Assembly: GCA_963705505.1 (NCBI GenBank)
Contig: CAVPJU010000002.1
Span: forward strand, 1-64,000
Reading direction: 5' to 3'
From: an uncultured bacterium
GTDB lineage: Bacteria; Desulfobacterota_D; UBA1144; Nemesobacterales; UBA2774
DNA length: 64,000 bases
Part shown: piece after piece, positions 1 through 64,000 of the stretch
Numbering within the stretch: the stretch's first letter is position 1
How the letters are laid out: the number at the start of each line of letters is the position of its first letter
Position numbers and translations under genes: made by a program
The notes under the pieces: model-generated
Database searches by the model: none
What the model saw: the letters and a program-made list of their open reading frames with translations, nothing else
Told to the model about the DNA's origin: nothing

Positions 1-2
1 GC

Positions 3-36
3 ATATACCCCGGACACCTGTCACATTGTCACTTGG
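3..36. repeat. Direct repeat copy 1 (31/34 identical to 626-659)
   Basis: ATATACCCcGgACAcCTGTCACATTGTCACTTGG vs ATATACCCaGaACAtCTGTCACATTGTCACTTGG; may extend beyond the window edge. Confidence 0.9.
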
Positions 37-83
37 TCTAAACCGTACTTGATTTTTGTTATGTCTTATTTATTATCAGCATA

Positions 84-575
84 ATGAAGGAAATCTTTTA
101 TTATCTTGCTAGCATGGCCGGAATTATTAATCTGATCCTTATGCTACTGGAATATAAGAACAATAAAAACAGAGAAATCAGGGCAAGGACGGATCAAGTT
201 ATAAACGATTTTGGGAACAATATACATAAAGTTTATATAGATCTGTTTAACTCCGATCAGGGTCAACCATATACACGTGGGATAGTTACTACGAACACTT
301 TAGCAAATAACCCATCATATATAAAGCTACTGAGTTATTTTGAGAACCTAGGTTTATTATGGAATAGAAATTATATTGATAAGAAGATGATACAAGAAAA
401 CTTATATGGTTATGTAGTAATTAGTTTTAATCTATTTCGAGTATATATAGAAGCTTCTAGAAACGATTACAGAAATCCGGGCTATTGCTATAATTGGGAA
501 AGTATGGTTGAAGAATTAAATAGACGTGCACTTATACTAGGGTCCAGACATACATCTAGTAGGGTCTCCCTATAA
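84..575 (+). CDS. DUF4760-like protein with N-terminal TM helix, AT-rich
   Basis: Hydrophobic N-terminus followed by LLSYFENLGLLWNRNYIDKKMI...YIEASR...YNWESMV, the DUF4760 pattern; much lower GC than neighbours. Confidence 0.65.
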   Translation: MKEIFYYLASMAGIINLILMLLEYKNNKNREIRARTDQVINDFGNNIHKVYIDLFNSDQGQPYTRGIVTTNTLANNPSYIKLLSYFENLGLLWNRNYIDKKMIQENLYGYVVISFNLFRVYIEASRNDYRNPGYCYNWESMVEELNRRALILGSRHTSSRVSL

Positions 576-625
576 TCCTCCCCCCTCAAATTCCCGTCAT
601 GTGACAAGTGACGGTCGTGCAGGGT

Positions 626-659
626 ATATACCCAGAACATCTGTCACATTGTCACTTGG
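626..659. repeat. Direct repeat copy 2, overlapping the stop of the AAA_25 gene
   Basis: Matches 3-36; nearby are palindrome GGGTATATACCC and inverted GTGACAAGTGAC (601-612) / GTCACATTGTCAC. Confidence 0.9.
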
Positions 660-2038
660 ATATCCCGCCTGATCTCGTAACACCCTTTTTTGGGTTTGTA
701 TATCTTCCCCGCCTGTGCGAGCCTACCGAGCGCCCGGAAGACGGTCCTTTTGTCTATGTCCAGCACCCGCTGAACGGCTTCGACTATCTCCCCTGTGCGT
801 AGAGGTCCGTTTGCGTCCGAGAGGAGAGAGGTAACGATGTCCTGCACGCGGTAAATCACGAACCCCGACTCCTCGCCGTTCCCCGGATCTTCACACGGCT
901 CGAACCTGTCCTCCCCCGCCTTCCTTATGTAGAGCCTGGTGCCCGACTGCTGTATCCTGTTTTTCTCGACGGACATTCGGAGCATGTCGCCCGTGAGCAC
1001 GTCCACGTTGACAACGACGTCCACCGCCCCCGCCATCGCCGACGCCCCTCTCCCCCTGTAAACCGCCTTCCCCTCGTCGCTCTTCGTCGAGTGGTGTATG
1101 AGCAGTATCGCGCACCCAGCTTCTTTCGCTACGCGCTTGAGCAGTCCCGCCATGTAGTTAGCCTCCGCGTTGTCATTCTCCTTCTCCATGGCGAGCGCCC
1201 TCGACTACGTATCGAGCACGACGAGGTCGTACCTCTCCTCCTTGCACAGAGAGAGGAACTCCCTGAAATCGTCCTTCAGGTCGAACCGGTCGAGGACGTG
1301 CAGGTCCCCGGGAAGCTCGCCGGATATGAGCTCTATCTTGTGCCTTATCAGAAAATCGGGGGTCTCGAGATCAATGTAGAGGGATTTCAGCCTCTTCGAG
1401 AACGGGACGTCGAGGAACGGCTGACCCATAGCCCCGAGGGCGCATAAGTTGTAGGCAAGCGTGCTCTTGCCCGCGCCCGGCTCGGAGTTGAGCTGGGTAA
1501 TGCACTTCGGGTAGATCACGTCCGCCCATACGGCCGGGGGCGGCTGTATGTGCTTCATGTCGGGCGCAGCCACAGGCTTGAGACGCCTGACGCCGCCCGC
1601 TCTGTCCGTGTGATAGAGCTTGTCGATGATCTTATCTATCTCATCCGCATCCGTTCCCACTCGACCGCCCGCACGCCTTCCGTTAACCTTTCCCAAAGTT
1701 TCCGCATCCGTGGAGTCGTTCTTGACTATGCCGACGTAGTAGCCGAGATTCTCTTCGAGGACCGCGTTACCCGCTACATAAGTCAGGTAACTCGTCCCGC
1801 CCGCGTGATCGAGCTCGCCCGCGTCCTCGAGAGCTTGCCGGAGTGTGACGAGATCGACAGGTATGTCGGCTGCCTGCATATCCCCGATCATGTTGTATAT
1901 CCATTGGTGCCGCTCGACGTAAAAATCCATATACTCCAATTTTTTACTGACCTCGTCATAGAGCCGGGGCTCGATTATTATCGCCCCGATTATCCCCTCC
2001 TCGTACTCTCTATGATGCGGTAACATTCCATCATCCAT
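644..2038 (-). pseudogene. DnaB N-terminal domain + AAA_25/RepA-like helicase + C-terminal HTH, interrupted by one in-frame TAG (1205-1207)
   Basis: ORFs 1205-2038 and 644-1189 are in the same frame (VVLDT*SRALAMEKENDNAE). DnaB-N motifs EEGIIGAIIIEP/DFYVERHQWIY/PVDLVTL; Walker A SEPGAGKST; IHHSTK and RGASAMAGAVD. Confidence 0.85.
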
Positions 2039-2357
2039 TCCATCCCCTCCGGTGTGTGTTTCTTCAATTTGTTTTCGCCCCTCACCAAACCCTCTCCACG
2101 GGGGATAAGGGGAATTTAAAATAAGCTAAGGGAAAAATCCTCCCAGACACCGTTTCTGAGCGAGGGAATTAAACCAATAAAAAAAGGAGAAAGTACGGGG
2201 CGGGGCGTAAATCCCTTGCCTCGTATTTTCTCCTTTACATTTTCGCGGCCCAGCAGACGCAGAACCGCCTATGAAATATAAATTATATTAAGTATATAAC
2301 TTCCGCAAGGGGGTATTTTGCCGGGCGGAGGTTTTATCACTTAATAAGGCGCGAGCT

Positions 2358-2534
2358 CTATAAGTCGCGTATGGCTTTCTGACATTTCTCAACAACCTCA
2401 GCCGGAATCACATCCATGCCGTGTTCCTCTTTGGCATGCTTTGCCGCCTGCTTCATTATTTCCTCTGCCGTCTCTCCCTTTGCCTCGAAATCACAGTCCA
2501 CTCCGACATCCCTGCAGCGAAGTACTTTCGTCAT
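2358..2534 (-). CDS. DUF1059 small metal-binding protein (58 aa, not in ORF track)
   Basis: Manual translation MTKVLRCRDVGVDCDFEAKGETAEEIMKQAAKHAKEEHGMDVIPAEVVEKCQKAIRDL; AAGGAG SD upstream. Confidence 0.9.
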   Translation of the reverse strand: MTKVLRCRDVGVDCDFEAKGETAEEIMKQAAKHAKEEHGMDVIPAEVVEKCQKAIRDL

Positions 2535-2802
2535 GATTTATCTCCTTTGTAAAGCGTGTTTTTTCCGTGGTTAGGAGTATATGACGAAAGAGGAGTGAAC
2601 GTCAATCCTTTTTGGAGTATTGCGAGAAGAGGCTCGGGCACGATTAACCGAGCGTACTACCCGGACGGACGGAGCGGATACTCAGTTTATGATAAGACCA
2701 GGCCATTCGAAAATATGTCGGGAAATACGACAAAATTATTAAGAAAAGCACAGCTCAGATATTTATATGTAAGCAATCGGGCAGGATAGAATGGTTCTTC
2801 CA

Positions 2803-2818
2803 TGGCAAGAAAGATGCA
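2803..2818 (+). promoter_or_regulatory. Possible sigma54 -24/-12 promoter
   Basis: TGGCAAGAAAGATGCA (GG-N10-GC) about 60 bp before the 2881 ATG. Confidence 0.4.
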
Positions 2819-2880
2819 TCTGAATACGTTTAGAGAGATATTTGGGGAGGTACTTTGATGAGGGGATTTGGAGAAAATAA

Positions 2881-3345
2881 ATGAGAACAAAGTGGATATT
2901 ACTAGCTGCGGTTCTAATGGCGTTAACAGGGCAAGGGTTATTCGGATGCTATGCAGGCCCGGGTTATTACGCGGGTCCGTATGACCCGTATTATAACGGC
3001 CCGTATGGACCGTATTATAATGGTGCGTATGATCCGTATTATAATGGCCCGTATGTATCCGGTGGAATCTACTATCAGTACGCATATCCTCCGGTGTATC
3101 CGACATATCCGGGATATGGGTTTGGGTCTTATGGATTTCCGTTACCGGGGTTTAACTTCTATTACAATAATTATCATGGCTGGAATAACTACTGGCACGG
3201 AAACAAGTATCAGCACGGTTATTATCATTATGGACATGGATCCGGCTATCACAATAAACCCGGCTATTATAATAGACCCGGCTATCATAGTACCCCAGGG
3301 TCTCATTATAAGGGTGGTGGGTACCATGGGGGTGGGCATAGATGA
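2881..3345 (+). CDS. Tyr/Gly/Pro/His-rich low-complexity lipoprotein
   Basis: Signal peptide with LFGC lipobox; GPYDPYYN-type repeats; GGAG SD. Confidence 0.75.
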   Translation: MRTKWILLAAVLMALTGQGLFGCYAGPGYYAGPYDPYYNGPYGPYYNGAYDPYYNGPYVSGGIYYQYAYPPVYPTYPGYGFGSYGFPLPGFNFYYNNYHGWNNYWHGNKYQHGYYHYGHGSGYHNKPGYYNRPGYHSTPGSHYKGGGYHGGGHR

Positions 3346-3498
3346 AAAGAAGGGAACAATTCGCTCGAAGTTCAACGAAGCCGCTGCCTGATCGTCCGGA
3401 GAGATGCGGCGCGCCCTCCCCTGTCAGATGTACTGATTTCGGACACCCTCAATAATCCATAGTAACCGGATTTGCTTTTAATCATTGAAAATAATTTC

Positions 3499-3514
3499 CG
3501 GCACTCCGTTTGCA
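3499..3514 (+). promoter_or_regulatory. sigma54 -24/-12 promoter
   Basis: CGGCACTCCGTTTGCA matches YGGCAC-N5-TTGCA; 45 bp before the 3560 ATG. Confidence 0.65.
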
Positions 3515-3559
3515 ATATTAATCTGAAGGCGAAGTTTTATTTTGAAAACGGAGGTCAAA

Positions 3560-4054
3560 ATGAATGTCGCTCATCTGCATTTGATTCTCAATCACATACC
3601 GCTCATAGGCGTGGGGTTCGTGACCTTGCTTATGGTCATCGCACTCATAAGAAAGTCGGGCGAGCTCATTACCGTATCCCTCTTGCTCGCGGTCGTAGTC
3701 GCCCTCTCCGCAATCCCCGTTTACCTGACGGGGGAGCCCGCGGAAGAGACAGTCGAGGATATGCAGGGCGTATCCGAGCAGATAATCGATAAGCACGAGG
3801 AGGCAGCCGAGACCGCGTTCATATTCCTCGAGGTCGTGGGAGGGATAGCGCTGATAACTCTGATCGGCGGCAGGTTCAATAAAAAATTCGGGAACGCGCT
3901 GACAATTATAACGCTTGCGGGGCTCATCGCGGGAGGCGGGCTCGTCGCATGGACAGCCAACCTGGGCGGGAAGATACATCACCCCGAGGTAAGAGGGGAC
4001 AAAACGGCTATGACCTTGCCGTCCGGAAATACCGGCGGAGACAAGGACGACTGA
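3560..4054 (+). CDS. DUF2231-like multi-TM membrane protein
   Basis: HLHLILNHIP, TGEPAEE, HEEAA, GGKIHHPEVR motifs; ATG at 3560 after GGAGG. Confidence 0.75.
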   Translation: MNVAHLHLILNHIPLIGVGFVTLLMVIALIRKSGELITVSLLLAVVVALSAIPVYLTGEPAEETVEDMQGVSEQIIDKHEEAAETAFIFLEVVGGIALITLIGGRFNKKFGNALTIITLAGLIAGGGLVAWTANLGGKIHHPEVRGDKTAMTLPSGNTGGDKDD

Positions 4055-4092
4055 AGAGATCACAAAGAAAACGAACTACAGGGAGAGATCGG

Positions 4093-4398
4093 ATGAAAGA
4101 AGGTCAGGCAATCAGTTTAAAACCGTATATTAGTTTTTCGGTGATTACGGCGTTAATGGTTGTATGGATACTCGCTGCCTGGAGCGGATTCCTTCTGGGG
4201 GTTGTCCCCGAAGCGCCGGGAGACAGCCATCATGTCTTACTGCTCGGGTATACGAGGGGAGAATGGAGCGTGATCCATTCCTGGCTCAGCGTGATCGCGG
4301 TTTTCATAACTGCGGTGGAGATAATAATTAGCCAGAAGTCCTTAAGGGACGCTATAAGATATTTAACCGAACCTCAGAGCAAAGAGGCTGTCGATTAA
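4093..4398 (+). CDS. DUF4405-like cytochrome b-type membrane protein
   Basis: Two TM segments with SG..L and LGYTRGEWSVIHSW. Confidence 0.65.
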   Translation: MKEGQAISLKPYISFSVITALMVVWILAAWSGFLLGVVPEAPGDSHHVLLLGYTRGEWSVIHSWLSVIAVFITAVEIIISQKSLRDAIRYLTEPQSKEAVD

Positions 4399-4458
4399 CG
4401 CGCGGATTTGAGCGGAGTCGACAACGGCGGATTAAAAATTGACAGAAGGGTTCCGAAT

Positions 4459-5532
4459 ATGAGAAGCATACTGATTAAATTTACATTGATAGTTCTCGTT
4501 ATCGCAGCGGCCGGGGTTTCACGCGCGGAAGACGATACGATGAAAAAGGCGCAGGGTCTTTTCAAACCCATACCCGCTCAGGCTCCCGGGAAAAAGGGAA
4601 ACCCCGCGACCCCTGAGAAAATCGCGCTCGGGAAAATGCTATATTTCGATCCGAGGCTGTCGGCTTCGGACCTTATCAGCTGCAATACCTGTCATAACCT
4701 GGGCACGGGAGGCGTTGACCTCCAGGAAACTTCTATCGGACACGCCTGGCAGAAGGGACCGAGGAACGCGCCTACCGTGCTCAATTCCGTATTCAACATA
4801 GCGCAGTTCTGGGACGGGAGGGCGAAGGACCTCGCCGAGCAGGCGAAGGGGCCGATGCAGGCTACGGTGGAGATGAGCAATACGCCCGAGAGGGTCGTAA
4901 TTACTCTCAAAAGCATGCCCGCATACGGGGAGTATTTTAAGAAGTCCTTCCCCGGTGATGATAACCCCGTCACTTTCGATAACGCAGTCAAGGCGATAGA
5001 GTCTTTCGAATCCACACTGCTCACGCCCGATTCCCCTTTCGACAGGTATCTTAAGGGGGACAGCCGGGCGCTCACTCAAAAACAGAAGGCAGGGCTTGCC
5101 CTGTTCATGGACAAGGGGTGCTCGGGCTGCCACAACGGCATCAACGTGGGCGGCGGGGGTTACTTCCCGTTCGGGCTCGTCGAGAAGCCCGCGGACGAAA
5201 TAAGGCCTCCGGGAGACAAGGGCCGCTTTGCCGTAACCAAGACCAAGAGCGACGAATACGTGTTCAAGGTGCCCACACTCCGAAATATCACGCTCACAGC
5301 GCCCTATTTTCATTCGGGAAAGGTGTGGGACCTGAGAGAGGCCGTGGCAATAATGGGGTCAGCCCAGCTCGGCGTGAAGCTCACAGATAATGACATAGAC
5401 AGTATTATGGAGTTCCTGGGCTCGCTCACGGGAGATCAGCCTCAAGTGGTTTACCCGGTACTGCCTCCGAGCGGCGGAGACACTCCCCGCCCGGTGCTCG
5501 ACATACCCAAGACGAGCGGCAAGGGTAATTAA
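4459..5532 (+). CDS. ccp: Di-haem cytochrome c peroxidase
   Basis: Signal peptide; two CxxCH (CNTCH, CSGCH); LGKMLYFDPRLS, QFWDGRA, FKVPTLRN, APYFHSG. Confidence 0.95.
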   Translation: MRSILIKFTLIVLVIAAAGVSRAEDDTMKKAQGLFKPIPAQAPGKKGNPATPEKIALGKMLYFDPRLSASDLISCNTCHNLGTGGVDLQETSIGHAWQKGPRNAPTVLNSVFNIAQFWDGRAKDLAEQAKGPMQATVEMSNTPERVVITLKSMPAYGEYFKKSFPGDDNPVTFDNAVKAIESFESTLLTPDSPFDRYLKGDSRALTQKQKAGLALFMDKGCSGCHNGINVGGGGYFPFGLVEKPADEIRPPGDKGRFAVTKTKSDEYVFKVPTLRNITLTAPYFHSGKVWDLREAVAIMGSAQLGVKLTDNDIDSIMEFLGSLTGDQPQVVYPVLPPSGGDTPRPVLDIPKTSGKGN

Positions 5533-5562
5533 AACGAATATTTGAACCTCCTCCTGACGAAC

Positions 5563-5585
5563 GGGGCGCTCAATTTGAGCGCCCC
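5563..5585 (+). terminator. Terminator-like hairpin
   Basis: GGGGCGCTCAA-T-TTGAGCGCCCC downstream of ccp. Confidence 0.6.
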
Positions 5586-5742
5586 TTGCTGTATTTCCTC
5601 AAATACAGGGATAGAGGGAATTCCCCTATCGCTATAGCCTGAATTTTCTATATAATTCTCATATGCGGGACCAGTGAGGGATTGCCCCTAAAGCAAGCCC
5701 CGTAAGCCGATGTGCCGCATCCATATAAACGGGAGGCAAGAC

Positions 5743-6999
5743 ATGCACGAGCTTTTTAATTCCCCCGCTTTTCGGGAAGCGATGCTCCAGTTCGAGAGGG
5801 CGAGCAAGCTTATAGTGGACGACGACGGGCTGGAGGAGAGGTTCAGGCTCCCTCAGAGAACTTTAGTCGTGAGCTGCCCAGTGAGGATGGACGACGGCAC
5901 TATAAAAGTATTCGGCGGGTACAGGGTGCAGCACAACCAGACCCTCGGGCCGTACAAGGGCGGGATACGCTACCACCCGGACGTGGACATGGGAGAGGTC
6001 GCGGCGCTGGCCATGAACATGACGTGGAAGTGCGGGCTCGCCGAGCTGCCGTTCGGGGGAGCAAAGGGGGGCGTCTCGGTCGACCCGAGGAAGCTCTCTC
6101 AGGGGGAACTGGAGAGGCTAACCAGGAGGTACACGGCGGAGATACTCCCTGTCATAGGGCCGAATAAGGACATTCCCGCGCCCGACCTGGGGACGAATCC
6201 TCAGGTGATGTCCTGGATTATGGACACGTACAGCATGTCACAGGGGTACACCGTGCCTTCCGTCGTCACGGGCAAGCCCGTCCTCATAGGCGGCTCTCTC
6301 GGGAGGGAGGAGGCGACGGGATACGGGGTCGCGTACGTAACGGAGGACGCGCTCAGGAAATTCAAACGGTACTCGGAAAAGGTGCGGGTAGTCATACAGG
6401 GGTTCGGGAACGTGGGGAGCTTCACTGCCTTGAAGCTGAGCGATATGGGGATCACCGTCATAGCGGTCAGCGACGTGTACGGGGGCATTTACAACCCGAA
6501 CGGCCTCGCCGTGGACGCTCTCATGCGCGCCGTTAAGGAGAAAGGCTCCGTGACCGAGTACGCCGACGGGACGAAGGTCACGAACGACGAGCTGCTCACC
6601 CTCGAGTGCGACGTGCTCATCCCTGCGGCGCTGGGCAGGGCGATAACGAAGGACAACGCGCCCCGGCTCAGGTGCGGGATGCTGGTCGAGGGAGCGAACG
6701 GTCCCACGACGGCCGAGGCCGACGATATACTGAGGGAGAGGAACATACCCGTAATACCCGACATACTGGCGAACGCCGGCGGCCTCATCGTATCGTACTT
6801 CGAATGGGTGCAGGGGCTCCAGGAATATTACTGGTCGAGGGAGGCGGTCCACGACGAATTGAAGAAGCGTATGAAGTCCACGTTCATAAAGGTCTCGGAA
6901 TATGCCGAGAAAGAGGACGTCCCCATGCGTCTTGCCGCGCTCATGCTGGGGATAAGCCGCGTATCACAGGCGAAGAAGCTCCGCGGGCTGTATCCGTGA
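5743..6999 (+). CDS. gdhA: Glu/Leu/Phe/Val dehydrogenase (glutamate dehydrogenase)
   Basis: GPYKGGIRYHP, GGAKGG, DIPAPD, GREEATGYG, QGFGNVG, EGANGP, NAGG..VSYFEW. Confidence 0.93.
   Translation: MHELFNSPAFREAMLQFERASKLIVDDDGLEERFRLPQRTLVVSCPVRMDDGTIKVFGGYRVQHNQTLGPYKGGIRYHPDVDMGEVAALAMNMTWKCGLAELPFGGAKGGVSVDPRKLSQGELERLTRRYTAEILPVIGPNKDIPAPDLGTNPQVMSWIMDTYSMSQGYTVPSVVTGKPVLIGGSLGREEATGYGVAYVTEDALRKFKRYSEKVRVVIQGFGNVGSFTALKLSDMGITVIAVSDVYGGIYNPNGLAVDALMRAVKEKGSVTEYADGTKVTNDELLTLECDVLIPAALGRAITKDNAPRLRCGMLVEGANGPTTAEADDILRERNIPVIPDILANAGGLIVSYFEWVQGLQEYYWSREAVHDELKKRMKSTFIKVSEYAEKEDVPMRLAALMLGISRVSQAKKLRGLYP
6972..6999 (+). repeat. 28-bp direct repeat (3' end of gdhA), copy 1
   Basis: GAAGAAGCTCCGCGGGCTGTATCCGTGA; 27/28 identical to 9345-9372. 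Confidence 0.9.
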
Positions 7000-7127
7000 T
7001 GAGCGGCCGGGAAGGATCCAGTCCTACCTGCACCGGATAACTATGTTAAGCTCATTTGCTGGAAAATCTGCCCTGATGTTTTTGTACTAACCTGGCAGTT
7101 TATACATAAATTAGTCAGAATCTGAAT

Positions 7128-8201
7128 ATGGGAAATACGTCCGGAACCCTGAATATAGGAATAATCGGCTGCGGCGGCGTGACAGAAACCTTCCACCTGC
7201 CCTCTCTCAAATCAATAGGCAGCGTTCAAGTTCTCGCGCTCTCGGATGTCGATAGGAAGAAATTAGACAGGTTAGCCGAAACCTATGAAATCAGGGATCG
7301 ATATGAAGATCCGTACGAGCTGATAAGCCGTCCGGGGATAGATGCCGTCGCCGTATGCGCTCCTTCCGAATATCACTTTGCGCTCGGGATGGCTGTGCTC
7401 AGTGCGGGCAAACATTTGTTCGTTGAGAAACCGGGCGCATTGTGCGCGGAAGAATGCGAGAAATTAATAAAAACAGCAGAGGAGTCTTCAGTCAAGGCAT
7501 TTGTCGGTTTCAATCTCCGTTGGCATCGTAATGTGCGAAAGGCAAAAGAGGCCATAGAGAAAGGAAAGCTGGGGCCTGTAAAACTGGTACGAAGTGTAAT
7601 AACCACGAACTATCCAATCCTTCCCGAATGGAGGAAAAGCCGGGGGCTTGGCGGCGGGGCCATATTGGATCTGGCAATTCATCATTTCGATTTGCTGAGG
7701 TACCTGTTTGGTTCGGAAGTGGAAGAAATCTACGCAAGGAGCAGCTCCGGGGATATTGAGGACGAAGCAGCTCTGGTTACAATAAAAATGTCTAACGGTA
7801 TTTTGTCGTCCTCCCTGTTTTCGTTCCGGTCAAGTCACGGAAATGAAATTGAGATATACGGAGATTCCGGGAGTCTCAAGATATCGCTCTATGACGTCGA
7901 CGGCTTTGAAATGAAACCAAATCCGGCTGCGCCGGGCGGATTAATCCGCTTAATCGGGAGACCCTTCCGTTTGGTCATGCAGACAGCCGGTAACGCAGAG
8001 GCGTTCAGGCATGGAGGAATTTTTAAAGAGTCTTACTATCGCGAATGGCAAAGCTTCGCAGATTGCGTGATCCATAATGAAGACATAGAATGCGGCCTGG
8101 AAGACGGAAGGCGCGCGCTAAAAATAGCCCTCTCGGCAATTGAATCGGTATCATCAGGAATGCCGGTAAAATTATCCGACGCACCCGGTGAGCCCGGATA
8201 A
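7128..8201 (+). CDS. Gfo/Idh/MocA oxidoreductase
   Basis: IGIIGCGG, HLFVEKP, GGGAILDLAIHHFD. Confidence 0.92.
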   Translation: MGNTSGTLNIGIIGCGGVTETFHLPSLKSIGSVQVLALSDVDRKKLDRLAETYEIRDRYEDPYELISRPGIDAVAVCAPSEYHFALGMAVLSAGKHLFVEKPGALCAEECEKLIKTAEESSVKAFVGFNLRWHRNVRKAKEAIEKGKLGPVKLVRSVITTNYPILPEWRKSRGLGGGAILDLAIHHFDLLRYLFGSEVEEIYARSSSGDIEDEAALVTIKMSNGILSSSLFSFRSSHGNEIEIYGDSGSLKISLYDVDGFEMKPNPAAPGGLIRLIGRPFRLVMQTAGNAEAFRHGGIFKESYYREWQSFADCVIHNEDIECGLEDGRRALKIALSAIESVSSGMPVKLSDAPGEPG

Positions 8202-8230
8202 AGCGGCGGCTGATGATATTTTACAATTCT

Positions 8231-8260
8231 TTATTAGAATGAATATTATTAGAATGAATA
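8231..8260. repeat. 15-bp tandem duplication
   Basis: TTATTAGAATGAATA x2. Confidence 0.8.
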
Positions 8261-8293
8261 TTATTTGAAAAAAAATCCGGGGTTTATTCGGCT

Positions 8294-9250
8294 ATGAATA
8301 TATCTAGTAGTCCCGAAATGTCGGTCGTGATAGTCACTCCGGATACCTACGGGACGATAAGCAGAACAATTGAATGCCTGAAAGCGCAGACCGTAAAGGA
8401 TAAGCTGGAACTAGTGATCGTTACGCTATCTGCGGATGATTTTGAAGTAAATCCGGAGGAGCTTGAAGTTTTTCACGGGTTTCAGGTTATCCGATCAGGT
8501 GAGTTAATTTCACTGGGACAGGCACTGGCTGCCGGAGTTAAGTCCGCATCTGCGCCGATAATTGTCTTTTCAGAGGATCATGCATTCCCGGACACTCTCT
8601 GGGCAGAAGCATTGATCGAATCGCATAAAAATAATTGGGCGGCAGTCGGACCTGTCATTTGTAATGCAAACCCGGTGAGCTCGATCGGATGGGCTGATAT
8701 CCTGATAGGCTACTCACAGTGGCTCTATCCTAACGACGGGGGAGAGATGGATCATCTCCCCGGCCATAACTCCAGTTACAAACGCCGTATCCTGCTCGAA
8801 TATGGAGAGGACCTGGCGAGGCTGCTCGAGGCCGAGAGCGTTCTTCATTGGGATCTGATTTCAAAGGGTTACAAGCTTTATTTAGAACCCGGGGCCAAGA
8901 TATATCACTTAAATTTCGGCGTTTTGTCCACGTTCCTGAAGGTCCAGCTATATATGGGCCGAACGTTTGCCGCAGCCAGATGCCGATCATGGTCGAGGCT
9001 GAAACGAATATCCTTTGCATTCGGTTCGCTTTTAATCCCTTTTGTACGTTTTTATAGAATTGTAAGAAATTATTCCGGCTGCAGTGATCTTCTCAAAACA
9101 AAACCGCTGGTTTATCCGATATTGGCATCGGGCCTTTTGGTGAGCTCGATCGGAGAGATGATGGGTTATATTTCCGGTGCCGGTGATTCCGCACAAAAAG
9201 TATTTGAATATCATTTCCACAGGGACCTGCACGTGAAGAATGAGTTATAA
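8294..9250 (+). CDS. GT2-family glycosyltransferase
   Basis: MSVVIVT N-terminus, IIVFSEDH (DxD-like), GHNSSYKR, C-terminal hydrophobic segments. Confidence 0.85.
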   Translation: MNISSSPEMSVVIVTPDTYGTISRTIECLKAQTVKDKLELVIVTLSADDFEVNPEELEVFHGFQVIRSGELISLGQALAAGVKSASAPIIVFSEDHAFPDTLWAEALIESHKNNWAAVGPVICNANPVSSIGWADILIGYSQWLYPNDGGEMDHLPGHNSSYKRRILLEYGEDLARLLEAESVLHWDLISKGYKLYLEPGAKIYHLNFGVLSTFLKVQLYMGRTFAAARCRSWSRLKRISFAFGSLLIPFVRFYRIVRNYSGCSDLLKTKPLVYPILASGLLVSSIGEMMGYISGAGDSAQKVFEYHFHRDLHVKNEL

Positions 9251-9344
9251 AAAGCCTCAGGTGTATCCATATCCATTAAAGTTCATTTACCCTTTCCGCC
9301 TGCTCCTTAGTCCGAATGTCATGCGTAAGCCACGACTCAATGGT

Positions 9345-9372
9345 GAAGAAGCTCCGCGGGCTTTATCCGTGA
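9345..9372 (+). repeat. 28-bp direct repeat (gdhA 3' end), copy 2
   Basis: GAAGAAGCTCCGCGGGCTTTATCCGTGA. Confidence 0.9.
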
Positions 9373-9635
9373 GTGCTCCTCGAATGACGCCTCTCTTTGA
9401 TTAAACGGCCCCGCACTATGACTTCCTGAACGGGCAGGTGCTTATCCCGAAAATCGAATGGAGGAGGCACCAGGACATGAACGCCGTGAGCCTTGAGTCG
9501 CTATTAATAAGTCCCTATCAGATTGTCGAATTTCATTTTAAGAATAGATGGGAGAGGGAGCAAAAATAGAAAGCAATAATTAACTTGGCGATTTATCATC
9601 CGAGTTCTATTTTTAGAATAATTGTTTGAGCTTAT

Positions 9636-9672
9636 AAAAAAAGGAGCAATGATCCGAGATCACTGCTCCTTT
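9636..9672 (-). terminator. Intrinsic terminator of phoX
   Basis: AAAGGAGCAATGATC-CGA-GATCACTGCTCCTTT with an A-run that reads as a U-tract on the minus strand. Confidence 0.75.
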
Positions 9673-9704
9673 GTCCTATAATATAGAATTTACTTTACCA
9701 GTTA

Positions 9705-11462
9705 TCATTTACCATCTTTGTGACCGTCATGACCGTCATGATGATCGTCCTTGTTATGTAACTTTAAGAACAACAATTGGCCGCCCTCGACCAAGTCGCT
9801 ATCGTTAATACGCGAACCAGCTAATTGATCTCTAATACCATGCGCCTGTACATCGAAGATGAGAAATATCCCATCATCATTTATATCAAAGAGCCTTGAT
9901 ACATCCAGAATACCTGAGGTCTCCCATGCGCCGACAACTCCCGCATCCAGATCGTCCGCATTAGTGGGAGGGACTATGGATGCATCGAGAACCACACTGC
10001 GGTCGATGTTTGCTATACGCTTGACCTTTCCGTTCTTCGGGTTGAGCTTTACGATTCCAGCCTCATTCGGATTTACAGCACCGGCTCCAAACAAGTCATC
10101 TACCGCCCTATCCTCTTGAATGTAAGCGAACCCGTCGTGGGCCCAATCCACGTTGTCGGGCGAGCGAAGCGCCTGCGTCGGGTCGGCGTCACCATCGTAA
10201 ATGATGGTTAGAGTAGCTTTGAGATTTTTGAAGTTCGTATTAATGGTATAGACCGTACCGACTCTATCAGCACCGCCAAAATCACTGCTTCTTCCTGTAG
10301 AATTCTGAATAACTTCGTTACATCTTTTGGGATTAATGGACATATCCTCCGGCCTTGAGAATTGAAATGCGCCTGCATCTTCGGCCCGTGTCCAGAGTGT
10401 TCTCTGCGTTGGATAACCATATTCATCATAACCGGTCGAACCGTCTTCAGACGGACTGCCGGTCGGGCTGTTATCGATCTCAACCCATTCTCCCAATTGT
10501 GTGCCGGAAGTATTAAAGTCCGACGGATCCTTTATGTTGGGATTTTTGGGTACCCAAACATACAGTTTACCGTTACGTAATCCATTTTGACCCAAGAAGT
10601 CACCTTGTGGATCTTTCTCGCCAATATATAGATACAACGGTGCTGCTTCTTTTACACTATCTCCATCCGCATCAAAAGGTGATGTATCGTCAGCCAGGAT
10701 GAAAGCCACCGTATTTTTAGAACCGGTACAGATCTCGGCATTATTTTCCCAAGCCCCGCGACCCATGGCAGGTACGTGCCATATGCTTGAGTCTTCAGGA
10801 TCAAGCGCCCATTCGGCGCCGCCGACAGGATTAAAGGTGCCCCCGTCTTCTTCGCCGGTGAAGTAGATACGGTTCTTGAGCCCCTGACCGCGGCCGAACT
10901 GCTCACGCTCAGAGAGCCGGCTCGAGCAGAAGCGTGTAAAACCCTTGAAATTGTTCGAAAGGAAGCTGGTGTTGCTTGCGATGTTGCCGTTGGCATCATA
11001 AATTGTGTCGTATGCCAGGCCCCCATCGACTATTTCCATCGTATCCTTGTCGATGTCGAAGAATGAGACTCGCGCTCCCGTCATTTGGAATGTCCCACCT
11101 AATCCGTTATTCACGTCGTAAGCATAACCCTGGTCCTGCGGTATCTCATGATTTACCAAAACACGGACAGTGTCGTGATTCAACTTATACGCACCAATAC
11201 CGTCCAGGATACCGACCGGCGTGTAACCGTTAATCGTTTCACCAATTGTCAGGATCTCATTAGCCTCCCAGTCGTCCTGACCATCTACCATCGGCTGCCC
11301 AATCGCCTGAGACGTCGATAATCCGATAAGTGACATCACAGCAATGGCAATGCCCAAAAAGGTGTTATTACTAATTAGTCCCTCACTCCTTAAAAATTTA
11401 CCGATAATTGCTCGCGTAAAATCTTGCACAAATATTCTTGATAAAGTGTTTTTGCACTTCAT
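9705..11462 (-). CDS. phoX: PhoX/DUF839 secreted alkaline phosphatase
   Basis: VLVNHE, RFCS, GRGAWEN, FSRPED, SPDNV, IQED, WETSG, VQAH motifs; signal peptide; His-rich tail. Confidence 0.8.
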   Translation of the reverse strand: MKCKNTLSRIFVQDFTRAIIGKFLRSEGLISNNTFLGIAIAVMSLIGLSTSQAIGQPMVDGQDDWEANEILTIGETINGYTPVGILDGIGAYKLNHDTVRVLVNHEIPQDQGYAYDVNNGLGGTFQMTGARVSFFDIDKDTMEIVDGGLAYDTIYDANGNIASNTSFLSNNFKGFTRFCSSRLSEREQFGRGQGLKNRIYFTGEEDGGTFNPVGGAEWALDPEDSSIWHVPAMGRGAWENNAEICTGSKNTVAFILADDTSPFDADGDSVKEAAPLYLYIGEKDPQGDFLGQNGLRNGKLYVWVPKNPNIKDPSDFNTSGTQLGEWVEIDNSPTGSPSEDGSTGYDEYGYPTQRTLWTRAEDAGAFQFSRPEDMSINPKRCNEVIQNSTGRSSDFGGADRVGTVYTINTNFKNLKATLTIIYDGDADPTQALRSPDNVDWAHDGFAYIQEDRAVDDLFGAGAVNPNEAGIVKLNPKNGKVKRIANIDRSVVLDASIVPPTNADDLDAGVVGAWETSGILDVSRLFDINDDGIFLIFDVQAHGIRDQLAGSRINDSDLVEGGQLLFLKLHNKDDHHDGHDGHKDGK

Positions 11463-11512
11463 GATTAAAACCTCCTCATAGATTTTATTTTAGATTTAAA
11501 AAATTTATCCCG

Positions 11513-11556
11513 GTGAAATTAATTCAGGATGAAAGAGAAGTTAAAGTTTGATTAAT
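11513..11556 (-). promoter_or_regulatory. Candidate Pho box (4 x 11-bp repeats)
   Basis: Minus strand ATTAATCAAAC/TTTAACTTCTC/TTTCATCCTGA/ATTAATTTCAC, 50 bp before phoX. Confidence 0.5.
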
Positions 11557-11699
11557 GACTCAAAGTGTCGATCACGCGAAGACCGGGCGAGCTTGACAAA
11601 AGAGGAGCAGCGCGAATCATCTAATCATCACAAAAACTTATTTATATAAAAGCTCATAACCAGCTAAACTATACAACTTCAGAATTTTATGGTGCATCC

Positions 11700-12626
11700 G
11701 TGAACGCTATCATTTCAGTAAAAAACTTAAGCAAAACCTATGCGTCCGGTTTTCAGGCGCTCAGGAATATAGATCTGGATATACGGAGGGGGGAGATCTT
11801 CGCGCTCCTGGGACCGAACGGCGCCGGAAAGACGACCCTCATCAGCATCATTTGCGGGATAGTCAATCCGGGCTCGGGCACGGTGTTGGCTGACGGCCAC
11901 GATATAATCCGGGACTACCGTGCGGCAAGGTCCACGATCGGCCTCGTCCCCCAGGAGCTGACCACGGACGTGTTCGAAACGGTCAGGGACACGATGAAAT
12001 TCAGCCGGGGGCTCTTCGGAAAGCCGCCTGATCCCGCCTATATCGAAAAGGTGCTCGGCGACCTTTCGCTAAGGGACAAGGCCGATACGAAGATACAGGC
12101 GCTCTCGGGAGGGATGAAACGCCGGGTGCTCATCGCCAAGGCCCTCTCGCACGAGCCGAAGATACTATTCCTCGACGAGCCTACGGCGGGGGTGGACGTC
12201 GAGCTCCGCCGCGATATGTGGGAGATGGTCAGGAGGCTCCGGGAAAACGGGGTGACCATAATCCTGACGACGCATTACATCGAGGAAGCCGAGCTGATAG
12301 CCGACCGTATAGGGATAATCAACAAGGGCGAGATCATTCTGGTCGAGGACAAGACCGCGCTCATGCAGAAGCTCGGCAAGAGACAGTTAAAGCTTTACCT
12401 CCAGAACCCAATAAGCTCCATTCCCTTCGAGCTCGACGGGCTCGACCTCGAGCTTTCCACGGACGGGAGCGAGCTCGTTTACACGTTCGACGTACACGGC
12501 GAGGAGACGGGGATAGCGTCGCTACTGAGGCGCCTGAACGAGCACGGGATTGATTACAGGGACATACATTCGAGCGAAAGCTCTCTTGAGGAAATTTTCG
12601 TCAGCCTCGTAACTGAAAAACAATGA
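11700..12626 (+). CDS. ABC-2 transporter ATP-binding protein (YadG-like)
   Basis: [30 protein letters not shown]. Confidence 0.93.
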
Positions 12627-13384
12627 ACTTCTACGCGATACGATCGATATATATTTTCGAGCTGGCGCGCACATGGCGGACGCTGATGCAGAGCATAGCG
12701 TCTCCCATACTCTCGACCTCGCTCTACTTCGTGGTCTTCGGAGCGGCTATCGGGTCGAGGGTGGGGAATATTGAAGGTGTCAGCTACGGCGCGTTCATCG
12801 TCCCCGGCCTCGCCATGCTGACAATCATGAGCGAGAGCATCTCGAACGCCTCATTCGGCATATACCTGCCGAAATTCACGGGCACCATATACGAAGTCCT
12901 CTCGGCGCCTGTCTCCTACATCGAGGTCCTCATCGGGTACGTCGGCGCAGCCGCCACGAAATCCGTCATACTGGGCGCACTGATACTGGCTACGGCGCGC
13001 CTCTTCGTCCCCTATTCGATTTTGCACCCGTTCTGGATGGCGGGGTTCCTCCTGCTCACCGCCGTCTCTTTCTGCCTCTTCGGGTTCATAATCGGAATCT
13101 GGGCGGACAGCTTCCAGAAGCTCCAGACAGTGCCGCTGATGATAATCACGCCGCTTACGTTCCTGGGAGGGAGTTTTTATTCGATATACATGCTGCCGCC
13201 TGTATGGCAGAAGATCACGCTCCTTAACCCGGTCGTTTACCTCATAAGCGGATTCAGATGGAGCTTCTACGGCGTCTCGGACGTGAACGTGGAAGTCAGC
13301 CTGGGCATGACGCTCCTGTTTCTGGCCTTGTGCGTCGCGTTAGTGTGGTGGATCTTCAAGACGGGATACAAGCTCAAGAATTAG
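12623..13384 (+). CDS. ABC-2 transporter permease (YadH-like)
   Basis: Six TM segments, [15 protein letters not shown] overlap with the ATPase gene. Confidence 0.92.
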
Positions 13385-13488
13385 AAGATGTCCTTAATGC
13401 CGGCGACTCAGGATAAAGCTATCCGTAGTGATGGCGATTCTGTGTATGTCGACGAAAGACTCATTAATCGATTGAATATTAATGTACA

Positions 13489-13528
13489 CCCCCATCCTAC
13501 CCTTCCCCCCTCTAGGGGGAAGGAATTA
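13489..13528. repeat. REP-like palindrome (CCCTCCCC..GGGGAGGGAATT family)
   Basis: CCTTCCCCC-CTCTA-GGGGGAAGG-AATT; relatives at about 2077-2120, 38991-39030 and 62518-62558. Confidence 0.6.
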
Positions 13529-13549
13529 TAAGGAAGGACGGGTTGAGCA

Positions 13550-14080
13550 TCAATACTCTTCCGGGTCCAACTTAAGCGCCTCGTTGAACCTGTTTATCAT
13601 GTTGTAGAGCGCCGCGATCATCGTTATCTCGACGACCTGCGAATCGCTGTAGTGCTTCCTGAGCTCGCTATACACCGCGTCGGGGATATTGCCGGGGTTT
13701 ACGGTCAGAGCTTCGGCATAATTGAGCGCCGCTTTCTCGGCGTCGCTTATATGAGCGCTCCCCGGATTATTCATCTCGTCGATCTCGCCCTTCGAGAAGC
13801 CCATCTTTGCGCTTATCTGCTCGTGAGCGTGGCAGCAGTATGCCGAGCGGTTGATCTTGGACACCCTGAGGATTATCCGCTCCTTTAACTTCGGGTCGAG
13901 CTCGTCCGGCTGCTGCACGGCGGCGACGAACGGGCCGATCGTGCCCAGAATGGACGGTTTGTGGGCGAGAGCCTTGTATATGTTAGTGACCTTCCCCCTC
14001 TTAAGGCGCATCCTTTCGAACGCTTCCTTCACTACGGGATTGTCCGTGCTCTCTTCCTCTATGTACTTTACCCTTGCCAT
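13550..14080 (-). CDS. Carboxymuconolactone decarboxylase/AhpD-like protein
   Basis: LKERIILRVSKINRSAYCCHAH; EKAALNYAEALT; YNMINRFNEAL. Confidence 0.85.
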   Translation of the reverse strand: MARVKYIEEESTDNPVVKEAFERMRLKRGKVTNIYKALAHKPSILGTIGPFVAAVQQPDELDPKLKERIILRVSKINRSAYCCHAHEQISAKMGFSKGEIDEMNNPGSAHISDAEKAALNYAEALTVNPGNIPDAVYSELRKHYSDSQVVEITMIAALYNMINRFNEALKLDPEEY

Positions 14081-14297
14081 GACGTTACCCCCCGGAATAT
14101 CGTATATAAAAGATATTAGACCGGTGGGATTATTTGAGCAAGTAATAATATTCGGGATAACGAATTGGCATCCCCGAACCCCGTCTCACTCACAAAGTGA
14201 TCGTAAAGTCCACAGCCAGCCTGACCTTTATAGCCGTATCGAGAAGATGATTTTAGATGTTTGCATAATTTAAAATCTATGTATTAGAACGATACGA

Positions 14298-14732
14298 ATG
14301 CAGGAGGGATTGAAAATGAACATAAGAGATTCGCTGTGCTTATCCAGGAACGCGAAGGATGAGATAGCGAGGGACCTGATCGCGCTCGGCGGGCTGCCGT
14401 TTTATTTTCTCGTCCTCGTGAGATCGACCATAGGCGGCTATCTGTCGTTTCTTTCTCACGTCGCGGTCGCTCTACCCGTGCTCTACTTATTATCAAAAGC
14501 CGTTAAAGGCTCAAACCTCCATATAGCCAGGGGGTTTATCCTCGTCGTTTTCACGTCTATTTTCTATAACGCCCTCCCCTTCACGGTTTTTTCAATCCTG
14601 GTATGGTGCGGAATGATATATTGCCTGGTCTATCTGAAGACCGGCGCAAGGGATATATTGAAGGGGATAGCGATCGGTGTCGTGAGCGTGATGATAAGCT
14701 ATTCGGTCACGCTTTTAATCGTCCCCCGTTGA
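14298..14732 (+). CDS. Hypothetical multi-TM membrane protein
   Basis: About five hydrophobic segments; start may be 14316. Confidence 0.7.
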   Translation: MQEGLKMNIRDSLCLSRNAKDEIARDLIALGGLPFYFLVLVRSTIGGYLSFLSHVAVALPVLYLLSKAVKGSNLHIARGFILVVFTSIFYNALPFTVFSILVWCGMIYCLVYLKTGARDILKGIAIGVVSVMISYSVTLLIVPR

Positions 14733-14777
14733 TTTGGAGTTCCAGCTCATACCCCGGCTGAGATTGAAACAGATCGA

Positions 14778-15641
14778 TTAAAACTTCTCCGGTATCACTT
14801 CGGCGTCGGAGACGCGGGGAGGCTTGTAGCCCTTCTTCTTCTGAATGGGCGGCAGCTGCAGCTTCTTCTTCGGGATTTCCTTATACGGGATCATGCCGAG
14901 CAAGTGGCTTATGCAGTTTAACCTTGCGCGCTTCTTGTCGTCGGCCTGCACGATATACCAGGGGGATATCTCGGTGTCAGTGAACTTGAACATATCGTCC
15001 CTCGCCCGCGAATAGTCGTACCAGCGCTTCCTCGCCTCCATGTCCATAGGGCTTATCTTCCACTGCTTGAGCGGGTTGTCTATCCGCTCCTGAAACCTCT
15101 TCTCCTGCTCCTCCGGTGAAATCTCGAGCCAGTATTTAAAGAGCGTTATCCCCGAATGGATGATGGCGTTCTCGAAACCGGGGCACGTGCGAAAAAATTC
15201 CATATACTCTTCATCCGTGCAGAACCCCATGACCCTCTCGACACCGGCGCGGTTGTACCAGCTCCTGTCAAAGAGCACTATCTCTCCGGCGGAAGGCAGG
15301 TACGGCACATAGCGCTGGAAATACCACTCGGTCTTCTCTCTTTCAGTAGGCACGCCGAGAGCGACGACGCTGCATACGCGGTGGTTGAGAGGCTCGGTGA
15401 TGCGTTTTATCATCCCGCCCTTCCCCGCCGCGTCCCGGCCCTCGAACAGGACTACTATCTTCTTCCCCTCGTGAGTCACCCAGTCCTGGAGCTTCACGAG
15501 CTCGGTCTCGAGCCTCAGGAGCTCATTATCGTATATCTCGTCGTCGATATCATGCGTCCCCCGGTGTTGCAGCTCCGCGTTTATCGGGGCCCCTTCGCCC
15601 GCATCCTCGTTTCTCTTTTTATTTCTCTTCTTGTTTCCCAT
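14778..15641 (-). CDS. ppk2: Polyphosphate kinase 2
   Basis: FEGRDAAGKGG, WYFQRY, FDRSWYNRAGVERVMGFC, WKISPMD. Confidence 0.95.
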   Translation of the reverse strand: MGNKKRNKKRNEDAGEGAPINAELQHRGTHDIDDEIYDNELLRLETELVKLQDWVTHEGKKIVVLFEGRDAAGKGGMIKRITEPLNHRVCSVVALGVPTEREKTEWYFQRYVPYLPSAGEIVLFDRSWYNRAGVERVMGFCTDEEYMEFFRTCPGFENAIIHSGITLFKYWLEISPEEQEKRFQERIDNPLKQWKISPMDMEARKRWYDYSRARDDMFKFTDTEISPWYIVQADDKKRARLNCISHLLGMIPYKEIPKKKLQLPPIQKKKGYKPPRVSDAEVIPEKF

Positions 15642-15795
15642 TTTGATAAACTCCCGCTCATTTAAGATTGTGCTCTTAATTATAATCCGAATGTCTGATC
15701 GATATGAATGGGAATGGAATCCCTGACCGTATATTCCGAAACGGCCGGGTCGATCAGGGGCTCTCCGTGATAACGTTGAAATTACCCGCCCTTAA

Positions 15796-16515
15796 TCACC
15801 CGAGGGTTTCCTCTATAACGGACGAGAGATCGAGGAGCGCCTTGCCGCAGTCCCCCGTGAATGACGAGCCGTGCATTATGGCGAGCGTCGACGGATTCAG
15901 AGATGCGAGCCTCCCGAAGATACCGTTCATCTGAGGGGTGTACGGTATGTAGTAGGCGAAGGGGCTTGACTGCATGTTGAGAAGCGATTCCTTCGCACGG
16001 CCGACGACATCGGACTGCGTGAGCGGCTCGACTTCGCCGAAGTGAGTAAAGAGGTCGGAGCAGAAGAGGGTTTTATCGGTCTCCTCGAAGAAGACCCCCG
16101 CGTCCCAGCCGTGCGGGAGGTGCGCCGTGGAGCAAAACCTGAAGCTCCGCTTCCCCGTCTTAAGCGTCTCGCCTTCGGTCATGCCCTTTGCCGGGCGTAT
16201 CGCGAAGTCGTTCACGCTTACTAACGCCCCCAGCTGAGAGCAAACTGCCTCCGCCCGGGGCGCGCGCTCAAGCCACCTGTTGAGAGAGCCGCACTCGTCC
16301 GACTCGAAATGGCTGAAACCCACCCACCTGAGCTCCGAGGGTTTTATTATACTCGACACTCCGTCATGCAAATCATCAAACATGGAATTCAATCCCGAGT
16401 GAAAAAGCATGGGCTCATCGTCCTTGATGAGGAAGTGGTTGAACTGGAGGCCGATCTCCTTAAAGACTATGGAGATGCGGTACACCCCGTCCGCTATTTC
16501 GTCTATCTTCGTCAT
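15796..16515 (-). CDS. MBL-fold flavodiiron/ODP-like protein without flavodoxin domain
   Basis: SHFESDECG, HLPHGWD, LFCSDLF, MHGS. Confidence 0.8.
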   Translation of the reverse strand: MTKIDEIADGVYRISIVFKEIGLQFNHFLIKDDEPMLFHSGLNSMFDDLHDGVSSIIKPSELRWVGFSHFESDECGSLNRWLERAPRAEAVCSQLGALVSVNDFAIRPAKGMTEGETLKTGKRSFRFCSTAHLPHGWDAGVFFEETDKTLFCSDLFTHFGEVEPLTQSDVVGRAKESLLNMQSSPFAYYIPYTPQMNGIFGRLASLNPSTLAIMHGSSFTGDCGKALLDLSSVIEETLG

Positions 16516-16722
16516 TTATTCCACTCCTTGAAACGGGCGTAATTAACCCGTTTACTTTTTATTAAAGGGGTATGTTAATTAAACTCCGGGAATAGAATAA
16601 ATCACGGGAGGGATAATTTAAATAGACCTCGAGAATATTATGAGCTGGCGGAATCCGATCCGCACGATATCCCGGAACCTGAGCCGGGATACCGGCTTCC
16701 CGCCATTTATACCGGGTCGGTA

Positions 16723-17052
16723 TTACCTTCTTCTGCCGCCACCGCCACCGCCGCCGTATCCGCCGCCGCCACCACCGTATCCGCCGCCACCGCCGCCGCC
16801 CGGCCTGCTCGGCTTGCCTGTGTTCTTACGCGCTTCGTTTACCTTGAGAGGGCGACCCTTAAACTCGTAACCGTCGAGCGCGTCCTTAGCCTTCTCGGCT
16901 TCCTGCTGTGTGCCCATTTCGGCGAACCCGAAACCCTTGTCGCCGATCACGCGGACATCAGACACGGTGCCGTATTTGGACAAAAGCTCGGTTATTTCCT
17001 CGACCGTCGTATTGTAGGTCAGGTTACCGATATAAAGTTTCTTACCTTGCAT
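16723..17052 (-). CDS. RRM RNA-binding protein with Gly-rich tail
   Basis: RNP2 LYIGNL, RNP1 KGFGFAEM, LKVNEAR. Confidence 0.95.
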   Translation of the reverse strand: MQGKKLYIGNLTYNTTVEEITELLSKYGTVSDVRVIGDKGFGFAEMGTQQEAEKAKDALDGYEFKGRPLKVNEARKNTGKPSRPGGGGGGGYGGGGGGYGGGGGGGRRR

Positions 17053-17303
17053 TCATGTCTCCTTTTAAATATCGTTTTGGTTCACTAAGCTTCACAGAGG
17101 CGGATGCAAGATATCCCTAAATGTTCCCCTACAATAACTCGTGACCCGACTATTATACACTATCAATAAACAGAAAAACACTCACTATACAGAAAAACAC
17201 CGATGTGAATGTTCCGCATCCATACCGGCCTTCAACGAATAATTCCCCGGAAAAGGACCGCGCAATCATGCTCTGTGAATGAGCGGGGAATTTCCTCTTA
17301 TCT

Positions 17304-17921
17304 TCAAACCAGCAGTCTTTCCGCTAAATCTTCCACCAAAGAATCGAAGCTTATCAGAGAGTGGGGGATTTCCTTCCATCCTGTAACCGTTAAAGTATTG
17401 CCATAGGAAAAAGCGGCGGACCCTGCCCGCCACCCTATAGTCAATTTCCTGGTCGTTTTGTCCTCACCGACCGTACGTATGGAGCATGACCTGTTGAACC
17501 TGTTGATTTGATTGAACCCGCGCTTGTTCACGAACGTGCTGATCTCCCAGCCGTTCTTCGAGGCTTTGCGCCCGACCTCGTTCACCGCCGGCTCGACCAC
17601 GTCTTTCCATAGCTTGTTTACCCTGATGAACGCGGTCCGGTCGATCGTCAGACTATCCGCTTTGCGGATATAAGTGCTAACCGAATCGTTTACGAGTCTC
17701 TCGGTCTCTTTGAGTGTATTTCCGGTTATTCTAAGGCTCGGAAGATCGGGACATGCAGCGACGTAACCGATGTCTGTTTTTGTGAAGATCGTTAAATATC
17801 TACCGCATATTAGTTTGACTTTGATTGGAATAGTGTACCCTGCCCGGGACACGATAGCAAAAAATCGCCTAAAATACCCCGCCCGCTGCAAAAACGCGAG
17901 GGGGATAAGGACCGTCTTCAA
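17304..17921 (-). CDS. HicB-like N-terminal domain fused to an unknown domain; start uncertain
   Basis: YLTIFTKTDIGYVAACPDLPSLRITGNTLKETER resembles the HicB fold; nearest ATG (17808) is one base out of frame. Confidence 0.5.
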   Translation of the reverse strand: MKTVLIPLAFLQRAGYFRRFFAIVSRAGYTIPIKVKLICGRYLTIFTKTDIGYVAACPDLPSLRITGNTLKETERLVNDSVSTYIRKADSLTIDRTAFIRVNKLWKDVVEPAVNEVGRKASKNGWEISTFVNKRGFNQINRFNRSCSIRTVGEDKTTRKLTIGWRAGSAAFSYGNTLTVTGWKEIPHSLISFDSLVEDLAERLLV

Positions 17922-18031
17922 CTTTATTGTGTACTACATTCAGACAATATTTGTTTTTCATTTGTTTTTCCGGCCTGGAGCAAATAAATATTATCCAATA
18001 TTGACGGGGCGGATGCGCGGAAAATTTAGAA

Positions 18032-18047
18032 TGGCATATTGTTTGCT
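18032..18047 (+). promoter_or_regulatory. sigma54 -24/-12 promoter
   Basis: TGGCATATTGTTTGCT, 63 bp before the CBS gene ATG. Confidence 0.65.
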
Positions 18048-18110
18048 CTATTATATTCTCAAAGAGCGGATGCGGTCATCCGTAAAAAATTTCAGCGGGG
18101 AGGTAATTAT

Positions 18111-18533
18111 ATGAGTCTCGGACATATATGCAGGAAAGACGTCGTGACAGTGAAGCCCGGTACGACCGTGAGCGAAGTTGCCAGGATAATGGAGGACAAG
18201 AACATCGGCAGCGTCATTGTGAGCGGAGGCAGCGATTTCGGAATCGTGACGGACAGGGATATAGCGCTCAGAGTGGTGAACAGGTGTCTCGATCCGGCGA
18301 GGACGCCGGTCGAAGAAATCATGACGCAAAACCTCGTCCTCACGCTGAGGGAGGACATGGGACTCCTCGAAGCGCTGGAGCAGATAAGGAAGAGCGCAGT
18401 CAGGAGGTTCCCGGTATTGGACATGCAGGGGAACCTGACGGGTATCATAACACTCGACGATATAATAAAACTCCTCGGCAGGGAGATCGCCGACGTCGCG
18501 AGCGTTATCGACAACGAAGGGCCTATATTCTAG
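18111..18533 (+). CDS. Tandem CBS domain protein
   Basis: GIVTDRDIALR, VRRFPV, GIITLDDI; GGAGG SD. Confidence 0.92.
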   Translation: MSLGHICRKDVVTVKPGTTVSEVARIMEDKNIGSVIVSGGSDFGIVTDRDIALRVVNRCLDPARTPVEEIMTQNLVLTLREDMGLLEALEQIRKSAVRRFPVLDMQGNLTGIITLDDIIKLLGREIADVASVIDNEGPIF

Positions 18534-18582
18534 AGAAAAGTTGTTGTGAACCCGGGGCCGGGGGGCTATACTTTATTCCACT

Positions 18583-18852
18583 ATGACGGATATAGATAAA
18601 GCAATGCTCGATCCGACGAGCGTCTTCAGGAAGCCGGAAGATGTATTAAAAGCCCGGGACCTCACGCGTGAGCAGAAGATAGAGATCCTCCGCAGATGGG
18701 AATACGACGCGAGGGAGCTTGAAGTCGCGTCAGACGAAAGCATGACAGGAAACAATTCCGATCTCCTGTACAGGGTGCTGAACGCGCTGAACGAGCTAGG
18801 ATATGACCCGGACGCCGACAACGCGCCGCCCACGAAGCATGGCGGGGCCTGA
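18583..18852 (+). CDS. Conserved hypothetical protein
   Basis: DPTSVFRKPEDVL..LTREQKIEILRRWEYDAREL; follows the CBS gene. Confidence 0.75.
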   Translation: MTDIDKAMLDPTSVFRKPEDVLKARDLTREQKIEILRRWEYDARELEVASDESMTGNNSDLLYRVLNALNELGYDPDADNAPPTKHGGA

Positions 18853-18854
18853 CG

Positions 18855-20036
18855 TCAGGCGATCTCGTACTCCCCGCCGATCACTCTTTTCCACATCCCC
18901 GGCATCTCCGCGAGCATGAGTAACGCCGTATCCTTAACGGACTTTATATCCGCCCCCTCCCCGCTCACTTTTATATCCAGGAACTGGGGCTCGTTTACGG
19001 GCTTCCCTATCTGTGAGACGAGGAAGGCGCATGCTTCCTCCGCAAAGCCCGAATCCACTATCCTCCTGCAAAGCTCCCCTGCGAAAAGGTTATATATCTT
19101 GCCCACGTGGCTCACGGGATTTTTACCCGCTGCCGCCTCGAGGGTCATCGGCCTGTAAGGGGTTATAAGACCGTTCACCCTGTTCCCCCTCCCCACCTGC
19201 CCGTCGTCCCCCTGCTCGGCGCTCGTCCCCGTGACCGTAATATATACGCTCCCGCTCTTGTAATCGTCGGCCGTATTTATACTCACCCGGGCGCCCTCCG
19301 CCCAATCCTGCCCGAGCATCGCGAGCCTGAGCGTTTCTATCTTGTCCGCGTAATCGCGTACCGATGTAACGTATCTGTCAATTACCGCGACCGCCGCCGT
19401 GAGGGTTATTTCCTCCCCTCTCCTTATCCCCATTATCTTCACGTCCTCCCCAATAAAGGGATAATCCCTTTTCGTGCCGGGGTCGTTCAGGTACCTCTCA
19501 GCCCGATAGACGGTGCTTTCGAGCCTGTCGAGCGGGTAAAAGCCCGCCCCGCAGGAGGTGTCGTTAGATAGAGGGACTTCCCCCCTGCCGAACCTCTCGA
19601 ATAGCTCCACGAGGTCGCGGCTCCCGGGCCTTAGCTTCACGTTGACCGATACGTGCGCTTGCGGGTCGATGTGCCTGACGGTGCTTCCGATCACGCTCCT
19701 GGCTGCCTTAACTGAAATCTCGTCCACGGGGAGGATTCCCCCGTCTCTGGACTTTATCGCCCGCCCCGCCACTATAATCTCAATCGGCCTCTTCACACGC
19801 CCGCCTCCGAATGCGGGCTCGGCTTCCCCGCCGACGAGAAGGGCCTTGTCCACGTTGTGGTGCATTATGCAGCCGAACTCGGAGATGTAGTACTCGCATA
19901 GCGCTCTCGATATGCCCTCGGTAATATAGTCGCAGAGGGTGTCCGGGTGCCCCGAACCCTTCCTTTCCGCGGCCTCTACTTCGAGGTCTTTGGCGAGGGG
20001 CTTTCCAAGCGGGCCTACGACGATGTTGCGTTCCAT
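18855..20036 (-). CDS. mat: Archaeal-type S-adenosylmethionine synthetase
   Basis: [69 protein letters not shown]. Confidence 0.92.
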
Positions 20037-20350
20037 ACGCGAAGCTTACCTTCCGTTCCTTGGCACACCGGACGGGAAAAGAATATTACCATAAAAGATG
20101 CTGACCGCGTCCCGCAACCCGGTCCAAACCGCGGGTGTGGGATGTCGTATCAACGTACATCGGGTATTGCGGCCGACCGGATCACAATCAACAGCTAAAC
20201 GTATGACTTATATGATCGCAGTGATCTCTCTGCCGTCAAAATCTCACCCCTGTGCCGATTATTTAAGCACTTCATAAGGCTCTCCCCTGAGCCGTCCGCT
20301 CTTTATCCCTGTGTTCTTTATTCAATTCCCGGCGCCGGGAACAAAATCCG

Positions 20351-20367
20351 TTGGCATCATAATTGCA
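20351..20367 (+). promoter_or_regulatory. sigma54 -24/-12 promoter
   Basis: TTGGCATCATAATTGCA about 80 bp before pcm. Confidence 0.7.
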
Positions 20368-20446
20368 CTTGCAATCGATAGAGAGAAGGAAATTAATAGA
20401 GAGAGGGACATTCAGTTTTAAATTCAATCATTAAAGGAGCCGGGAA

Positions 20447-21166
20447 TTGGAGCTGGCATTAGTACTCTTGTTGCTCTCTTCTTTCCTCATGATAGCGGGG
20501 GCCGTTAATTCGGCCGACGCGGAAAGCGTTTATAAACAAAGACGCCTCGACATGGTCGAGGAGCAGATCGCGCTCAGGGACGTATCTATGCCCGAAGTAT
20601 TGAGAGCGATGAGGACAGTGCCCAGGCACAAATTCGTGCCGGACTATCTGACCGACATTGCCTACGCCGACGCACCGGTCCCGATAGGGATGGGGCAGAC
20701 AATTTCACAGCCCTACATGGTGGCGCTCATGACAGAGCTTCTGAGCCCGGCGAAGGGCCGGAGGGTCCTCGAGGTAGGCACCGGGTCGGGCTACCAGGCA
20801 GCGGTCCTGGCGGAGATCGGATGCGAGGTTTACACGATAGAGATACTCGAGCCTCTGTCCCTGTTCGCGAGGAGCGTCATCAACGGCCTCGGGTATTCGA
20901 ACGTCCACTTCAAGACGGGGGACGGCTACGCCGGATGGGAAGAATACGCCCCTTATGACGCCGTAATCGTGACGGCAGCGCCCCCCGAGATACCCGAGCC
21001 CCTCAAAAAACAGCTCAAGGAAGGCGGCAAGATGGTGATACCGGTGGAGGACGACGGCCAGGAGCTGCTTCTTCTCACGAAAAAGAAGGACGGCTTCGAT
21101 GAGGAAAGGATCGTCCCGGTAAGGTTCGTTCCCATGACGGGCGAGGCGGAAAGGCACAGGAAATAG
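20447..21166 (+). CDS. pcm: Protein-L-isoaspartate O-methyltransferase with N-terminal signal-like segment
   Basis: VPRHKFVP, GQTISQPYMVA, VLEVGTGSGYQAA, APYDAVIVTAA, VRFVPM. Confidence 0.93.
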   Translation: MELALVLLLLSSFLMIAGAVNSADAESVYKQRRLDMVEEQIALRDVSMPEVLRAMRTVPRHKFVPDYLTDIAYADAPVPIGMGQTISQPYMVALMTELLSPAKGRRVLEVGTGSGYQAAVLAEIGCEVYTIEILEPLSLFARSVINGLGYSNVHFKTGDGYAGWEEYAPYDAVIVTAAPPEIPEPLKKQLKEGGKMVIPVEDDGQELLLLTKKKDGFDEERIVPVRFVPMTGEAERHRK

Positions 21167-21524
21167 AGGGACGGCATGCCCCGGTTAACGGCCCCGTGCA
21201 TAATTCCGTCATTCCGTACCCCATCATAAACGGGCAAACAGGAAATGTTTCCCGAAATGTGAAGCCTCGAAACCCCGAACCGCGATTTCCCGCTCGAGCC
21301 GGCACTTTAACACCTCCTTAACCCCATCCGAACACATTTCAAACAAATAGAAGTACGATTTGTAATAACGGTAAGGAGACCATCCATTGCAGAATAGCCG
21401 TATAATTCAAATTAAGCTCCACCCGGTCCGCGCTGAGCTGCCGGTTTCCGCAATTTTAGCCGGGGAGACGGAAATAAAGTTTATTTTTTCGGACAATATA
21501 TTAGCGAATCAAAGGCATTATCAA

Positions 21525-22466
21525 ATGCTTACCAAGCAAAACGCAACCGTTAATATTTTAAAAAAACTGCCCCTGCACATGGCACAGTCCGTCCTCGATT
21601 CTCTCACGGAGCACATAGCCGTGCTGGACTATAAGGGCGTCATAATCGCCGTGAACAAAGCCTGGAAAAAATTCCCGTCCGAAAACGAGGGCAGGACGCT
21701 TGACCGGGCTTCAGTCGGAGAAAATTATCTGAGAGCGTTCAAGGACGCTTACGGAACGGACAAAAGGTTCGTCCGCGCGAGCCGGGCGATCAGCGGGGTC
21801 CTGACCGGCGGCAGGGAGAAGCTCTCGATCGAGTACCAGTGCCGCCCGGAAGATCGGAAGCGGTGGTTCCGGCTTTCTGTTACTCCGCTCAAGACGGAAG
21901 GAGCCGTATCCGGAGCGGTCGTATCCCATGAGGACATAACGAGAAGGAAGGCCGCCGAGCTCGAAACCAGGAGGCTCGCGGTCACGGACCCGATGACGGG
22001 GATCCTGAACAGGAGGGCGGGGCTCGAGTTTATTCACAAGCAGATAAAGCTTTCGAGAAGGCACAAACGGAGCCTCACGGTCTGCTACATAGACCTCGAC
22101 AACCTCAAATACGTTAACGACAACTTCGGCCACAGAGAGGGGGATAAAATCATACGCACCACGGTCAAGCTCATAAGGAGCGTCTTGAGAGAAACGGACG
22201 CGATGTGCAGGCTCGGAGGGGACGAGATACTGCTCGTGCTCCTGGACACATCGATCGGCGAGTGCATGCCCGTCATAGACAGGATCAGGGAACTGATAGA
22301 ACGCAAGAACAATAAACCGCTCAAACAGTGGAGAATGGAATTCAGCTACGGCCTTGCCGAGTATGCGCCGGGCAGGAAATGCGGCGCAGAAGAGCTCGTG
22401 GATATAGCCGACAGGAATATGTACAAGATGAAGATGTCGAAGAAGTATAAGAAGGGGGTTAATTAG
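21525..22466 (+). CDS. PAS-GGDEF diguanylate cyclase (GGDEI variant)
   Basis: PAS then DPMTGILNRR, DLDNLKYVNDNFGHREGD, RETD..RLGGDEI; start uncertain (21387/21525/21579). Confidence 0.88.
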   Translation: MLTKQNATVNILKKLPLHMAQSVLDSLTEHIAVLDYKGVIIAVNKAWKKFPSENEGRTLDRASVGENYLRAFKDAYGTDKRFVRASRAISGVLTGGREKLSIEYQCRPEDRKRWFRLSVTPLKTEGAVSGAVVSHEDITRRKAAELETRRLAVTDPMTGILNRRAGLEFIHKQIKLSRRHKRSLTVCYIDLDNLKYVNDNFGHREGDKIIRTTVKLIRSVLRETDAMCRLGGDEILLVLLDTSIGECMPVIDRIRELIERKNNKPLKQWRMEFSYGLAEYAPGRKCGAEELVDIADRNMYKMKMSKKYKKGVN

Positions 22467-22723
22467 CCGTCCCGATGCCGGGTCAGAAACCCCCGGTATG
22501 GCTCCCGGCCAGAGGAATCCGAACCGCTTACCCTCCACCGGGCCGCGACCGCCCCGCAACCGGGTTTGGCTCCGGGAACGGATACGTGAGGAGGGGCGTA
22601 TGTATGCCGGCGGGGAGGACCGGGTATTAGAATTCAGAGCATCGTCATCCGAAATGCCCGGGAAATCCGTATATATATTAAGCCGTAGATAGATGATCAA
22701 ATAAATCAAGACGGATTCGGATC

Positions 22724-23731
22724 ATGCTCAAAGGAACAGCAAACAAGAAATTAAACGGATTCAACAGCCCCGCCATGTTAAAGAAAGAGAAGAATAAGTC
22801 TATGGTCTCCGGTAAGGCCCCTTTTGATACAGTTCTGGGGGTCCTCGACTCGCTGCCCGAGCACATAGCCGTGCTCGACATCTCCGGGATGATAGTCGCC
22901 ACAAACCGGTCTTGGAACAGTCACAGGGTAAAAGACGGAGGCGGCGCTGCGGAGAGACCCCGCCCGGGCACTAACTACCTGAGTATGCTCAAGAAAGACG
23001 CCGCGGTAAACGTCAGGTCGAAGCGCTTATGGAAAAATATCGTTTCCGTGCTGGAAAGCGAAAGGGACAGGTTCACTATGGAGTACCCGTCGCGCACTGG
23101 AAAGGACAAGGGATGGTTCCTCCTTTCCGTTACACCGCTTAAGTCGGGCGGCCATGTTACGGGGGCCGTGGTCTCTCATGCGGACATCACCAGGCGGAAG
23201 CTCGCGGAGCTCGAGACCAAGAGGTTCTCGGTCACGGACCCCATGACGGGGATCCTCAACAGGAAGGCAGGACTGGAGTCGGTGCACAGGCAGATGAAAT
23301 TCTGCGAAAGGCACGGGTGCAGTTTTACGGTCTGCTACATAGACCTCGATAATCTCAAACAAGTAAACGACGGCTTCGGCCACAAGGAAGGGGACAGGGT
23401 CATTATAAGCTTCGTAAACATGCTGAGGAGCGCGCTCAGGGAATCGGACGTAATGTGCAGGCTCGGAGGGGACGAGATACTGCTGATTCTCCAGGAGACC
23501 TCTCTCGAGGGGAGCAAGTCCGTATTAAAAAGGATACAGGATTCGGTCGACAGTAAAAACGGGAGGAGCTCCAAGCCCTACAGGATAGAGTTCAGCTACG
23601 GGCTCGCCGAATACACGCTGGGAAGCAAGCTGACTGCCGAAGAGCTCGTGGACATCGCCGACAGGAATATGTACAGGATGAAGACCGCAAAAAAAGCGGA
23701 GAGAGGCGGCAACTACGGCAGGCGTTTATAA
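22724..23731 (+). CDS. PAS-GGDEF diguanylate cyclase paralogue (GGDEI variant)
   Basis: Same architecture; RESD..RLGGDEI. Confidence 0.88.
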   Translation: MLKGTANKKLNGFNSPAMLKKEKNKSMVSGKAPFDTVLGVLDSLPEHIAVLDISGMIVATNRSWNSHRVKDGGGAAERPRPGTNYLSMLKKDAAVNVRSKRLWKNIVSVLESERDRFTMEYPSRTGKDKGWFLLSVTPLKSGGHVTGAVVSHADITRRKLAELETKRFSVTDPMTGILNRKAGLESVHRQMKFCERHGCSFTVCYIDLDNLKQVNDGFGHKEGDRVIISFVNMLRSALRESDVMCRLGGDEILLILQETSLEGSKSVLKRIQDSVDSKNGRSSKPYRIEFSYGLAEYTLGSKLTAEELVDIADRNMYRMKTAKKAERGGNYGRRL

Positions 23732-24025
23732 TGCCAATCCCCACTTGTATCTCCCCTCAACAATGAGAAACTTATTAAAGAAACGGGATGAAAGTAAGCC
23801 GCCCCGGAAATGATTTATCGCCCGCTTCGGTTATATATGCAGTAATACCCAGCAATGACCTGATTTAATCATATCTCATCGAATATATTTACCTTTATAA
23901 GAATCTGACCAAATTTATACAATCGAGCGTATAATATATGCAGGGAGGAAATCTGTACCTACATCAATTGGGAGTACACATCTCTCCCTTTTTACCTGTT
24001 AAATCTATAAATAGGGGTCCCGGCT

Positions 24026-27000
24026 ATCAGAACGGACATCCATCTCGATATCGAGTCTATAGAATCCTACTCTCAGAGAGAACAAACTCAGGAAGAGCTT
24101 GTCCATATTCTCGATAATATCCTCAACGAAATATACATATTTAACGCCGACACTCTCAATTTCCTGTACGTAAACAAACCCGCCAGAGAGAACCTGGGCT
24201 ACACGATGGACGAGCTAAAGAGCCTCACGCCGCTTGACCTCAAGAGGGATTTTACGCCCGAGAATTTGAGCAAGCTCCTCGAACCGCTCCGTACAGGGGA
24301 AGAAGAAACAGTAGGGCTTTCCACATTCCACTACAGGAAGGACCGCTCATGCTACCCCGTGGAAGTGCAGCTCAGGACAGGGGTCTTCAATGCTTCGCCG
24401 GCTTATCTGGCGACAGCACTCGATGTTACGAACCGAAGCATAACACAGGAGCACCTGAGAAAAACGCTCGACGACCTGGCCAAGCTCAACCGTTACGAGG
24501 CTGTGATCAATATAGTCACTCAGGCCGTCCATAAATCGATAGACCTCCACACGGTCATCGAAAACTCCGTCGAGGCTCTCAGCAGGAACATGGACGCCGT
24601 CAACAACATCTGTATCTATCTCAGGGAAGGAAGCGAAGCTGTCATGCAGTCCCACAGGGGCTACCCCGACTGGTTCGTCGAAAGGGTCAAAAGAATCCCG
24701 TTCCCGAAAGGATTCACGTGGAAGACAATAATAGACGGAAAGATGATATATGTACCCGCCACTGAATACGACATCGTAATGGGGCCCGCCGGCTGGGAGC
24801 TCGGCACGAAGAGCTATTTATCCATACCCTTAAAATCACAGGACAAGACAGTCGGAACTATTAATATAAACTCGGACATTAAATATGCGTTCGGCTCCGA
24901 TGAGCTGAGGGTGCTGGAGATAGTATCCCGTCAGATAGAGATAGCCATCAACAACGCGAGATACGCGGATTCTCTATTGCTCTCCGAAAAAGCTCTGGGG
25001 GAAAAGGTAAGACAGCTGTCCAAGAAAGAAAAATACGAAAAGATCATAAATACGGTTACCCGGAGCATCCACAGCACGGTGAACCTGAAAGACGTCATGG
25101 AAAACGCCGTTAAAACAATGGGGGAGAACATAGATAATGCCGACATGGTGCAGATCCACATGGTGGAGGGGGATTTCGCGGTATTGCAATCCTACCGAGG
25201 AGTCCCCGACTCGCTGATGAACGTAGTTCAAAGCATCCCCTACCCTAAGGGACTGACTTGGAAAACAATACTCGAAGGAAAGACCCTATTCGTTCCGGAC
25301 ACTGATTTTGACACCGCGATAGGACCCGCGGGAAAGGAAGCCGGGATAAAGAGCTACGTGGCTATGCCGATAAAGATAAGGGACGAGACAATCGGGAGCA
25401 TAGGCATAAATTCGTTGAATAAAAACGTTTTCTTTGAAGACGAGCTCAATCTGCTCGAGATCATCAAAGAGCAAATGGAGACAGCAATCCTGAACGCAAA
25501 GCACGTGGAAGCGCTCACGATGTCCGAAGAGAGGTACCAGACACTCACGGAAGTCGCGCCGATAGGAATTTTCCGTTCGGATACCGAAGGCAAGGGAGTG
25601 TACGTGAACAACAAGCTCTGCGAGATCACGGGGATCACGAAGGCAGAGGCATACAGTGACGGCTGGATAGACAGACTCCACCCCGATGACCGCGACTACG
25701 TAGCTTCGAGATGGATCGAAGCGGTGAGGACCCGGCAGGAGTTCAAGGAGGAGTACCGTTTCATCAACCGGGAGGGGAACTCGGTATGGGTGATCGCGCA
25801 GGCCCGGGAGGAGCTGGGACCCCAGGGAGAGTTCAAGGGCTACGTGGGGACCCTCACAGACATCACCGACCGTAAGCTCTCCGAGGAGAAGATACGTTTT
25901 CAGGCTTCCCTCCTCGATCAGGTCCGGAACGCTGTCATAGCAACGGACCTCGAGGGTAAGATTCTTTACTGGAATAAATTTGCGGAGGATATCTACCAAT
26001 GGACCGGGGATGAGGTGTCGGGCATGAACATATTCGATGCCATCATACCGAAAAGTTCCGAGGAATTAGCAAAGAGGATTATGAATTCGACAACCGAGTC
26101 CGGCCACTGGGAGGGGGAAGTCGTTCCGAAAAGAAAGGACGGAACGACGTTTCCGGCACATCTCGAATTATCAGTGATAAGGGACGAAAGGGGAAAAGTC
26201 ATAGGAAGTGTGGGCGTGGTCGCCGATATCACCGAGAAGAAAATGTTCGAAGAAAGATTGCTGAGAGCTCAGAGGCTCGAGAGCATCGGCATTCTCGCAG
26301 GCGGAATAGCCCACGACCTCAACAATATCCTTCAGCCGATAATGATGTCGGTACATCTTCTCAAACCGGGAATCAGCGGTGAGAAATACGAGAGGATACT
26401 GAATGTGGTGGAATCGAGCGCCGAGAGGGGGGCAGACCTCATAAAACAGGTGCTTTCGTTCGCGCGGGGCATGGAGAACAGCAAGCAGGCTCTCAACATC
26501 AAATATCTGATTTCCGACGTGTTAAAAATTATGAAGGAGACCTTCCCGAAATCGATAGGGATAAAGACTTATACGGACGGCGACATCCGGAACATCATGG
26601 GGGACTTCACACAGCTCCACCAGGTGCTGCTCAACATATGCGTGAACGCGAGGGACGCTATGCCGGGGGGAGGAGAGCTCGTCATTTCGACAAGGAATAT
26701 CAGGATGGATGGAAACAGGGCCAAGACATACTACGACATCAAGCCCGGAGAATGCGTGGAGATAGCTATATCGGATACCGGATCGGGGATACCGCCCGAT
26801 GTCATGGACAAAATATTCGATCCGTTCTTCACGACGAAAGAGCAGGACAAGGGGACGGGGCTGGGGCTTTCGACCGCATACGGGATAGTCAAAGAGCACG
26901 GAGGCTGTATACACGTGGAAAGCCAGACCGGGAGGGGCACCAAATTCATGGTTTACCTGCCGGCGGTCCCCGTGAAAGCTCAGCAGGAATCGAGCACCTA

Positions 27001-27403
27001 CGAAAACATAAACGTCGCGGCCGGAACAGGCGAGACAGTCCTCATTGTGGACGACGAGCCTGCAGTGCTCGATATAACAAGGGCTATGCTGGAGGAATTC
27101 GGATACAAGGTTCTGACTGCGAACAACGGACACGAAGCGCTGGATGTCATATCGGACAGAAAAAAAAGAATAGACGCCGCGATCGTGGATATGATGATGC
27201 CGGTGATCGGAGGCAAGACCGTTATCCGCTCGCTAAAGAAGAAGCGCCCTTCACTCAAAATCATAAGCGTGAGCGGATACCGGAAGGAGCACGAGCTTAT
27301 AGACGTGGATGAGAATCTGCTGGACGCCTTCCTGAATAAACCCTTTAACGCCGAGACACTGCTCCGGACGCTGGTTACGGTGCTGCATAAGAAAAGTCGC
27401 TGA
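24026..27403 (+). CDS. Hybrid sensor kinase PAS-GAF-GAF-PAS-PAS-HisKA-HATPase-REC
   Basis: GGIAHDLNNIL, NARDAM, FDPFFTTK, GTGLGL, REC VDDE/DMMMP/KPF. First ATG is 24206, but the frame is open from 24011 and encodes the missing PAS start; ATC at 24026 proposed as start. Confidence 0.9.
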   Translation: MRTDIHLDIESIESYSQREQTQEELVHILDNILNEIYIFNADTLNFLYVNKPARENLGYTMDELKSLTPLDLKRDFTPENLSKLLEPLRTGEEETVGLSTFHYRKDRSCYPVEVQLRTGVFNASPAYLATALDVTNRSITQEHLRKTLDDLAKLNRYEAVINIVTQAVHKSIDLHTVIENSVEALSRNMDAVNNICIYLREGSEAVMQSHRGYPDWFVERVKRIPFPKGFTWKTIIDGKMIYVPATEYDIVMGPAGWELGTKSYLSIPLKSQDKTVGTININSDIKYAFGSDELRVLEIVSRQIEIAINNARYADSLLLSEKALGEKVRQLSKKEKYEKIINTVTRSIHSTVNLKDVMENAVKTMGENIDNADMVQIHMVEGDFAVLQSYRGVPDSLMNVVQSIPYPKGLTWKTILEGKTLFVPDTDFDTAIGPAGKEAGIKSYVAMPIKIRDETIGSIGINSLNKNVFFEDELNLLEIIKEQMETAILNAKHVEALTMSEERYQTLTEVAPIGIFRSDTEGKGVYVNNKLCEITGITKAEAYSDGWIDRLHPDDRDYVASRWIEAVRTRQEFKEEYRFINREGNSVWVIAQAREELGPQGEFKGYVGTLTDITDRKLSEEKIRFQASLLDQVRNAVIATDLEGKILYWNKFAEDIYQWTGDEVSGMNIFDAIIPKSSEELAKRIMNSTTESGHWEGEVVPKRKDGTTFPAHLELSVIRDERGKVIGSVGVVADITEKKMFEERLLRAQRLESIGILAGGIAHDLNNILQPIMMSVHLLKPGISGEKYERILNVVESSAERGADLIKQVLSFARGMENSKQALNIKYLISDVLKIMKETFPKSIGIKTYTDGDIRNIMGDFTQLHQVLLNICVNARDAMPGGGELVISTRNIRMDGNRAKTYYDIKPGECVEIAISDTGSGIPPDVMDKIFDPFFTTKEQDKGTGLGLSTAYGIVKEHGGCIHVESQTGRGTKFMVYLPAVPVKAQQESSTYENINVAAGTGETVLIVDDEPAVLDITRAMLEEFGYKVLTANNGHEALDVISDRKKRIDAAIVDMMMPVIGGKTVIRSLKKKRPSLKIISVSGYRKEHELIDVDENLLDAFLNKPFNAETLLRTLVTVLHKKSR

Positions 27404-27473
27404 GAGGAACTCAATAAATCACGGCTGTAAGCCGCCCTTACATGCAGGATACAGGATTAAAAACAAAAGATGT

Positions 27474-27503
27474 GGATTCCCGATTAAAGCATTCGGGAAT
27501 GAC
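27474..27503. repeat. REP-like palindrome (GGATTCCCG..CGGGAATGAC family)
   Basis: GGATTCCCGATTAAAGCATTCGGGAATGAC; relative at 62656-62680. Confidence 0.65.
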
Positions 27504-27612
27504 AAAGAAGAAAGATATCCTTTTCGAGAAGATCAGGGTGTGCAAGCTAGGCTTCGTTTGTTGGCCGGAGCAACAGAGTCACTGAGAAATCATAAAACAC
27601 ACTATGTGTGTG

Positions 27613-30396
27613 CTAGCCGGTGTTCTTGAGTCCGGCGGATATTCCGTTGATGCTGAGCTTGATGTTGTCGGTCAGCGCTGTCTTCTCCTCCGGAGTGAAG
27701 TCGCCCTTGTAGAGCCTCCTGAGTAAACCCACCTGAATGTAACTGAGAGAATCTATATAGGGATTCCTGAGCTCGATAGACTTCTGCAGGAACGGATTAT
27801 TGTCGAGTATCCGCTTCTGGCGGGTAATTCTCAAAACAACCTCCGACGTGAGTTCGTATTCCTCCCTTATCCTTCCGAAAATCCTTTTGCCCACCTCCCT
27901 CGGACTCACGAGGAAGGAGTATTCGAGGGCTATCCACAAGTCGGCCCTGCTGAGAGTCATCTGAATATTGTCCATATGCGATTTGAAGAACCTCCATCCC
28001 TCGTACATCTCGTGAAGGAGCGCGAGGTTCTTCCGGGGATTCTTCCGAACGAATGAATCGAGGGCGGTGCCGACGGAATAAAAGCCCGTTATCAGGTGGC
28101 GGTTCTGGGTCCAGCTGAAGACCCATGGTATGGCGCGGAGGTCCTCTATATGCCTCGACTTTTTTCTCCTCGCAGGCCGCGAGCCCATGCCCATCTGCTG
28201 TATCACGGAAATAGGGGTCGATTGGGTGAAATAGGTGTAGAAATCGGGATCGTCGTAAACGAGCGCCCTCCAGGCGGTCCTGGCGTCGGAAGCTATTGCG
28301 TCCATCGCCCTCTCCCACTCGGGCTTTACGTGCTCGCCGCTAAGGCTCGTGAGGACGACCGAAGTGAGTACGAGCTCTAAATTATCCTCCGCTATCTCCG
28401 GGTGGGAGTAGTTGCTGTAAATGACCTCGCCCTGCTCGGTAATTTTGATCGCGCCTTCGACGGTGCCGGCGGGACGGGCGAGTATGGCCTGGTTGGTAGG
28501 GCCCCCTCCCCTGCTCACCGTTCCGCCCCTGCCGTGGAAGAACTTGTTCCGTATGCCGAACTCGTCCGACACCTTTTTGAGCGCTGTCTGGGCCTTGTGT
28601 ATCTCCCATCCCGAGCACAGGATGCCGCCGTCCTTGCCGCTGTCCGAATACCCTATCATAATCTCGGATATGTCGCCCCTCGCCCTTATGTGCTCCCTGT
28701 AGACGGGGTTCGAGAAGAGCTTACGCATGATTTGAGGCGCGTGCCTGAAATCCTCTATCGTCTCGAAGAGGGGGACTATGTTGAGACGGCTCCTTATCTC
28801 TCCCATATCCGACTGGTATAGTCCGGCCTCCTTCGCGAGCAGCAGCACCTCGAGCACGTTTGCCGCGCTCTGAGTCATGCTGATGACGTATGTATCGATG
28901 CAATCGGGGCTTATCTCGGAGAGGCAGTCCCTTATTGTGCCGAAAGTCAGTAACAGCTCTTTTGTCTCTTCCGACAGCGGGAGCCAGTCCGGCACGAGGG
29001 GCCGCGGGTTTTTTATCTCCCCGGTGAGCCAGTCGAATTTTTCGTCCTCGCTCATATTTCCGTAAGATGGCAGTCCCAACCGCTCCGTTATTTCGGTCAA
29101 TGCGCTTCGGTGGACCGCGCTGTTCTGCCGGATGTCGAGCTTCGCCATGTGGAATCCGAAGACCTCGACCTGCCTTATGAGCTTTTTGAGAATGGAGTCC
29201 GCGATATGACCGCCTTTATTCTCCCGGAGGCTCCTGTCTATAACGTAGAGGTCCCGCAGCAGCTCGTCCTTGTCCCTGTATGGGGGGATATCGTTCACAC
29301 CGCCGCCGTCGATATTTTCGAGCGCGGCGCGGAGCCTTCTATCCATATATTCGAGCATTGCCCTGTAATACTCGTGAGGGTTATATATTCCATATTTTTC
29401 CGCGACGGATTTGGCTTCATTCGTTACGCAGGCAACGAGCTCGCTGCTCACGGGGACTATTTTTACGGAGGAGCTCAACTGTCTTTTCAGGCGCTCCATC
29501 TTTTCGATGTGCTTCTCAAGCGCGAGAGCCTTCTGTATTTTAAGGACTTCCCTCGTTATCCCGTGAGTGATGAAAGGGTTCCCGTCCCTGTCACCGCCGA
29601 CCCAGGAGCCGAACCTCAGAAACGGCGGGACTTTTATATCGCGGACGCCGTAATTCTCCTCAATCTTCTTTTCGAATTTTTCATATATCCTGACGAGCGC
29701 CCTGAATATTATCTCCCTGAAGTAGTAGTGGATGTTCCTCGCCTCGTCGAGAGGCGTGATCTTGTACGGGGGCACCTCCTCCGTCTGCCAGAGCCCGTCG
29801 AGCTCGGCGTGTATCTCTTCCTCTATGCCCTTTTTCTCATCGGCACTCAATATGGGGCTGTCGAGCTCTCCCAGGAGCGATGATATGCGCCTGAATTTCT
29901 CTAAAACTATGTGGCGGTTGACTTCCGTCGGGTGGGCCGTGAGGACGAGCTCTATGGACATTCTATCGAGGAGGCTCTTAAATTCCTCATAGGACACGCC
30001 TTCAGACCTAAGTACCTGGAAAAGGTTCTCTATCGAGCCCTCGCTCGAATCCTTTACGTCCGAGATGTACTTGTATTCGCGCCGCCGCCTTATCCTGTGT
30101 ATCTGCTCCGCGATGTTCACGAGCTTGAAATAGACGGTGAATGCGCGAGTGACCTTGTAGAGGTCCCTGTCGGAGAGGCTTCTGATCGTGGCGACCAGCT
30201 CGTCCTTCTGGCTCTTCTGATAGTGACGCCTCATCTCCTTCGTGAGCGCCCTTATCTTCTCCTCGATGCCGAATATCTCCTCCCCCTCCTGCTCCTTGAT
30301 TACGAGCCCCAGTATATTCCCGAGGAAGCGGACATCGTTCCTTAAGGGTTTTTCCTTGTCGGTCCTTTTCAACTGGGTTCCGGGTTTTACTTTCAT
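27613..30396 (-). CDS. ppc: Phosphoenolpyruvate carboxylase
   Basis: VLTAHPTE, WVGGDRDGNP, MIGYSDSGKDGG, FHGRGGTVSRGGGP, LRAIPWVFSWTQ, C-terminal GLKNTG. Confidence 0.97.
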   Translation of the reverse strand: MKVKPGTQLKRTDKEKPLRNDVRFLGNILGLVIKEQEGEEIFGIEEKIRALTKEMRRHYQKSQKDELVATIRSLSDRDLYKVTRAFTVYFKLVNIAEQIHRIRRRREYKYISDVKDSSEGSIENLFQVLRSEGVSYEEFKSLLDRMSIELVLTAHPTEVNRHIVLEKFRRISSLLGELDSPILSADEKKGIEEEIHAELDGLWQTEEVPPYKITPLDEARNIHYYFREIIFRALVRIYEKFEKKIEENYGVRDIKVPPFLRFGSWVGGDRDGNPFITHGITREVLKIQKALALEKHIEKMERLKRQLSSSVKIVPVSSELVACVTNEAKSVAEKYGIYNPHEYYRAMLEYMDRRLRAALENIDGGGVNDIPPYRDKDELLRDLYVIDRSLRENKGGHIADSILKKLIRQVEVFGFHMAKLDIRQNSAVHRSALTEITERLGLPSYGNMSEDEKFDWLTGEIKNPRPLVPDWLPLSEETKELLLTFGTIRDCLSEISPDCIDTYVISMTQSAANVLEVLLLAKEAGLYQSDMGEIRSRLNIVPLFETIEDFRHAPQIMRKLFSNPVYREHIRARGDISEIMIGYSDSGKDGGILCSGWEIHKAQTALKKVSDEFGIRNKFFHGRGGTVSRGGGPTNQAILARPAGTVEGAIKITEQGEVIYSNYSHPEIAEDNLELVLTSVVLTSLSGEHVKPEWERAMDAIASDARTAWRALVYDDPDFYTYFTQSTPISVIQQMGMGSRPARRKKSRHIEDLRAIPWVFSWTQNRHLITGFYSVGTALDSFVRKNPRKNLALLHEMYEGWRFFKSHMDNIQMTLSRADLWIALEYSFLVSPREVGKRIFGRIREEYELTSEVVLRITRQKRILDNNPFLQKSIELRNPYIDSLSYIQVGLLRRLYKGDFTPEEKTALTDNIKLSINGISAGLKNTG

Positions 30397-30531
30397 GTTA
30401 AGCGCCCCGAATATATTATCCGAGAGTGATTCCGGAATCTAATTTATTGACGAAATCTCCCGTGTCCTTTTCTTAGGAGGGCATGAAGCCGGAAAAGGGT
30501 CCAACACCCATTTCTATACAATTACCGAAAC

Positions 30532-30547
30532 ATTACATTTTTGTAAT
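30532..30547. promoter_or_regulatory. ATTAC-N6-GTAAT response-regulator box
   Basis: ATTACATTTTTGTAAT upstream of the porin/two-component locus. Confidence 0.65.
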
Positions 30548-30719
30548 TATTGATGCTGATTATATAAGAAGATAGATTGCTTATGATTAATGAAGTAAAA
30601 TCCTTCGAAGAGCAGGAAAACGGGTCCGGAATCGATGTGTTTATGCCGAATTCCGGGACCCGGCCCCGGACGAAAGAGGCTTTCGGTTATGCGAGACCGC
30701 TTCGATCAAAACCGAATCG

Positions 30720-32039
30720 ATGAAAAATCTAATTCAATACAGCACCCCTGCGATGCCGAGGCTGAACGGGAAATATATTTCATTACTAACATTATTTATT
30801 TCACTCCTCTGCCATGCGTCGGAATCGCGGGGGCAGGAATTCGTGAGAGGGGGATTCAACCCGGACGACCCTCCCGAGGCCAATATCAAGCTCCTCCCTT
30901 ACCTTTCTTTCGGCGCGCAGCTGGAGTTCGAGTATCAGTACCAGCGGAACGCCGACCTCGATACCGCGAATGACGAAGACCAGACCACAATAGAGCCCGC
31001 GCTCGTGCTGGCGCTCTCCTTCGATCCCAGCAAATACTTTCAAGCCTTTGTAGACATGAAGCTAGGCGGAGAATTCGAATACGAGGACGAGCGGACGAAA
31101 AAGGACCGGGCCACTCTGGAAGTCGAGCTTGCATATATCTTATTCAAGGAACTGTGGGACGACAGGCTCGCGTTTCAGATCGGGCGGCAGAGGTTCGAGG
31201 ACGAGCGCCAGTGGCTCTACTCGTCTGAGCTCGACGGGGGAAGGGTGTTCCTGCTATTCGGCGGAATCGACGCTGAATTCTCCGTGACGCGGGGAGGCAT
31301 CGTGGACGTGGATCTGCTCAACAGGGACGCGGGGGACAAGACGAATAATTACATCACGTACTGGACATATAATTTTTCGGAAGACACGAATATCGCCGCC
31401 TATTTTATTTTTCGTGACGACACGAAGGACGAAACCGAGAGCGCAATTACGTTCGGCGCCCACTCGGACGGGGACCTTACGGAGAGCCTCGGCTACTGGC
31501 TCGAGCTCGCATACGCGATAGGTACGAACGACGGAAGCGATATTAATGGGATAGGCTTCGACATCGGCTCCACGTACGTGATCTATCCCACACTTGAGCC
31601 GTCCGTTACGCTCGGCTACGCCTTCGGCGGGAAGAACTTCATGCAGACCGGGCTTCAGGGGAACGAGGGCGATTTCAACGGCGTCGCGGACTTCCTATAC
31701 TACGGAGAGCTTTTCGCCCCGGAGCTTAACAATCTGTCTATTTTTACTGCCGGAGCGGGTATAAATCCGACGGAGGAAACCTCTTCTATCGACCTCGTCT
31801 ATCACTACTATCTTCAGACGGAGTCAAGGCAGAGCCTCGTACATACGGGCATCGACGCAGACCCCGACGGCACGGACAAGAGCCTCGGAAGCGAGGCAGA
31901 CCTCGTCCTCGGATACGAAGGCGGGGAGAACGGATTCGCAGCGGCTCTCGTGTTAGGTTATTTCATCCCCGGAAAGGCCTTTCCCCCCGATGCGGCGGAC
32001 AGCTTTCTCGCGAACCTCACACTCGAGTACCGGTTTTAG
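30720..32039 (+). CDS. Alginate-export-family outer-membrane beta-barrel
   Basis: Signal peptide; QIGRQRFEDERQWLY, YYGELFAPELNNL, LGSEADL; C-terminal EYRF. Confidence 0.8.
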   Translation: MKNLIQYSTPAMPRLNGKYISLLTLFISLLCHASESRGQEFVRGGFNPDDPPEANIKLLPYLSFGAQLEFEYQYQRNADLDTANDEDQTTIEPALVLALSFDPSKYFQAFVDMKLGGEFEYEDERTKKDRATLEVELAYILFKELWDDRLAFQIGRQRFEDERQWLYSSELDGGRVFLLFGGIDAEFSVTRGGIVDVDLLNRDAGDKTNNYITYWTYNFSEDTNIAAYFIFRDDTKDETESAITFGAHSDGDLTESLGYWLELAYAIGTNDGSDINGIGFDIGSTYVIYPTLEPSVTLGYAFGGKNFMQTGLQGNEGDFNGVADFLYYGELFAPELNNLSIFTAGAGINPTEETSSIDLVYHYYLQTESRQSLVHTGIDADPDGTDKSLGSEADLVLGYEGGENGFAAALVLGYFIPGKAFPPDAADSFLANLTLEYRF

Positions 32040-32108
32040 ATTAACGAGAGATACGAGAGATCATGGTTTATAATTTAGCTATTAACACGGTTAGAGGGAA
32101 AATTATCC

Positions 32109-32783
32109 ATGCGCATATTAGTCGTGGAAGACGATAAGAAGATCGCGTCATTCATCATGAACGGACTCAGACAGGCAGGGTTCGCCGTGGACCATGCGGG
32201 TGACGGAGAGGAAGGCCTTCACCTGGCCCTCCACGAGTCATACGACGCTGCCGTCATCGACATAATGCTCCCTAAAATGGACGGTCTCGTCCTGATCGAA
32301 GAGATTCGCCGGAGCGGGGTAAATACCCCCGTGCTCATCCTGAGCGCCAAACGCAGCGTCGATGACAGGGTTAAGGGCCTCGAGACCGGCGGGGACGATT
32401 ACCTGACCAAGCCGTTTGCATTCTCAGAGCTACTCGCGCGCGTCCAGGCGCTCATCAGGCGCTCGTCAGGCTCGACGGGGACCTCGTTCCTCAAGGTGAA
32501 CGAGCTGTCGGTCGACCTCATTGCCCGGAGAGTCGTCCGCTCCGGAACGGAGATCGACCTTCAGCCCAAGGAATTTTCGCTGCTCGAATACTTCATGAGG
32601 AACCAGGACAGGGTGCTTTCCAAAACCCTCATACTCGAGCATGTCTACGATTACAACTTCGACCCTCAGACGAACGTCGTGGATGTGCTCGTCTGCAGGC
32701 TTCGGAATAAAGTCGACAGGGATTTTGAGAAAAAGATGATTCACACGATAAGGGGAGTCGGCTATGTTCTTAAAGAATCCTAG
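32109..32783 (+). CDS. OmpR-family response regulator (CusR/CzcR-like)
   Basis: VVEDD, DIMLP, DDYLTKPF, FDPQTNVVDVLVCRLRNK, IHTIRGVGY. Confidence 0.93.
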   Translation: MRILVVEDDKKIASFIMNGLRQAGFAVDHAGDGEEGLHLALHESYDAAVIDIMLPKMDGLVLIEEIRRSGVNTPVLILSAKRSVDDRVKGLETGGDDYLTKPFAFSELLARVQALIRRSSGSTGTSFLKVNELSVDLIARRVVRSGTEIDLQPKEFSLLEYFMRNQDRVLSKTLILEHVYDYNFDPQTNVVDVLVCRLRNKVDRDFEKKMIHTIRGVGYVLKES

Positions 32784-34146
32784 GCTCCTGCTTAAATCGA
32801 ACAGCTTCAGACTCATAACGTGGTATACGGTAATATTCGTTCTGAGCTCGCTCGTAATCAATATTTACGCCTATACCGTCATCTCCTCCTTTATAGACGA
32901 GCAAGGCCGGAGGGAGATAAGGGAGGACCTGCGGGATCTGGCGGAAATCTATCAGGAGGACGGTCTCGAAGCATTCCGCAAGGAGGTATTCGAAGACCCC
33001 GATGACCCGTACCTTGTCCGCCTGACGGGGAGCGCGGGGAATACTATAGTTTTAAGGACCCCCAAAGACTGGCCGGAAGAGGAAAAAGGACAGCTCGAAC
33101 ACAGCACCGACCCGAAAGACGGAGAGTGGCGGATTCTGGGCGCAGGCGAAGAAGGGGAATCGGAAATAATTTCCTCGAGAATGCCCGACGGCTCTATCAT
33201 TCAACTGGGACAGCCGATAGCCGAGCGGGAAGACCTTTTGAACAAGATACGCAGGGTCTATATAATCGCCATTCTCCCCATTATACTGCTCGCTTACCTG
33301 GGAGGACTATTCCTCGCCGACCGCGCGCTCAACCCTATCCGGCAGCTTATCAATACGCTCAATTCCATTGTTTCAAACGCCAAGGTAGACATGAGGGTGC
33401 CCGAAGACAGGACTGATAAGCTTAACGAGGAGCTTATCCTCCTCTTTAACACGATGCTCGACAAGATCGAGTCCCTCATAGACGGAATGAGGAACGTGCT
33501 CGATAACGTCGCCCATGATCTCCGTACGCCCATGACGAGGCTCCGGGGCACGGCTGAAATAGCGCTCCAGTCAGGCGAGGATACGGAGGCTCTCCGCGAG
33601 GCTCTCGGAGACTGCATAGAGGAATCGGACCGTATCCTCATAATGTTAAACACGCTCATGGATGTATCTGAAGCGGAAACAGGGGCGATGAAGCTCAATC
33701 TCGAAGAGATGAACGTCGCGCCGCTCATCGACGACGTCGTCGACCTGTACGGTTACGTAGCCGAGGATAAAGGAGTTACAGTCCATACGGGTTTTCCGGA
33801 GGAGCTTTATTTAAAGGCCGACCGCAGCCGTCTGCGTCAGGTCATGGCCAACCTGCTCGATAACGCGATCAAATACACGCCCGCAGGAGGCAGGATAGAG
33901 ATCGAGGCGAGCAGGAGAGAAAAAGAGGTCGAGATCATCGTGAAAGATACGGGGATCGGAATCTCGGACGAAGAGCTCGATAACATCTGGGACCGTCTCT
34001 ACAGGGGCGACAAGAGCCGTTCGGAAAGGGGACTCGGGCTCGGACTCAGCCTCGTCAAAGCTATCGTCGGAGCCCACAGAGGGCACGTCGAGGTCTCGAG
34101 CAAGCCCGGCTCAGGCTCCGTCTTTTCCGTGTATTTCCCCGTCTGA
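32764..34146 (+). CDS. Membrane sensor histidine kinase (2 TM, HAMP, HisKA, HATPase)
   Basis: AHDLRTPMTRL, NLLDNAIKYT, DTGIG, GLGLGL. Confidence 0.93.
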   Translation: MFLKNPRLLLKSNSFRLITWYTVIFVLSSLVINIYAYTVISSFIDEQGRREIREDLRDLAEIYQEDGLEAFRKEVFEDPDDPYLVRLTGSAGNTIVLRTPKDWPEEEKGQLEHSTDPKDGEWRILGAGEEGESEIISSRMPDGSIIQLGQPIAEREDLLNKIRRVYIIAILPIILLAYLGGLFLADRALNPIRQLINTLNSIVSNAKVDMRVPEDRTDKLNEELILLFNTMLDKIESLIDGMRNVLDNVAHDLRTPMTRLRGTAEIALQSGEDTEALREALGDCIEESDRILIMLNTLMDVSEAETGAMKLNLEEMNVAPLIDDVVDLYGYVAEDKGVTVHTGFPEELYLKADRSRLRQVMANLLDNAIKYTPAGGRIEIEASRREKEVEIIVKDTGIGISDEELDNIWDRLYRGDKSRSERGLGLGLSLVKAIVGAHRGHVEVSSKPGSGSVFSVYFPV

Positions 34147-34288
34147 ATTTAGGTGCCGGCTCATTAACGCTTCAAACCCGTAAACCATTCCGATTACTAC
34201 TCGGGAGTGAACTTGCAAACCGTCTTCATCCCCCATCACCTGCTCCCGCCCCATTAGTCAGCAAATCGATCGGAAACTGATTTAATAT

Positions 34289-34304
34289 ATTACTAACTTG
34301 TAAT
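34289..34304. promoter_or_regulatory. Second ATTAC-N6-GTAAT box
   Basis: ATTACTAACTTGTAAT, 72 bp before the 34377 ATG. Confidence 0.65.
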
Positions 34305-34376
34305 CTCGCGGAAATGTACCTGCAACCTTCGCTGTCTATTCTGTCGATAATCGCATATTAAAGAGGAGATACCGAC

Positions 34377-35093
34377 ATGATCAAAAGAATAGGCTTATTG
34401 ATTCTTACAGCGGCTCTTTCATTTCTGACCGTAGGCGGGTGCAGCAGCGGCGGCGGCGGAGGCGGTCCTTGTCCGGCAACCAATACAGGCATAGAAGTCT
34501 GCGACCCTGAAACCGGCGGTCCCTTCTCGCTCGTTATCGACAACGGGTTCTTCCCGGTCGTGGTAGGAAGCGAGACTGTGCTCGAAGGAGAGGACGACGA
34601 AGGCACGGTGGTCCGGGTGGAGACAACAGTACCCGGCGATACCGAGGTGGTTGCGGGAGTCACAACGCGCGTCCTCGTGGAGACGGAATTCCAGGACGAC
34701 GTGCTCGCCGAGGTCTCGAGGAACTTTTTCGCTCAGGCGCCTGACGGCACTGTCTGCTACTTCGGGGAGGACGTCGACATATATGAAGGCGGACAGGTCG
34801 TTGCTCACGACGGCACCTGGCATGCGGGAGAGAACGGAAACCTCCCGGGCATAGTCATGCCCGCCGATCCTCAACCGGGAATGATCTTCCGGCAGGAGTT
34901 CGCCCCGGGCGTAGCCGAAGACGAGACTGAAATAACGGCCTTAGGAGAAACTATCGACGTTCCCGCGGGGATGTTCAGCGATACGCTCTCGGCAGAAGAC
35001 TGCGACGCCCTCGACAAGACGACGGATCTAAAGGTCTACATAAACGGGATAGGACTCGCGATAGACGAGTTCGCGGAGCTGATTTCATTTTAG
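34377..35093 (+). CDS. Acidic lipoprotein of unknown function
   Basis: Lipobox VGGC; EVSRNFFAQ..GTVCYFGEDV, PGIVMPADP, QEFAPGVAED. Confidence 0.8.
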   Translation: MIKRIGLLILTAALSFLTVGGCSSGGGGGGPCPATNTGIEVCDPETGGPFSLVIDNGFFPVVVGSETVLEGEDDEGTVVRVETTVPGDTEVVAGVTTRVLVETEFQDDVLAEVSRNFFAQAPDGTVCYFGEDVDIYEGGQVVAHDGTWHAGENGNLPGIVMPADPQPGMIFRQEFAPGVAEDETEITALGETIDVPAGMFSDTLSAEDCDALDKTTDLKVYINGIGLAIDEFAELISF

Positions 35094-35164
35094 GAGAACG
35101 GAGGCGGTTCCTGTGCAACTCCATGATAACCGGCTCGTACCACGGGCTTCCGGGGACTCAACTT

Positions 35165-36478
35165 TCACTTGAGTGTCTTATCCTTGAGCTGAAGAGGCGG
35201 CTTCCACTGCCCTTCCGCGACGCCGGGAGCGCGGCGGCCCCACGTGTTGTCACGCTTGTCGGGAGCATCCGTGAAAAATCTTACGAGGAGCCTGTGAAGC
35301 ATGTTCATCTTCGGGAGTATCCCGTGGAAACCCCCGACCTCGGTCAGGAGCTTGTCCCCTATCTCCCAGTAGCCGTAATCGCCGGGCGTCACGCAGACGA
35401 GGTTCTCCGGGGCGAGGAACTTGGGCACAGCGCCCTCGAACGGGACCGTGCCGTCGCCCGTGAGCCTGCACTGGGGGTCGGTGATGTTCGCGGGAAACCA
35501 CTTGTTGTCCCTATCGGAGGAGCTGAAATCGAATTCGGGGAACCTGCCGTTCTTTACGATTTTCAGACGCACCCTTGTAATCGAGTCCACTCCCACGACG
35601 GCGAGCCATCTGTCGGTACTCAAACCGGCGTCCGATAACTTAAATGTATCGACCTTCTGCCTGTGAGTCTTCCCGAAGGTCAGCATATTGGAAAATATTT
35701 GCTCGGCGAGCGTCATCGGGTCTCTTTCAGGCAAGCCTTTCAAACGGATCCACTCCTTGATCGACTGGATAATGCTCGGCTGCCATGCCCCTACCTCAAA
35801 TAACGAATCTGGCACGCCCTCGGGCACCTCGATGCCGTTTTTAAAACTGGGGACAAGATAATACAGCGCGGGTGTGACACGGGCGGATTCCCTCTCCCTC
35901 GAGCTCGGCGGGGACACTCCCAGATTTGCGGTACCGGTCGTCACCTTGATAACTGCTTCAAAAGAGCCCTGATAAGGCGTGGCGAGCGTGGCGACCTTGT
36001 GTACCGGCGCCTGCGTTCCCTTATTCTTGAGATAGCCCGCTATTATCAGTCCCCCCATCGAATGACCTACGAGGTTCACTTTCGGGTCGTTCTGATAGCC
36101 GGCTCTGTAGTAGTGCTTAAGCAGCTTAGTACGGTCGATCACCTCTTGTATGAACGAGTCGAACTCAGCCTGTATATCCTCGAGCCTCATCCTCCAGTCA
36201 TACCCGAAGGGATAGACTGGCACGGGCTCGTCTTCTTTTGTCCGCAGGTTGAATCGAAGCTCTTCGATCAATTCCTTATATGCGATCTCATACAATTGAT
36301 CGGATTTTAGGCGCGCGGGTTCCTGGGCTTCATAACGAAGGTCGTTCGGGTGGAGAGCCAGGCTCTCGTACTTCTTCGTCATGACCGTCCATACATACTC
36401 GGGGGGCAGCTGATAATCGTCTTTTAAATAGGTGGCGGTAATGCCGGGGACTACTATGACGGGGTACGGTAAAGGCAT
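35165..36478 (-). CDS. LCAT/PGAP1-like alpha/beta hydrolase (lipase/acyltransferase)
   Basis: VIVVPGI, FGYDWR, VGHSMGG, ATPYQGS, GDGTVP. Confidence 0.85.
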   Translation of the reverse strand: MPLPYPVIVVPGITATYLKDDYQLPPEYVWTVMTKKYESLALHPNDLRYEAQEPARLKSDQLYEIAYKELIEELRFNLRTKEDEPVPVYPFGYDWRMRLEDIQAEFDSFIQEVIDRTKLLKHYYRAGYQNDPKVNLVGHSMGGLIIAGYLKNKGTQAPVHKVATLATPYQGSFEAVIKVTTGTANLGVSPPSSRERESARVTPALYYLVPSFKNGIEVPEGVPDSLFEVGAWQPSIIQSIKEWIRLKGLPERDPMTLAEQIFSNMLTFGKTHRQKVDTFKLSDAGLSTDRWLAVVGVDSITRVRLKIVKNGRFPEFDFSSSDRDNKWFPANITDPQCRLTGDGTVPFEGAVPKFLAPENLVCVTPGDYGYWEIGDKLLTEVGGFHGILPKMNMLHRLLVRFFTDAPDKRDNTWGRRAPGVAEGQWKPPLQLKDKTLK

Positions 36479-36544
36479 ACGTAATCCTCCTTGCCGAGAT
36501 TATATAAATTAAAGAAGACCGCACGGACCGGAAAAAATCGGAGC

Positions 36545-36863
36545 TTAATCGCTTACTATCCTGTAAATCGTCCAGCGCGCGGTGCCCGAGACTATGTACT
36601 GCTCGAACTCCTTGCCCCATTTCTTGTGCTGATTTCAGCTTGGCGAGCTTGGCCCAGGCCTCGTCGAGCTCCTTAAGCTCCTTTATCTTGATCTCCGTTT
36701 CTATCGTGGACTCGTACGCGCCGATCGACCCTGTGATCAGCCTCACCCTTTCGGGCTTCCACCCGGCCTGCGAGCCTACTTCCTCGAGCCACTTCTTCAT
36801 CGAATTTATGGCCGACTGCTTATAGCCGAACTTCGCCTCCACCTGCCACCTTGCTATGAACAT
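36545..36863 (-). pseudogene. Small conserved hypothetical protein with a +1 frameshift near 36630
   Basis: MFIARWQVEAKFG...AWAKLAKLKS continues one base over as HKKWGKEFEQYIVSGTARWTIYRIVSD*; may be a sequencing error. Confidence 0.7.
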
Positions 36864-36990
36864 GATTTAAGCCTCCTATAACGGTTATTTCTGAATGGAT
36901 TTGCGGATAATGCTAAATGATAGAACAGGGGACATGGGAAATCAACGGATTTTAACGGTAGAAGCGCAATAAAACTATGGCTGGAAAATC

Positions 36991-37431
36991 TTAAAACGAA
37001 ACTCCCGCGGCTGTCGTTATGCGGAGCACGGCTTCCTGATTGAACAATTTTTTATAGGTCTCTTTTATCTGCTCTATAGACTCGTCCACCTCCGCGCTCG
37101 AACCGCCATCGTAAAGGAGTATAACTATCTTGGACCCCTCCTTTATCACCTCTCCCGTTTGCATCATCCACTGCCCGTCCGAGTCGATGATCGTAAGGCC
37201 TTCCTTGAAGCCGGGGGTCACGTATGTATCGACGAAGCTCTGCCATTCGGCTTCGGAGACGGTCCCGCCGTCCGGTTTTGATAGTCCGAATACGAGCAGA
37301 GTCTCCACATAGGGGGTCCCGTAGAAGGGCTGAACCGTTCCCCTCACACTCCCGGGCGCGTCGGTGCAGGAGGCGTGAGAGACCACCAAAATGACTAAAA
37401 TTAAAAGAGCCGGGTTCCGCAAACCGCGCAT
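36991..37431 (-). CDS. DUF3574 lipoprotein
   Basis: LVFGLSKPDGG.VSEAEWQSFVD..VTPGF.EGLT, YKKLFNQEAVLR. Confidence 0.88.
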   Translation of the reverse strand: MRGLRNPALLILVILVVSHASCTDAPGSVRGTVQPFYGTPYVETLLVFGLSKPDGGTVSEAEWQSFVDTYVTPGFKEGLTIIDSDGQWMMQTGEVIKEGSKIVILLYDGGSSAEVDESIEQIKETYKKLFNQEAVLRITTAAGVSF

Positions 37432-37505
37432 CAGCCTTACGTCCTCCTCATTAACCGGTTTCCTCGTTCTTCAATAATACATACATATTCTTCCCGATGT
37501 ACAGC

Positions 37506-38121
37506 TCATAGCTTCAGTCCTTTCAGAAACCTGCGCAACTCCTTCTTCGCCCCTCCGACGATCGGCTCGCCGTGGGCAAAGAGCAAGGAGTCGAAATCTA
37601 TCTTTAAATGGGACGTGAATACTTTTCGCAATCCGCGTTTAACCCCTTCGGGGTCGTCACCCATCAGGTAATCCGGGACAAAACCAAGCTCATCGTCGTC
37701 CCTGATTATGGCGTCCCCGATCGAAATGATCCCCTTGCCGAGCGGAACGTAGAACGCCGTTTCCTCGGGGCAGAGCACCCCGACTTCGAGCGCCAGTACC
37801 CCTCCCGGAAGCTCGTCTCCATGCTCGAACCCTGTGACCTTCTTACCCCTTCTGAACGCATGCAAACCGTCCTTATGGCACCAGACCACGGCGCCGTAAC
37901 GCTTGGCGAATCTCTTTGCTGTGCCGGTAATGGAGACGGTTGGTGAGGTAGATGTTTTCGGGGGGATTATGTTTCTTGAACCAGCCGATGCCTTCGGACG
38001 GAACCCTGGGGTCTATGAGGTACGCAGGGTCGGCAGCGGAAACGTAGTAGGAGTGGACGTCCTGTCCTATGCCTTCGTGGAAAGTGATCCAGTGAAAAAC
38101 GCCGGGCAATATCTCCTGCAC
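37506..38121 (-). pseudogene. MBL-fold protein split by a +1 frameshift near 37915
   Basis: LTNRLHYRHS(K) continues as RFAKRYGAVVWCH...IGDA...LLFAHGEP; extra A in AGC AAAG AGA. Confidence 0.75.
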
Positions 38122-38205
38122 TGCTCACACCTCCGTGTTTCCGCGCGGAACACCCTTATACGGAACCTTCTGACCGAGTGAACGTATTTACAACGCCGGA
38201 CCGAG

Positions 38206-38742
38206 TCAGTCCCCGTAGTCTCCGCTGATGACGCTCTTCAAGGTCTGGGTGAGAGTGCCTTTGACCGCGAAGTCCCAGTCCCCTTTATACTCGATGTCGT
38301 CAATCGCCCAGCCGGATTTCCCCTTCACGAGCATTACCCCGTCCTTCCACGTGAAAGTCTTGCCGTCGCCGGGGCTCGTGTTTTTGAATTCGACGGTGCA
38401 CGTGCCCTTGGCGCCCTGCTCATCGCACTTTAGCACCTTGAAGGAGTCAGCACCCTCGAAGAGTGACGTGAATATATCCCCTTCGACGAGAGGGGGGACC
38501 TCCCCTTTCGTTTCTTCCTTGTATTTTATTTCGGTGTCTTCCGCGGATTTCAGCAGTGAAGCCAATTCGGGGGTTATATAAGGCTTATACTTTTCGAGCT
38601 CTTTAGCAGTCGGTATGCCCCTCGTTTTGAGCTTAGTGTAGGCGTTATAAAACCCGCTCACGGTAGTCTGCATATTCTCGCCCGCGAAGGAAACCGAGGT
38701 TACAGCCAGGGCGAATATAATGACCGAAATAATTTTTTTCAT
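38206..38742 (-). CDS. Secreted protein, YbjP/DUF3828-like
   Basis: Signal peptide; PLVEGDIFTSLFEGA, WAIDDIEY. Confidence 0.65.
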   Translation of the reverse strand: MKKIISVIIFALAVTSVSFAGENMQTTVSGFYNAYTKLKTRGIPTAKELEKYKPYITPELASLLKSAEDTEIKYKEETKGEVPPLVEGDIFTSLFEGADSFKVLKCDEQGAKGTCTVEFKNTSPGDGKTFTWKDGVMLVKGKSGWAIDDIEYKGDWDFAVKGTLTQTLKSVISGDYGD

Positions 38743-38990
38743 GACCTGAGATTCTCCTTTTCCGGCACGTCCTTTGAGACCGCATCAGTCCCGAGCCCGC
38801 CCTTTCCCCGACAAGACCCTCCGCGCACTCGATTGATTATAGACCGCATCGGGATTAACCCGCAATATTATATATGATTAACCGGCCGGAGTGGCGGAAA
38901 TTTCGTAAAGATTAAAGACAAAGAGGTAAAAAGACGAGATCCTGAATCAAGCTCGCTATGACCAAATAAAGGAAATGACAAAGAATTATA

Positions 38991-39030
38991 AATCCTCCCT
39001 AACCCTCCTCTTACAAAGGAGGGAATTAAA
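38991..39030. repeat. REP-like palindrome
   Basis: CCCTCCT..AGGAGGGAATT, same family as 13489-13528. Confidence 0.5.
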
Positions 39031-39198
39031 TATTATTTTTCCGCTTAGAAAAAGGGGGAAAGTGATTCCACTGCATACGGTCTCCGGAACCCCCTGTGTT
39101 ATAGTAGTTACGTTCAATTTCCTTTTATAAAACTATACATGCCGCCCTGTGGTCAAACGGGGCGGAGCCGTTAAACAAAATTTTTCGGGAGGCGAATC

Positions 39199-40134
39199 AT
39201 GCTGTCAAACCTTTTAAACCGTATATTCGATCCGGCGATTGCGGGGAAGCTCTACGAGTGGCTCATCACGTCCGGGCTAAGGATAGTGATAATTGCCCTT
39301 GGGGCGTACATATTCATGAGTATTATCAACGGTGTCATCGGGAGGCTCGATACGATCGTCGCGGGCCGGAGCACCGGGTTCGCGAGCGCGCCCGATACGG
39401 AAAAGCGGGTGAAGACCCTGACGTCGCTCTTAAGGAGCATCGTGTTCGTGCTCGTCTTCGGGGTCGCCGTAGTGATGGTGTTAAAAGAGCTGGGTATGGA
39501 TGTCGCGCCCATCATAGCCGGCGCTGGCATACTTGGCCTGGCCGTGAGCTTCGGCGCCCAGAACCTCGTTCGGGACATAATAAGCGGCTTCTTCATGATA
39601 ATGGAGGACCAGGTGCGTGTCGGAGATGCCACCGTGATCAACGGGAAAAGCGGCACCGTGGAGGAGATAAAATTCAGGACTATCGCCATAAGGGACCTGG
39701 ACGGGACGCTCCACATCTTCCCGAACGGCTCCATAAACCAGCTCTCGAACCAGAGCAGAAACTGGTCGAAATACATCGTGGACGTGAGGGTCGCGTACAG
39801 GGAGAATATGGACTACGTCATTGAGGTGTTGAGGGGCATAGGGGACGGCCTCGCGAAGGATAAGGATTTCGCCTCGCTCATCCTCGAACCTCTTGAGGTC
39901 CTCGGCGTGGACAGCTTCGGGCCCTCCGAGGTCCTGGTCAGGTGCATGATAAAGACACTCCCCCAGAAGCAGTGGGCAGCCGGGAGGGAGCTCAGGAAAA
40001 GGATAGTAAATTCGTTCGGCGAGAAGGGTATAGAGATACCATTCCCCCACCTGAGCGTATATTACGGGGAGAGGAGCAGGCCCTTTGACGTGAGGCTCGA
40101 AGGGGGTGGAGGCGCGGGCGCTCCGGGCAATTGA
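39199..40134 (+). CDS. MscS-family mechanosensitive channel (YbiO-like)
   Basis: GLAVSFGAQNLVRD, GTVEEI, FPNG, GIEIPFP. Confidence 0.93.
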   Translation: MLSNLLNRIFDPAIAGKLYEWLITSGLRIVIIALGAYIFMSIINGVIGRLDTIVAGRSTGFASAPDTEKRVKTLTSLLRSIVFVLVFGVAVVMVLKELGMDVAPIIAGAGILGLAVSFGAQNLVRDIISGFFMIMEDQVRVGDATVINGKSGTVEEIKFRTIAIRDLDGTLHIFPNGSINQLSNQSRNWSKYIVDVRVAYRENMDYVIEVLRGIGDGLAKDKDFASLILEPLEVLGVDSFGPSEVLVRCMIKTLPQKQWAAGRELRKRIVNSFGEKGIEIPFPHLSVYYGERSRPFDVRLEGGGGAGAPGN

Positions 40135-40309
40135 GGGGTCGTACAGCTATTAACACTCGGTCATGTTCCGCTGAACGCCCGTTCAGGGCAATATTTAAAT
40201 AAATGACAAATCTTGAAAAGATGTGTATAATACGATAAAATTTTGTCAACAATATATAATTTATATTTTCCCCTCGATAGAAGGACCGGATTTACGGAAG
40301 AAAGGACAG

Positions 40310-40798
40310 ATGAAAAAGAAAACCCTTACAAAAAACGGCAACGGACACGCAAAGTTTGAAAGTCTTAAGCTCGCAGAATGTCTCGACTGTATGTGCTATG
40401 AGTTCCGCAAGACCTCGCGCTATGTAATCAACTTTTATGATATGGCGCTCAGGGACTCGGACCTCAAGAGCAACCAGTTCATAATTCTTGTAGCGGTGGC
40501 GTATCTCAAATCGCCGAACTTCAAGTCCCTCGCGGAATTCGTGGGCATCGACCAGAGCACGCTCGCACGCAACCTTGTAACCGTCGAAAAACAGAGGCTC
40601 GTCAGCGTAAAGGCCGGTAAAAACCGGAGAGAGAAGCTGATAACCCTTTCCAAAAAGGGCGAACAGAGAATCGCGAAGTCCTTCCCTCTCTGGAAGAAAG
40701 CCCAGGGACAGCTCGTAGGCGAGCTCGGAGCCGAGCGCTGGAAGCACATGCAGAAAGAGCTTTCAGACGTCGTATCCCTGACGAAAAACCTGAGCTGA
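40310..40798 (+). CDS. MarR-family regulator
   Basis: CMCYEFRKTSR, IDQSTLARN, RREKLITLSKKG, WKKAQ; AAGGA SD. Confidence 0.9.
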   Translation: MKKKTLTKNGNGHAKFESLKLAECLDCMCYEFRKTSRYVINFYDMALRDSDLKSNQFIILVAVAYLKSPNFKSLAEFVGIDQSTLARNLVTVEKQRLVSVKAGKNRREKLITLSKKGEQRIAKSFPLWKKAQGQLVGELGAERWKHMQKELSDVVSLTKNLS

Positions 40799-40933
40799 TT
40801 ACCGATCCGACCCCGCACCCCGCAAGTCACCGAGAGCCCTGCATACCCGTAGAGCCCCCTCTTTCAACCCCGACCCTTTCCGATTATGCATATATTCGGA
40901 GAACGTATCCGCTTCATTGACAAATTTTAGAAA

Positions 40934-40949
40934 CGGCACGATAATTGCG
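40934..40949 (+). promoter_or_regulatory. sigma54 -24/-12 promoter
   Basis: CGGCACGATAATTGCG, about 220 bp before the hybrid kinase. Confidence 0.55.
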
Positions 40950-41169
40950 ATTATATGTTTAAATCGACAACTTACCCTTAATTCCGTGACGTCCTTTTGA
41001 CAGGGTAAGCCAGGTAACATATGAGCGTGGAGTTTTTTCATCTCTTACGTATCGGGGCATGAAGATCAATATGCCGAAGCCAATCGAATTACCCGACGGG
41101 AAGCTTCCTTACCGATAATATCCCCGCTGAATGAGACCCGACTGAATCACACCGGCCCGGAGCAGCTAT

Positions 41170-44100
41170 ATGGACAGCGACAGCAGAAAAACGATCACAC
41201 CCGATTCAGACGAGCTAACGAAAAAGACCAAGAAAGAGCTCGTTAAGCAGATAGAGCTCCTTTACAAGCAAAATTCCGACCTCCAAACGGCGCTAGAGGA
41301 AAAGGAAATGTATTTCGAGAGCCTCGAGCACCTCGGCACTATTCTGGAAGAATCCGTTTTCGAGATATGCGTACTGGACAGGAAAACTCTCCGGTTCATA
41401 CACGCGAACAAAAAAGCCAGGGAGAACCTCGGCTATTCGATGAAAGAGCTGTCGGGCCTGAGCGTATTCGACGTGAAAAAGGAAATCGACAAAGCCCAGT
41501 TCAATAAAATGATCGGGCCACTCAGAGAAGGCCAGACCGACAAGATCGAATACACCGCGTTCCATTTCAGGAGAGACGGGACTTCGTATCCGGTCGAGGT
41601 ACATCTCCAGAACTCGACATTCAACATGACGCCTGTTTTCGTAGGTGTGATACTCAACATTTCCAGACGCACTCAAGCGGAAGACAGGCTTAAAGAGACG
41701 CTCGAACGGCTTTCCAAGATCCACCGGTACGAGACAGTCATAGGCATCGTTACGAGGACGGTGCATAATTCCGTAACCCTCAAAACCGTAATGGACAACG
41801 CCGTGCAGGCGTTGCATCAGAACATGGACCTCGCGAAGAACGTTTTGATACACCTGGTGGAAGGCTCAGAGGCGGTGCTCCACGCTCACAGGGGTCTACC
41901 CGAGTGGTTCGTTGCAAGGATGCGGAGGATACAGTTTCCGCGCGGAGCCACCTGGAGGACTATCATACAGGGAAAGACGGCATACGTGCCCGATACCGAC
42001 GCGGACCAATACATGGGTCCGGCGGGGCTCGAGCTCGGCATCAAGAGCTACGTCTCCATACCGCTAAAAAACGACGGCAGGGTCGTGGGTGTAATCAATA
42101 TCTGTACCGACGTTAAAAACGCCTTCCGGGCGGACGAGCTCAGGGTGCTCGACATAGTATCCAGGCAGATAGAGATCGCGATAAATAACGCGAGGTTCAC
42201 CGAATCCCTGATAGCCTCGGAAAGGGCGCTCGAGGACAAGATCAGCATCCTGTCAAAGAAGGAAAGCTATGAAAAGATGATAAATACGATCGCCGCAAGG
42301 GTCCACAGCTCCGTCGATTTTGACGAGGTGCTCCGTCTGACCTCGAACGGTATGAGGCAGAACATCAAGAAAGCGGACTTCTTCGCGGTCTACCTCGTCG
42401 AGGGGAACGAGGCCGTTATGAAGACAGCCTACGGGCACGATGAAAGCTTTCTGAAGAAGGTGGAAAGAATCCCGTATCCCAAGGGGTTTACGTGGAGGAC
42501 CATCATCGACGGGAAGACGCGTTTGATCCCCGATACGGACCAGGACGACGCTATCGGACCCGCAGCAAAGCAGACGGGCATAAGGAGTTATATATCGATG
42601 CCGATCAAGTCGGTAGGGAACACGATAGGGTGCATAACGCTCGCTTCCAAAAGCATAAACGCCTTCGCCCACGATGAAATTACCCTCCTCGAATCCATAG
42701 TGGAGCAGATAGCCATAGCGCTGCTCAACGCCAAATACGTCCGCGAGATAGAATCGAACGAGAGACGCCTGAAGGCGCTCGTCGGCTCGGTCGACGAGAT
42801 AGTCTTCGAAATCGACGAGAGCGGCACGTACATGGGCGTCTGGACGGCGAACGAAGAGCTGCTCGTAAGGCCCAAGGAGGAGCTCCTCGGCAGGCGCATC
42901 TCCGACTTTTTCGACGGGGATTTAGCGCAATCATTCTCGGACGCGATCAACCGTGTGCTCAAGAACCGGAAGTCCGAGGTCATCGAATATAAATTGTTCA
43001 TAATGGGCAGGGAAAGGTCCTTCAGGGCGCGAATAAACCCGATCATTACACCCGACAGCCAGCCGAACACGGTTTCAATGCTGGCGAGGGACATTACCGA
43101 GAGCAAGGCGCTCGAAACGCAGCTCCTCCGGTCGCAGAGACTCGAGAGCGTTGGAACCCTCGCAGGAGGGATAGCGCACGACCTCAACAATATCCTCCAG
43201 CCGATACTGATGTCCATACAGCTGTTAAAAAGCAGGATATCGGATGAAAAGTGCCGCAGCTGGCTTGACATACTCGACCAGAGCGCCCAGAGGGGGGCCG
43301 ACCTGATAAAGCAGATACTGTCCTTCGCGAGGGGACTCGAAAGCAAAAAGCAGCCGTTCGACATCAAATACCTCGTCAACGAAGCGCAGAAAATGCTCAA
43401 TGTAACATTCCCCAAATTCATCAACCTGCACACCGAGATCGAGGATAATATCCCGTCTGTATTCGGGGACTATACCCAGCTTAACCAGATGTTCATGAAC
43501 CTCTGCGTAAACGCGCGGGACGCGATGCCCGAAGGGGGAGACCTCATAATCCGGATACGCCATATAGCGGCGGGGAAGGACAATATACCCGCATTCCTCA
43601 AGCCCGATTATCAGGAATACATAGTTATCGAGGTATCCGACACGGGTATCGGCATACCGCCCGAGAACCTGGACAAAATCTTCGACCCCTTTTTCACGAC
43701 GAAGTCTTCCGACAAGGGGACGGGGCTCGGACTCTCGACGATCTACGGGATCGTGAAAGACCACGATGGCGTTATCAACGTCGAGAGCCAGGTCGGCAGG
43801 GGGACCAAATTCACGGTCTATCTGCCGGTAATGCAATCGACCGGAGCCGCCGACACGCTCGGCGAGCTTCACTCGAACGCGCACGCCGGGAACGGCGAGA
43901 TGATCCTCGTGGTCGATGACGAGAGCATGATAACGGACATGGCGAGGACGATACTCGAGGAATACGACTACAAGGTGCTCGTCGCGAACAACGGCGAGGA
44001 AGCGACGAAGATATTCCTCCTCCACAAGGACGAGATCTACGCCGCGATAGTGGACATGATGATGCCCGTGATGGGCGGCAAGGCCACCATACGCATACTG

Positions 44101-44256
44101 AAAAAAGAGCGGCCCTCGCTCAAGGTCATAGCCACGAGCGGCTACCAGAGGGAGCACGAGCTAGTCGATCTCAAGGACGCCGAAGTGGACGCGTTCCTGC
44201 CTAAACCCTTTAACGCCGAGAAGCTGCTGCAGACGCTTAATGATGTTATTCATTGA
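41170..44256 (+). CDS. Hybrid sensor kinase coiled-coil-PAS-GAF-GAF-PAS-HisKA-HATPase-REC, paralogue of 24026-27403
   Basis: Same HisKA/HATPase/REC motifs and near-identical GAF segments. Confidence 0.92.
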   Translation: MDSDSRKTITPDSDELTKKTKKELVKQIELLYKQNSDLQTALEEKEMYFESLEHLGTILEESVFEICVLDRKTLRFIHANKKARENLGYSMKELSGLSVFDVKKEIDKAQFNKMIGPLREGQTDKIEYTAFHFRRDGTSYPVEVHLQNSTFNMTPVFVGVILNISRRTQAEDRLKETLERLSKIHRYETVIGIVTRTVHNSVTLKTVMDNAVQALHQNMDLAKNVLIHLVEGSEAVLHAHRGLPEWFVARMRRIQFPRGATWRTIIQGKTAYVPDTDADQYMGPAGLELGIKSYVSIPLKNDGRVVGVINICTDVKNAFRADELRVLDIVSRQIEIAINNARFTESLIASERALEDKISILSKKESYEKMINTIAARVHSSVDFDEVLRLTSNGMRQNIKKADFFAVYLVEGNEAVMKTAYGHDESFLKKVERIPYPKGFTWRTIIDGKTRLIPDTDQDDAIGPAAKQTGIRSYISMPIKSVGNTIGCITLASKSINAFAHDEITLLESIVEQIAIALLNAKYVREIESNERRLKALVGSVDEIVFEIDESGTYMGVWTANEELLVRPKEELLGRRISDFFDGDLAQSFSDAINRVLKNRKSEVIEYKLFIMGRERSFRARINPIITPDSQPNTVSMLARDITESKALETQLLRSQRLESVGTLAGGIAHDLNNILQPILMSIQLLKSRISDEKCRSWLDILDQSAQRGADLIKQILSFARGLESKKQPFDIKYLVNEAQKMLNVTFPKFINLHTEIEDNIPSVFGDYTQLNQMFMNLCVNARDAMPEGGDLIIRIRHIAAGKDNIPAFLKPDYQEYIVIEVSDTGIGIPPENLDKIFDPFFTTKSSDKGTGLGLSTIYGIVKDHDGVINVESQVGRGTKFTVYLPVMQSTGAADTLGELHSNAHAGNGEMILVVDDESMITDMARTILEEYDYKVLVANNGEEATKIFLLHKDEIYAAIVDMMMPVMGGKATIRILKKERPSLKVIATSGYQREHELVDLKDAEVDAFLPKPFNAEKLLQTLNDVIH

Positions 44257-44315
44257 AGAGTTCGCCGGGAAAGGTTCCAGACCGTCGAGCTGCCATATTT
44301 GATACACGGATAACG

Positions 44316-45152
44316 TCAGTTCTTTATATTGAAGAGAGCCAGGTACTCCTTCGACCTATTCCCTATCCCCCTCCCGGTTTCCTTCATATCCTGCTCAGTG
44401 ATTCCGCTCACGGGTTTCATATTCCCGTCCACCCATAATACAAGGCGTCCGTTTTTGAATACGTATCCGGAGAACGGGCCCTTATAAAAATAGACTGCGC
44501 CGTCGAGATAGTAAACCGCTGTCTCCCACATCATCCTTCCGCTGCCGTCGGGCTCCGTGAATGTGAGCTTCACCGGCTTCCCGTCTTTCGTCCATAAAAC
44601 GAGCTCCCTTTTCTCCCAGCCCTTCTTTTCGGGCCCGATAGTCTTATCCTGGTTTTTATACTCACCCGCGTTATTTTCGACGTATGTCATGTAGGCCGCG
44701 ACGTTGTCGATATATATCTTGTCCATAGTGCCGCGCCATTCCTTGAGCGCAGCGCTCGATGCGGGGTCTTCTTTTTCGAACGTTCCGCTCAGGTAATCGT
44801 CGGCCTTTATCACGAGCGCCTCATCGGTAAGATTCTCGACCGTGTATTTGACCTCTACGGGCTCGGGGTACCTGTCGGTGTTGGTCGTGAGGACCAATTC
44901 CTTCCCCGCTACTTTCCAGTTGAGTCCGTTCATCGAGGCGATGCCCACCAATTCGAGAGTCCCGTCCTCGTGGAGATAGAATCCCTCCTTCCCCCCCTCG
45001 CCCGCCTGCCCGCCGCCTATCTGCCTCAGCCAGAGGCCGGATATTGCGGATGATGCTGCCGCGCTGCCCTCTCCGGCCAGAGCGTGACTGCACGCAGCGG
45101 AAACCATGAGAAGTATCAGGACGAATTTTGTAAATACGTGCATGTTCTTCAT
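44316..45152 (-). CDS. Secreted hypothetical protein (lipocalin-like N-terminal part)
   Basis: Signal peptide; GLW...EGFYLHEDG..WKVAGKELVL. Confidence 0.6.
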   Translation of the reverse strand: MKNMHVFTKFVLILLMVSAACSHALAGEGSAAASSAISGLWLRQIGGGQAGEGGKEGFYLHEDGTLELVGIASMNGLNWKVAGKELVLTTNTDRYPEPVEVKYTVENLTDEALVIKADDYLSGTFEKEDPASSAALKEWRGTMDKIYIDNVAAYMTYVENNAGEYKNQDKTIGPEKKGWEKRELVLWTKDGKPVKLTFTEPDGSGRMMWETAVYYLDGAVYFYKGPFSGYVFKNGRLVLWVDGNMKPVSGITEQDMKETGRGIGNRSKEYLALFNIKN

Positions 45153-45315
45153 ATCGTGAAACCCCGCAAACTCATTCTCGTCATCAGATTAGCATAAATA
45201 ACATTATGCGGATTATCCATACGCGGATCCACAAGAAAAATTCCTGCTATCGGAATAAATCATATAGTACTATAATTACTTATATTCATTACATATCTTT
45301 AGGGAGGATAATGAA

Positions 45316-45585
45316 ATGAGCGCAACGCCCGCAGCAAAGACTTACGATACATCGCCCATGAGCGTAGGGGAATGGGTCATCACGATGATACTCCTCGCCA
45401 TACCGGTAGTCGGTCTCGTGATGCTCATATACTGGATAGTGAGCAGCACCGGGAATATAAACAGGAGGAATTACTGCCTGGCCTCTTTGATAATCGCTGC
45501 GATCATAATAGGAATCGGGATAATCATTGCCGTCTTCTTCGGAGGCATGGCGGCCATAATGTCCCATCACGGCACACAGATGTAG
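45316..45585 (+). CDS. Small two-TM membrane protein
   Basis: PMSVGEW.ITMILLAIPVVGL..N.NRRNY; GGAGG SD. Confidence 0.85.
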   Translation: MSATPAAKTYDTSPMSVGEWVITMILLAIPVVGLVMLIYWIVSSTGNINRRNYCLASLIIAAIIIGIGIIIAVFFGGMAAIMSHHGTQM

Positions 45586-45714
45586 CACAAGAGTCGCCCT
45601 CCCGGAAACCGGGACTCCTCAATCGACGTTTGCAGGTTCCGTAGATCCACGGATCATGATCTTGTTCCGCTAATGGAACAGGCTAATACCGACGCTGCGC
45701 GGGCAGCCGACTCT

Positions 45715-47244
45715 TCACAGGTCTATGAAAAGCCCCCTCGCCTCCTCGGACGTGAGCTTGGAGACTGACGTAACCTTGTCGCTGAATAGCGAGAGCGTCT
45801 GCCAGGACTCCCTCTCCGTGAGGTCAATGAGGACTGAATAGACCTTAAAGCCGAGCCTCTCGCGCTCGCGTTTAAACCCTTCGAGCCACGCGTCTCCCAC
45901 TCCCGCCTCCCCGTCCGTGATGAATACGATATCGCCGCGCCTGAACTTCGACCCCTTGAGAATTTCAAGGGCGCTGTCGAGCGGCTCCTCGAAATTAGTG
46001 CCTCCGCCGGGGAAATACTCCGCAAGCTCGAATATGTCCTTCTCCTTCATCCCCCATCCTCCCCTGCCCTCTCCGGGGCTCGACTCGAACACCCTCTGCG
46101 GAGCGCCGCCCGAGGAGAATACGACGACGCTGAATTTCCGCCTCTCCCTTTTAGCTATCTCCAGCAGCGTGAGGCAGACCCCCTTTGACCAGAGCTCCTT
46201 TTTCCCCTCCATCGACGAGCTGCCGTCGAGGCATATCACGATAGGCCCCCTGCCTTTCTCGTCCCTGAGCGAATACTGGAGGAGCCTGCCCTCGATGAGC
46301 CTCTTCTTAAAATCCACGCGCAGCCCGGGGCTGCTCAGCGACACCAGCTCCGAGGCGATAAGCCTCCCGATGTCGTTCCCCATGGATATATCGAAAACCT
46401 CGGCCCCCCTCCTCGACCACGACTTCCTCCTGCCGCGGAGCATCTCCTCCTTGAGGCTCCCCACGATGCGGGAGAGACGTCTCAGTTTTTCATTCGAATA
46501 GAGCTTGGAGGCGAGGTCGAGCTTTTCGCCCGCCGACCTCTCGCCGGGGGCTCCCATGGAAGCTCCCCAGGACGTGAGCTCGTCCTCCGCGTTCTCGACA
46601 TTTTCCGACGTCTCTTTCATCGAAGACTTGACCATATTCTTGAGCTTCATGTCCATGTTCTCGTGCCCTTTCCTGAGCTCTCCCTCAAGCTTCTTGAGGG
46701 CCTTCTCCTCCCTCTCGAGTTCGGACTTTTTTTCTCGCCTGATTTTCTCAAACACATCGCCCCGCTCCTCTTCTTCGCCCGCGACCTCATCCCATGTCTC
46801 CGCCTCGTCCGCAAGCTCCTCCATATCGTCCTCGGCCCTGTCCGTCTCCCATTCCCTCATGAGCGGCTTCTCGCCGGGCCCGTCCCCGGACCTGAGCCAA
46901 TCGAGCACCAAGCCCGCCATTTGAGCGGCGGCGAGGGAGGACCTGAACCCGTCGAGCACCGTCTCCTCGCGGAGCTGTCCGTAAAGGGGGTCACGGAGCA
47001 CTCCCGCCAGGATCCTCCGCGGGAGTAAGGAGCTCCTCCTGACCCCGTCTTCGGGGAGGAAAACGACGTTGTGCTTGTAGAACGAGGCGAAGAGGTCGAG
47101 CACGAGCGGGCGGAAGCCCGGGAGAAGGGCCGAGCCCCTTTCCATGAGCTCCTTTAACTCCTCCGACACGTCCTCGAACTCGCCGAAGAGCTCCCTGTCG
47201 TAAGAGTCCGTCTCGATGTTCTGCCCTGAGAGCGCGCGTCTCAT
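45715..47244 (-). CDS. VWA-domain protein (ViaA/CoxE-like)
   Basis: MIDAS DGSSSM, GGGTNF, DIVFITDG; coiled-coil middle. Confidence 0.88.
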   Translation of the reverse strand: MRRALSGQNIETDSYDRELFGEFEDVSEELKELMERGSALLPGFRPLVLDLFASFYKHNVVFLPEDGVRRSSLLPRRILAGVLRDPLYGQLREETVLDGFRSSLAAAQMAGLVLDWLRSGDGPGEKPLMREWETDRAEDDMEELADEAETWDEVAGEEEERGDVFEKIRREKKSELEREEKALKKLEGELRKGHENMDMKLKNMVKSSMKETSENVENAEDELTSWGASMGAPGERSAGEKLDLASKLYSNEKLRRLSRIVGSLKEEMLRGRRKSWSRRGAEVFDISMGNDIGRLIASELVSLSSPGLRVDFKKRLIEGRLLQYSLRDEKGRGPIVICLDGSSSMEGKKELWSKGVCLTLLEIAKRERRKFSVVVFSSGGAPQRVFESSPGEGRGGWGMKEKDIFELAEYFPGGGTNFEEPLDSALEILKGSKFRRGDIVFITDGEAGVGDAWLEGFKRERERLGFKVYSVLIDLTERESWQTLSLFSDKVTSVSKLTSEEARGLFIDL

Positions 47245-47341
47245 ACAGGATTAAATTAACACGCGCGCCCCGGTGTATCAATTTTCATAAGCCGTGTTAA
47301 AATAGAAAACCTTCCCGTGACAGGCGTACGATTAAATACAT

Positions 47342-48508
47342 ATGAACCTCAATAGCGCTGAATTCAAAGCAGTTATAACAGTGGCCCTCATAATGGCCAC
47401 GAGGATCCTCGGCATATTCCTGATACTCCCCGTCTTCAGCGTCTATGCGGAGAGGTATCCCGGCTCGGACATCGCCATGGCGGGGCTCGCTTTCGGCATA
47501 TACGCGCTTGCCCAGAGCGTGCTCCAGCTCCCGTTCGGGTGGGTGAGCGACAGGATAGGCAGAAAACCCGTCCTGATAGTGGGCATACTGCTCTTTACCG
47601 CGGGCAGCGTATACTGCGGGATGGCGGATACGATAACGGGGCTCATAATCGCGCGTATCATACAGGGGAGCGGGGCCGTGAGCTCGGTCGCGATAGCCTC
47701 CCTCGGCGACATAACACGCCCGAGCGTGAGGGCACAGTCGTTCACGATAGTGGGCGTATCCATAGGCGTCGCGTTCCTCATGGCAATAGTCATCGGGCCG
47801 TATCTCGCGGCGAGGATAGGGTTCTCGAGCCTCTTTTACGTTCTCGCGGGACTGGGGGCGATATCACTCCTTATCACCGTCTTCTTTTTCCCCGCGATAG
47901 AAAAAGAAGAGCCGATCGGCGGCAAGACCGGGATATTGCGGATCGCGTTCATGCCCGAGATGAGGACCCTCTTCATATCGTCCCTCGTGGTGTCGCTCCT
48001 TGTAAACCTGTTCGTTTTCGTTTTCCCTCTCTCATGGAAGGCACTCGGGGTGAGCGACGCCGGGCTCTGGCGCGTATATCTCATATCCCTAATACCGACG
48101 GCCCTCTTCGTATTCCCCTACATACGGTGGGCGGAGAAGAGGGGCGGGCTCAGTATCGCCGCAAAAGCGGCGTGGGCCTGCATCGCGCTCGCATTCCTCG
48201 TCTACCCCGCGGGCGCAGGGTATTCGCTGGTCCTCTACGGCGCGGGCATGGCGTATTTCGCGGGACACACCATAATGCAGTCGCTCCTTCCGGCCTTCCT
48301 CACGCAGATGGTGGGGCAGGAGAAAAGGGGCTCCGCTACGGGCATATATAACCTCCTTTCCTTCTTCGGCTCGTCGGTCGGGGGGATGGCGTCTGGATAC
48401 CTCTACCAGATTAACCCCGCCATGCCGCTCATAGCCGGCTTCGTAGTGATTATACTCTGGGGACTGCTGGGCCTCCCTTCTCCGCCTGAGATCGGGCACG
48501 ACCGATGA
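47342..48508 (+). CDS. MFS transporter (YajR-like)
   Basis: GWVSDRIGRKP motif A; about 12 TM. Confidence 0.9.
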   Translation: MNLNSAEFKAVITVALIMATRILGIFLILPVFSVYAERYPGSDIAMAGLAFGIYALAQSVLQLPFGWVSDRIGRKPVLIVGILLFTAGSVYCGMADTITGLIIARIIQGSGAVSSVAIASLGDITRPSVRAQSFTIVGVSIGVAFLMAIVIGPYLAARIGFSSLFYVLAGLGAISLLITVFFFPAIEKEEPIGGKTGILRIAFMPEMRTLFISSLVVSLLVNLFVFVFPLSWKALGVSDAGLWRVYLISLIPTALFVFPYIRWAEKRGGLSIAAKAAWACIALAFLVYPAGAGYSLVLYGAGMAYFAGHTIMQSLLPAFLTQMVGQEKRGSATGIYNLLSFFGSSVGGMASGYLYQINPAMPLIAGFVVIILWGLLGLPSPPEIGHDR

Positions 48509-48561
48509 GCACGCAAGTCGTCAATCCTCCGGTTACATTCGAGCTATTCCAAATCCCGGGC

Positions 48562-48637
48562 AATGGGGGCTCGGCGTATTCGTCGCTCTTACGGGCATAG
48601 CGGCTGTATGGGCGCTAAGAAGGCGGGCTCAGAGGGC
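48562..48637 (+). repeat. Orphan exact 76-bp copy of the IPTL-CTERM coding tail
   Basis: Identical to 49456-49531. Confidence 0.95.
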
Positions 48638-48719
48638 GGAGGGGGATTTAAGATAATTCTCGCTATGTATTTAGGATTCTGCTAGAATTTGTAAACAAGA
48701 CCGTTTACGGAGGAAAAAG

Positions 48720-49535
48720 ATGTTGAATTATATAAAGATAACTTCAATAGTAGCTTTCCTTATCTTTCTTACCGCGGTTTCTTCAAAAGCGGCGATATTC
48801 GTACAAAACGTATTTTCGAACGTAAATACCAATCCGGTTCCGTTTACACAATCAGTTGTCGACACGCCCACGGGCGGTCCGGGTGACTTCGAAATAATCA
48901 CGTGCGGAACATTTTCAGGCGGCGGAAACACTTTCCTCGCCCCCGGGCCCGACATATTCGATCCGGTTGACCTGGGGAGCTGCGGCAGCGGCTTCGGATG
49001 CATACAGGGAATCTGGTCGAGGTTCGTCGATACACAGGGCGCATCGGAAAATTTCTGTAACTGGACAAACCAGACAAACGTGTTCGGCGCGGGCAGCATA
49101 AGGTGGAGCGGTGTTGACCGGGATAATCCGATCGTTGACGTCGCGTGCAATACGGGTGAAAGTGAGGTCGCAACCGCGCCTTCCGCGGACGCCGAGGAGG
49201 GGTCGTACGTCGCGAGGGTATATACGCTGACTCCCTCACTCGATAACCTGGTCGGCGGAACCGCATTTATAAACGGGGAATTTACCGCAACCGCCGTTTT
49301 AGAATCCCTGGAGCTGGTAGTGCACGGGAAAACCGACCCTGCGGAGGGTGCCGGACCTACGGGCACATCCGATTATTCAATCGAGAGGTTCTCCTCCTGG
49401 AGGGCATGCACTATCGTGCTGAGGGCTGCTCCGACAAATATCCCGACGCTCTCCGAATGGGGGCTCGGCGTATTCGTCGCTCTTACGGGCATAGCGGCTG
49501 TATGGGCGCTAAGAAGGCGGGCTCAGAGGGCTTAG
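48720..49535 (+). CDS. IPTL-CTERM sorting-domain surface protein
   Basis: Signal peptide; Cys-containing body; IPTLSEWG + TM + RRR tail. Confidence 0.9.
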   Translation: MLNYIKITSIVAFLIFLTAVSSKAAIFVQNVFSNVNTNPVPFTQSVVDTPTGGPGDFEIITCGTFSGGGNTFLAPGPDIFDPVDLGSCGSGFGCIQGIWSRFVDTQGASENFCNWTNQTNVFGAGSIRWSGVDRDNPIVDVACNTGESEVATAPSADAEEGSYVARVYTLTPSLDNLVGGTAFINGEFTATAVLESLELVVHGKTDPAEGAGPTGTSDYSIERFSSWRACTIVLRAAPTNIPTLSEWGLGVFVALTGIAAVWALRRRAQRA

Positions 49536-49662
49536 TACTTCGAGTTCAAAAAAATCCGTGGGCTTTGTTCGGGGCGTGAACGCCGGGGCGAAGCCCGCGT
49601 CTCTCTATCGGAAGCATTAAAAGTCCTTCTCTATGTTCGTATCGGGGTAAATCCGCGGTGAT

Positions 49663-50637
49663 TCAAACCGTGCCTTTCGTCCTTATGGACTCGAGCACGG
49701 CGCGGACGTCGTAGAGGTCGTTTACGACTACGGCTTCGATCTCGGCGAGGACCTGAGAGTAACTGTTTCTCGCCCTTCCGCCCACCACGACGGGCAGACC
49801 CGGCAGATACCGTCTTAGTTTTCTCAGCTCCCGCGCAACCAGAGGGTCGCTTTCGGGATAGATCACGCTCAGGATGAGGGCCTTCGAATCATTATACGTC
49901 ACTGTCCCCGCTATCTCCTCGGCAGGGAGGCTCGGCCCGAGATACGTCACATTCCACCCCTCGCTCGCCGCAGTTACTGCCGCAGAGAGCGCCCCGATCT
50001 CGTGCACCTGGTCAGAAGGGGTGGTCACGACAGCATGAGGAGCGCCGGGAAATGTCTTTTGTGAAGCAAGGAGGCTCCCGAGAAAAGTCCTCACGGCCTG
50101 CGTCGCTAAGTGCTCGTGGGATATCCTCAACTCCCCCTTCCGCCAGAGGTCGCCTATCTTCTCCATGGCCGGTATTACGACGTGGTCGAGGAGGGCGTTC
50201 CTCCCCGTCTCGGTCTCTATCGCCAGCATTATCTCTTCGAGGGCCTTACGGTCCATACGCTCGACCGACGAGATGATGCCGTCTATATAGTTATTGTAGT
50301 CCCTGACTATCGACAGATCGCCCGCCTTCAGAGGCTCGACGATCCTTCTCTGAGGGAGGTCTATCACATTCATCCTGTTGACTATGTCCTGAAGCTCTTC
50401 TCTCGAGTACCCGGCAATCTGGCTTATCGGGTATCCCGCCCCTGTCGCCTTCTGGAGCAAAGAGAGCCTCTCGATGTCACCCTCCCCGTAGTATCTCCTG
50501 TTGTTCGAATCCCTCCCGGGCGTAACCACTCCGTACCGCCTCTCCCACGCCCTTATCGCATGCGGGGTGAGACCCGTCATCCTCGAAGCCACCTTCATGG
50601 AAAACTTTCTCTTAACGTCCTCCCGGTTTTCGTGCAT
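49663..50637 (-). CDS. carH: CarH/LitR-type cobalamin-binding MerR-family photoreceptor repressor
   Basis: MerR HTH with RAWERRY; W-x9-EH (WRKGELRISHEH); B12-binding HEIG...YLGP.LP. Confidence 0.88.
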   Translation of the reverse strand: MHENREDVKRKFSMKVASRMTGLTPHAIRAWERRYGVVTPGRDSNNRRYYGEGDIERLSLLQKATGAGYPISQIAGYSREELQDIVNRMNVIDLPQRRIVEPLKAGDLSIVRDYNNYIDGIISSVERMDRKALEEIMLAIETETGRNALLDHVVIPAMEKIGDLWRKGELRISHEHLATQAVRTFLGSLLASQKTFPGAPHAVVTTPSDQVHEIGALSAAVTAASEGWNVTYLGPSLPAEEIAGTVTYNDSKALILSVIYPESDPLVARELRKLRRYLPGLPVVVGGRARNSYSQVLAEIEAVVVNDLYDVRAVLESIRTKGTV

Positions 50638-50644
50638 GGGTATA

Positions 50645-50673
50645 ATCTTAAACCCGTGTCTAACATATGTCAA
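50645..50673 (-). promoter_or_regulatory. sigma70 promoter of carH with operator repeats
   Basis: Minus strand TTGACA-17-TAAGAT; TTGACA and TAGACA 11 bp apart; ATG 7 nt after the -10. Confidence 0.7.
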
Positions 50674-50808
50674 GGTCGAGCCATTATTTAACAGGAAACT
50701 TTCATTTACTTATATCACTCATTTAATAGTGCTATATAACTTCTTCGCATATTGCAATAAAAAAGTTTGAATCGAAATATTTATTCCCTTCGGCAGCGGT
50801 GCTCAAAG

Positions 50809-50878
50809 AAGACAATATTAAAACATATACTTGACATAGGCTAGACAACACATTATTATATTAGACAAATACTAGACA
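50809..50878 (+). promoter_or_regulatory. sigma70 promoter with CarH-type tandem 11-bp operator repeats
   Basis: TTGACA(50831)-17-TATTAT(50854); nnnACA units at 50809, 50820, 50831, 50842, then TAGACA at 50862 and 50873. Confidence 0.8.
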
Positions 50879-51159
50879 GTCATTCAACTTTAGTGATGGG
50901 GTTCAAACCCGGTCGGCGGCCATTGGAAAGGGGGGCAAAAGATTGGATATAGAGCATATGAGAGGAGCTGATTACGACGGGGATTCCCGGCTGAGAAGGC
51001 GGCTACTCGCCATAAATCGGGTAATTCAAGCGGCCGGACAGAGCGGACATACGCCGGGAAGTAAGAAATTCTATAAATTTGGGAACGGGGTGAATCCCGG
51101 CCCTTGTAAATTGAGTCTAAAGGTATATATAAGGAATATAGAGAGAAGCGGGGGGAAAT

Positions 51160-52323
51160 GTGAACATGATGGATAATGAGTTCGACAGAACATTTTACGA
51201 TTCCGGCGATTTCGACGAATCCGATTTTTTTAATACAGTCGGCACGGCGAGGACGCATGGGAGGGGTTCAGCATCTGAAGCCCTGGACAACGTCTACGAG
51301 GCTTTCAGAGGACGAGAGGACAGACAGCCGGTAAAGCCCGGAAAGAAATCGAGGGGCAAGGAAAAGAAATGGACGAGATACGAGGAAGAAAGGGTCCTCC
51401 AGGTCTATTTCAGAGACCTCCTTACGGAGCCGCTGCTGACGCCTGCGGACGAAAAGCAGCTCGGGGCAAAGATAAAGGAATGCGAAAGGAACGCGCGGAA
51501 GATACAGAAGGAGCTCGAGCGCCTGGCGAAACCCAGGCAGAAGGAACTGCCCGCGAGGGACAAGAACAGGCTCGACGTCACGAGGAAGTTATATTCGGAT
51601 AAGGCGCAGGAGCTCAAATCGAAGTTTATAAGGTCCAATCTCAGGCTGGTCGTAAGCATAGCCAAGAGGCACCTCGGCAGGGGGCTTCCGCTGACGGACC
51701 TCGTTCAGGAGGGGAACCTCGGCCTCATAAGGGCTGTCGAGAAGTTCGATCACAGAAAGGGCTTCAAGTTCTCGACGTACGCCGCATGGTGGATACAGCA
51801 GGCCCTCACCAGAGCGATTGCCGAAAAGACGAGGACAATAAAGGTGCCGGTCTACGTGCTCGAGCAGTCGGGCAAGGTCTTCAGGGCGAAGTATGCTCTC
51901 GAGGAGGAGCTCGGAAGAAAACCGCTCCCCGAGGAGATCGCCGAAAAAGCCGGGCTTTCGAGGGAGGTAGTACAGGCGGTCATAGACGGGACCGACAGCG
52001 TGCTCTCGCTCGATAACCCCGTAACCGACGACAACGAAAAGACGTACGTGGACATGATGCCCGACGAGCGCGGGGGACAGGAATCCGCCGTTTCAGAAAT
52101 CAGGGTCAGGAAACTCATCGACGAGTCCCTTTCGTCACTTACACCGAAGGAAGAGGTGGTAGTGAGGATGAGGTACGGCCTCGGCGAGGAAAAGATATAC
52201 ACGCTCGACGAGATCGGGAACAAGTTCGGAGTGACGCGCGAGAGGATAAGGCAGATAGAGAAGAGCGCGCTCGAAAAGATATCGAAGTCCGGGCTCGGCG
52301 AAACGTTGAAAGGATACCTCTAA
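51160..52323 (+). CDS. sigma70-family RpoD/RpoS-like (non-ECF) sigma factor
   Basis: Region 1.2 VYFRDL..PLLT; region 2 NLRLVVSIAK, DLVQEGNLGL, KFSTYAAWWIQQ; region 3; region 4 TLDEIG..FGVTRERIRQIE; start 51160 or 51166. Confidence 0.93.
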   Translation: MNMMDNEFDRTFYDSGDFDESDFFNTVGTARTHGRGSASEALDNVYEAFRGREDRQPVKPGKKSRGKEKKWTRYEEERVLQVYFRDLLTEPLLTPADEKQLGAKIKECERNARKIQKELERLAKPRQKELPARDKNRLDVTRKLYSDKAQELKSKFIRSNLRLVVSIAKRHLGRGLPLTDLVQEGNLGLIRAVEKFDHRKGFKFSTYAAWWIQQALTRAIAEKTRTIKVPVYVLEQSGKVFRAKYALEEELGRKPLPEEIAEKAGLSREVVQAVIDGTDSVLSLDNPVTDDNEKTYVDMMPDERGGQESAVSEIRVRKLIDESLSSLTPKEEVVVRMRYGLGEEKIYTLDEIGNKFGVTRERIRQIEKSALEKISKSGLGETLKGYL

Positions 52324-52361
52324 AACCCGAAAGCCGGATTCGGCTTTAAATCCCAATTACA

Positions 52362-52623
52362 ATGAAAACTAACGAAAAAGCCCGCGTGCTCCTCACCGGA
52401 GCCGCGGGCTGCATAGGCTGAAGGCTCCCACAGGACTCCGGGGCTCCCTCTGCCGGAAGTCCGTTTATCCCCTCCACGAACTCGTATTCGACGGAATGAT
52501 AAGGGCTGTCGCCGGGGAAACGGAGTCGCTCCGGGAAAAAATTTCAGACGCGTAATTTTTAAGTGGAAACGGCGTTCGTTACGGAGTAGAATTGAATCAG
52601 GGCATCCCGCACCGCCGGGCTGA
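52362..52623 (+). pseudogene. Remnant of an NAD(P)-binding SDR/epimerase gene
   Basis: Translates MKTNEKARVLLTGAAGCIG*RL (GxxGxxG); the rest is short and degenerate. Confidence 0.5.
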
Positions 52624-52706
52624 CGTTTACGAGAGAGAATCCGGCACCCGCAGAGGGCGTGCGTCATTTAACCGATATTAATTTCAGGAGGCATGGGAAA
52701 CGGCGG

Positions 52707-54080
52707 ATGATACACGGCAGAACTATTTTCTGGTTCAAGCGGGACCTCAGGACGCACGACAACACCGGGCTCTATCACGCCGTAAGGGACAGCAGGGAAG
52801 TCATCCCTCTCTACATACTCGAGGACTCGATACTGTCGAAGTACCCGCAGGGGAGTAAACGCCTCGGATTCTTCTCGGACGCGCTCTCGAACCTCGACGG
52901 GGAGCTCAGGAGACTCGGCTCGTACCTGCTCGTTCTGAGAGGCAAAGCCGAAGAGATAATCCCCGCCCTCATAAACTCGCAGAGGGTCGAAGCCGTTTAC
53001 ACGAACAGGGCTTACGGCTTCTCGGGGGTCAAGCGGGATCTCGGCGTCGAGCACCAGTGCAGGTTCCACGACACCGTGTTCAAGAAATTCGACGACACGT
53101 TCCTCGTCCCGCCTCACGAGATCGACCAGAGAAAGGTGTTCACCCCGTTTTACAGCATCTGGCAGAGCAAGAGGAAGAGCGAGCCCCTTCCCGCGCCGCA
53201 GAAGATAACCTCCCCTCCCCTCTCGCCCGTATCCGTCGAGAGCCTGACGAGCGAACTCGGCAGCGGTGAGAACAAATACTGGCCGCCCGGATTCCCCGAG
53301 ACGCGGTTGAGAGACTTCAACTTCGCCGATTACTCCCTCACCAGGGACTACCCCTATCTGGACGGCACTTCGAGGCTGTCCCCTTACCTCAGGTTCGGCA
53401 TAGTATCCGTAAGGAAGGTCTACGAGGCCGCCGTCAACGCATGCCCGGAGTCCGACTCGTATATATCCGAGCTCGCATGGAGGGAATTCTGGTACCACAT
53501 CATGCACAACTTCCCCGAGACGAGGGGACTCGAGTTCCAGGAAAAGAGGCGGAACATAAAATGGATAAACAGCGAGAAGTGGTACGACGCATGGCGCGAG
53601 GGACGCACAGGGTACCCGATCGTGGACGCCGGCATGAGACAGCTGAGGGAAGAGGGCTGGATGCACAACCGTGTGCGGATGATCGTCGCGTCTTTCCTCA
53701 CGAAGGACCTGATGACGGACTGGAGGTGGGGAGACAGGCACTTCTTCGAGCATCTGGTGGATTACGACGAGACGGTTGATATAGGGAACTGGCAGTGGTC
53801 CGCTTCATGCGGGGCAGACCCCAAGCCGCTTCGGATATTCAACCCGATGCTGCAATCGCAGAACTACGACCCAGAATGCATATATATCAAGCGGTACATA
53901 CCGGAGCTCTTTTCCATAGACCCCGAGAAAATACACAACCCCCTCACATACAAGCTCCCCTACCACAGGCCCATGGTGAACCACTACGAGATGAGGAACC
54001 TCGCCCACGAGGCTTACTCGGGGGGACGCATCGACGACGAGTACATTTCCCAGATCAAGAAGGACCAGGGTTTTCCGTGA
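52707..54080 (+). CDS. phrB: Deoxyribodipyrimidine photolyase (class I/III CPD type)
   Basis: WFKRDLRTHDN, TSRLSPYLRFG, ELAWREF, GRTGYPIVDAGMRQL, WMHNRVRMIVASFLTK, GNWQW, RIFNP. Confidence 0.93.
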   Translation: MIHGRTIFWFKRDLRTHDNTGLYHAVRDSREVIPLYILEDSILSKYPQGSKRLGFFSDALSNLDGELRRLGSYLLVLRGKAEEIIPALINSQRVEAVYTNRAYGFSGVKRDLGVEHQCRFHDTVFKKFDDTFLVPPHEIDQRKVFTPFYSIWQSKRKSEPLPAPQKITSPPLSPVSVESLTSELGSGENKYWPPGFPETRLRDFNFADYSLTRDYPYLDGTSRLSPYLRFGIVSVRKVYEAAVNACPESDSYISELAWREFWYHIMHNFPETRGLEFQEKRRNIKWINSEKWYDAWREGRTGYPIVDAGMRQLREEGWMHNRVRMIVASFLTKDLMTDWRWGDRHFFEHLVDYDETVDIGNWQWSASCGADPKPLRIFNPMLQSQNYDPECIYIKRYIPELFSIDPEKIHNPLTYKLPYHRPMVNHYEMRNLAHEAYSGGRIDDEYISQIKKDQGFP

Positions 54081-54157
54081 CAACAGCCCCCGCCGGGCGT
54101 CGCTCCCGCAGGCTGTGGTTTTTTTGAGCTATTGGCTACACTAACCTGAGGCGAGAC

Positions 54158-54943
54158 ATGGCTATAAGCGTGCTGATGGCATACGAGCCCCTGGAGAAGA
54201 CGGGGGAGAAATACGGTTACTGGCGGAGCTATATATCCTTTTACGAGAGCTTCAAGGACGGCCCCGCGACCCCCAATTCGGCCTGGTACGGGAGCGAATA
54301 CGACGCCTTCAGGGAATCCCTCTCAAAAGAGCTCGGCATAGAGAAGCGTCTGATAGAGGACTGCTTCTTCATGAAGGACGAGGACGGGAATTACTTCGTC
54401 ACGCCCGTGGGCTCGAGCGCGAACCCCAATATATTCAGCGCCGAGAACTTCATCCCGCTCGAATGGTTCCTCATGTATGACGGGAGCGAAAAGAAATATT
54501 TCTTCACCCACACGGGCTTCGGCGCCATACGCCAGGACGCGGTCTACTACAACACGAAGGTAAGCGCGGCCCTCCGGAGGCTCGGGGAAGCCGTAAGCGA
54601 CATGGACGCTTTTCTCGCCTCGACCCTATCCTCAGGCAGTCCGACTCTTACAGGCGTGCTGAACGACCTCAAATCAGGCGCTGAGAACCTGGCGCACTGG
54701 CTCTCGGGCTTCGACCCGGAGAGCTTCGTTATGCTCAACTACGGCGAGATATGCTCCCGCTTCGACCCCGATTCGATGAAGAACGAGGACTCCGTATCCG
54801 AGCTCAGGCTCGTGCTCACTCTCGCCCGCGAGGGCATCGCAGGTGATGCCGAAAAGGTGCTCGCCATGCTCCTCTCGAAATGGGAAGAGATAAACAGCTC
54901 CTTCACGCCCTCGGAAGAGAAGCGGCCGTCCACGCTCCAGTAA
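54158..54943 (+). CDS. Hypothetical protein
   Basis: Long ORF with host-like codon usage; no recognised motif. Confidence 0.75.
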   Translation: MAISVLMAYEPLEKTGEKYGYWRSYISFYESFKDGPATPNSAWYGSEYDAFRESLSKELGIEKRLIEDCFFMKDEDGNYFVTPVGSSANPNIFSAENFIPLEWFLMYDGSEKKYFFTHTGFGAIRQDAVYYNTKVSAALRRLGEAVSDMDAFLASTLSSGSPTLTGVLNDLKSGAENLAHWLSGFDPESFVMLNYGEICSRFDPDSMKNEDSVSELRLVLTLAREGIAGDAEKVLAMLLSKWEEINSSFTPSEEKRPSTLQ

Positions 54944-55016
54944 AAATTACGATCTGAGAGATTTATAGTAAATTTAGCAGCATAAACAAATTCATCACCC
55001 TGGTTCAGGACCGAGC

Positions 55017-55196
55017 ATGAGAACCTTTCCGAGACCCATCATAGTGACGAGCATGTGCTTCGAGTTCGACGCCTGCAGATACAACGGTCAGACGATCCCC
55101 AATAATTTCGTCCAGGCTCTCGAGCCGTGGGTCGAATTCAGGCCCGTCTGCCCCGAGCTCGAGATAGGGCTCGGCGTCCCGCGCGACCTGATACTC
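55017..55196 (+). pseudogene. 5' fragment of a DUF523/DUF1722 (YbgA-like) gene
   Basis: SMCFEFDACRYNG...PVCPELEIGLGVPRD (DUF523 N-terminus), then similarity ends. Confidence 0.85.
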
Positions 55197-55403
55197 GAAG
55201 TCCCTCGCGGCAGCGCGGAGGTATATCAGAAGGAGAAGTAGTATTGTCGGGATTATTATTAGATAATAACCTGAATGGACAAACAAAAGCACATCCACAG
55301 ATGGATGTCGGGTACTTGGACATTTTCCTTTAAAGTACCAGACAGTCTCAACCTATTTTACTCGAAGGTGCCGAAGTGATCCGAGAATCTGCAAGACCCC
55401 ACT

Positions 55404-57026
55404 CTATTTCGAGTCCACGGGCTCGATAATGAAATCGGGCGGAGTGAGGCCCACAATGCAATCGATATCAGGCGCGTTAGGCGTCGAGAAGAACGATCTG
55501 ATTACGTCTTGAGCGCAGTCGGACTTTGGCACGACGAAATGACCGACACCGGGAATTACGATGAACACCGAATTCACGAGTGAATTGGCGACACCCTCAG
55601 CCAGAAGCGGCGAGGTGATAGCGTCGTAGCTGCCCGATATGACAAGCGTCGGGATGGGCTTGCCGCTAAGCGTGCGCTGCCTCTCAGGACCCTTCGGGAC
55701 TTTCCAGACGTCGCAAATCTCCGTCATGAATGGAAATTGCGGCGGTTGGGCCAACACCGAGTCCGGAAACGTCGGAAACTGGATTCGCCCCTGCTTGACT
55801 ATATTGTCAGGGGACTCGTAAGGTACCCACTCACTGCAGATAACTCCGTTTTGCAGACCAAAACTAAACTCGCCCTCGTGCGTGACACCCACTATGGCGT
55901 ACAGCGCGAGAACGTCATGCGTCATTCCGCGATCCATCTGGTCAATCAACGCCGGCAGTATGGTAGGAAAGGCTTCCGACAAACCGACCGCAGTGATCTC
56001 AAACGCTCCGCCGTCGACCACGACATGCACAGGCTGAGCATCCGGCGATGGGGGCTGTCCGGGAAATGCCGGTATCACATCACCTTCAGCAGGATTTGAT
56101 TCAAGTTGGTTCACCACTCGTGCGAAAGTATCGCCTATGTTCGAATAGCGATTGTGGCACGCGGGCTGGGCTTCACATTGACGGAAGATCTCATGTAGTC
56201 CTTCTCCAGCATTGGTCCAGAAGTCGCCCATAACGGTGTAAGGGGGTACGACGGAATCTATAGCCACGCTGCGAATGCCTTCGGGATGCTCACGCATGTA
56301 GGTTAGTGCCAGATCAGTACCGTAGGAGACGCCGTACACATTCCATTCCTTGATGCCGAGCGCTTTTCTGAGATCGGCGAAATCGGCTGCGTTCTGTATG
56401 GAATTGTAAGCGCCGAGATCCACTCCCTCAGCCATCAGGCGTTCGTAGCACTCGCGCGACGCATCGACTAACAGTGTGCCGCTCTCATCGCTATCATACC
56501 GCAAACCGACTGTACTCGCCCGGGCGCGATCTGACTCCGGACAAAGGAGAGCCGGATCAGTGAATAACGTCCCCCGCTGATCCATGATTATCAAATCGCG
56601 GTCGCGGTTAATTCCGGCAACTTCAACCAACAGGTCGGCAGACGGGAGAGCCGCACCGCCGGGGCCGCCGACCATATATACGATAGGGTCCGGCGCTGGG
56701 ACTTCAGCTACAGCCGGTATGATTGCTACATTCAGGCGTATCGTCTTCCAATTGTTTTTGTCGCGGTCTTCCGGCACTACCAGCTGACCGCATTTTGCAT
56801 TCTTGAGCGATGATTGCGGGGGATTTAATTGCGGACAGGGACCAGGCTCGAATCTCGCCTCCTGCAGGTTGTTAGATTTGTTACACCCGCCATAAACGAA
56901 AAATGCGATAGCCAGCACAAGTACGCATAGAATTGGAAACCGTGTCCGCCCATCACACATTTTCTTCCGAATTATCACGGAGCGAATACACTCCGCCAAA
57001 CCGAATCTTGACGGATATCGAATCAT
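55404..57026 (-). CDS. Exported alpha/beta hydrolase (TAP-like peptidase), probable lipoprotein
   Basis: GGPGG, DQRG, YGVSYGT, YDAITSP, GVGH; YGGC lipobox; start may be 56960. Confidence 0.88.
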   Translation of the reverse strand: MIRYPSRFGLAECIRSVIIRKKMCDGRTRFPILCVLVLAIAFFVYGGCNKSNNLQEARFEPGPCPQLNPPQSSLKNAKCGQLVVPEDRDKNNWKTIRLNVAIIPAVAEVPAPDPIVYMVGGPGGAALPSADLLVEVAGINRDRDLIIMDQRGTLFTDPALLCPESDRARASTVGLRYDSDESGTLLVDASRECYERLMAEGVDLGAYNSIQNAADFADLRKALGIKEWNVYGVSYGTDLALTYMREHPEGIRSVAIDSVVPPYTVMGDFWTNAGEGLHEIFRQCEAQPACHNRYSNIGDTFARVVNQLESNPAEGDVIPAFPGQPPSPDAQPVHVVVDGGAFEITAVGLSEAFPTILPALIDQMDRGMTHDVLALYAIVGVTHEGEFSFGLQNGVICSEWVPYESPDNIVKQGRIQFPTFPDSVLAQPPQFPFMTEICDVWKVPKGPERQRTLSGKPIPTLVISGSYDAITSPLLAEGVANSLVNSVFIVIPGVGHFVVPKSDCAQDVIRSFFSTPNAPDIDCIVGLTPPDFIIEPVDSK

Positions 57027-57291
57027 CCGAAATTCTTCCTTCTCAAACCTATCATCGAGCGTCCTGTATTCACCCGATAATTAGTCAGATTTCGCTAATT
57101 GTATTATGGAATAATTTGTATGAGTACGGCATCCGATATACCATTTTATTTGTATAATAAACTGTATAATAAACTGATAAACTGATAGACTACTGACTAA
57201 TTATACCTTTGATTTTATTAGGAAGTGTAATTTTTAGCAAGATCCTTGGAAAATCACTGCAATAGATATATATCATTGAATATTATCGCCC

Positions 57292-57535
57292 GCCGGACTC
57301 GACTGGGAGGAGCATGTGAGGATCGACCCCCGTTATTTCAGACCCGTGGATTCGAAGGGCATAGGGCGGACTCTACGAGGGCGAATAGCGAACACCGATG
57401 GGAGCCCCGGATAAGGCTCAGGGAGCTTTTAGGGATAAGTGTTGACTCGGACATGATGGCTCAACCACCGAAGCCGCCTGTGGAAGGGGAGAGCGTGCTC
57501 TTGGAGAGGTTCCCCGCGAGATAATGGAAAACCGG
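57292..57535 (+). pseudogene. gmd: 3' remnant of GDP-mannose 4,6-dehydratase
   Basis: AGLDWEEHVRIDPRYFRP, frameshift, ADSTRA...WEPRIRLRELL..VDSDM. Confidence 0.7.
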
Positions 57536-57769
57536 GTGAGCAAGCCATCGTCGAGAACCCGAAGGCCCTGTTTTCATGGTCCAGGTTGGTTGTCAAGATA
57601 GTTGCGTTCCCCGCCCACTTTTTTCTCTCACGTATCATTCCCAGAATTAAATGCTTAATCGATGGACAATTTATTCTCTTTTCTTGTATTAATTGTGTCT
57701 ATAATTGTATGATTGAAGCTAATGGCGATACCGATGTATTTCTTACGAAGACAATTTCCGGAGATGTTT

Positions 57770-59209
57770 ATGAAGGGGATACTAAGCATTTTTCTAATTA
57801 TATTGCTTATTACGGCATGCGACGACAGCGGTAATGTGCATGATTGTTTCAGTGCGGATGATTTTCAGGGCGCGGATTGTCTAGCTGAAGCCATGCTAAA
57901 TTCGTGCAGCAGCATAGGCTGCAGCTCCAGGGATGCGGAATTGACGCCGCCGCTCTCACCTATTTGCAAAAAAGTCAATTGTTCATCTTTCGATTGCAAT
58001 GAAGTCTTGTACACAACCGATGGAGAGACTTTCACCGCACCGGGAACTATTACGAATCTGCACCTTGAGAATACAGGGGAGCTCGGAGGAGTCATAACTG
58101 TTGGGGGAAAGGAGCAGAAAATTGAATGCGCAGTAGACACCGGACCTGCGCCATCGACCGCAGTCATAGCCACTCCCATACATGATGCGCTCGCCGTACC
58201 CGGCGATGACGGAATGATCCATGTCGAATACGACCTGCTCTTTACCAACACATTTGCGTCTCCCGTAACGCTTAAGACTATCGACGTCACCGATATTTCG
58301 GGCACTCTTCTGATGCGCTTAGAAGGTGCACGGCTCTCAGCAGCGACTCAGAATGTGTTCGATCAAAAGGTCATTTCGGAGATACCGGCGTCGGGCTCTG
58401 CCGCAGTCGAGGTAGACCTGATTCTCAAACCAGGAACGGTTCCAGAACGATTATCCCACCGTATCGTTTATGACTTCTTGGACCAGGACCGGTCTGCGGC
58501 AGCCATCTCTTCGCGGGAATTCACTGGCCCCGAGCTTATGGTGGACCCACGCGAGCCGCAACAAATCATATCCCCGGTCTCGGGAACGGAATGGGCATCG
58601 TTTAACGGCTGCTGCACTCCGAACCGGCACCGCGATACGAGAATTGGGGCGGGCACGCGCATCGCCACGGCTGAAACATTCGATATAGACTGGCTCAAGC
58701 TGGAAAACGGTCGGTTGTTCAGCGGTGACGGTTCCGAGAACACGGATTACTTCTGCTTCGGCGCGCCGATCGTCTCGGCCACGGACGGCATTGTAGTCGA
58801 CGCCCGCGACGGTGTGCCGGACAGCATTCCGAATATACCTCCGACTAACATACACACTCCTAGGGATTTCAGCGGCAACTTCGTCGTAGTTCGTGTACGA
58901 CCGAAGGTTTATGCCATTTATGCGCATCTTGAATTAGGCTCGGTCACCGTCAAGATCGGGGATATCGTTAAGGCGGGAACGCTCTTAGGCAGACTCGGAA
59001 GCTCCGGGAATTCCACAGCGCCTCATCTGCATTTTGGGATAGTAGATCAGCAGGACCCGACTACGGCGAACAGCCTGCCGTTCGTGATAGACAACTTCGA
59101 ACTTACCGGAATAATCACAGGAGACGAAAACAACCTGAATATTCAGCCGGTCTCCCGTTCGGTTACGGACGCATACCCGCTCGTTCTGGGTGTAGCGACA
59201 TTCAAGTGA
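57770..59209 (+). CDS. M23-family metallopeptidase lipoprotein with Cys-rich N-terminus
   Basis: ITAC lipobox; FDIDW, GNFVV, YAHL, GSSGNSTAPHLHF. Confidence 0.88.
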   Translation: MKGILSIFLIILLITACDDSGNVHDCFSADDFQGADCLAEAMLNSCSSIGCSSRDAELTPPLSPICKKVNCSSFDCNEVLYTTDGETFTAPGTITNLHLENTGELGGVITVGGKEQKIECAVDTGPAPSTAVIATPIHDALAVPGDDGMIHVEYDLLFTNTFASPVTLKTIDVTDISGTLLMRLEGARLSAATQNVFDQKVISEIPASGSAAVEVDLILKPGTVPERLSHRIVYDFLDQDRSAAAISSREFTGPELMVDPREPQQIISPVSGTEWASFNGCCTPNRHRDTRIGAGTRIATAETFDIDWLKLENGRLFSGDGSENTDYFCFGAPIVSATDGIVVDARDGVPDSIPNIPPTNIHTPRDFSGNFVVVRVRPKVYAIYAHLELGSVTVKIGDIVKAGTLLGRLGSSGNSTAPHLHFGIVDQQDPTTANSLPFVIDNFELTGIITGDENNLNIQPVSRSVTDAYPLVLGVATFK

Positions 59210-59269
59210 GACGAGTCGAAGCTAAAAAAATGCTTTCGAGGATGTTCGACGAAAACGAGTTCCTAAGTG

Positions 59270-59308
59270 TGACCTGCCCCCGTTAATAGGTCCATAGATT
59301 AAGTTAGA
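59270..59308 (+). mobile_element. Isolated IS3-family (IS407-like) terminal inverted repeat
   Basis: TGACCTGCCCCCGTTAATAGGTCCA resembles IS407-group ends (recalled, not searched); no transposase follows. Confidence 0.5.
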
Positions 59309-59419
59309 TCTTCGAAAGAGATCCCCATATAAAGGAGCTCATCGGAATAGTTCGATCGGCCTTAACGCATACGTTTCAGTAGCTGTTCATATACGAAGTC
59401 ACAGATATTAAATCACCTC

Positions 59420-59441
59420 AGTTTTATGCGAGTTTTATGCG
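59420..59441. repeat. Tandem 11-bp repeat, possible integrase arm site
   Basis: AGTTTTATGCG x2, followed by AAAATAAG x2. Confidence 0.6.
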
Positions 59442-59616
59442 GAAAATAAGCAAAAATAAGTAAACTAGCTGGTTTCAAAAACCTCAAAACCCTAATGTTT
59501 CGCTTTTATAATACGTCTAATAAAGTGTGTCAAGACTCAGTAACGAAACAATATTTTGATCGAAAATCTAACAAAATCTATAGGTTCTGAAATCGCTAAA
59601 ACAAGTGATCAGTTTA

Positions 59617-60285
59617 ATACTCAAGAGCCGCTCCCCATCGTGCGGAATAAAGGACGCGAAGGAATTCCCCGACGCGGAGAACGAGATAGCGACGGGCAAG
59701 GGCGCGGGAATCTTCGCCGAAAGGGTCATGTCAAAATTCCCCGGACTCGCGGTCGAGGACGAGGGGAGACTCAGGAACTTCAGGATAAGGGAGCACTTCC
59801 TGACCAAGCTCTACACGCTCGCGAGCTTCAGAGGAGTGAAAAAGGCGGGGAGCGCCAATGCCCTCGTGAACTTCCATACGGAGAACAAGTTTCTGCTCAT
59901 GTCATACAGCGGGAAGGAGATGAGGGCATTAGGCAGAATAACCGCGAATGCGGAAGGGAAACGCCCGGAAATATTGATCGCCGAGTACGGCGAGGGTCTT
60001 CGGCATGCGCTCGCGTCCCCGCAGAGGAGGTCCTCAGGCATAAACGTCCTCATGCATGCGCTCGGATATTTCTCGGACAGGCTCACCGGGAGGGAGAAGG
60101 CCTATTTCCTCGACCTCCTGGAGGCGTACAGGAACGAGAGGATACCGCTCAGCGCCGTACTTGCCGTGCTTGAGTCCTGGGTGATCAAGTACGATGAGGA
60201 TTACCTCGCGCGCCAGACCTTCTTCGAGCCTTATCCGAAGGAGCTGATGGAGATCTCAGACTCCGGCAAGGGGCGGGAGGTGTAA
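59617..60285 (+). pseudogene. 3' fragment of the DUF523/DUF1722 (YbgA-like) gene
   Basis: ILKSRSPSCG, G.GIFA, VEDEGRL, FHTENK, NVLMHALGYF, YLARQTFFEPYP. Confidence 0.88.
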
Positions 60286-60498
60286 AGGGTGCATGCCAAT
60301 GCTGAAGCGCAGATTTCATGCGGGTCTTTCGTCAGGCTCGGGATGAACGGACCGGGCTTCAATTGCTGAAGGGATCCGGAGGAGTAAGGCAGATATCGTA
60401 TATGAGCGCGGATTCCGCGCCGCGCTTCGTGTATACTAAAAAATCTTCGAGAAATTTCTGAATAATATGTTAAAGTTTTAAATGAATCGAGGAAATAT

Positions 60499-61119
60499 AT
60501 GAGAAAGATCATATTCTTACTTCCCTTACTTGTGTTCGCATCCTGCGCGAAGCATCAGAGCGTCTACACCTCCGATTCTCACAAGGTGAGTAATCAGCAT
60601 TCCTATGACGATAAGAAAGACGATATGGAAGCGTCAATCGTTACAGCCGGGAAAACAGAGCAGCACGTCAATTTCAATGCCCCTTTGAACAGCGTCTATA
60701 ACGCCGCGCTCAAGAGCGTCGATTTCCTCAAATGGCCGATTGCCTTCTCGGACGAGGAGGAAGGCACGATACGCTTGAAGGAAGCCTACGTTTACAATAA
60801 GGACGGCAAGCTCTTCAGGTCGTACACATATCCGTCTAAATCCGACACCAGGAATTCGAATATAAACTATTATCTGGAAAGGGTCGCCAGATATACGGCC
60901 GGTACGGCCGATACCATCTTCACGCAGGAGAACCTTAAAATCACTTTAAAAAAGGTCTCGGACACAGCGACTGACCTGAAAATCGATTATACGATCAGAC
61001 CCTACGCAATGGAGGGAGTCATCGGATACGAGGTCTTGTCGAACGGGTACATCGAGTCCCTCATTATAGAGAATATGAAGGAAGCCCTCGCGGGCAAAAA
61101 ACCGATCGCGAGGAACTGA
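60499..61119 (+). CDS. Lipoprotein of unknown function
   Basis: FASC lipobox; GAGG SD. Confidence 0.8.
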   Translation: MRKIIFLLPLLVFASCAKHQSVYTSDSHKVSNQHSYDDKKDDMEASIVTAGKTEQHVNFNAPLNSVYNAALKSVDFLKWPIAFSDEEEGTIRLKEAYVYNKDGKLFRSYTYPSKSDTRNSNINYYLERVARYTAGTADTIFTQENLKITLKKVSDTATDLKIDYTIRPYAMEGVIGYEVLSNGYIESLIIENMKEALAGKKPIARN

Positions 61120-61122
61120 GAA

Positions 61123-61284
61123 ATGAATACCCTCCTCGTAGCGCTGGGTATACTCGTTTGCTTCGGGGTGCTTTTCTGGCTCGACAGGTACTATAAGGAC
61201 TCAGGGGATAAAAAGGACACGGAGCAGCTTAATCCTCCCGACTCCGGCGGGGATGATCCGGGATCCGATTCAGAAGCTGTATAA
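61123..61284 (+). CDS. Small single-TM protein (53 aa, not in ORF track)
   Basis: MNTLLVALGILVCFGVLFWLDRYYKDSGDKK...; starts 3 nt after the upstream stop. Confidence 0.6.
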   Translation: MNTLLVALGILVCFGVLFWLDRYYKDSGDKKDTEQLNPPDSGGDDPGSDSEAV

Positions 61285-61303
61285 CACACTGATACCTCGA
61301 TTC

Positions 61304-62308
61304 TCACGGCTTGAACAGACCCATGTGAGTAATTATCTCGTCCATGTTCTTGTGGGCGGCTTCGTTCGCCCTTTTGGTGCCTTCCCTCAGTATGTCCCTC
61401 ACGTCGTCGGGCCTCTTCTCGAATTCACGTCTCCGCTCCCTTATGGGCTCGATGAGACCGTTTATCGCTTTAGCCAGCTTCTTCTTCACCTCGACGTCCC
61501 CGACGTTTCCCGTCCTGTACCTCTGCTTTAAGTCTTCGACCTCTTCCTTATCGGTATTGAAAGCGTCGTGGTAGACGAATACGGGGTTGCCTTCCACGGT
61601 GCCGGGAATATCGGCGCGTATGCGCTTGGGGTCCGTGTACATGCTCCTCACGCGGGCCTCGACCTCCTTCGGCTCGTCCGAGAGGTAGATGCAGTTGTCG
61701 AGGCTCTTCGACATCTTCCTGTTGCCGTCCGTGCCGACGAGACGCGAAGTCTCGCTTACCACCGGCTCGGGCTCGGTGAAGAATTCGCCGTAGAGGAAAT
61801 TGAACCTTCTTGCGAGCTCGCGTGTGAGCTCGACGTGGCTCAGCTGGTCCTCCCCCACCGGGACCTTCGTGGCCTTGAACATCAGTATGTCCGCAGCCAT
61901 GAGGACGGGGTATCCGAGGAGACCGACCGAATAATTCTCACCGACGCCCATGTCCTGAACCTTTTCCTTGAGAGTGGGTATCCTCTCCGCGCGCGGGACG
62001 CCGCAGATCATGGCGAGTATCGCGTATAGCTCCGTGATGTAGGGTATCTGGGACTGTATATAGAATGTCGATTTATTCGGGTCCATGCCGACGGAGAGCC
62101 AGTCGATCACCATCTCGATCGTGTTGCGCTCGACCTCGCCTACTTTGTCGTAATGGGTCGTGAGCATGTGGAGGTCGGCTACGAGGAAGTAGCAGTCGTA
62201 GTCGTCCTGGAACTTTATGCGGTTCAGGAGCGAGCCTACGAGGTGGCCCAGGTGCAGGCGCCCGGTGGGCCTGTCCCCGGTCACCAGAATCGGTTTACCC
62301 TTTGACAT
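61304..62308 (-). CDS. trpS: Tryptophan-tRNA ligase
   Basis: TGDRPTGRLHLGH, GYPVLMAADI, VPVGEDQ, KMSKS. Confidence 0.97.
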   Translation of the reverse strand: MSKGKPILVTGDRPTGRLHLGHLVGSLLNRIKFQDDYDCYFLVADLHMLTTHYDKVGEVERNTIEMVIDWLSVGMDPNKSTFYIQSQIPYITELYAILAMICGVPRAERIPTLKEKVQDMGVGENYSVGLLGYPVLMAADILMFKATKVPVGEDQLSHVELTRELARRFNFLYGEFFTEPEPVVSETSRLVGTDGNRKMSKSLDNCIYLSDEPKEVEARVRSMYTDPKRIRADIPGTVEGNPVFVYHDAFNTDKEEVEDLKQRYRTGNVGDVEVKKKLAKAINGLIEPIRERRREFEKRPDDVRDILREGTKRANEAAHKNMDEIITHMGLFKP

Positions 62309-62460
62309 GAATCCGATACTCCTTATGTTTTATCCGGCTGATTAAGGGCATTAATATACACAATTTGTGAATTAATTCCGATATAGTTCACAATATTTGA
62401 ATTGTAATGAGTTTTAGATGGCAATCAGATTGAGTATTTCACATTTAATAAAAAGATTAG

Positions 62461-62725
62461 ATCCTGAAGCGAGCCCGCCCTGAACTCGATTCAGGGTTCA
62501 GGATGACGGATAAGCTACCCCCACCCGCGCCCTCCCCCTCCCAGGGGGAGGGAATTAACGGAAAAGCCTGGATTTCTCAAGCACGTTCGAAATGACAACG
62601 ATTTGACCCGTCGGCCCTTCGACACGCTCAGGACGAACGGGGCTTTGAAAGGAATGGATTCCCGATTTCTCGGGAATGACAGAATTGAAGCATACTATTG
62701 GGTGGCTTGCGCTGACTCGCTATGG
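62461..62725. repeat. Cluster of mixed REP-like palindromes
   Basis: ATCCTGAA..TTCAGGATGAC; CCCTCCCCCT..AGGGGGAGGGAATT; GATTTC..GAAATGAC; CCCTTCGACACGCTCAGGACGAACGG; GGATTCCCGA..TCGGGAATGAC. Confidence 0.7.
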
Positions 62726-62740
62726 CAAACATAATTATTA

Positions 62741-63190
62741 TTGTTGACGAAAAAACCTAAACCCCGAATCTTCTCGATCGGGCATTCGAATAGAGAGCTT
62801 GATGAATTCGCCGCGATTCTCAAACACTACGGCATAGAAGCACTCGCGGACATAAGGAGCTATCCGCGCTCGAAGCGTAACCCGCAATTCGACACGGAGC
62901 AGCTCGAAAAGGAGCTTCCCTCACGGGGCATAGAGTATGTGTGGATAAGGGGACTCGGCGGGATGCGCGAGGGCGGCTACGAGGAATACATGAAGACCGC
63001 GGAATTCGAGGAGGGGCTGAACACTCTCAAGTCTTTAGCGAGGGAGAAAAAGACGGTATTCATGTGCGCCGAGCTTGACTGGAGGAGCTGCCACAGGAGC
63101 TTCGTCTCAGGGGCATTGCACAAGCTCAGGTGGGAGGTCGTACATATTTACGACGGGAACGAATCGGAGTCTCACTCGGGCCTATTTTGA
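62741..63190 (+). CDS. DUF488 family protein
   Basis: FSIGHSNR, ADIRSYPRS, MCAE..W.SCHR. Confidence 0.9.
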   Translation: MLTKKPKPRIFSIGHSNRELDEFAAILKHYGIEALADIRSYPRSKRNPQFDTEQLEKELPSRGIEYVWIRGLGGMREGGYEEYMKTAEFEEGLNTLKSLAREKKTVFMCAELDWRSCHRSFVSGALHKLRWEVVHIYDGNESESHSGLF

Positions 63191-63970
63191 TTTCTCCGGC
63201 GTTTTCGACGGTCCGGGCGCGGGCTGCACGCCCTTTGCGTCTTTCGGATTATAGCCGCAGACGAATTCCTCTATGGTGGCGCTCACCGAATTTGCCGGTA
63301 TTGGGCTTTTGTTGGTGCCGATGTTCTCCATGTACACCATCTTCCCGAGCGAGTCGTAGAACTTCGATGACTTATACGCATAAGTCTTCTCACCGCAGTT
63401 GATCGCGGAGGCTATCATGACTTCCCTGTAGACGAGCCCGTCCGTGTCCTTCTGGTCCTCCTTGAAAACGAGCCTGCTCCATGAATAAACCTCGCCCTCT
63501 ATCGTGTTTATAGTCGAGGTGTCCACGTAAACGGCGAATTTTCTCTCGGCGTTTACGTCCGTCACCAGGAACCATGCATCGCTGTCGCGGGACGCAGGCG
63601 CCACATGTTCCGAGGGGGGAAGCGTAGGCAGCGCGCCGGGCTCCGCGGGAACGGGCGCGCCGTCAGAATCACGCTCGCTCACGTTCGCTGCGACCGAAGT
63701 CCCCGGGGTTACCGCGTCCGTATTAACGACGGGCTCCTCTATTTCCTTCCCGGCGCAGGAGAGAATAGGAGCCGTCATGCATAAAGCCAGGAATAATGCC
63801 GCGGGCTTCGTCCCTTTAATGAGGGAAGCGTACCGGCGATACATGAATAGAAGGGATTTTAGCAATCTGCGCGTCTTTTTCATCGGGGCAATCCTCGCCG
63901 CGTCGGGCTGCTGCTCAGCGGGGAATAGCGAAGCCGTAATCCGCTCCGCACAGGCATCATTCCCCGGCAT
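63182..63970 (-). CDS. Lipoprotein with surface-adhesin-E-like domain; start uncertain
   Basis: ILSC lipobox; YVDTSTI, INC, FYD, terminal FVC pattern. Confidence 0.65.
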   Translation of the reverse strand: MPGNDACAERITASLFPAEQQPDAARIAPMKKTRRLLKSLLFMYRRYASLIKGTKPAALFLALCMTAPILSCAGKEIEEPVVNTDAVTPGTSVAANVSERDSDGAPVPAEPGALPTLPPSEHVAPASRDSDAWFLVTDVNAERKFAVYVDTSTINTIEGEVYSWSRLVFKEDQKDTDGLVYREVMIASAINCGEKTYAYKSSKFYDSLGKMVYMENIGTNKSPIPANSVSATIEEFVCGYNPKDAKGVQPAPGPSKTPEKSK

Positions 63971-64000
63971 ATTTACGCTGTTTTAAATACGGATGGTCAA

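Follow-up and report, generated by a model that had tools for sequence, protein, structure and literature searches.

A CarH-like repressor gene paired with a group-2-type sigma factor gene in Dadabacteria: a probable two-step light switch

In an uncultured member of the Dadabacteria, a CarH-like repressor gene lies divergent from the gene for a group-2-type sigma70 factor, and repeats of the kind bound by CarH overlie the promoters of both. We propose, with a probability of roughly three in four, that the repressor acts directly on the sigma operon and that the two form a light switch of the LitR-LitS type with a group-2-type sigma factor. Light would probably switch the sigma factor on. We found no pairing of a CarH-type repressor with a group-2-type sigma factor in the literature that we searched.

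The window that we analyzed is a stretch of 64,000 nucleotides from a genome that we call G000 (family label f1; 2.88 Mb, 93.6% complete). Labels in f denote families, labels in g genera, and labels in L loci. Published systems are compared on the basis of excerpts from the papers cited. The features of the locus are:

49663-50637, minus strand: carH-like gene, 324 amino acids, with a MerR-type DNA-binding domain and a B12-binding domain
50645-50673, minus strand: carH promoter (-35 box at 50673-50668, -10 box ending at 50645) and putative autoregulatory operator
50831-50878, plus strand: sigma-operon promoter and split 2+2 operator, four TWGACA repeats at offsets 0, 11, 31, and 42
51083-51135, plus strand: hairpin and conserved operator-free promoter-like element just 5' of the sigma gene (putative function)
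51166-52323, plus strand: group-2-type sigma70 paralog, about 385 amino acids, with regions 1.2, 2, 3, and 4
52362-52549, plus strand: deletion remnant of an SDR-DUF2867 gene between sigma and phr (483-488 amino acids in relatives)
52563-52592, plus strand: conserved operator-free promoter-like element 5' of phr, its strict form unique in G000
52707-54080, plus strand: photolyase-family gene phr, 457 amino acids from the ATG at 52707

The CarH-like repressor

A preliminary description of the window had recognized a CarH/LitR protein with RAWERRY, W-x9-EH, and the B12-binding histidine, divergent from a four-region sigma70 gene that is followed by a photolyase gene, and both Pfam and our alignments agree. 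The carH product contains the Pfam domains MerR_1, B12-binding_2, and B12-binding. RAWERRY, W165-x9-E175-H176, and H212 align with the CarH of Thermus thermophilus, so that two traits of class I CarH/LitR proteins are present (a MerR-type domain with RxWERRY and an intact Wx9EH). The top Foldseek match of an AlphaFold model of the protein is 5C8D (E = 1.9e-16). Most of the classic B12 motif (D/ExHx2G/Px41SxT/Vx22-27GG) is present with the correct spacing (H212, G215, S257, and G286-G287); Q210 replaces D/E, as it does in all 21 Dadabacteria rows of the alignment and in 2 others, and I259 replaces T/V.

Other traits of the known proteins are absent. The light-response signature of CarH/LitR that SignatureFinder uses (GxxW, EH, GxxH, and GxxxP, as excerpted from PMC11796333) is present in three of its four parts, as GxxH reads DxxH here (D209 for G); GxxH is found in loci L049-L051. 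The NCBIfam equivalog for CarH (NF052513) is the best-scoring model, yet the protein scores 102.6 bits with it, below the cut-off of 400. The window protein also lacks the histidine after the Trp of T. thermophilus CarH and the Arg-Asp dimer pair. We class it as CarH-like rather than as a proven member of class I CarH/LitR.

The most likely start of carH is the ATG at 50637 (324 amino acids); an alternative start, the TTG at 50673, begins on the first base of the gene's own -35 box. The ATG is 7 nt past the -10 box, a distance that is 6-7 nt in several relatives, and the mRNA is probably leaderless.

An RpoD-like sigma paralog

Group 2 sigma70 factors have regions 1.2, 2, 3, and 4, lack region 1.1, and share with RpoD the motifs of regions 2.3-2.4 and 4.2. 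The window sigma has this layout in alignments, including the RpoD-like regions 2.3-2.4 and 4.2. Pfam detects regions 2, 3, and 4; region 1.2 is seen in the alignment with E. coli RpoD and RpoS and misses E = 0.001 with its Pfam model, and region 1.1 is absent from the alignment. The protein scores below the cut-offs of both RpoD equivalogs (288 bits vs. 555 and 271 vs. 354) and of both RpoS equivalogs (253 vs. 378.7 and 246 vs. 394).

Phylogenetic trees, built with RpoD and RpoS rows that include those of E. coli and with cyanobacterial sequences left out, place the window sigma outside the E. coli RpoS branch. A separate gene directly 3' of dnaG (G000 C6:810798) groups with E. coli RpoD. The window sigma is neither RpoD nor RpoS, and it belongs to a set of 10 RpoD-like paralogs per genome that is specific to the Dadabacteria. 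Of the earlier label "RpoS/RpoD-like", the RpoS half is not borne out and the other half holds, for an RpoD-like paralog within a clade of its own; that the gene might be the sole housekeeping RpoD, which would have undone the earlier idea, is excluded by the dnaG-linked gene. Group 2 factors are also non-essential, on which a count in family f8 bears only indirectly: 36 of 37 genomes have just one long sigma match. One tree gives all CarH-linked sigmas a single origin with support of 79/98, and another does not resolve this grouping. (An initial 80-row tree made by a quick method was discarded as long RpoH branches distorted it, and the trees were rebuilt.)

Operator repeats on two divergent promoters

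CarH operators are described as 11-bp repeats, nnnnTnnACAn, that overlap the -35/-10 region (excerpts of PMC9304148), and we assign the window repeats to this type because they match that pattern. The repeats, which the preliminary description does not mention, overlie the -35 boxes of both divergent promoters, and in each array the -35 hexamer itself serves as the first repeat. The carH promoter has two TWGACA repeats at an 11-bp interval, plus a third that is degenerate; the first two are found in 22 of the 23 regions compared, and the third position varies. The sigma-operon promoter matches the sigma70 consensus at 11 of 12 positions with a 17-bp spacer, and its repeats form two pairs, 20 bp apart, that flank the -10 box. 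The 0/11 pair lies on the -35 box in 19 of 23 regions. Of these 19, 17 have strict TnnACA again at offsets 31 and 42, and none has it at offsets 22, 33, and 44.

By itself, the number of strict repeat pairs in the 2.88-Mb genome is not striking, because five local shuffles give 1-2 as compared to 3. What is beyond chance is that three strict pairs fall within about 220 bp, on two -35 boxes, at offsets that are fixed in relatives. Of 120 genomes, 20 contain the four-repeat split pattern, each a single time and always beside carH, and all 20 are among the 41 genomes with a CarH match; none of the 79 genomes without a match has it and a reversed-pattern control found nothing, although the pattern was itself drawn from these genomes, which makes the test partly circular, and kin are not independent. 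Across G000 we found no second CarH operator, in either the strict or the split form.

The proposed switch and its alternatives

It is established that CarH recognizes such repeats, represses in the dark in its AdoB12 form, and is released by photolysis. In the dark, AdoB12-bound CarH would thus occupy the 11-bp direct repeats at two back-to-back RpoD-type promoters, and it would repress its own gene as well as the strong promoter from which (fasciclin)-sigma-(SDR-DUF2867)-phr is transcribed. At the latter promoter, CarH would most likely be bound through two pairs of DNA-binding domains that flank the -10 box. Light would cleave the Co-C bond and release CarH, and the sigma factor would then be produced. 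Because it retains RpoD-like DNA-recognition motifs, it should compete with RpoD and the other paralogs at sigma70-like promoters, and it would probably boost a limited photoprotection set. The first candidates are the phr promoter and the element just 5' of its own gene.

The genomic context favors the sigma factor as the partner of CarH. A search for carH next to a non-ECF sigma in relatives, which had been suggested as a check, found the pairing conserved: it is present in 34 of 40 CarH-bearing relatives (the contigs of the remaining 6 end first) and in five families (f1, f2, f5, f7, and f9). The neighbors in these relatives include photolyase, fasciclin, SDR-DUF2867, and DUF523/1722 genes, and no partner other than the sigma gene is shared by all five families. 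Still, CarH's true targets could be fasciclin and a photoprotection operon, with the sigma gene a passenger that is expressed mainly from its own proximal promoter and is little affected by light. A fasciclin gene comes first behind the operator, ahead of sigma and followed by a hairpin, in 13 of 22 related loci (in L051 it is second, after a DUF4397 gene), and the hairpin that precedes sigma in most f1 loci may dampen read-through. The sigma-proximal element is present in genera g1 and g4, including in carH-less genomes; judging from sequence, it and the element 5' of phr could make both genes partly independent of CarH. In four genomes that have no full-length CarH (G017, G020, G025, and G027), sigma and phr are still present at this locus. 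Beyond the Dadabacteria, the gene opposite carH is often one for fasciclin or SDR-DUF2867, and a long sigma gene is absent (L069, L071). However, the window and most of genus g1 have lost fasciclin and retain the full operator before sigma, and in f5, f7, and f9 sigma is the first gene opposite carH. We consider a passenger role unlikely. The earlier claim that sigma is CarH's direct target stands insofar as the repeats overlap the sigma-operon promoter, and it is weakened by the fasciclin-first loci and by the four genomes without carH.

Alternatively, the repressor might control the sigma operon in response to a cue other than photolysis, such as B12 availability or redox state, or independently of B12, as CarA does. 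The substitutions at positions 209-210 would fit this, as would the f9 orthologs, which lack both B12 histidines and yet keep the arrangement with sigma, and the scarcity of phytoene synthase (PF00494), for which there is no match in G000 (93.6% complete) and a match in 1 of 32 other f1 genomes. But W-x9-EH and the lower histidine are intact in the CarH-like protein, and an intact Wx9EH separates CarH from CarA (PMC9304148, in the part cited). Also, a photolyase gene follows sigma in 17 of 19 f1 loci. We rate another signal as improbable. Least probable by far is that the repeats are just -35 boxes with chance matches in AT-rich DNA and that the pairing is inherited gene order without regulation. 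The identity of each first repeat with the -35 hexamer and the strict pairs in shuffled genomes would allow for this, and the wider gene order in f1 (MFS, vWA, trpS) is likewise conserved. In contrast, the repeats found at offsets 31 and 42 are past the -10 box and have stayed conserved against a background of variable spacer bases; the carH-sigma pair persists in differing chromosomal surroundings in g3, f2, f5, f7, and f9; and the four genomes without full-length CarH also lack the repeats. These genomes are a natural control, in which the repeats were lost together with carH.

A bolder version can be drawn, which we regard as tentative and rather doubtful: that light, sensed through a single type of B12 molecule, swaps an RpoD-like sigma into RNA polymerase and shifts a large share of the transcriptome in a bacterium without carotenoid output. 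Photoreceptor and global sigma would then be joined in a one-step circuit that acts via a split 2+2 operator, is old enough for the whole phylum to share it, and is kept even in streamlined 1-Mb genomes whose sensor has lost its B12 ligands.

Candidate targets and cofactor supply

The phr-upstream element is a candidate target of the window sigma or of RpoD. Across G000, a weight matrix for it (with a -35 window three bases off) gave 9 matches, compared to 13-15 in shuffled sequence; pattern searches gave 1 vs. 1-2 in strict form, 7 vs. 14-25 in relaxed form, and 49 vs. 107-136 in a looser form. For the sigma-proximal element, the only strict match in G000 is the element itself, and a loose form gave six scattered matches. 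(TGAATC was rejected as an alternative -35 box there, as it is part of the hairpin, which has counterparts 3' of fasciclin in other genera.) No regulon motif was found, and broad light-driven reprogramming of transcription, as first suggested, is unsupported.

G000 handles AdoB12, because it encodes an adenosyltransferase and methylmalonyl-CoA mutase and has a cobalamin riboswitch. CobS was not found in this 93.6% complete genome, so B12 must probably be scavenged.

Comparison with known systems

The closest parallel is LitR-LitS of Streptomyces, in which an AdoB12-binding MerR-type repressor acts on bidirectional promoters that serve both its own gene and a sigma gene until light frees the sigma (excerpts of PMC11519972). 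As in the window, the repressor and sigma genes are divergent with bidirectional promoters. LitS, however, is an ECF sigma factor with its own promoter consensus that drives crtE (same source), whereas the window sigma is non-ECF, with regions 1.2-4, about 385 amino acids, and RpoD-like recognition motifs. Also, phytoene synthase is missing from our searches of G000, and the target promoters of the window sigma are only candidates.

Class I CarH proteins (T. thermophilus, Bacillus megaterium, and Myxococcales; PMC9304148; PDB 5C8D/5C8E) share the domain layout, RxWERRY, Wx9EH, the lower histidine, and 11-bp TnnACA repeats over -35/-10. The operators described there are tandem runs of three, of four, or of one to two repeats with flanking pseudorepeats. 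Two pairs 20 bp apart are not among the operators in the excerpts of that paper, and its supplementary operator alignments could bear on whether such a split layout is new. The window protein further differs in having Q for D/E in the B12 motif, and its proposed targets are not carotenoid genes.

The cyanobacterial group 2 factors SigB and SigD are also RpoD-like paralogs; they are non-essential and serve in high-light and oxidative stress, and a B12 photoreceptor is not mentioned in the excerpts of PMC7760821. In our trees, which contained RpoD and RpoS rows and no cyanobacterial sequences, the Dadabacteria paralogs group in a separate clade. Class II LitR of Pseudomonas is likewise a LitR-family repressor with a photolyase among the light-induced genes, but it does without a full B12 domain and is under the control of a LOV protein, and no sigma step is described in the part of PMC9758184 cited.

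Characterized CarH/LitR proteins gate carotenoid or photorepair genes directly or via an ECF sigma. In the window, the repressor's likely target is instead a sigma expected to read housekeeping-like promoters, in a lineage that mostly has no phytoene synthase match. This offers a first way into the function of one of the roughly ten RpoD-like paralogs that are unexplained in the Dadabacteria, and from the split operator a testable prediction follows for the geometry of the CarH oligomer. The family supplies natural controls, as some genomes lack the sensor and others have a sensor without the histidines. The compact repressor-promoter pair (11/12 consensus) is a possible green-light switch for E. 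coli.

Photolyase and downstream genes

The product of phr has the Pfam domains DNA_photolyase and FAD_binding_7; its top NCBIfam matches are deoxyribodipyrimidine photolyase models, under their cut-offs. Downstream of phr are:

54106-54126, plus strand: terminator-like hairpin with a T run
54158-54943, plus strand: conserved orphan gene, 261 amino acids, directly 3' of phr in most f1 loci
55017-55214, plus strand: N-terminal piece of a DUF523/DUF1722 gene
59587-60285, plus strand (also given as 59587-60279): C-terminal piece of the DUF523/DUF1722 gene

As a candidate partner of the sigma factor, the 261-residue orphan matches no Pfam or NCBIfam family and has no usable Atlas match. Its predicted fold has no Foldseek match at E = 0.001 and a best VIA Z of 4.7, which is not proof of a new fold. 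The DUF523/DUF1722 gene noted in the preliminary description is present, though not as a whole: in G000 it is split by an insertion of about 4.3 kb that carries genes for an alpha/beta hydrolase and an M23 peptidase. In relatives it is intact and encodes about 322 amino acids.

The carH–sigma locus and its conservation

The window is contig C2 of a 2.88-Mb genome (G000) that is 93.6% complete. The MerR-type gene with a B12-binding domain, the sigma70 gene with regions 2, 3, and 4, and the photolyase that the preliminary description had placed here were all confirmed:

49663..50637, minus strand, CarH-like repressor gene (carH)
51166..52323, plus strand, sigma70 paralog (sigma)
52707..54080, plus strand, photolyase-family gene (phr)
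54158..54943, plus strand, orphan gene (261 aa)

The DUF523/DUF1722 gene that had been reported beyond the photolyase is present, but in G000 it is broken into two pieces: about 4.3 kb (window 55240-59586) with alpha/beta hydrolase and M23 peptidase genes interrupts it, and some of its middle appears to be missing. G009 has a single 596-aa frame that spans the orphan gene and DUF523/DUF1722 (L035:12550-14337; a fusion or a lost stop). The SDR-DUF2867 gene is reduced to a remnant in G000. Tandem IPTL-CTERM genes, in 0-4 copies, lie just downstream of carH (window 48720-49535; L031-L047).

CarH matches (E threshold 1e-15) were found in 41 of 120 genomes, namely that of the window and 40 relatives. 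The proposed synteny with a non-ECF sigma held up: carH is divergent from a long sigma gene in 34 of the 40 relatives (f1, 19 of 23; f9, 12 of 14; one each in families f2, f5, and f7), and in the other 6 the contig ends before the sigma position. (G024 has an additional, distant MerR homolog, L055, with no sigma alongside.) In 13 of 22 loci, a fasciclin gene separates the operator from sigma. Photolyase follows sigma in 17 of 19 f1 loci; none was found in the stretches examined around the f2, f5, f7, and f9 pairs, and the f5, f7, and f9 loci have DUF1731-type epimerase and pdxH genes in its place. The G000 counterpart of the epimerase-pdxH pair lies elsewhere (L192:6249-7802), without a CarH operator. 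In each of the 12 f9 loci examined, sigma and the SRPBCC-epimerase gene are separated by a basic ORF of only about 45 codons whose C-terminal end is conserved (e.g., L073:9650-9790).

Operator and promoters

TWGACA-N5-TWGACA occurs three times in G000, always between carH and sigma, and two of the three sites lie over -35 boxes. Of the sigma70 promoter matches in the scanned 11 kb, the one on the sigma side is the best (11/12). Across 23 regions (22 relatives and the window), the 0/11 repeat pair is present in canonical form on the sigma side in 19. On the carH side, 22 of the 23 have the pair, and a third repeat, at offset 22, varies. Among the 19 regions with the sigma-side pair, strict TnnACA is found at offsets 31 and 42 in 17 and at offsets 22, 33, and 44 in none. 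The repeats match the 11-bp repeat recognized by CarH, as described in PMC9304148.

Because the likeliest carH start (ATG 50637) is only 7 nt past the gene's own -10 box, the carH mRNA is probably leaderless. The carH start codon is 6-9 nt past the -10 box in many genomes (window 50637-50650 and relatives), which suggests that a leaderless mRNA is conserved among them.

The repressor

In the alignment, W165, E175, H176, and H212 of the window protein correspond to the Wx9EH residues and the lower His of Thermus thermophilus CarH (W131, E141, H142, and H177 in PMC11796333). The best match of its structure model (mean pLDDT 84.5) is 5C8D. Q210 replaces the expected D/E, D209 replaces the G of GxxH, and R166 is found where His follows Trp in T. 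thermophilus CarH. In the alignment with that protein, the Arg-Asp dimer pair is absent and only one of two interface glycines is kept, at the positions that we assigned to them. (The pair and the glycines are treated in PMC9304148.) The NCBIfam CarH score is far under the cut-off. Given this score and the residue deviations, we keep the label at CarH-like. G000 also has a PF01923 adenosyltransferase, four methylmalonyl-CoA mutase matches, and a cobalamin riboswitch; CobS had no match in this 93.6% complete genome.

Proposed control of the sigma operon

We propose, with a probability of roughly three in four, that CarH controls the sigma operon. In the dark, AdoB12-CarH would sit on both the carH and sigma promoters. 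In the light, photolysis would free them, and the strong promoter would drive (fasciclin)-sigma-(SDR)-phr; the sigma, once made, would compete for core polymerase.

It is very unlikely that the operator repeats are chance matches. With one mismatch allowed, the four-repeat pattern was found once each in 20 of the 120 genomes, all with CarH, and in 0 of 79 without a CarH match. As the pattern was derived from these same genomes and kin are not independent, only its uniqueness and its absence are informative. The 21 CarH genomes that lack it comprise 3 with contigs cut at carH; G031, G023, G036, and G038; and 14 of f9. In G017, G020, G025, and G027 (97, 98, 77, and 59% complete), sigma and phr are retained at this locus, but a profile search found no full-length CarH, and the operator repeats are absent. 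It is unlikely that the sigma is a passenger beside the repressor.

The repressor could also read a signal other than light, which we consider quite unlikely. Both B12 histidines are missing from all 7 f9 CarH-like proteins aligned (7 of 15 f9 loci). The f9 CarH-like genes (L072-L086) still lie opposite a 329-339 aa sigma, with TGACA-like repeats.

Identity of the sigma factor

G000 has 26 region-2 sigma matches, 11 of them long RpoD-like proteins. One of these, directly after dnaG, groups with E. coli RpoD, so the window sigma is not the sole housekeeping RpoD. The other 10, the window's included, cluster in a clade of their own, separate from RpoD and RpoS (support 100/100 and 97/96 in two trees, one from 43 of 80 rows and another from 30 rows), and the suggested RpoS likeness was dropped. 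In the alignment, region 1.2 is present in the window sigma and region 1.1 is not, and the motifs of regions 2.3-2.4 and 4.2 remain RpoD-like; by the usual definition, this sigma is group-2-type. CarH-linked sigmas of five families fall on one side of a branch with support 79/98 in the 43-row tree; the 30-row tree does not resolve this branch, so these sigmas may have a single origin.

Judging from the matches, the expansion of group-2-type sigmas is specific to this lineage. RpoD-like matches number up to 11 in many f1 and f7 genomes, 1-2 in most of f6 and f8, and about 3 in f9. A paralog of the orphan gene (L190:5361-6122, 41% identical) sits immediately ahead of a further long sigma paralog; after that sigma comes a gene that we read from its sequence as endonuclease III-like. 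The orphan-gene family may partner these long sigmas.

Related circuits

The 80 best of 595 metagenome CarH loci were compared by BLAST with our own query set. A long sigma adjoins carH in at least 4 of these 80 (L112, L115, L128, and L137) and an ECF sigma in at least 7; these are lower bounds, given the many short loci and the small set of ECF queries. The L112, L115, and L128 sigmas are of the Dadabacteria type. The 276-aa non-ECF sigma of L137, on the same strand as carH, sits on a long branch that is not part of the Dadabacteria clade. At this locus from another lineage (L137:2519-5926), carH precedes the sigma and TGACA repeats precede both genes. L139, with a convergent RpoD-like gene about 2 kb from carH, was left out of the count.

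Judging from PMC11519972, Streptomyces LitR-LitS has the same circuit logic; what is new in the proposed Dadabacteria circuit is its group-2-type sigma, its split operator, and the lack of a carotenoid output among our findings. A full-text literature search, with most subscription literature outside it, turned up no publication on CarH in Dadabacteria or on a group 1/2 sigma paired with CarH.

Candidate targets and output

Of the 24 sigma-to-phr regions examined, 18 share a conserved promoter-like element ahead of phr; 5 of the 6 regions without it have phr inside the operon. Genus g2 has another sigma70-like element, upstream of the gene that comes before phr. The phr element has no operator and is kept in carH-less genomes, and a second operator-free element lies directly before sigma in genera g1 and g4. 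Either could be a target of the window sigma or of RpoD. The phr element is unique in G000, and a genome-wide search with it gave no regulon. That the sigma reprogrammes transcription broadly, as originally proposed, is doubtful.

Phytoene synthase matches were found in 8 of 120 genomes (one in f1) and not in G000 (93.6% complete). The sole G000 fasciclin match (G000:C6:321266-323309) follows an ECF sigma gene and a cupin-type gene that, from its sequence, we presume to be anti-sigma-like; this locus may be a second branch of the response to light or oxidative stress.
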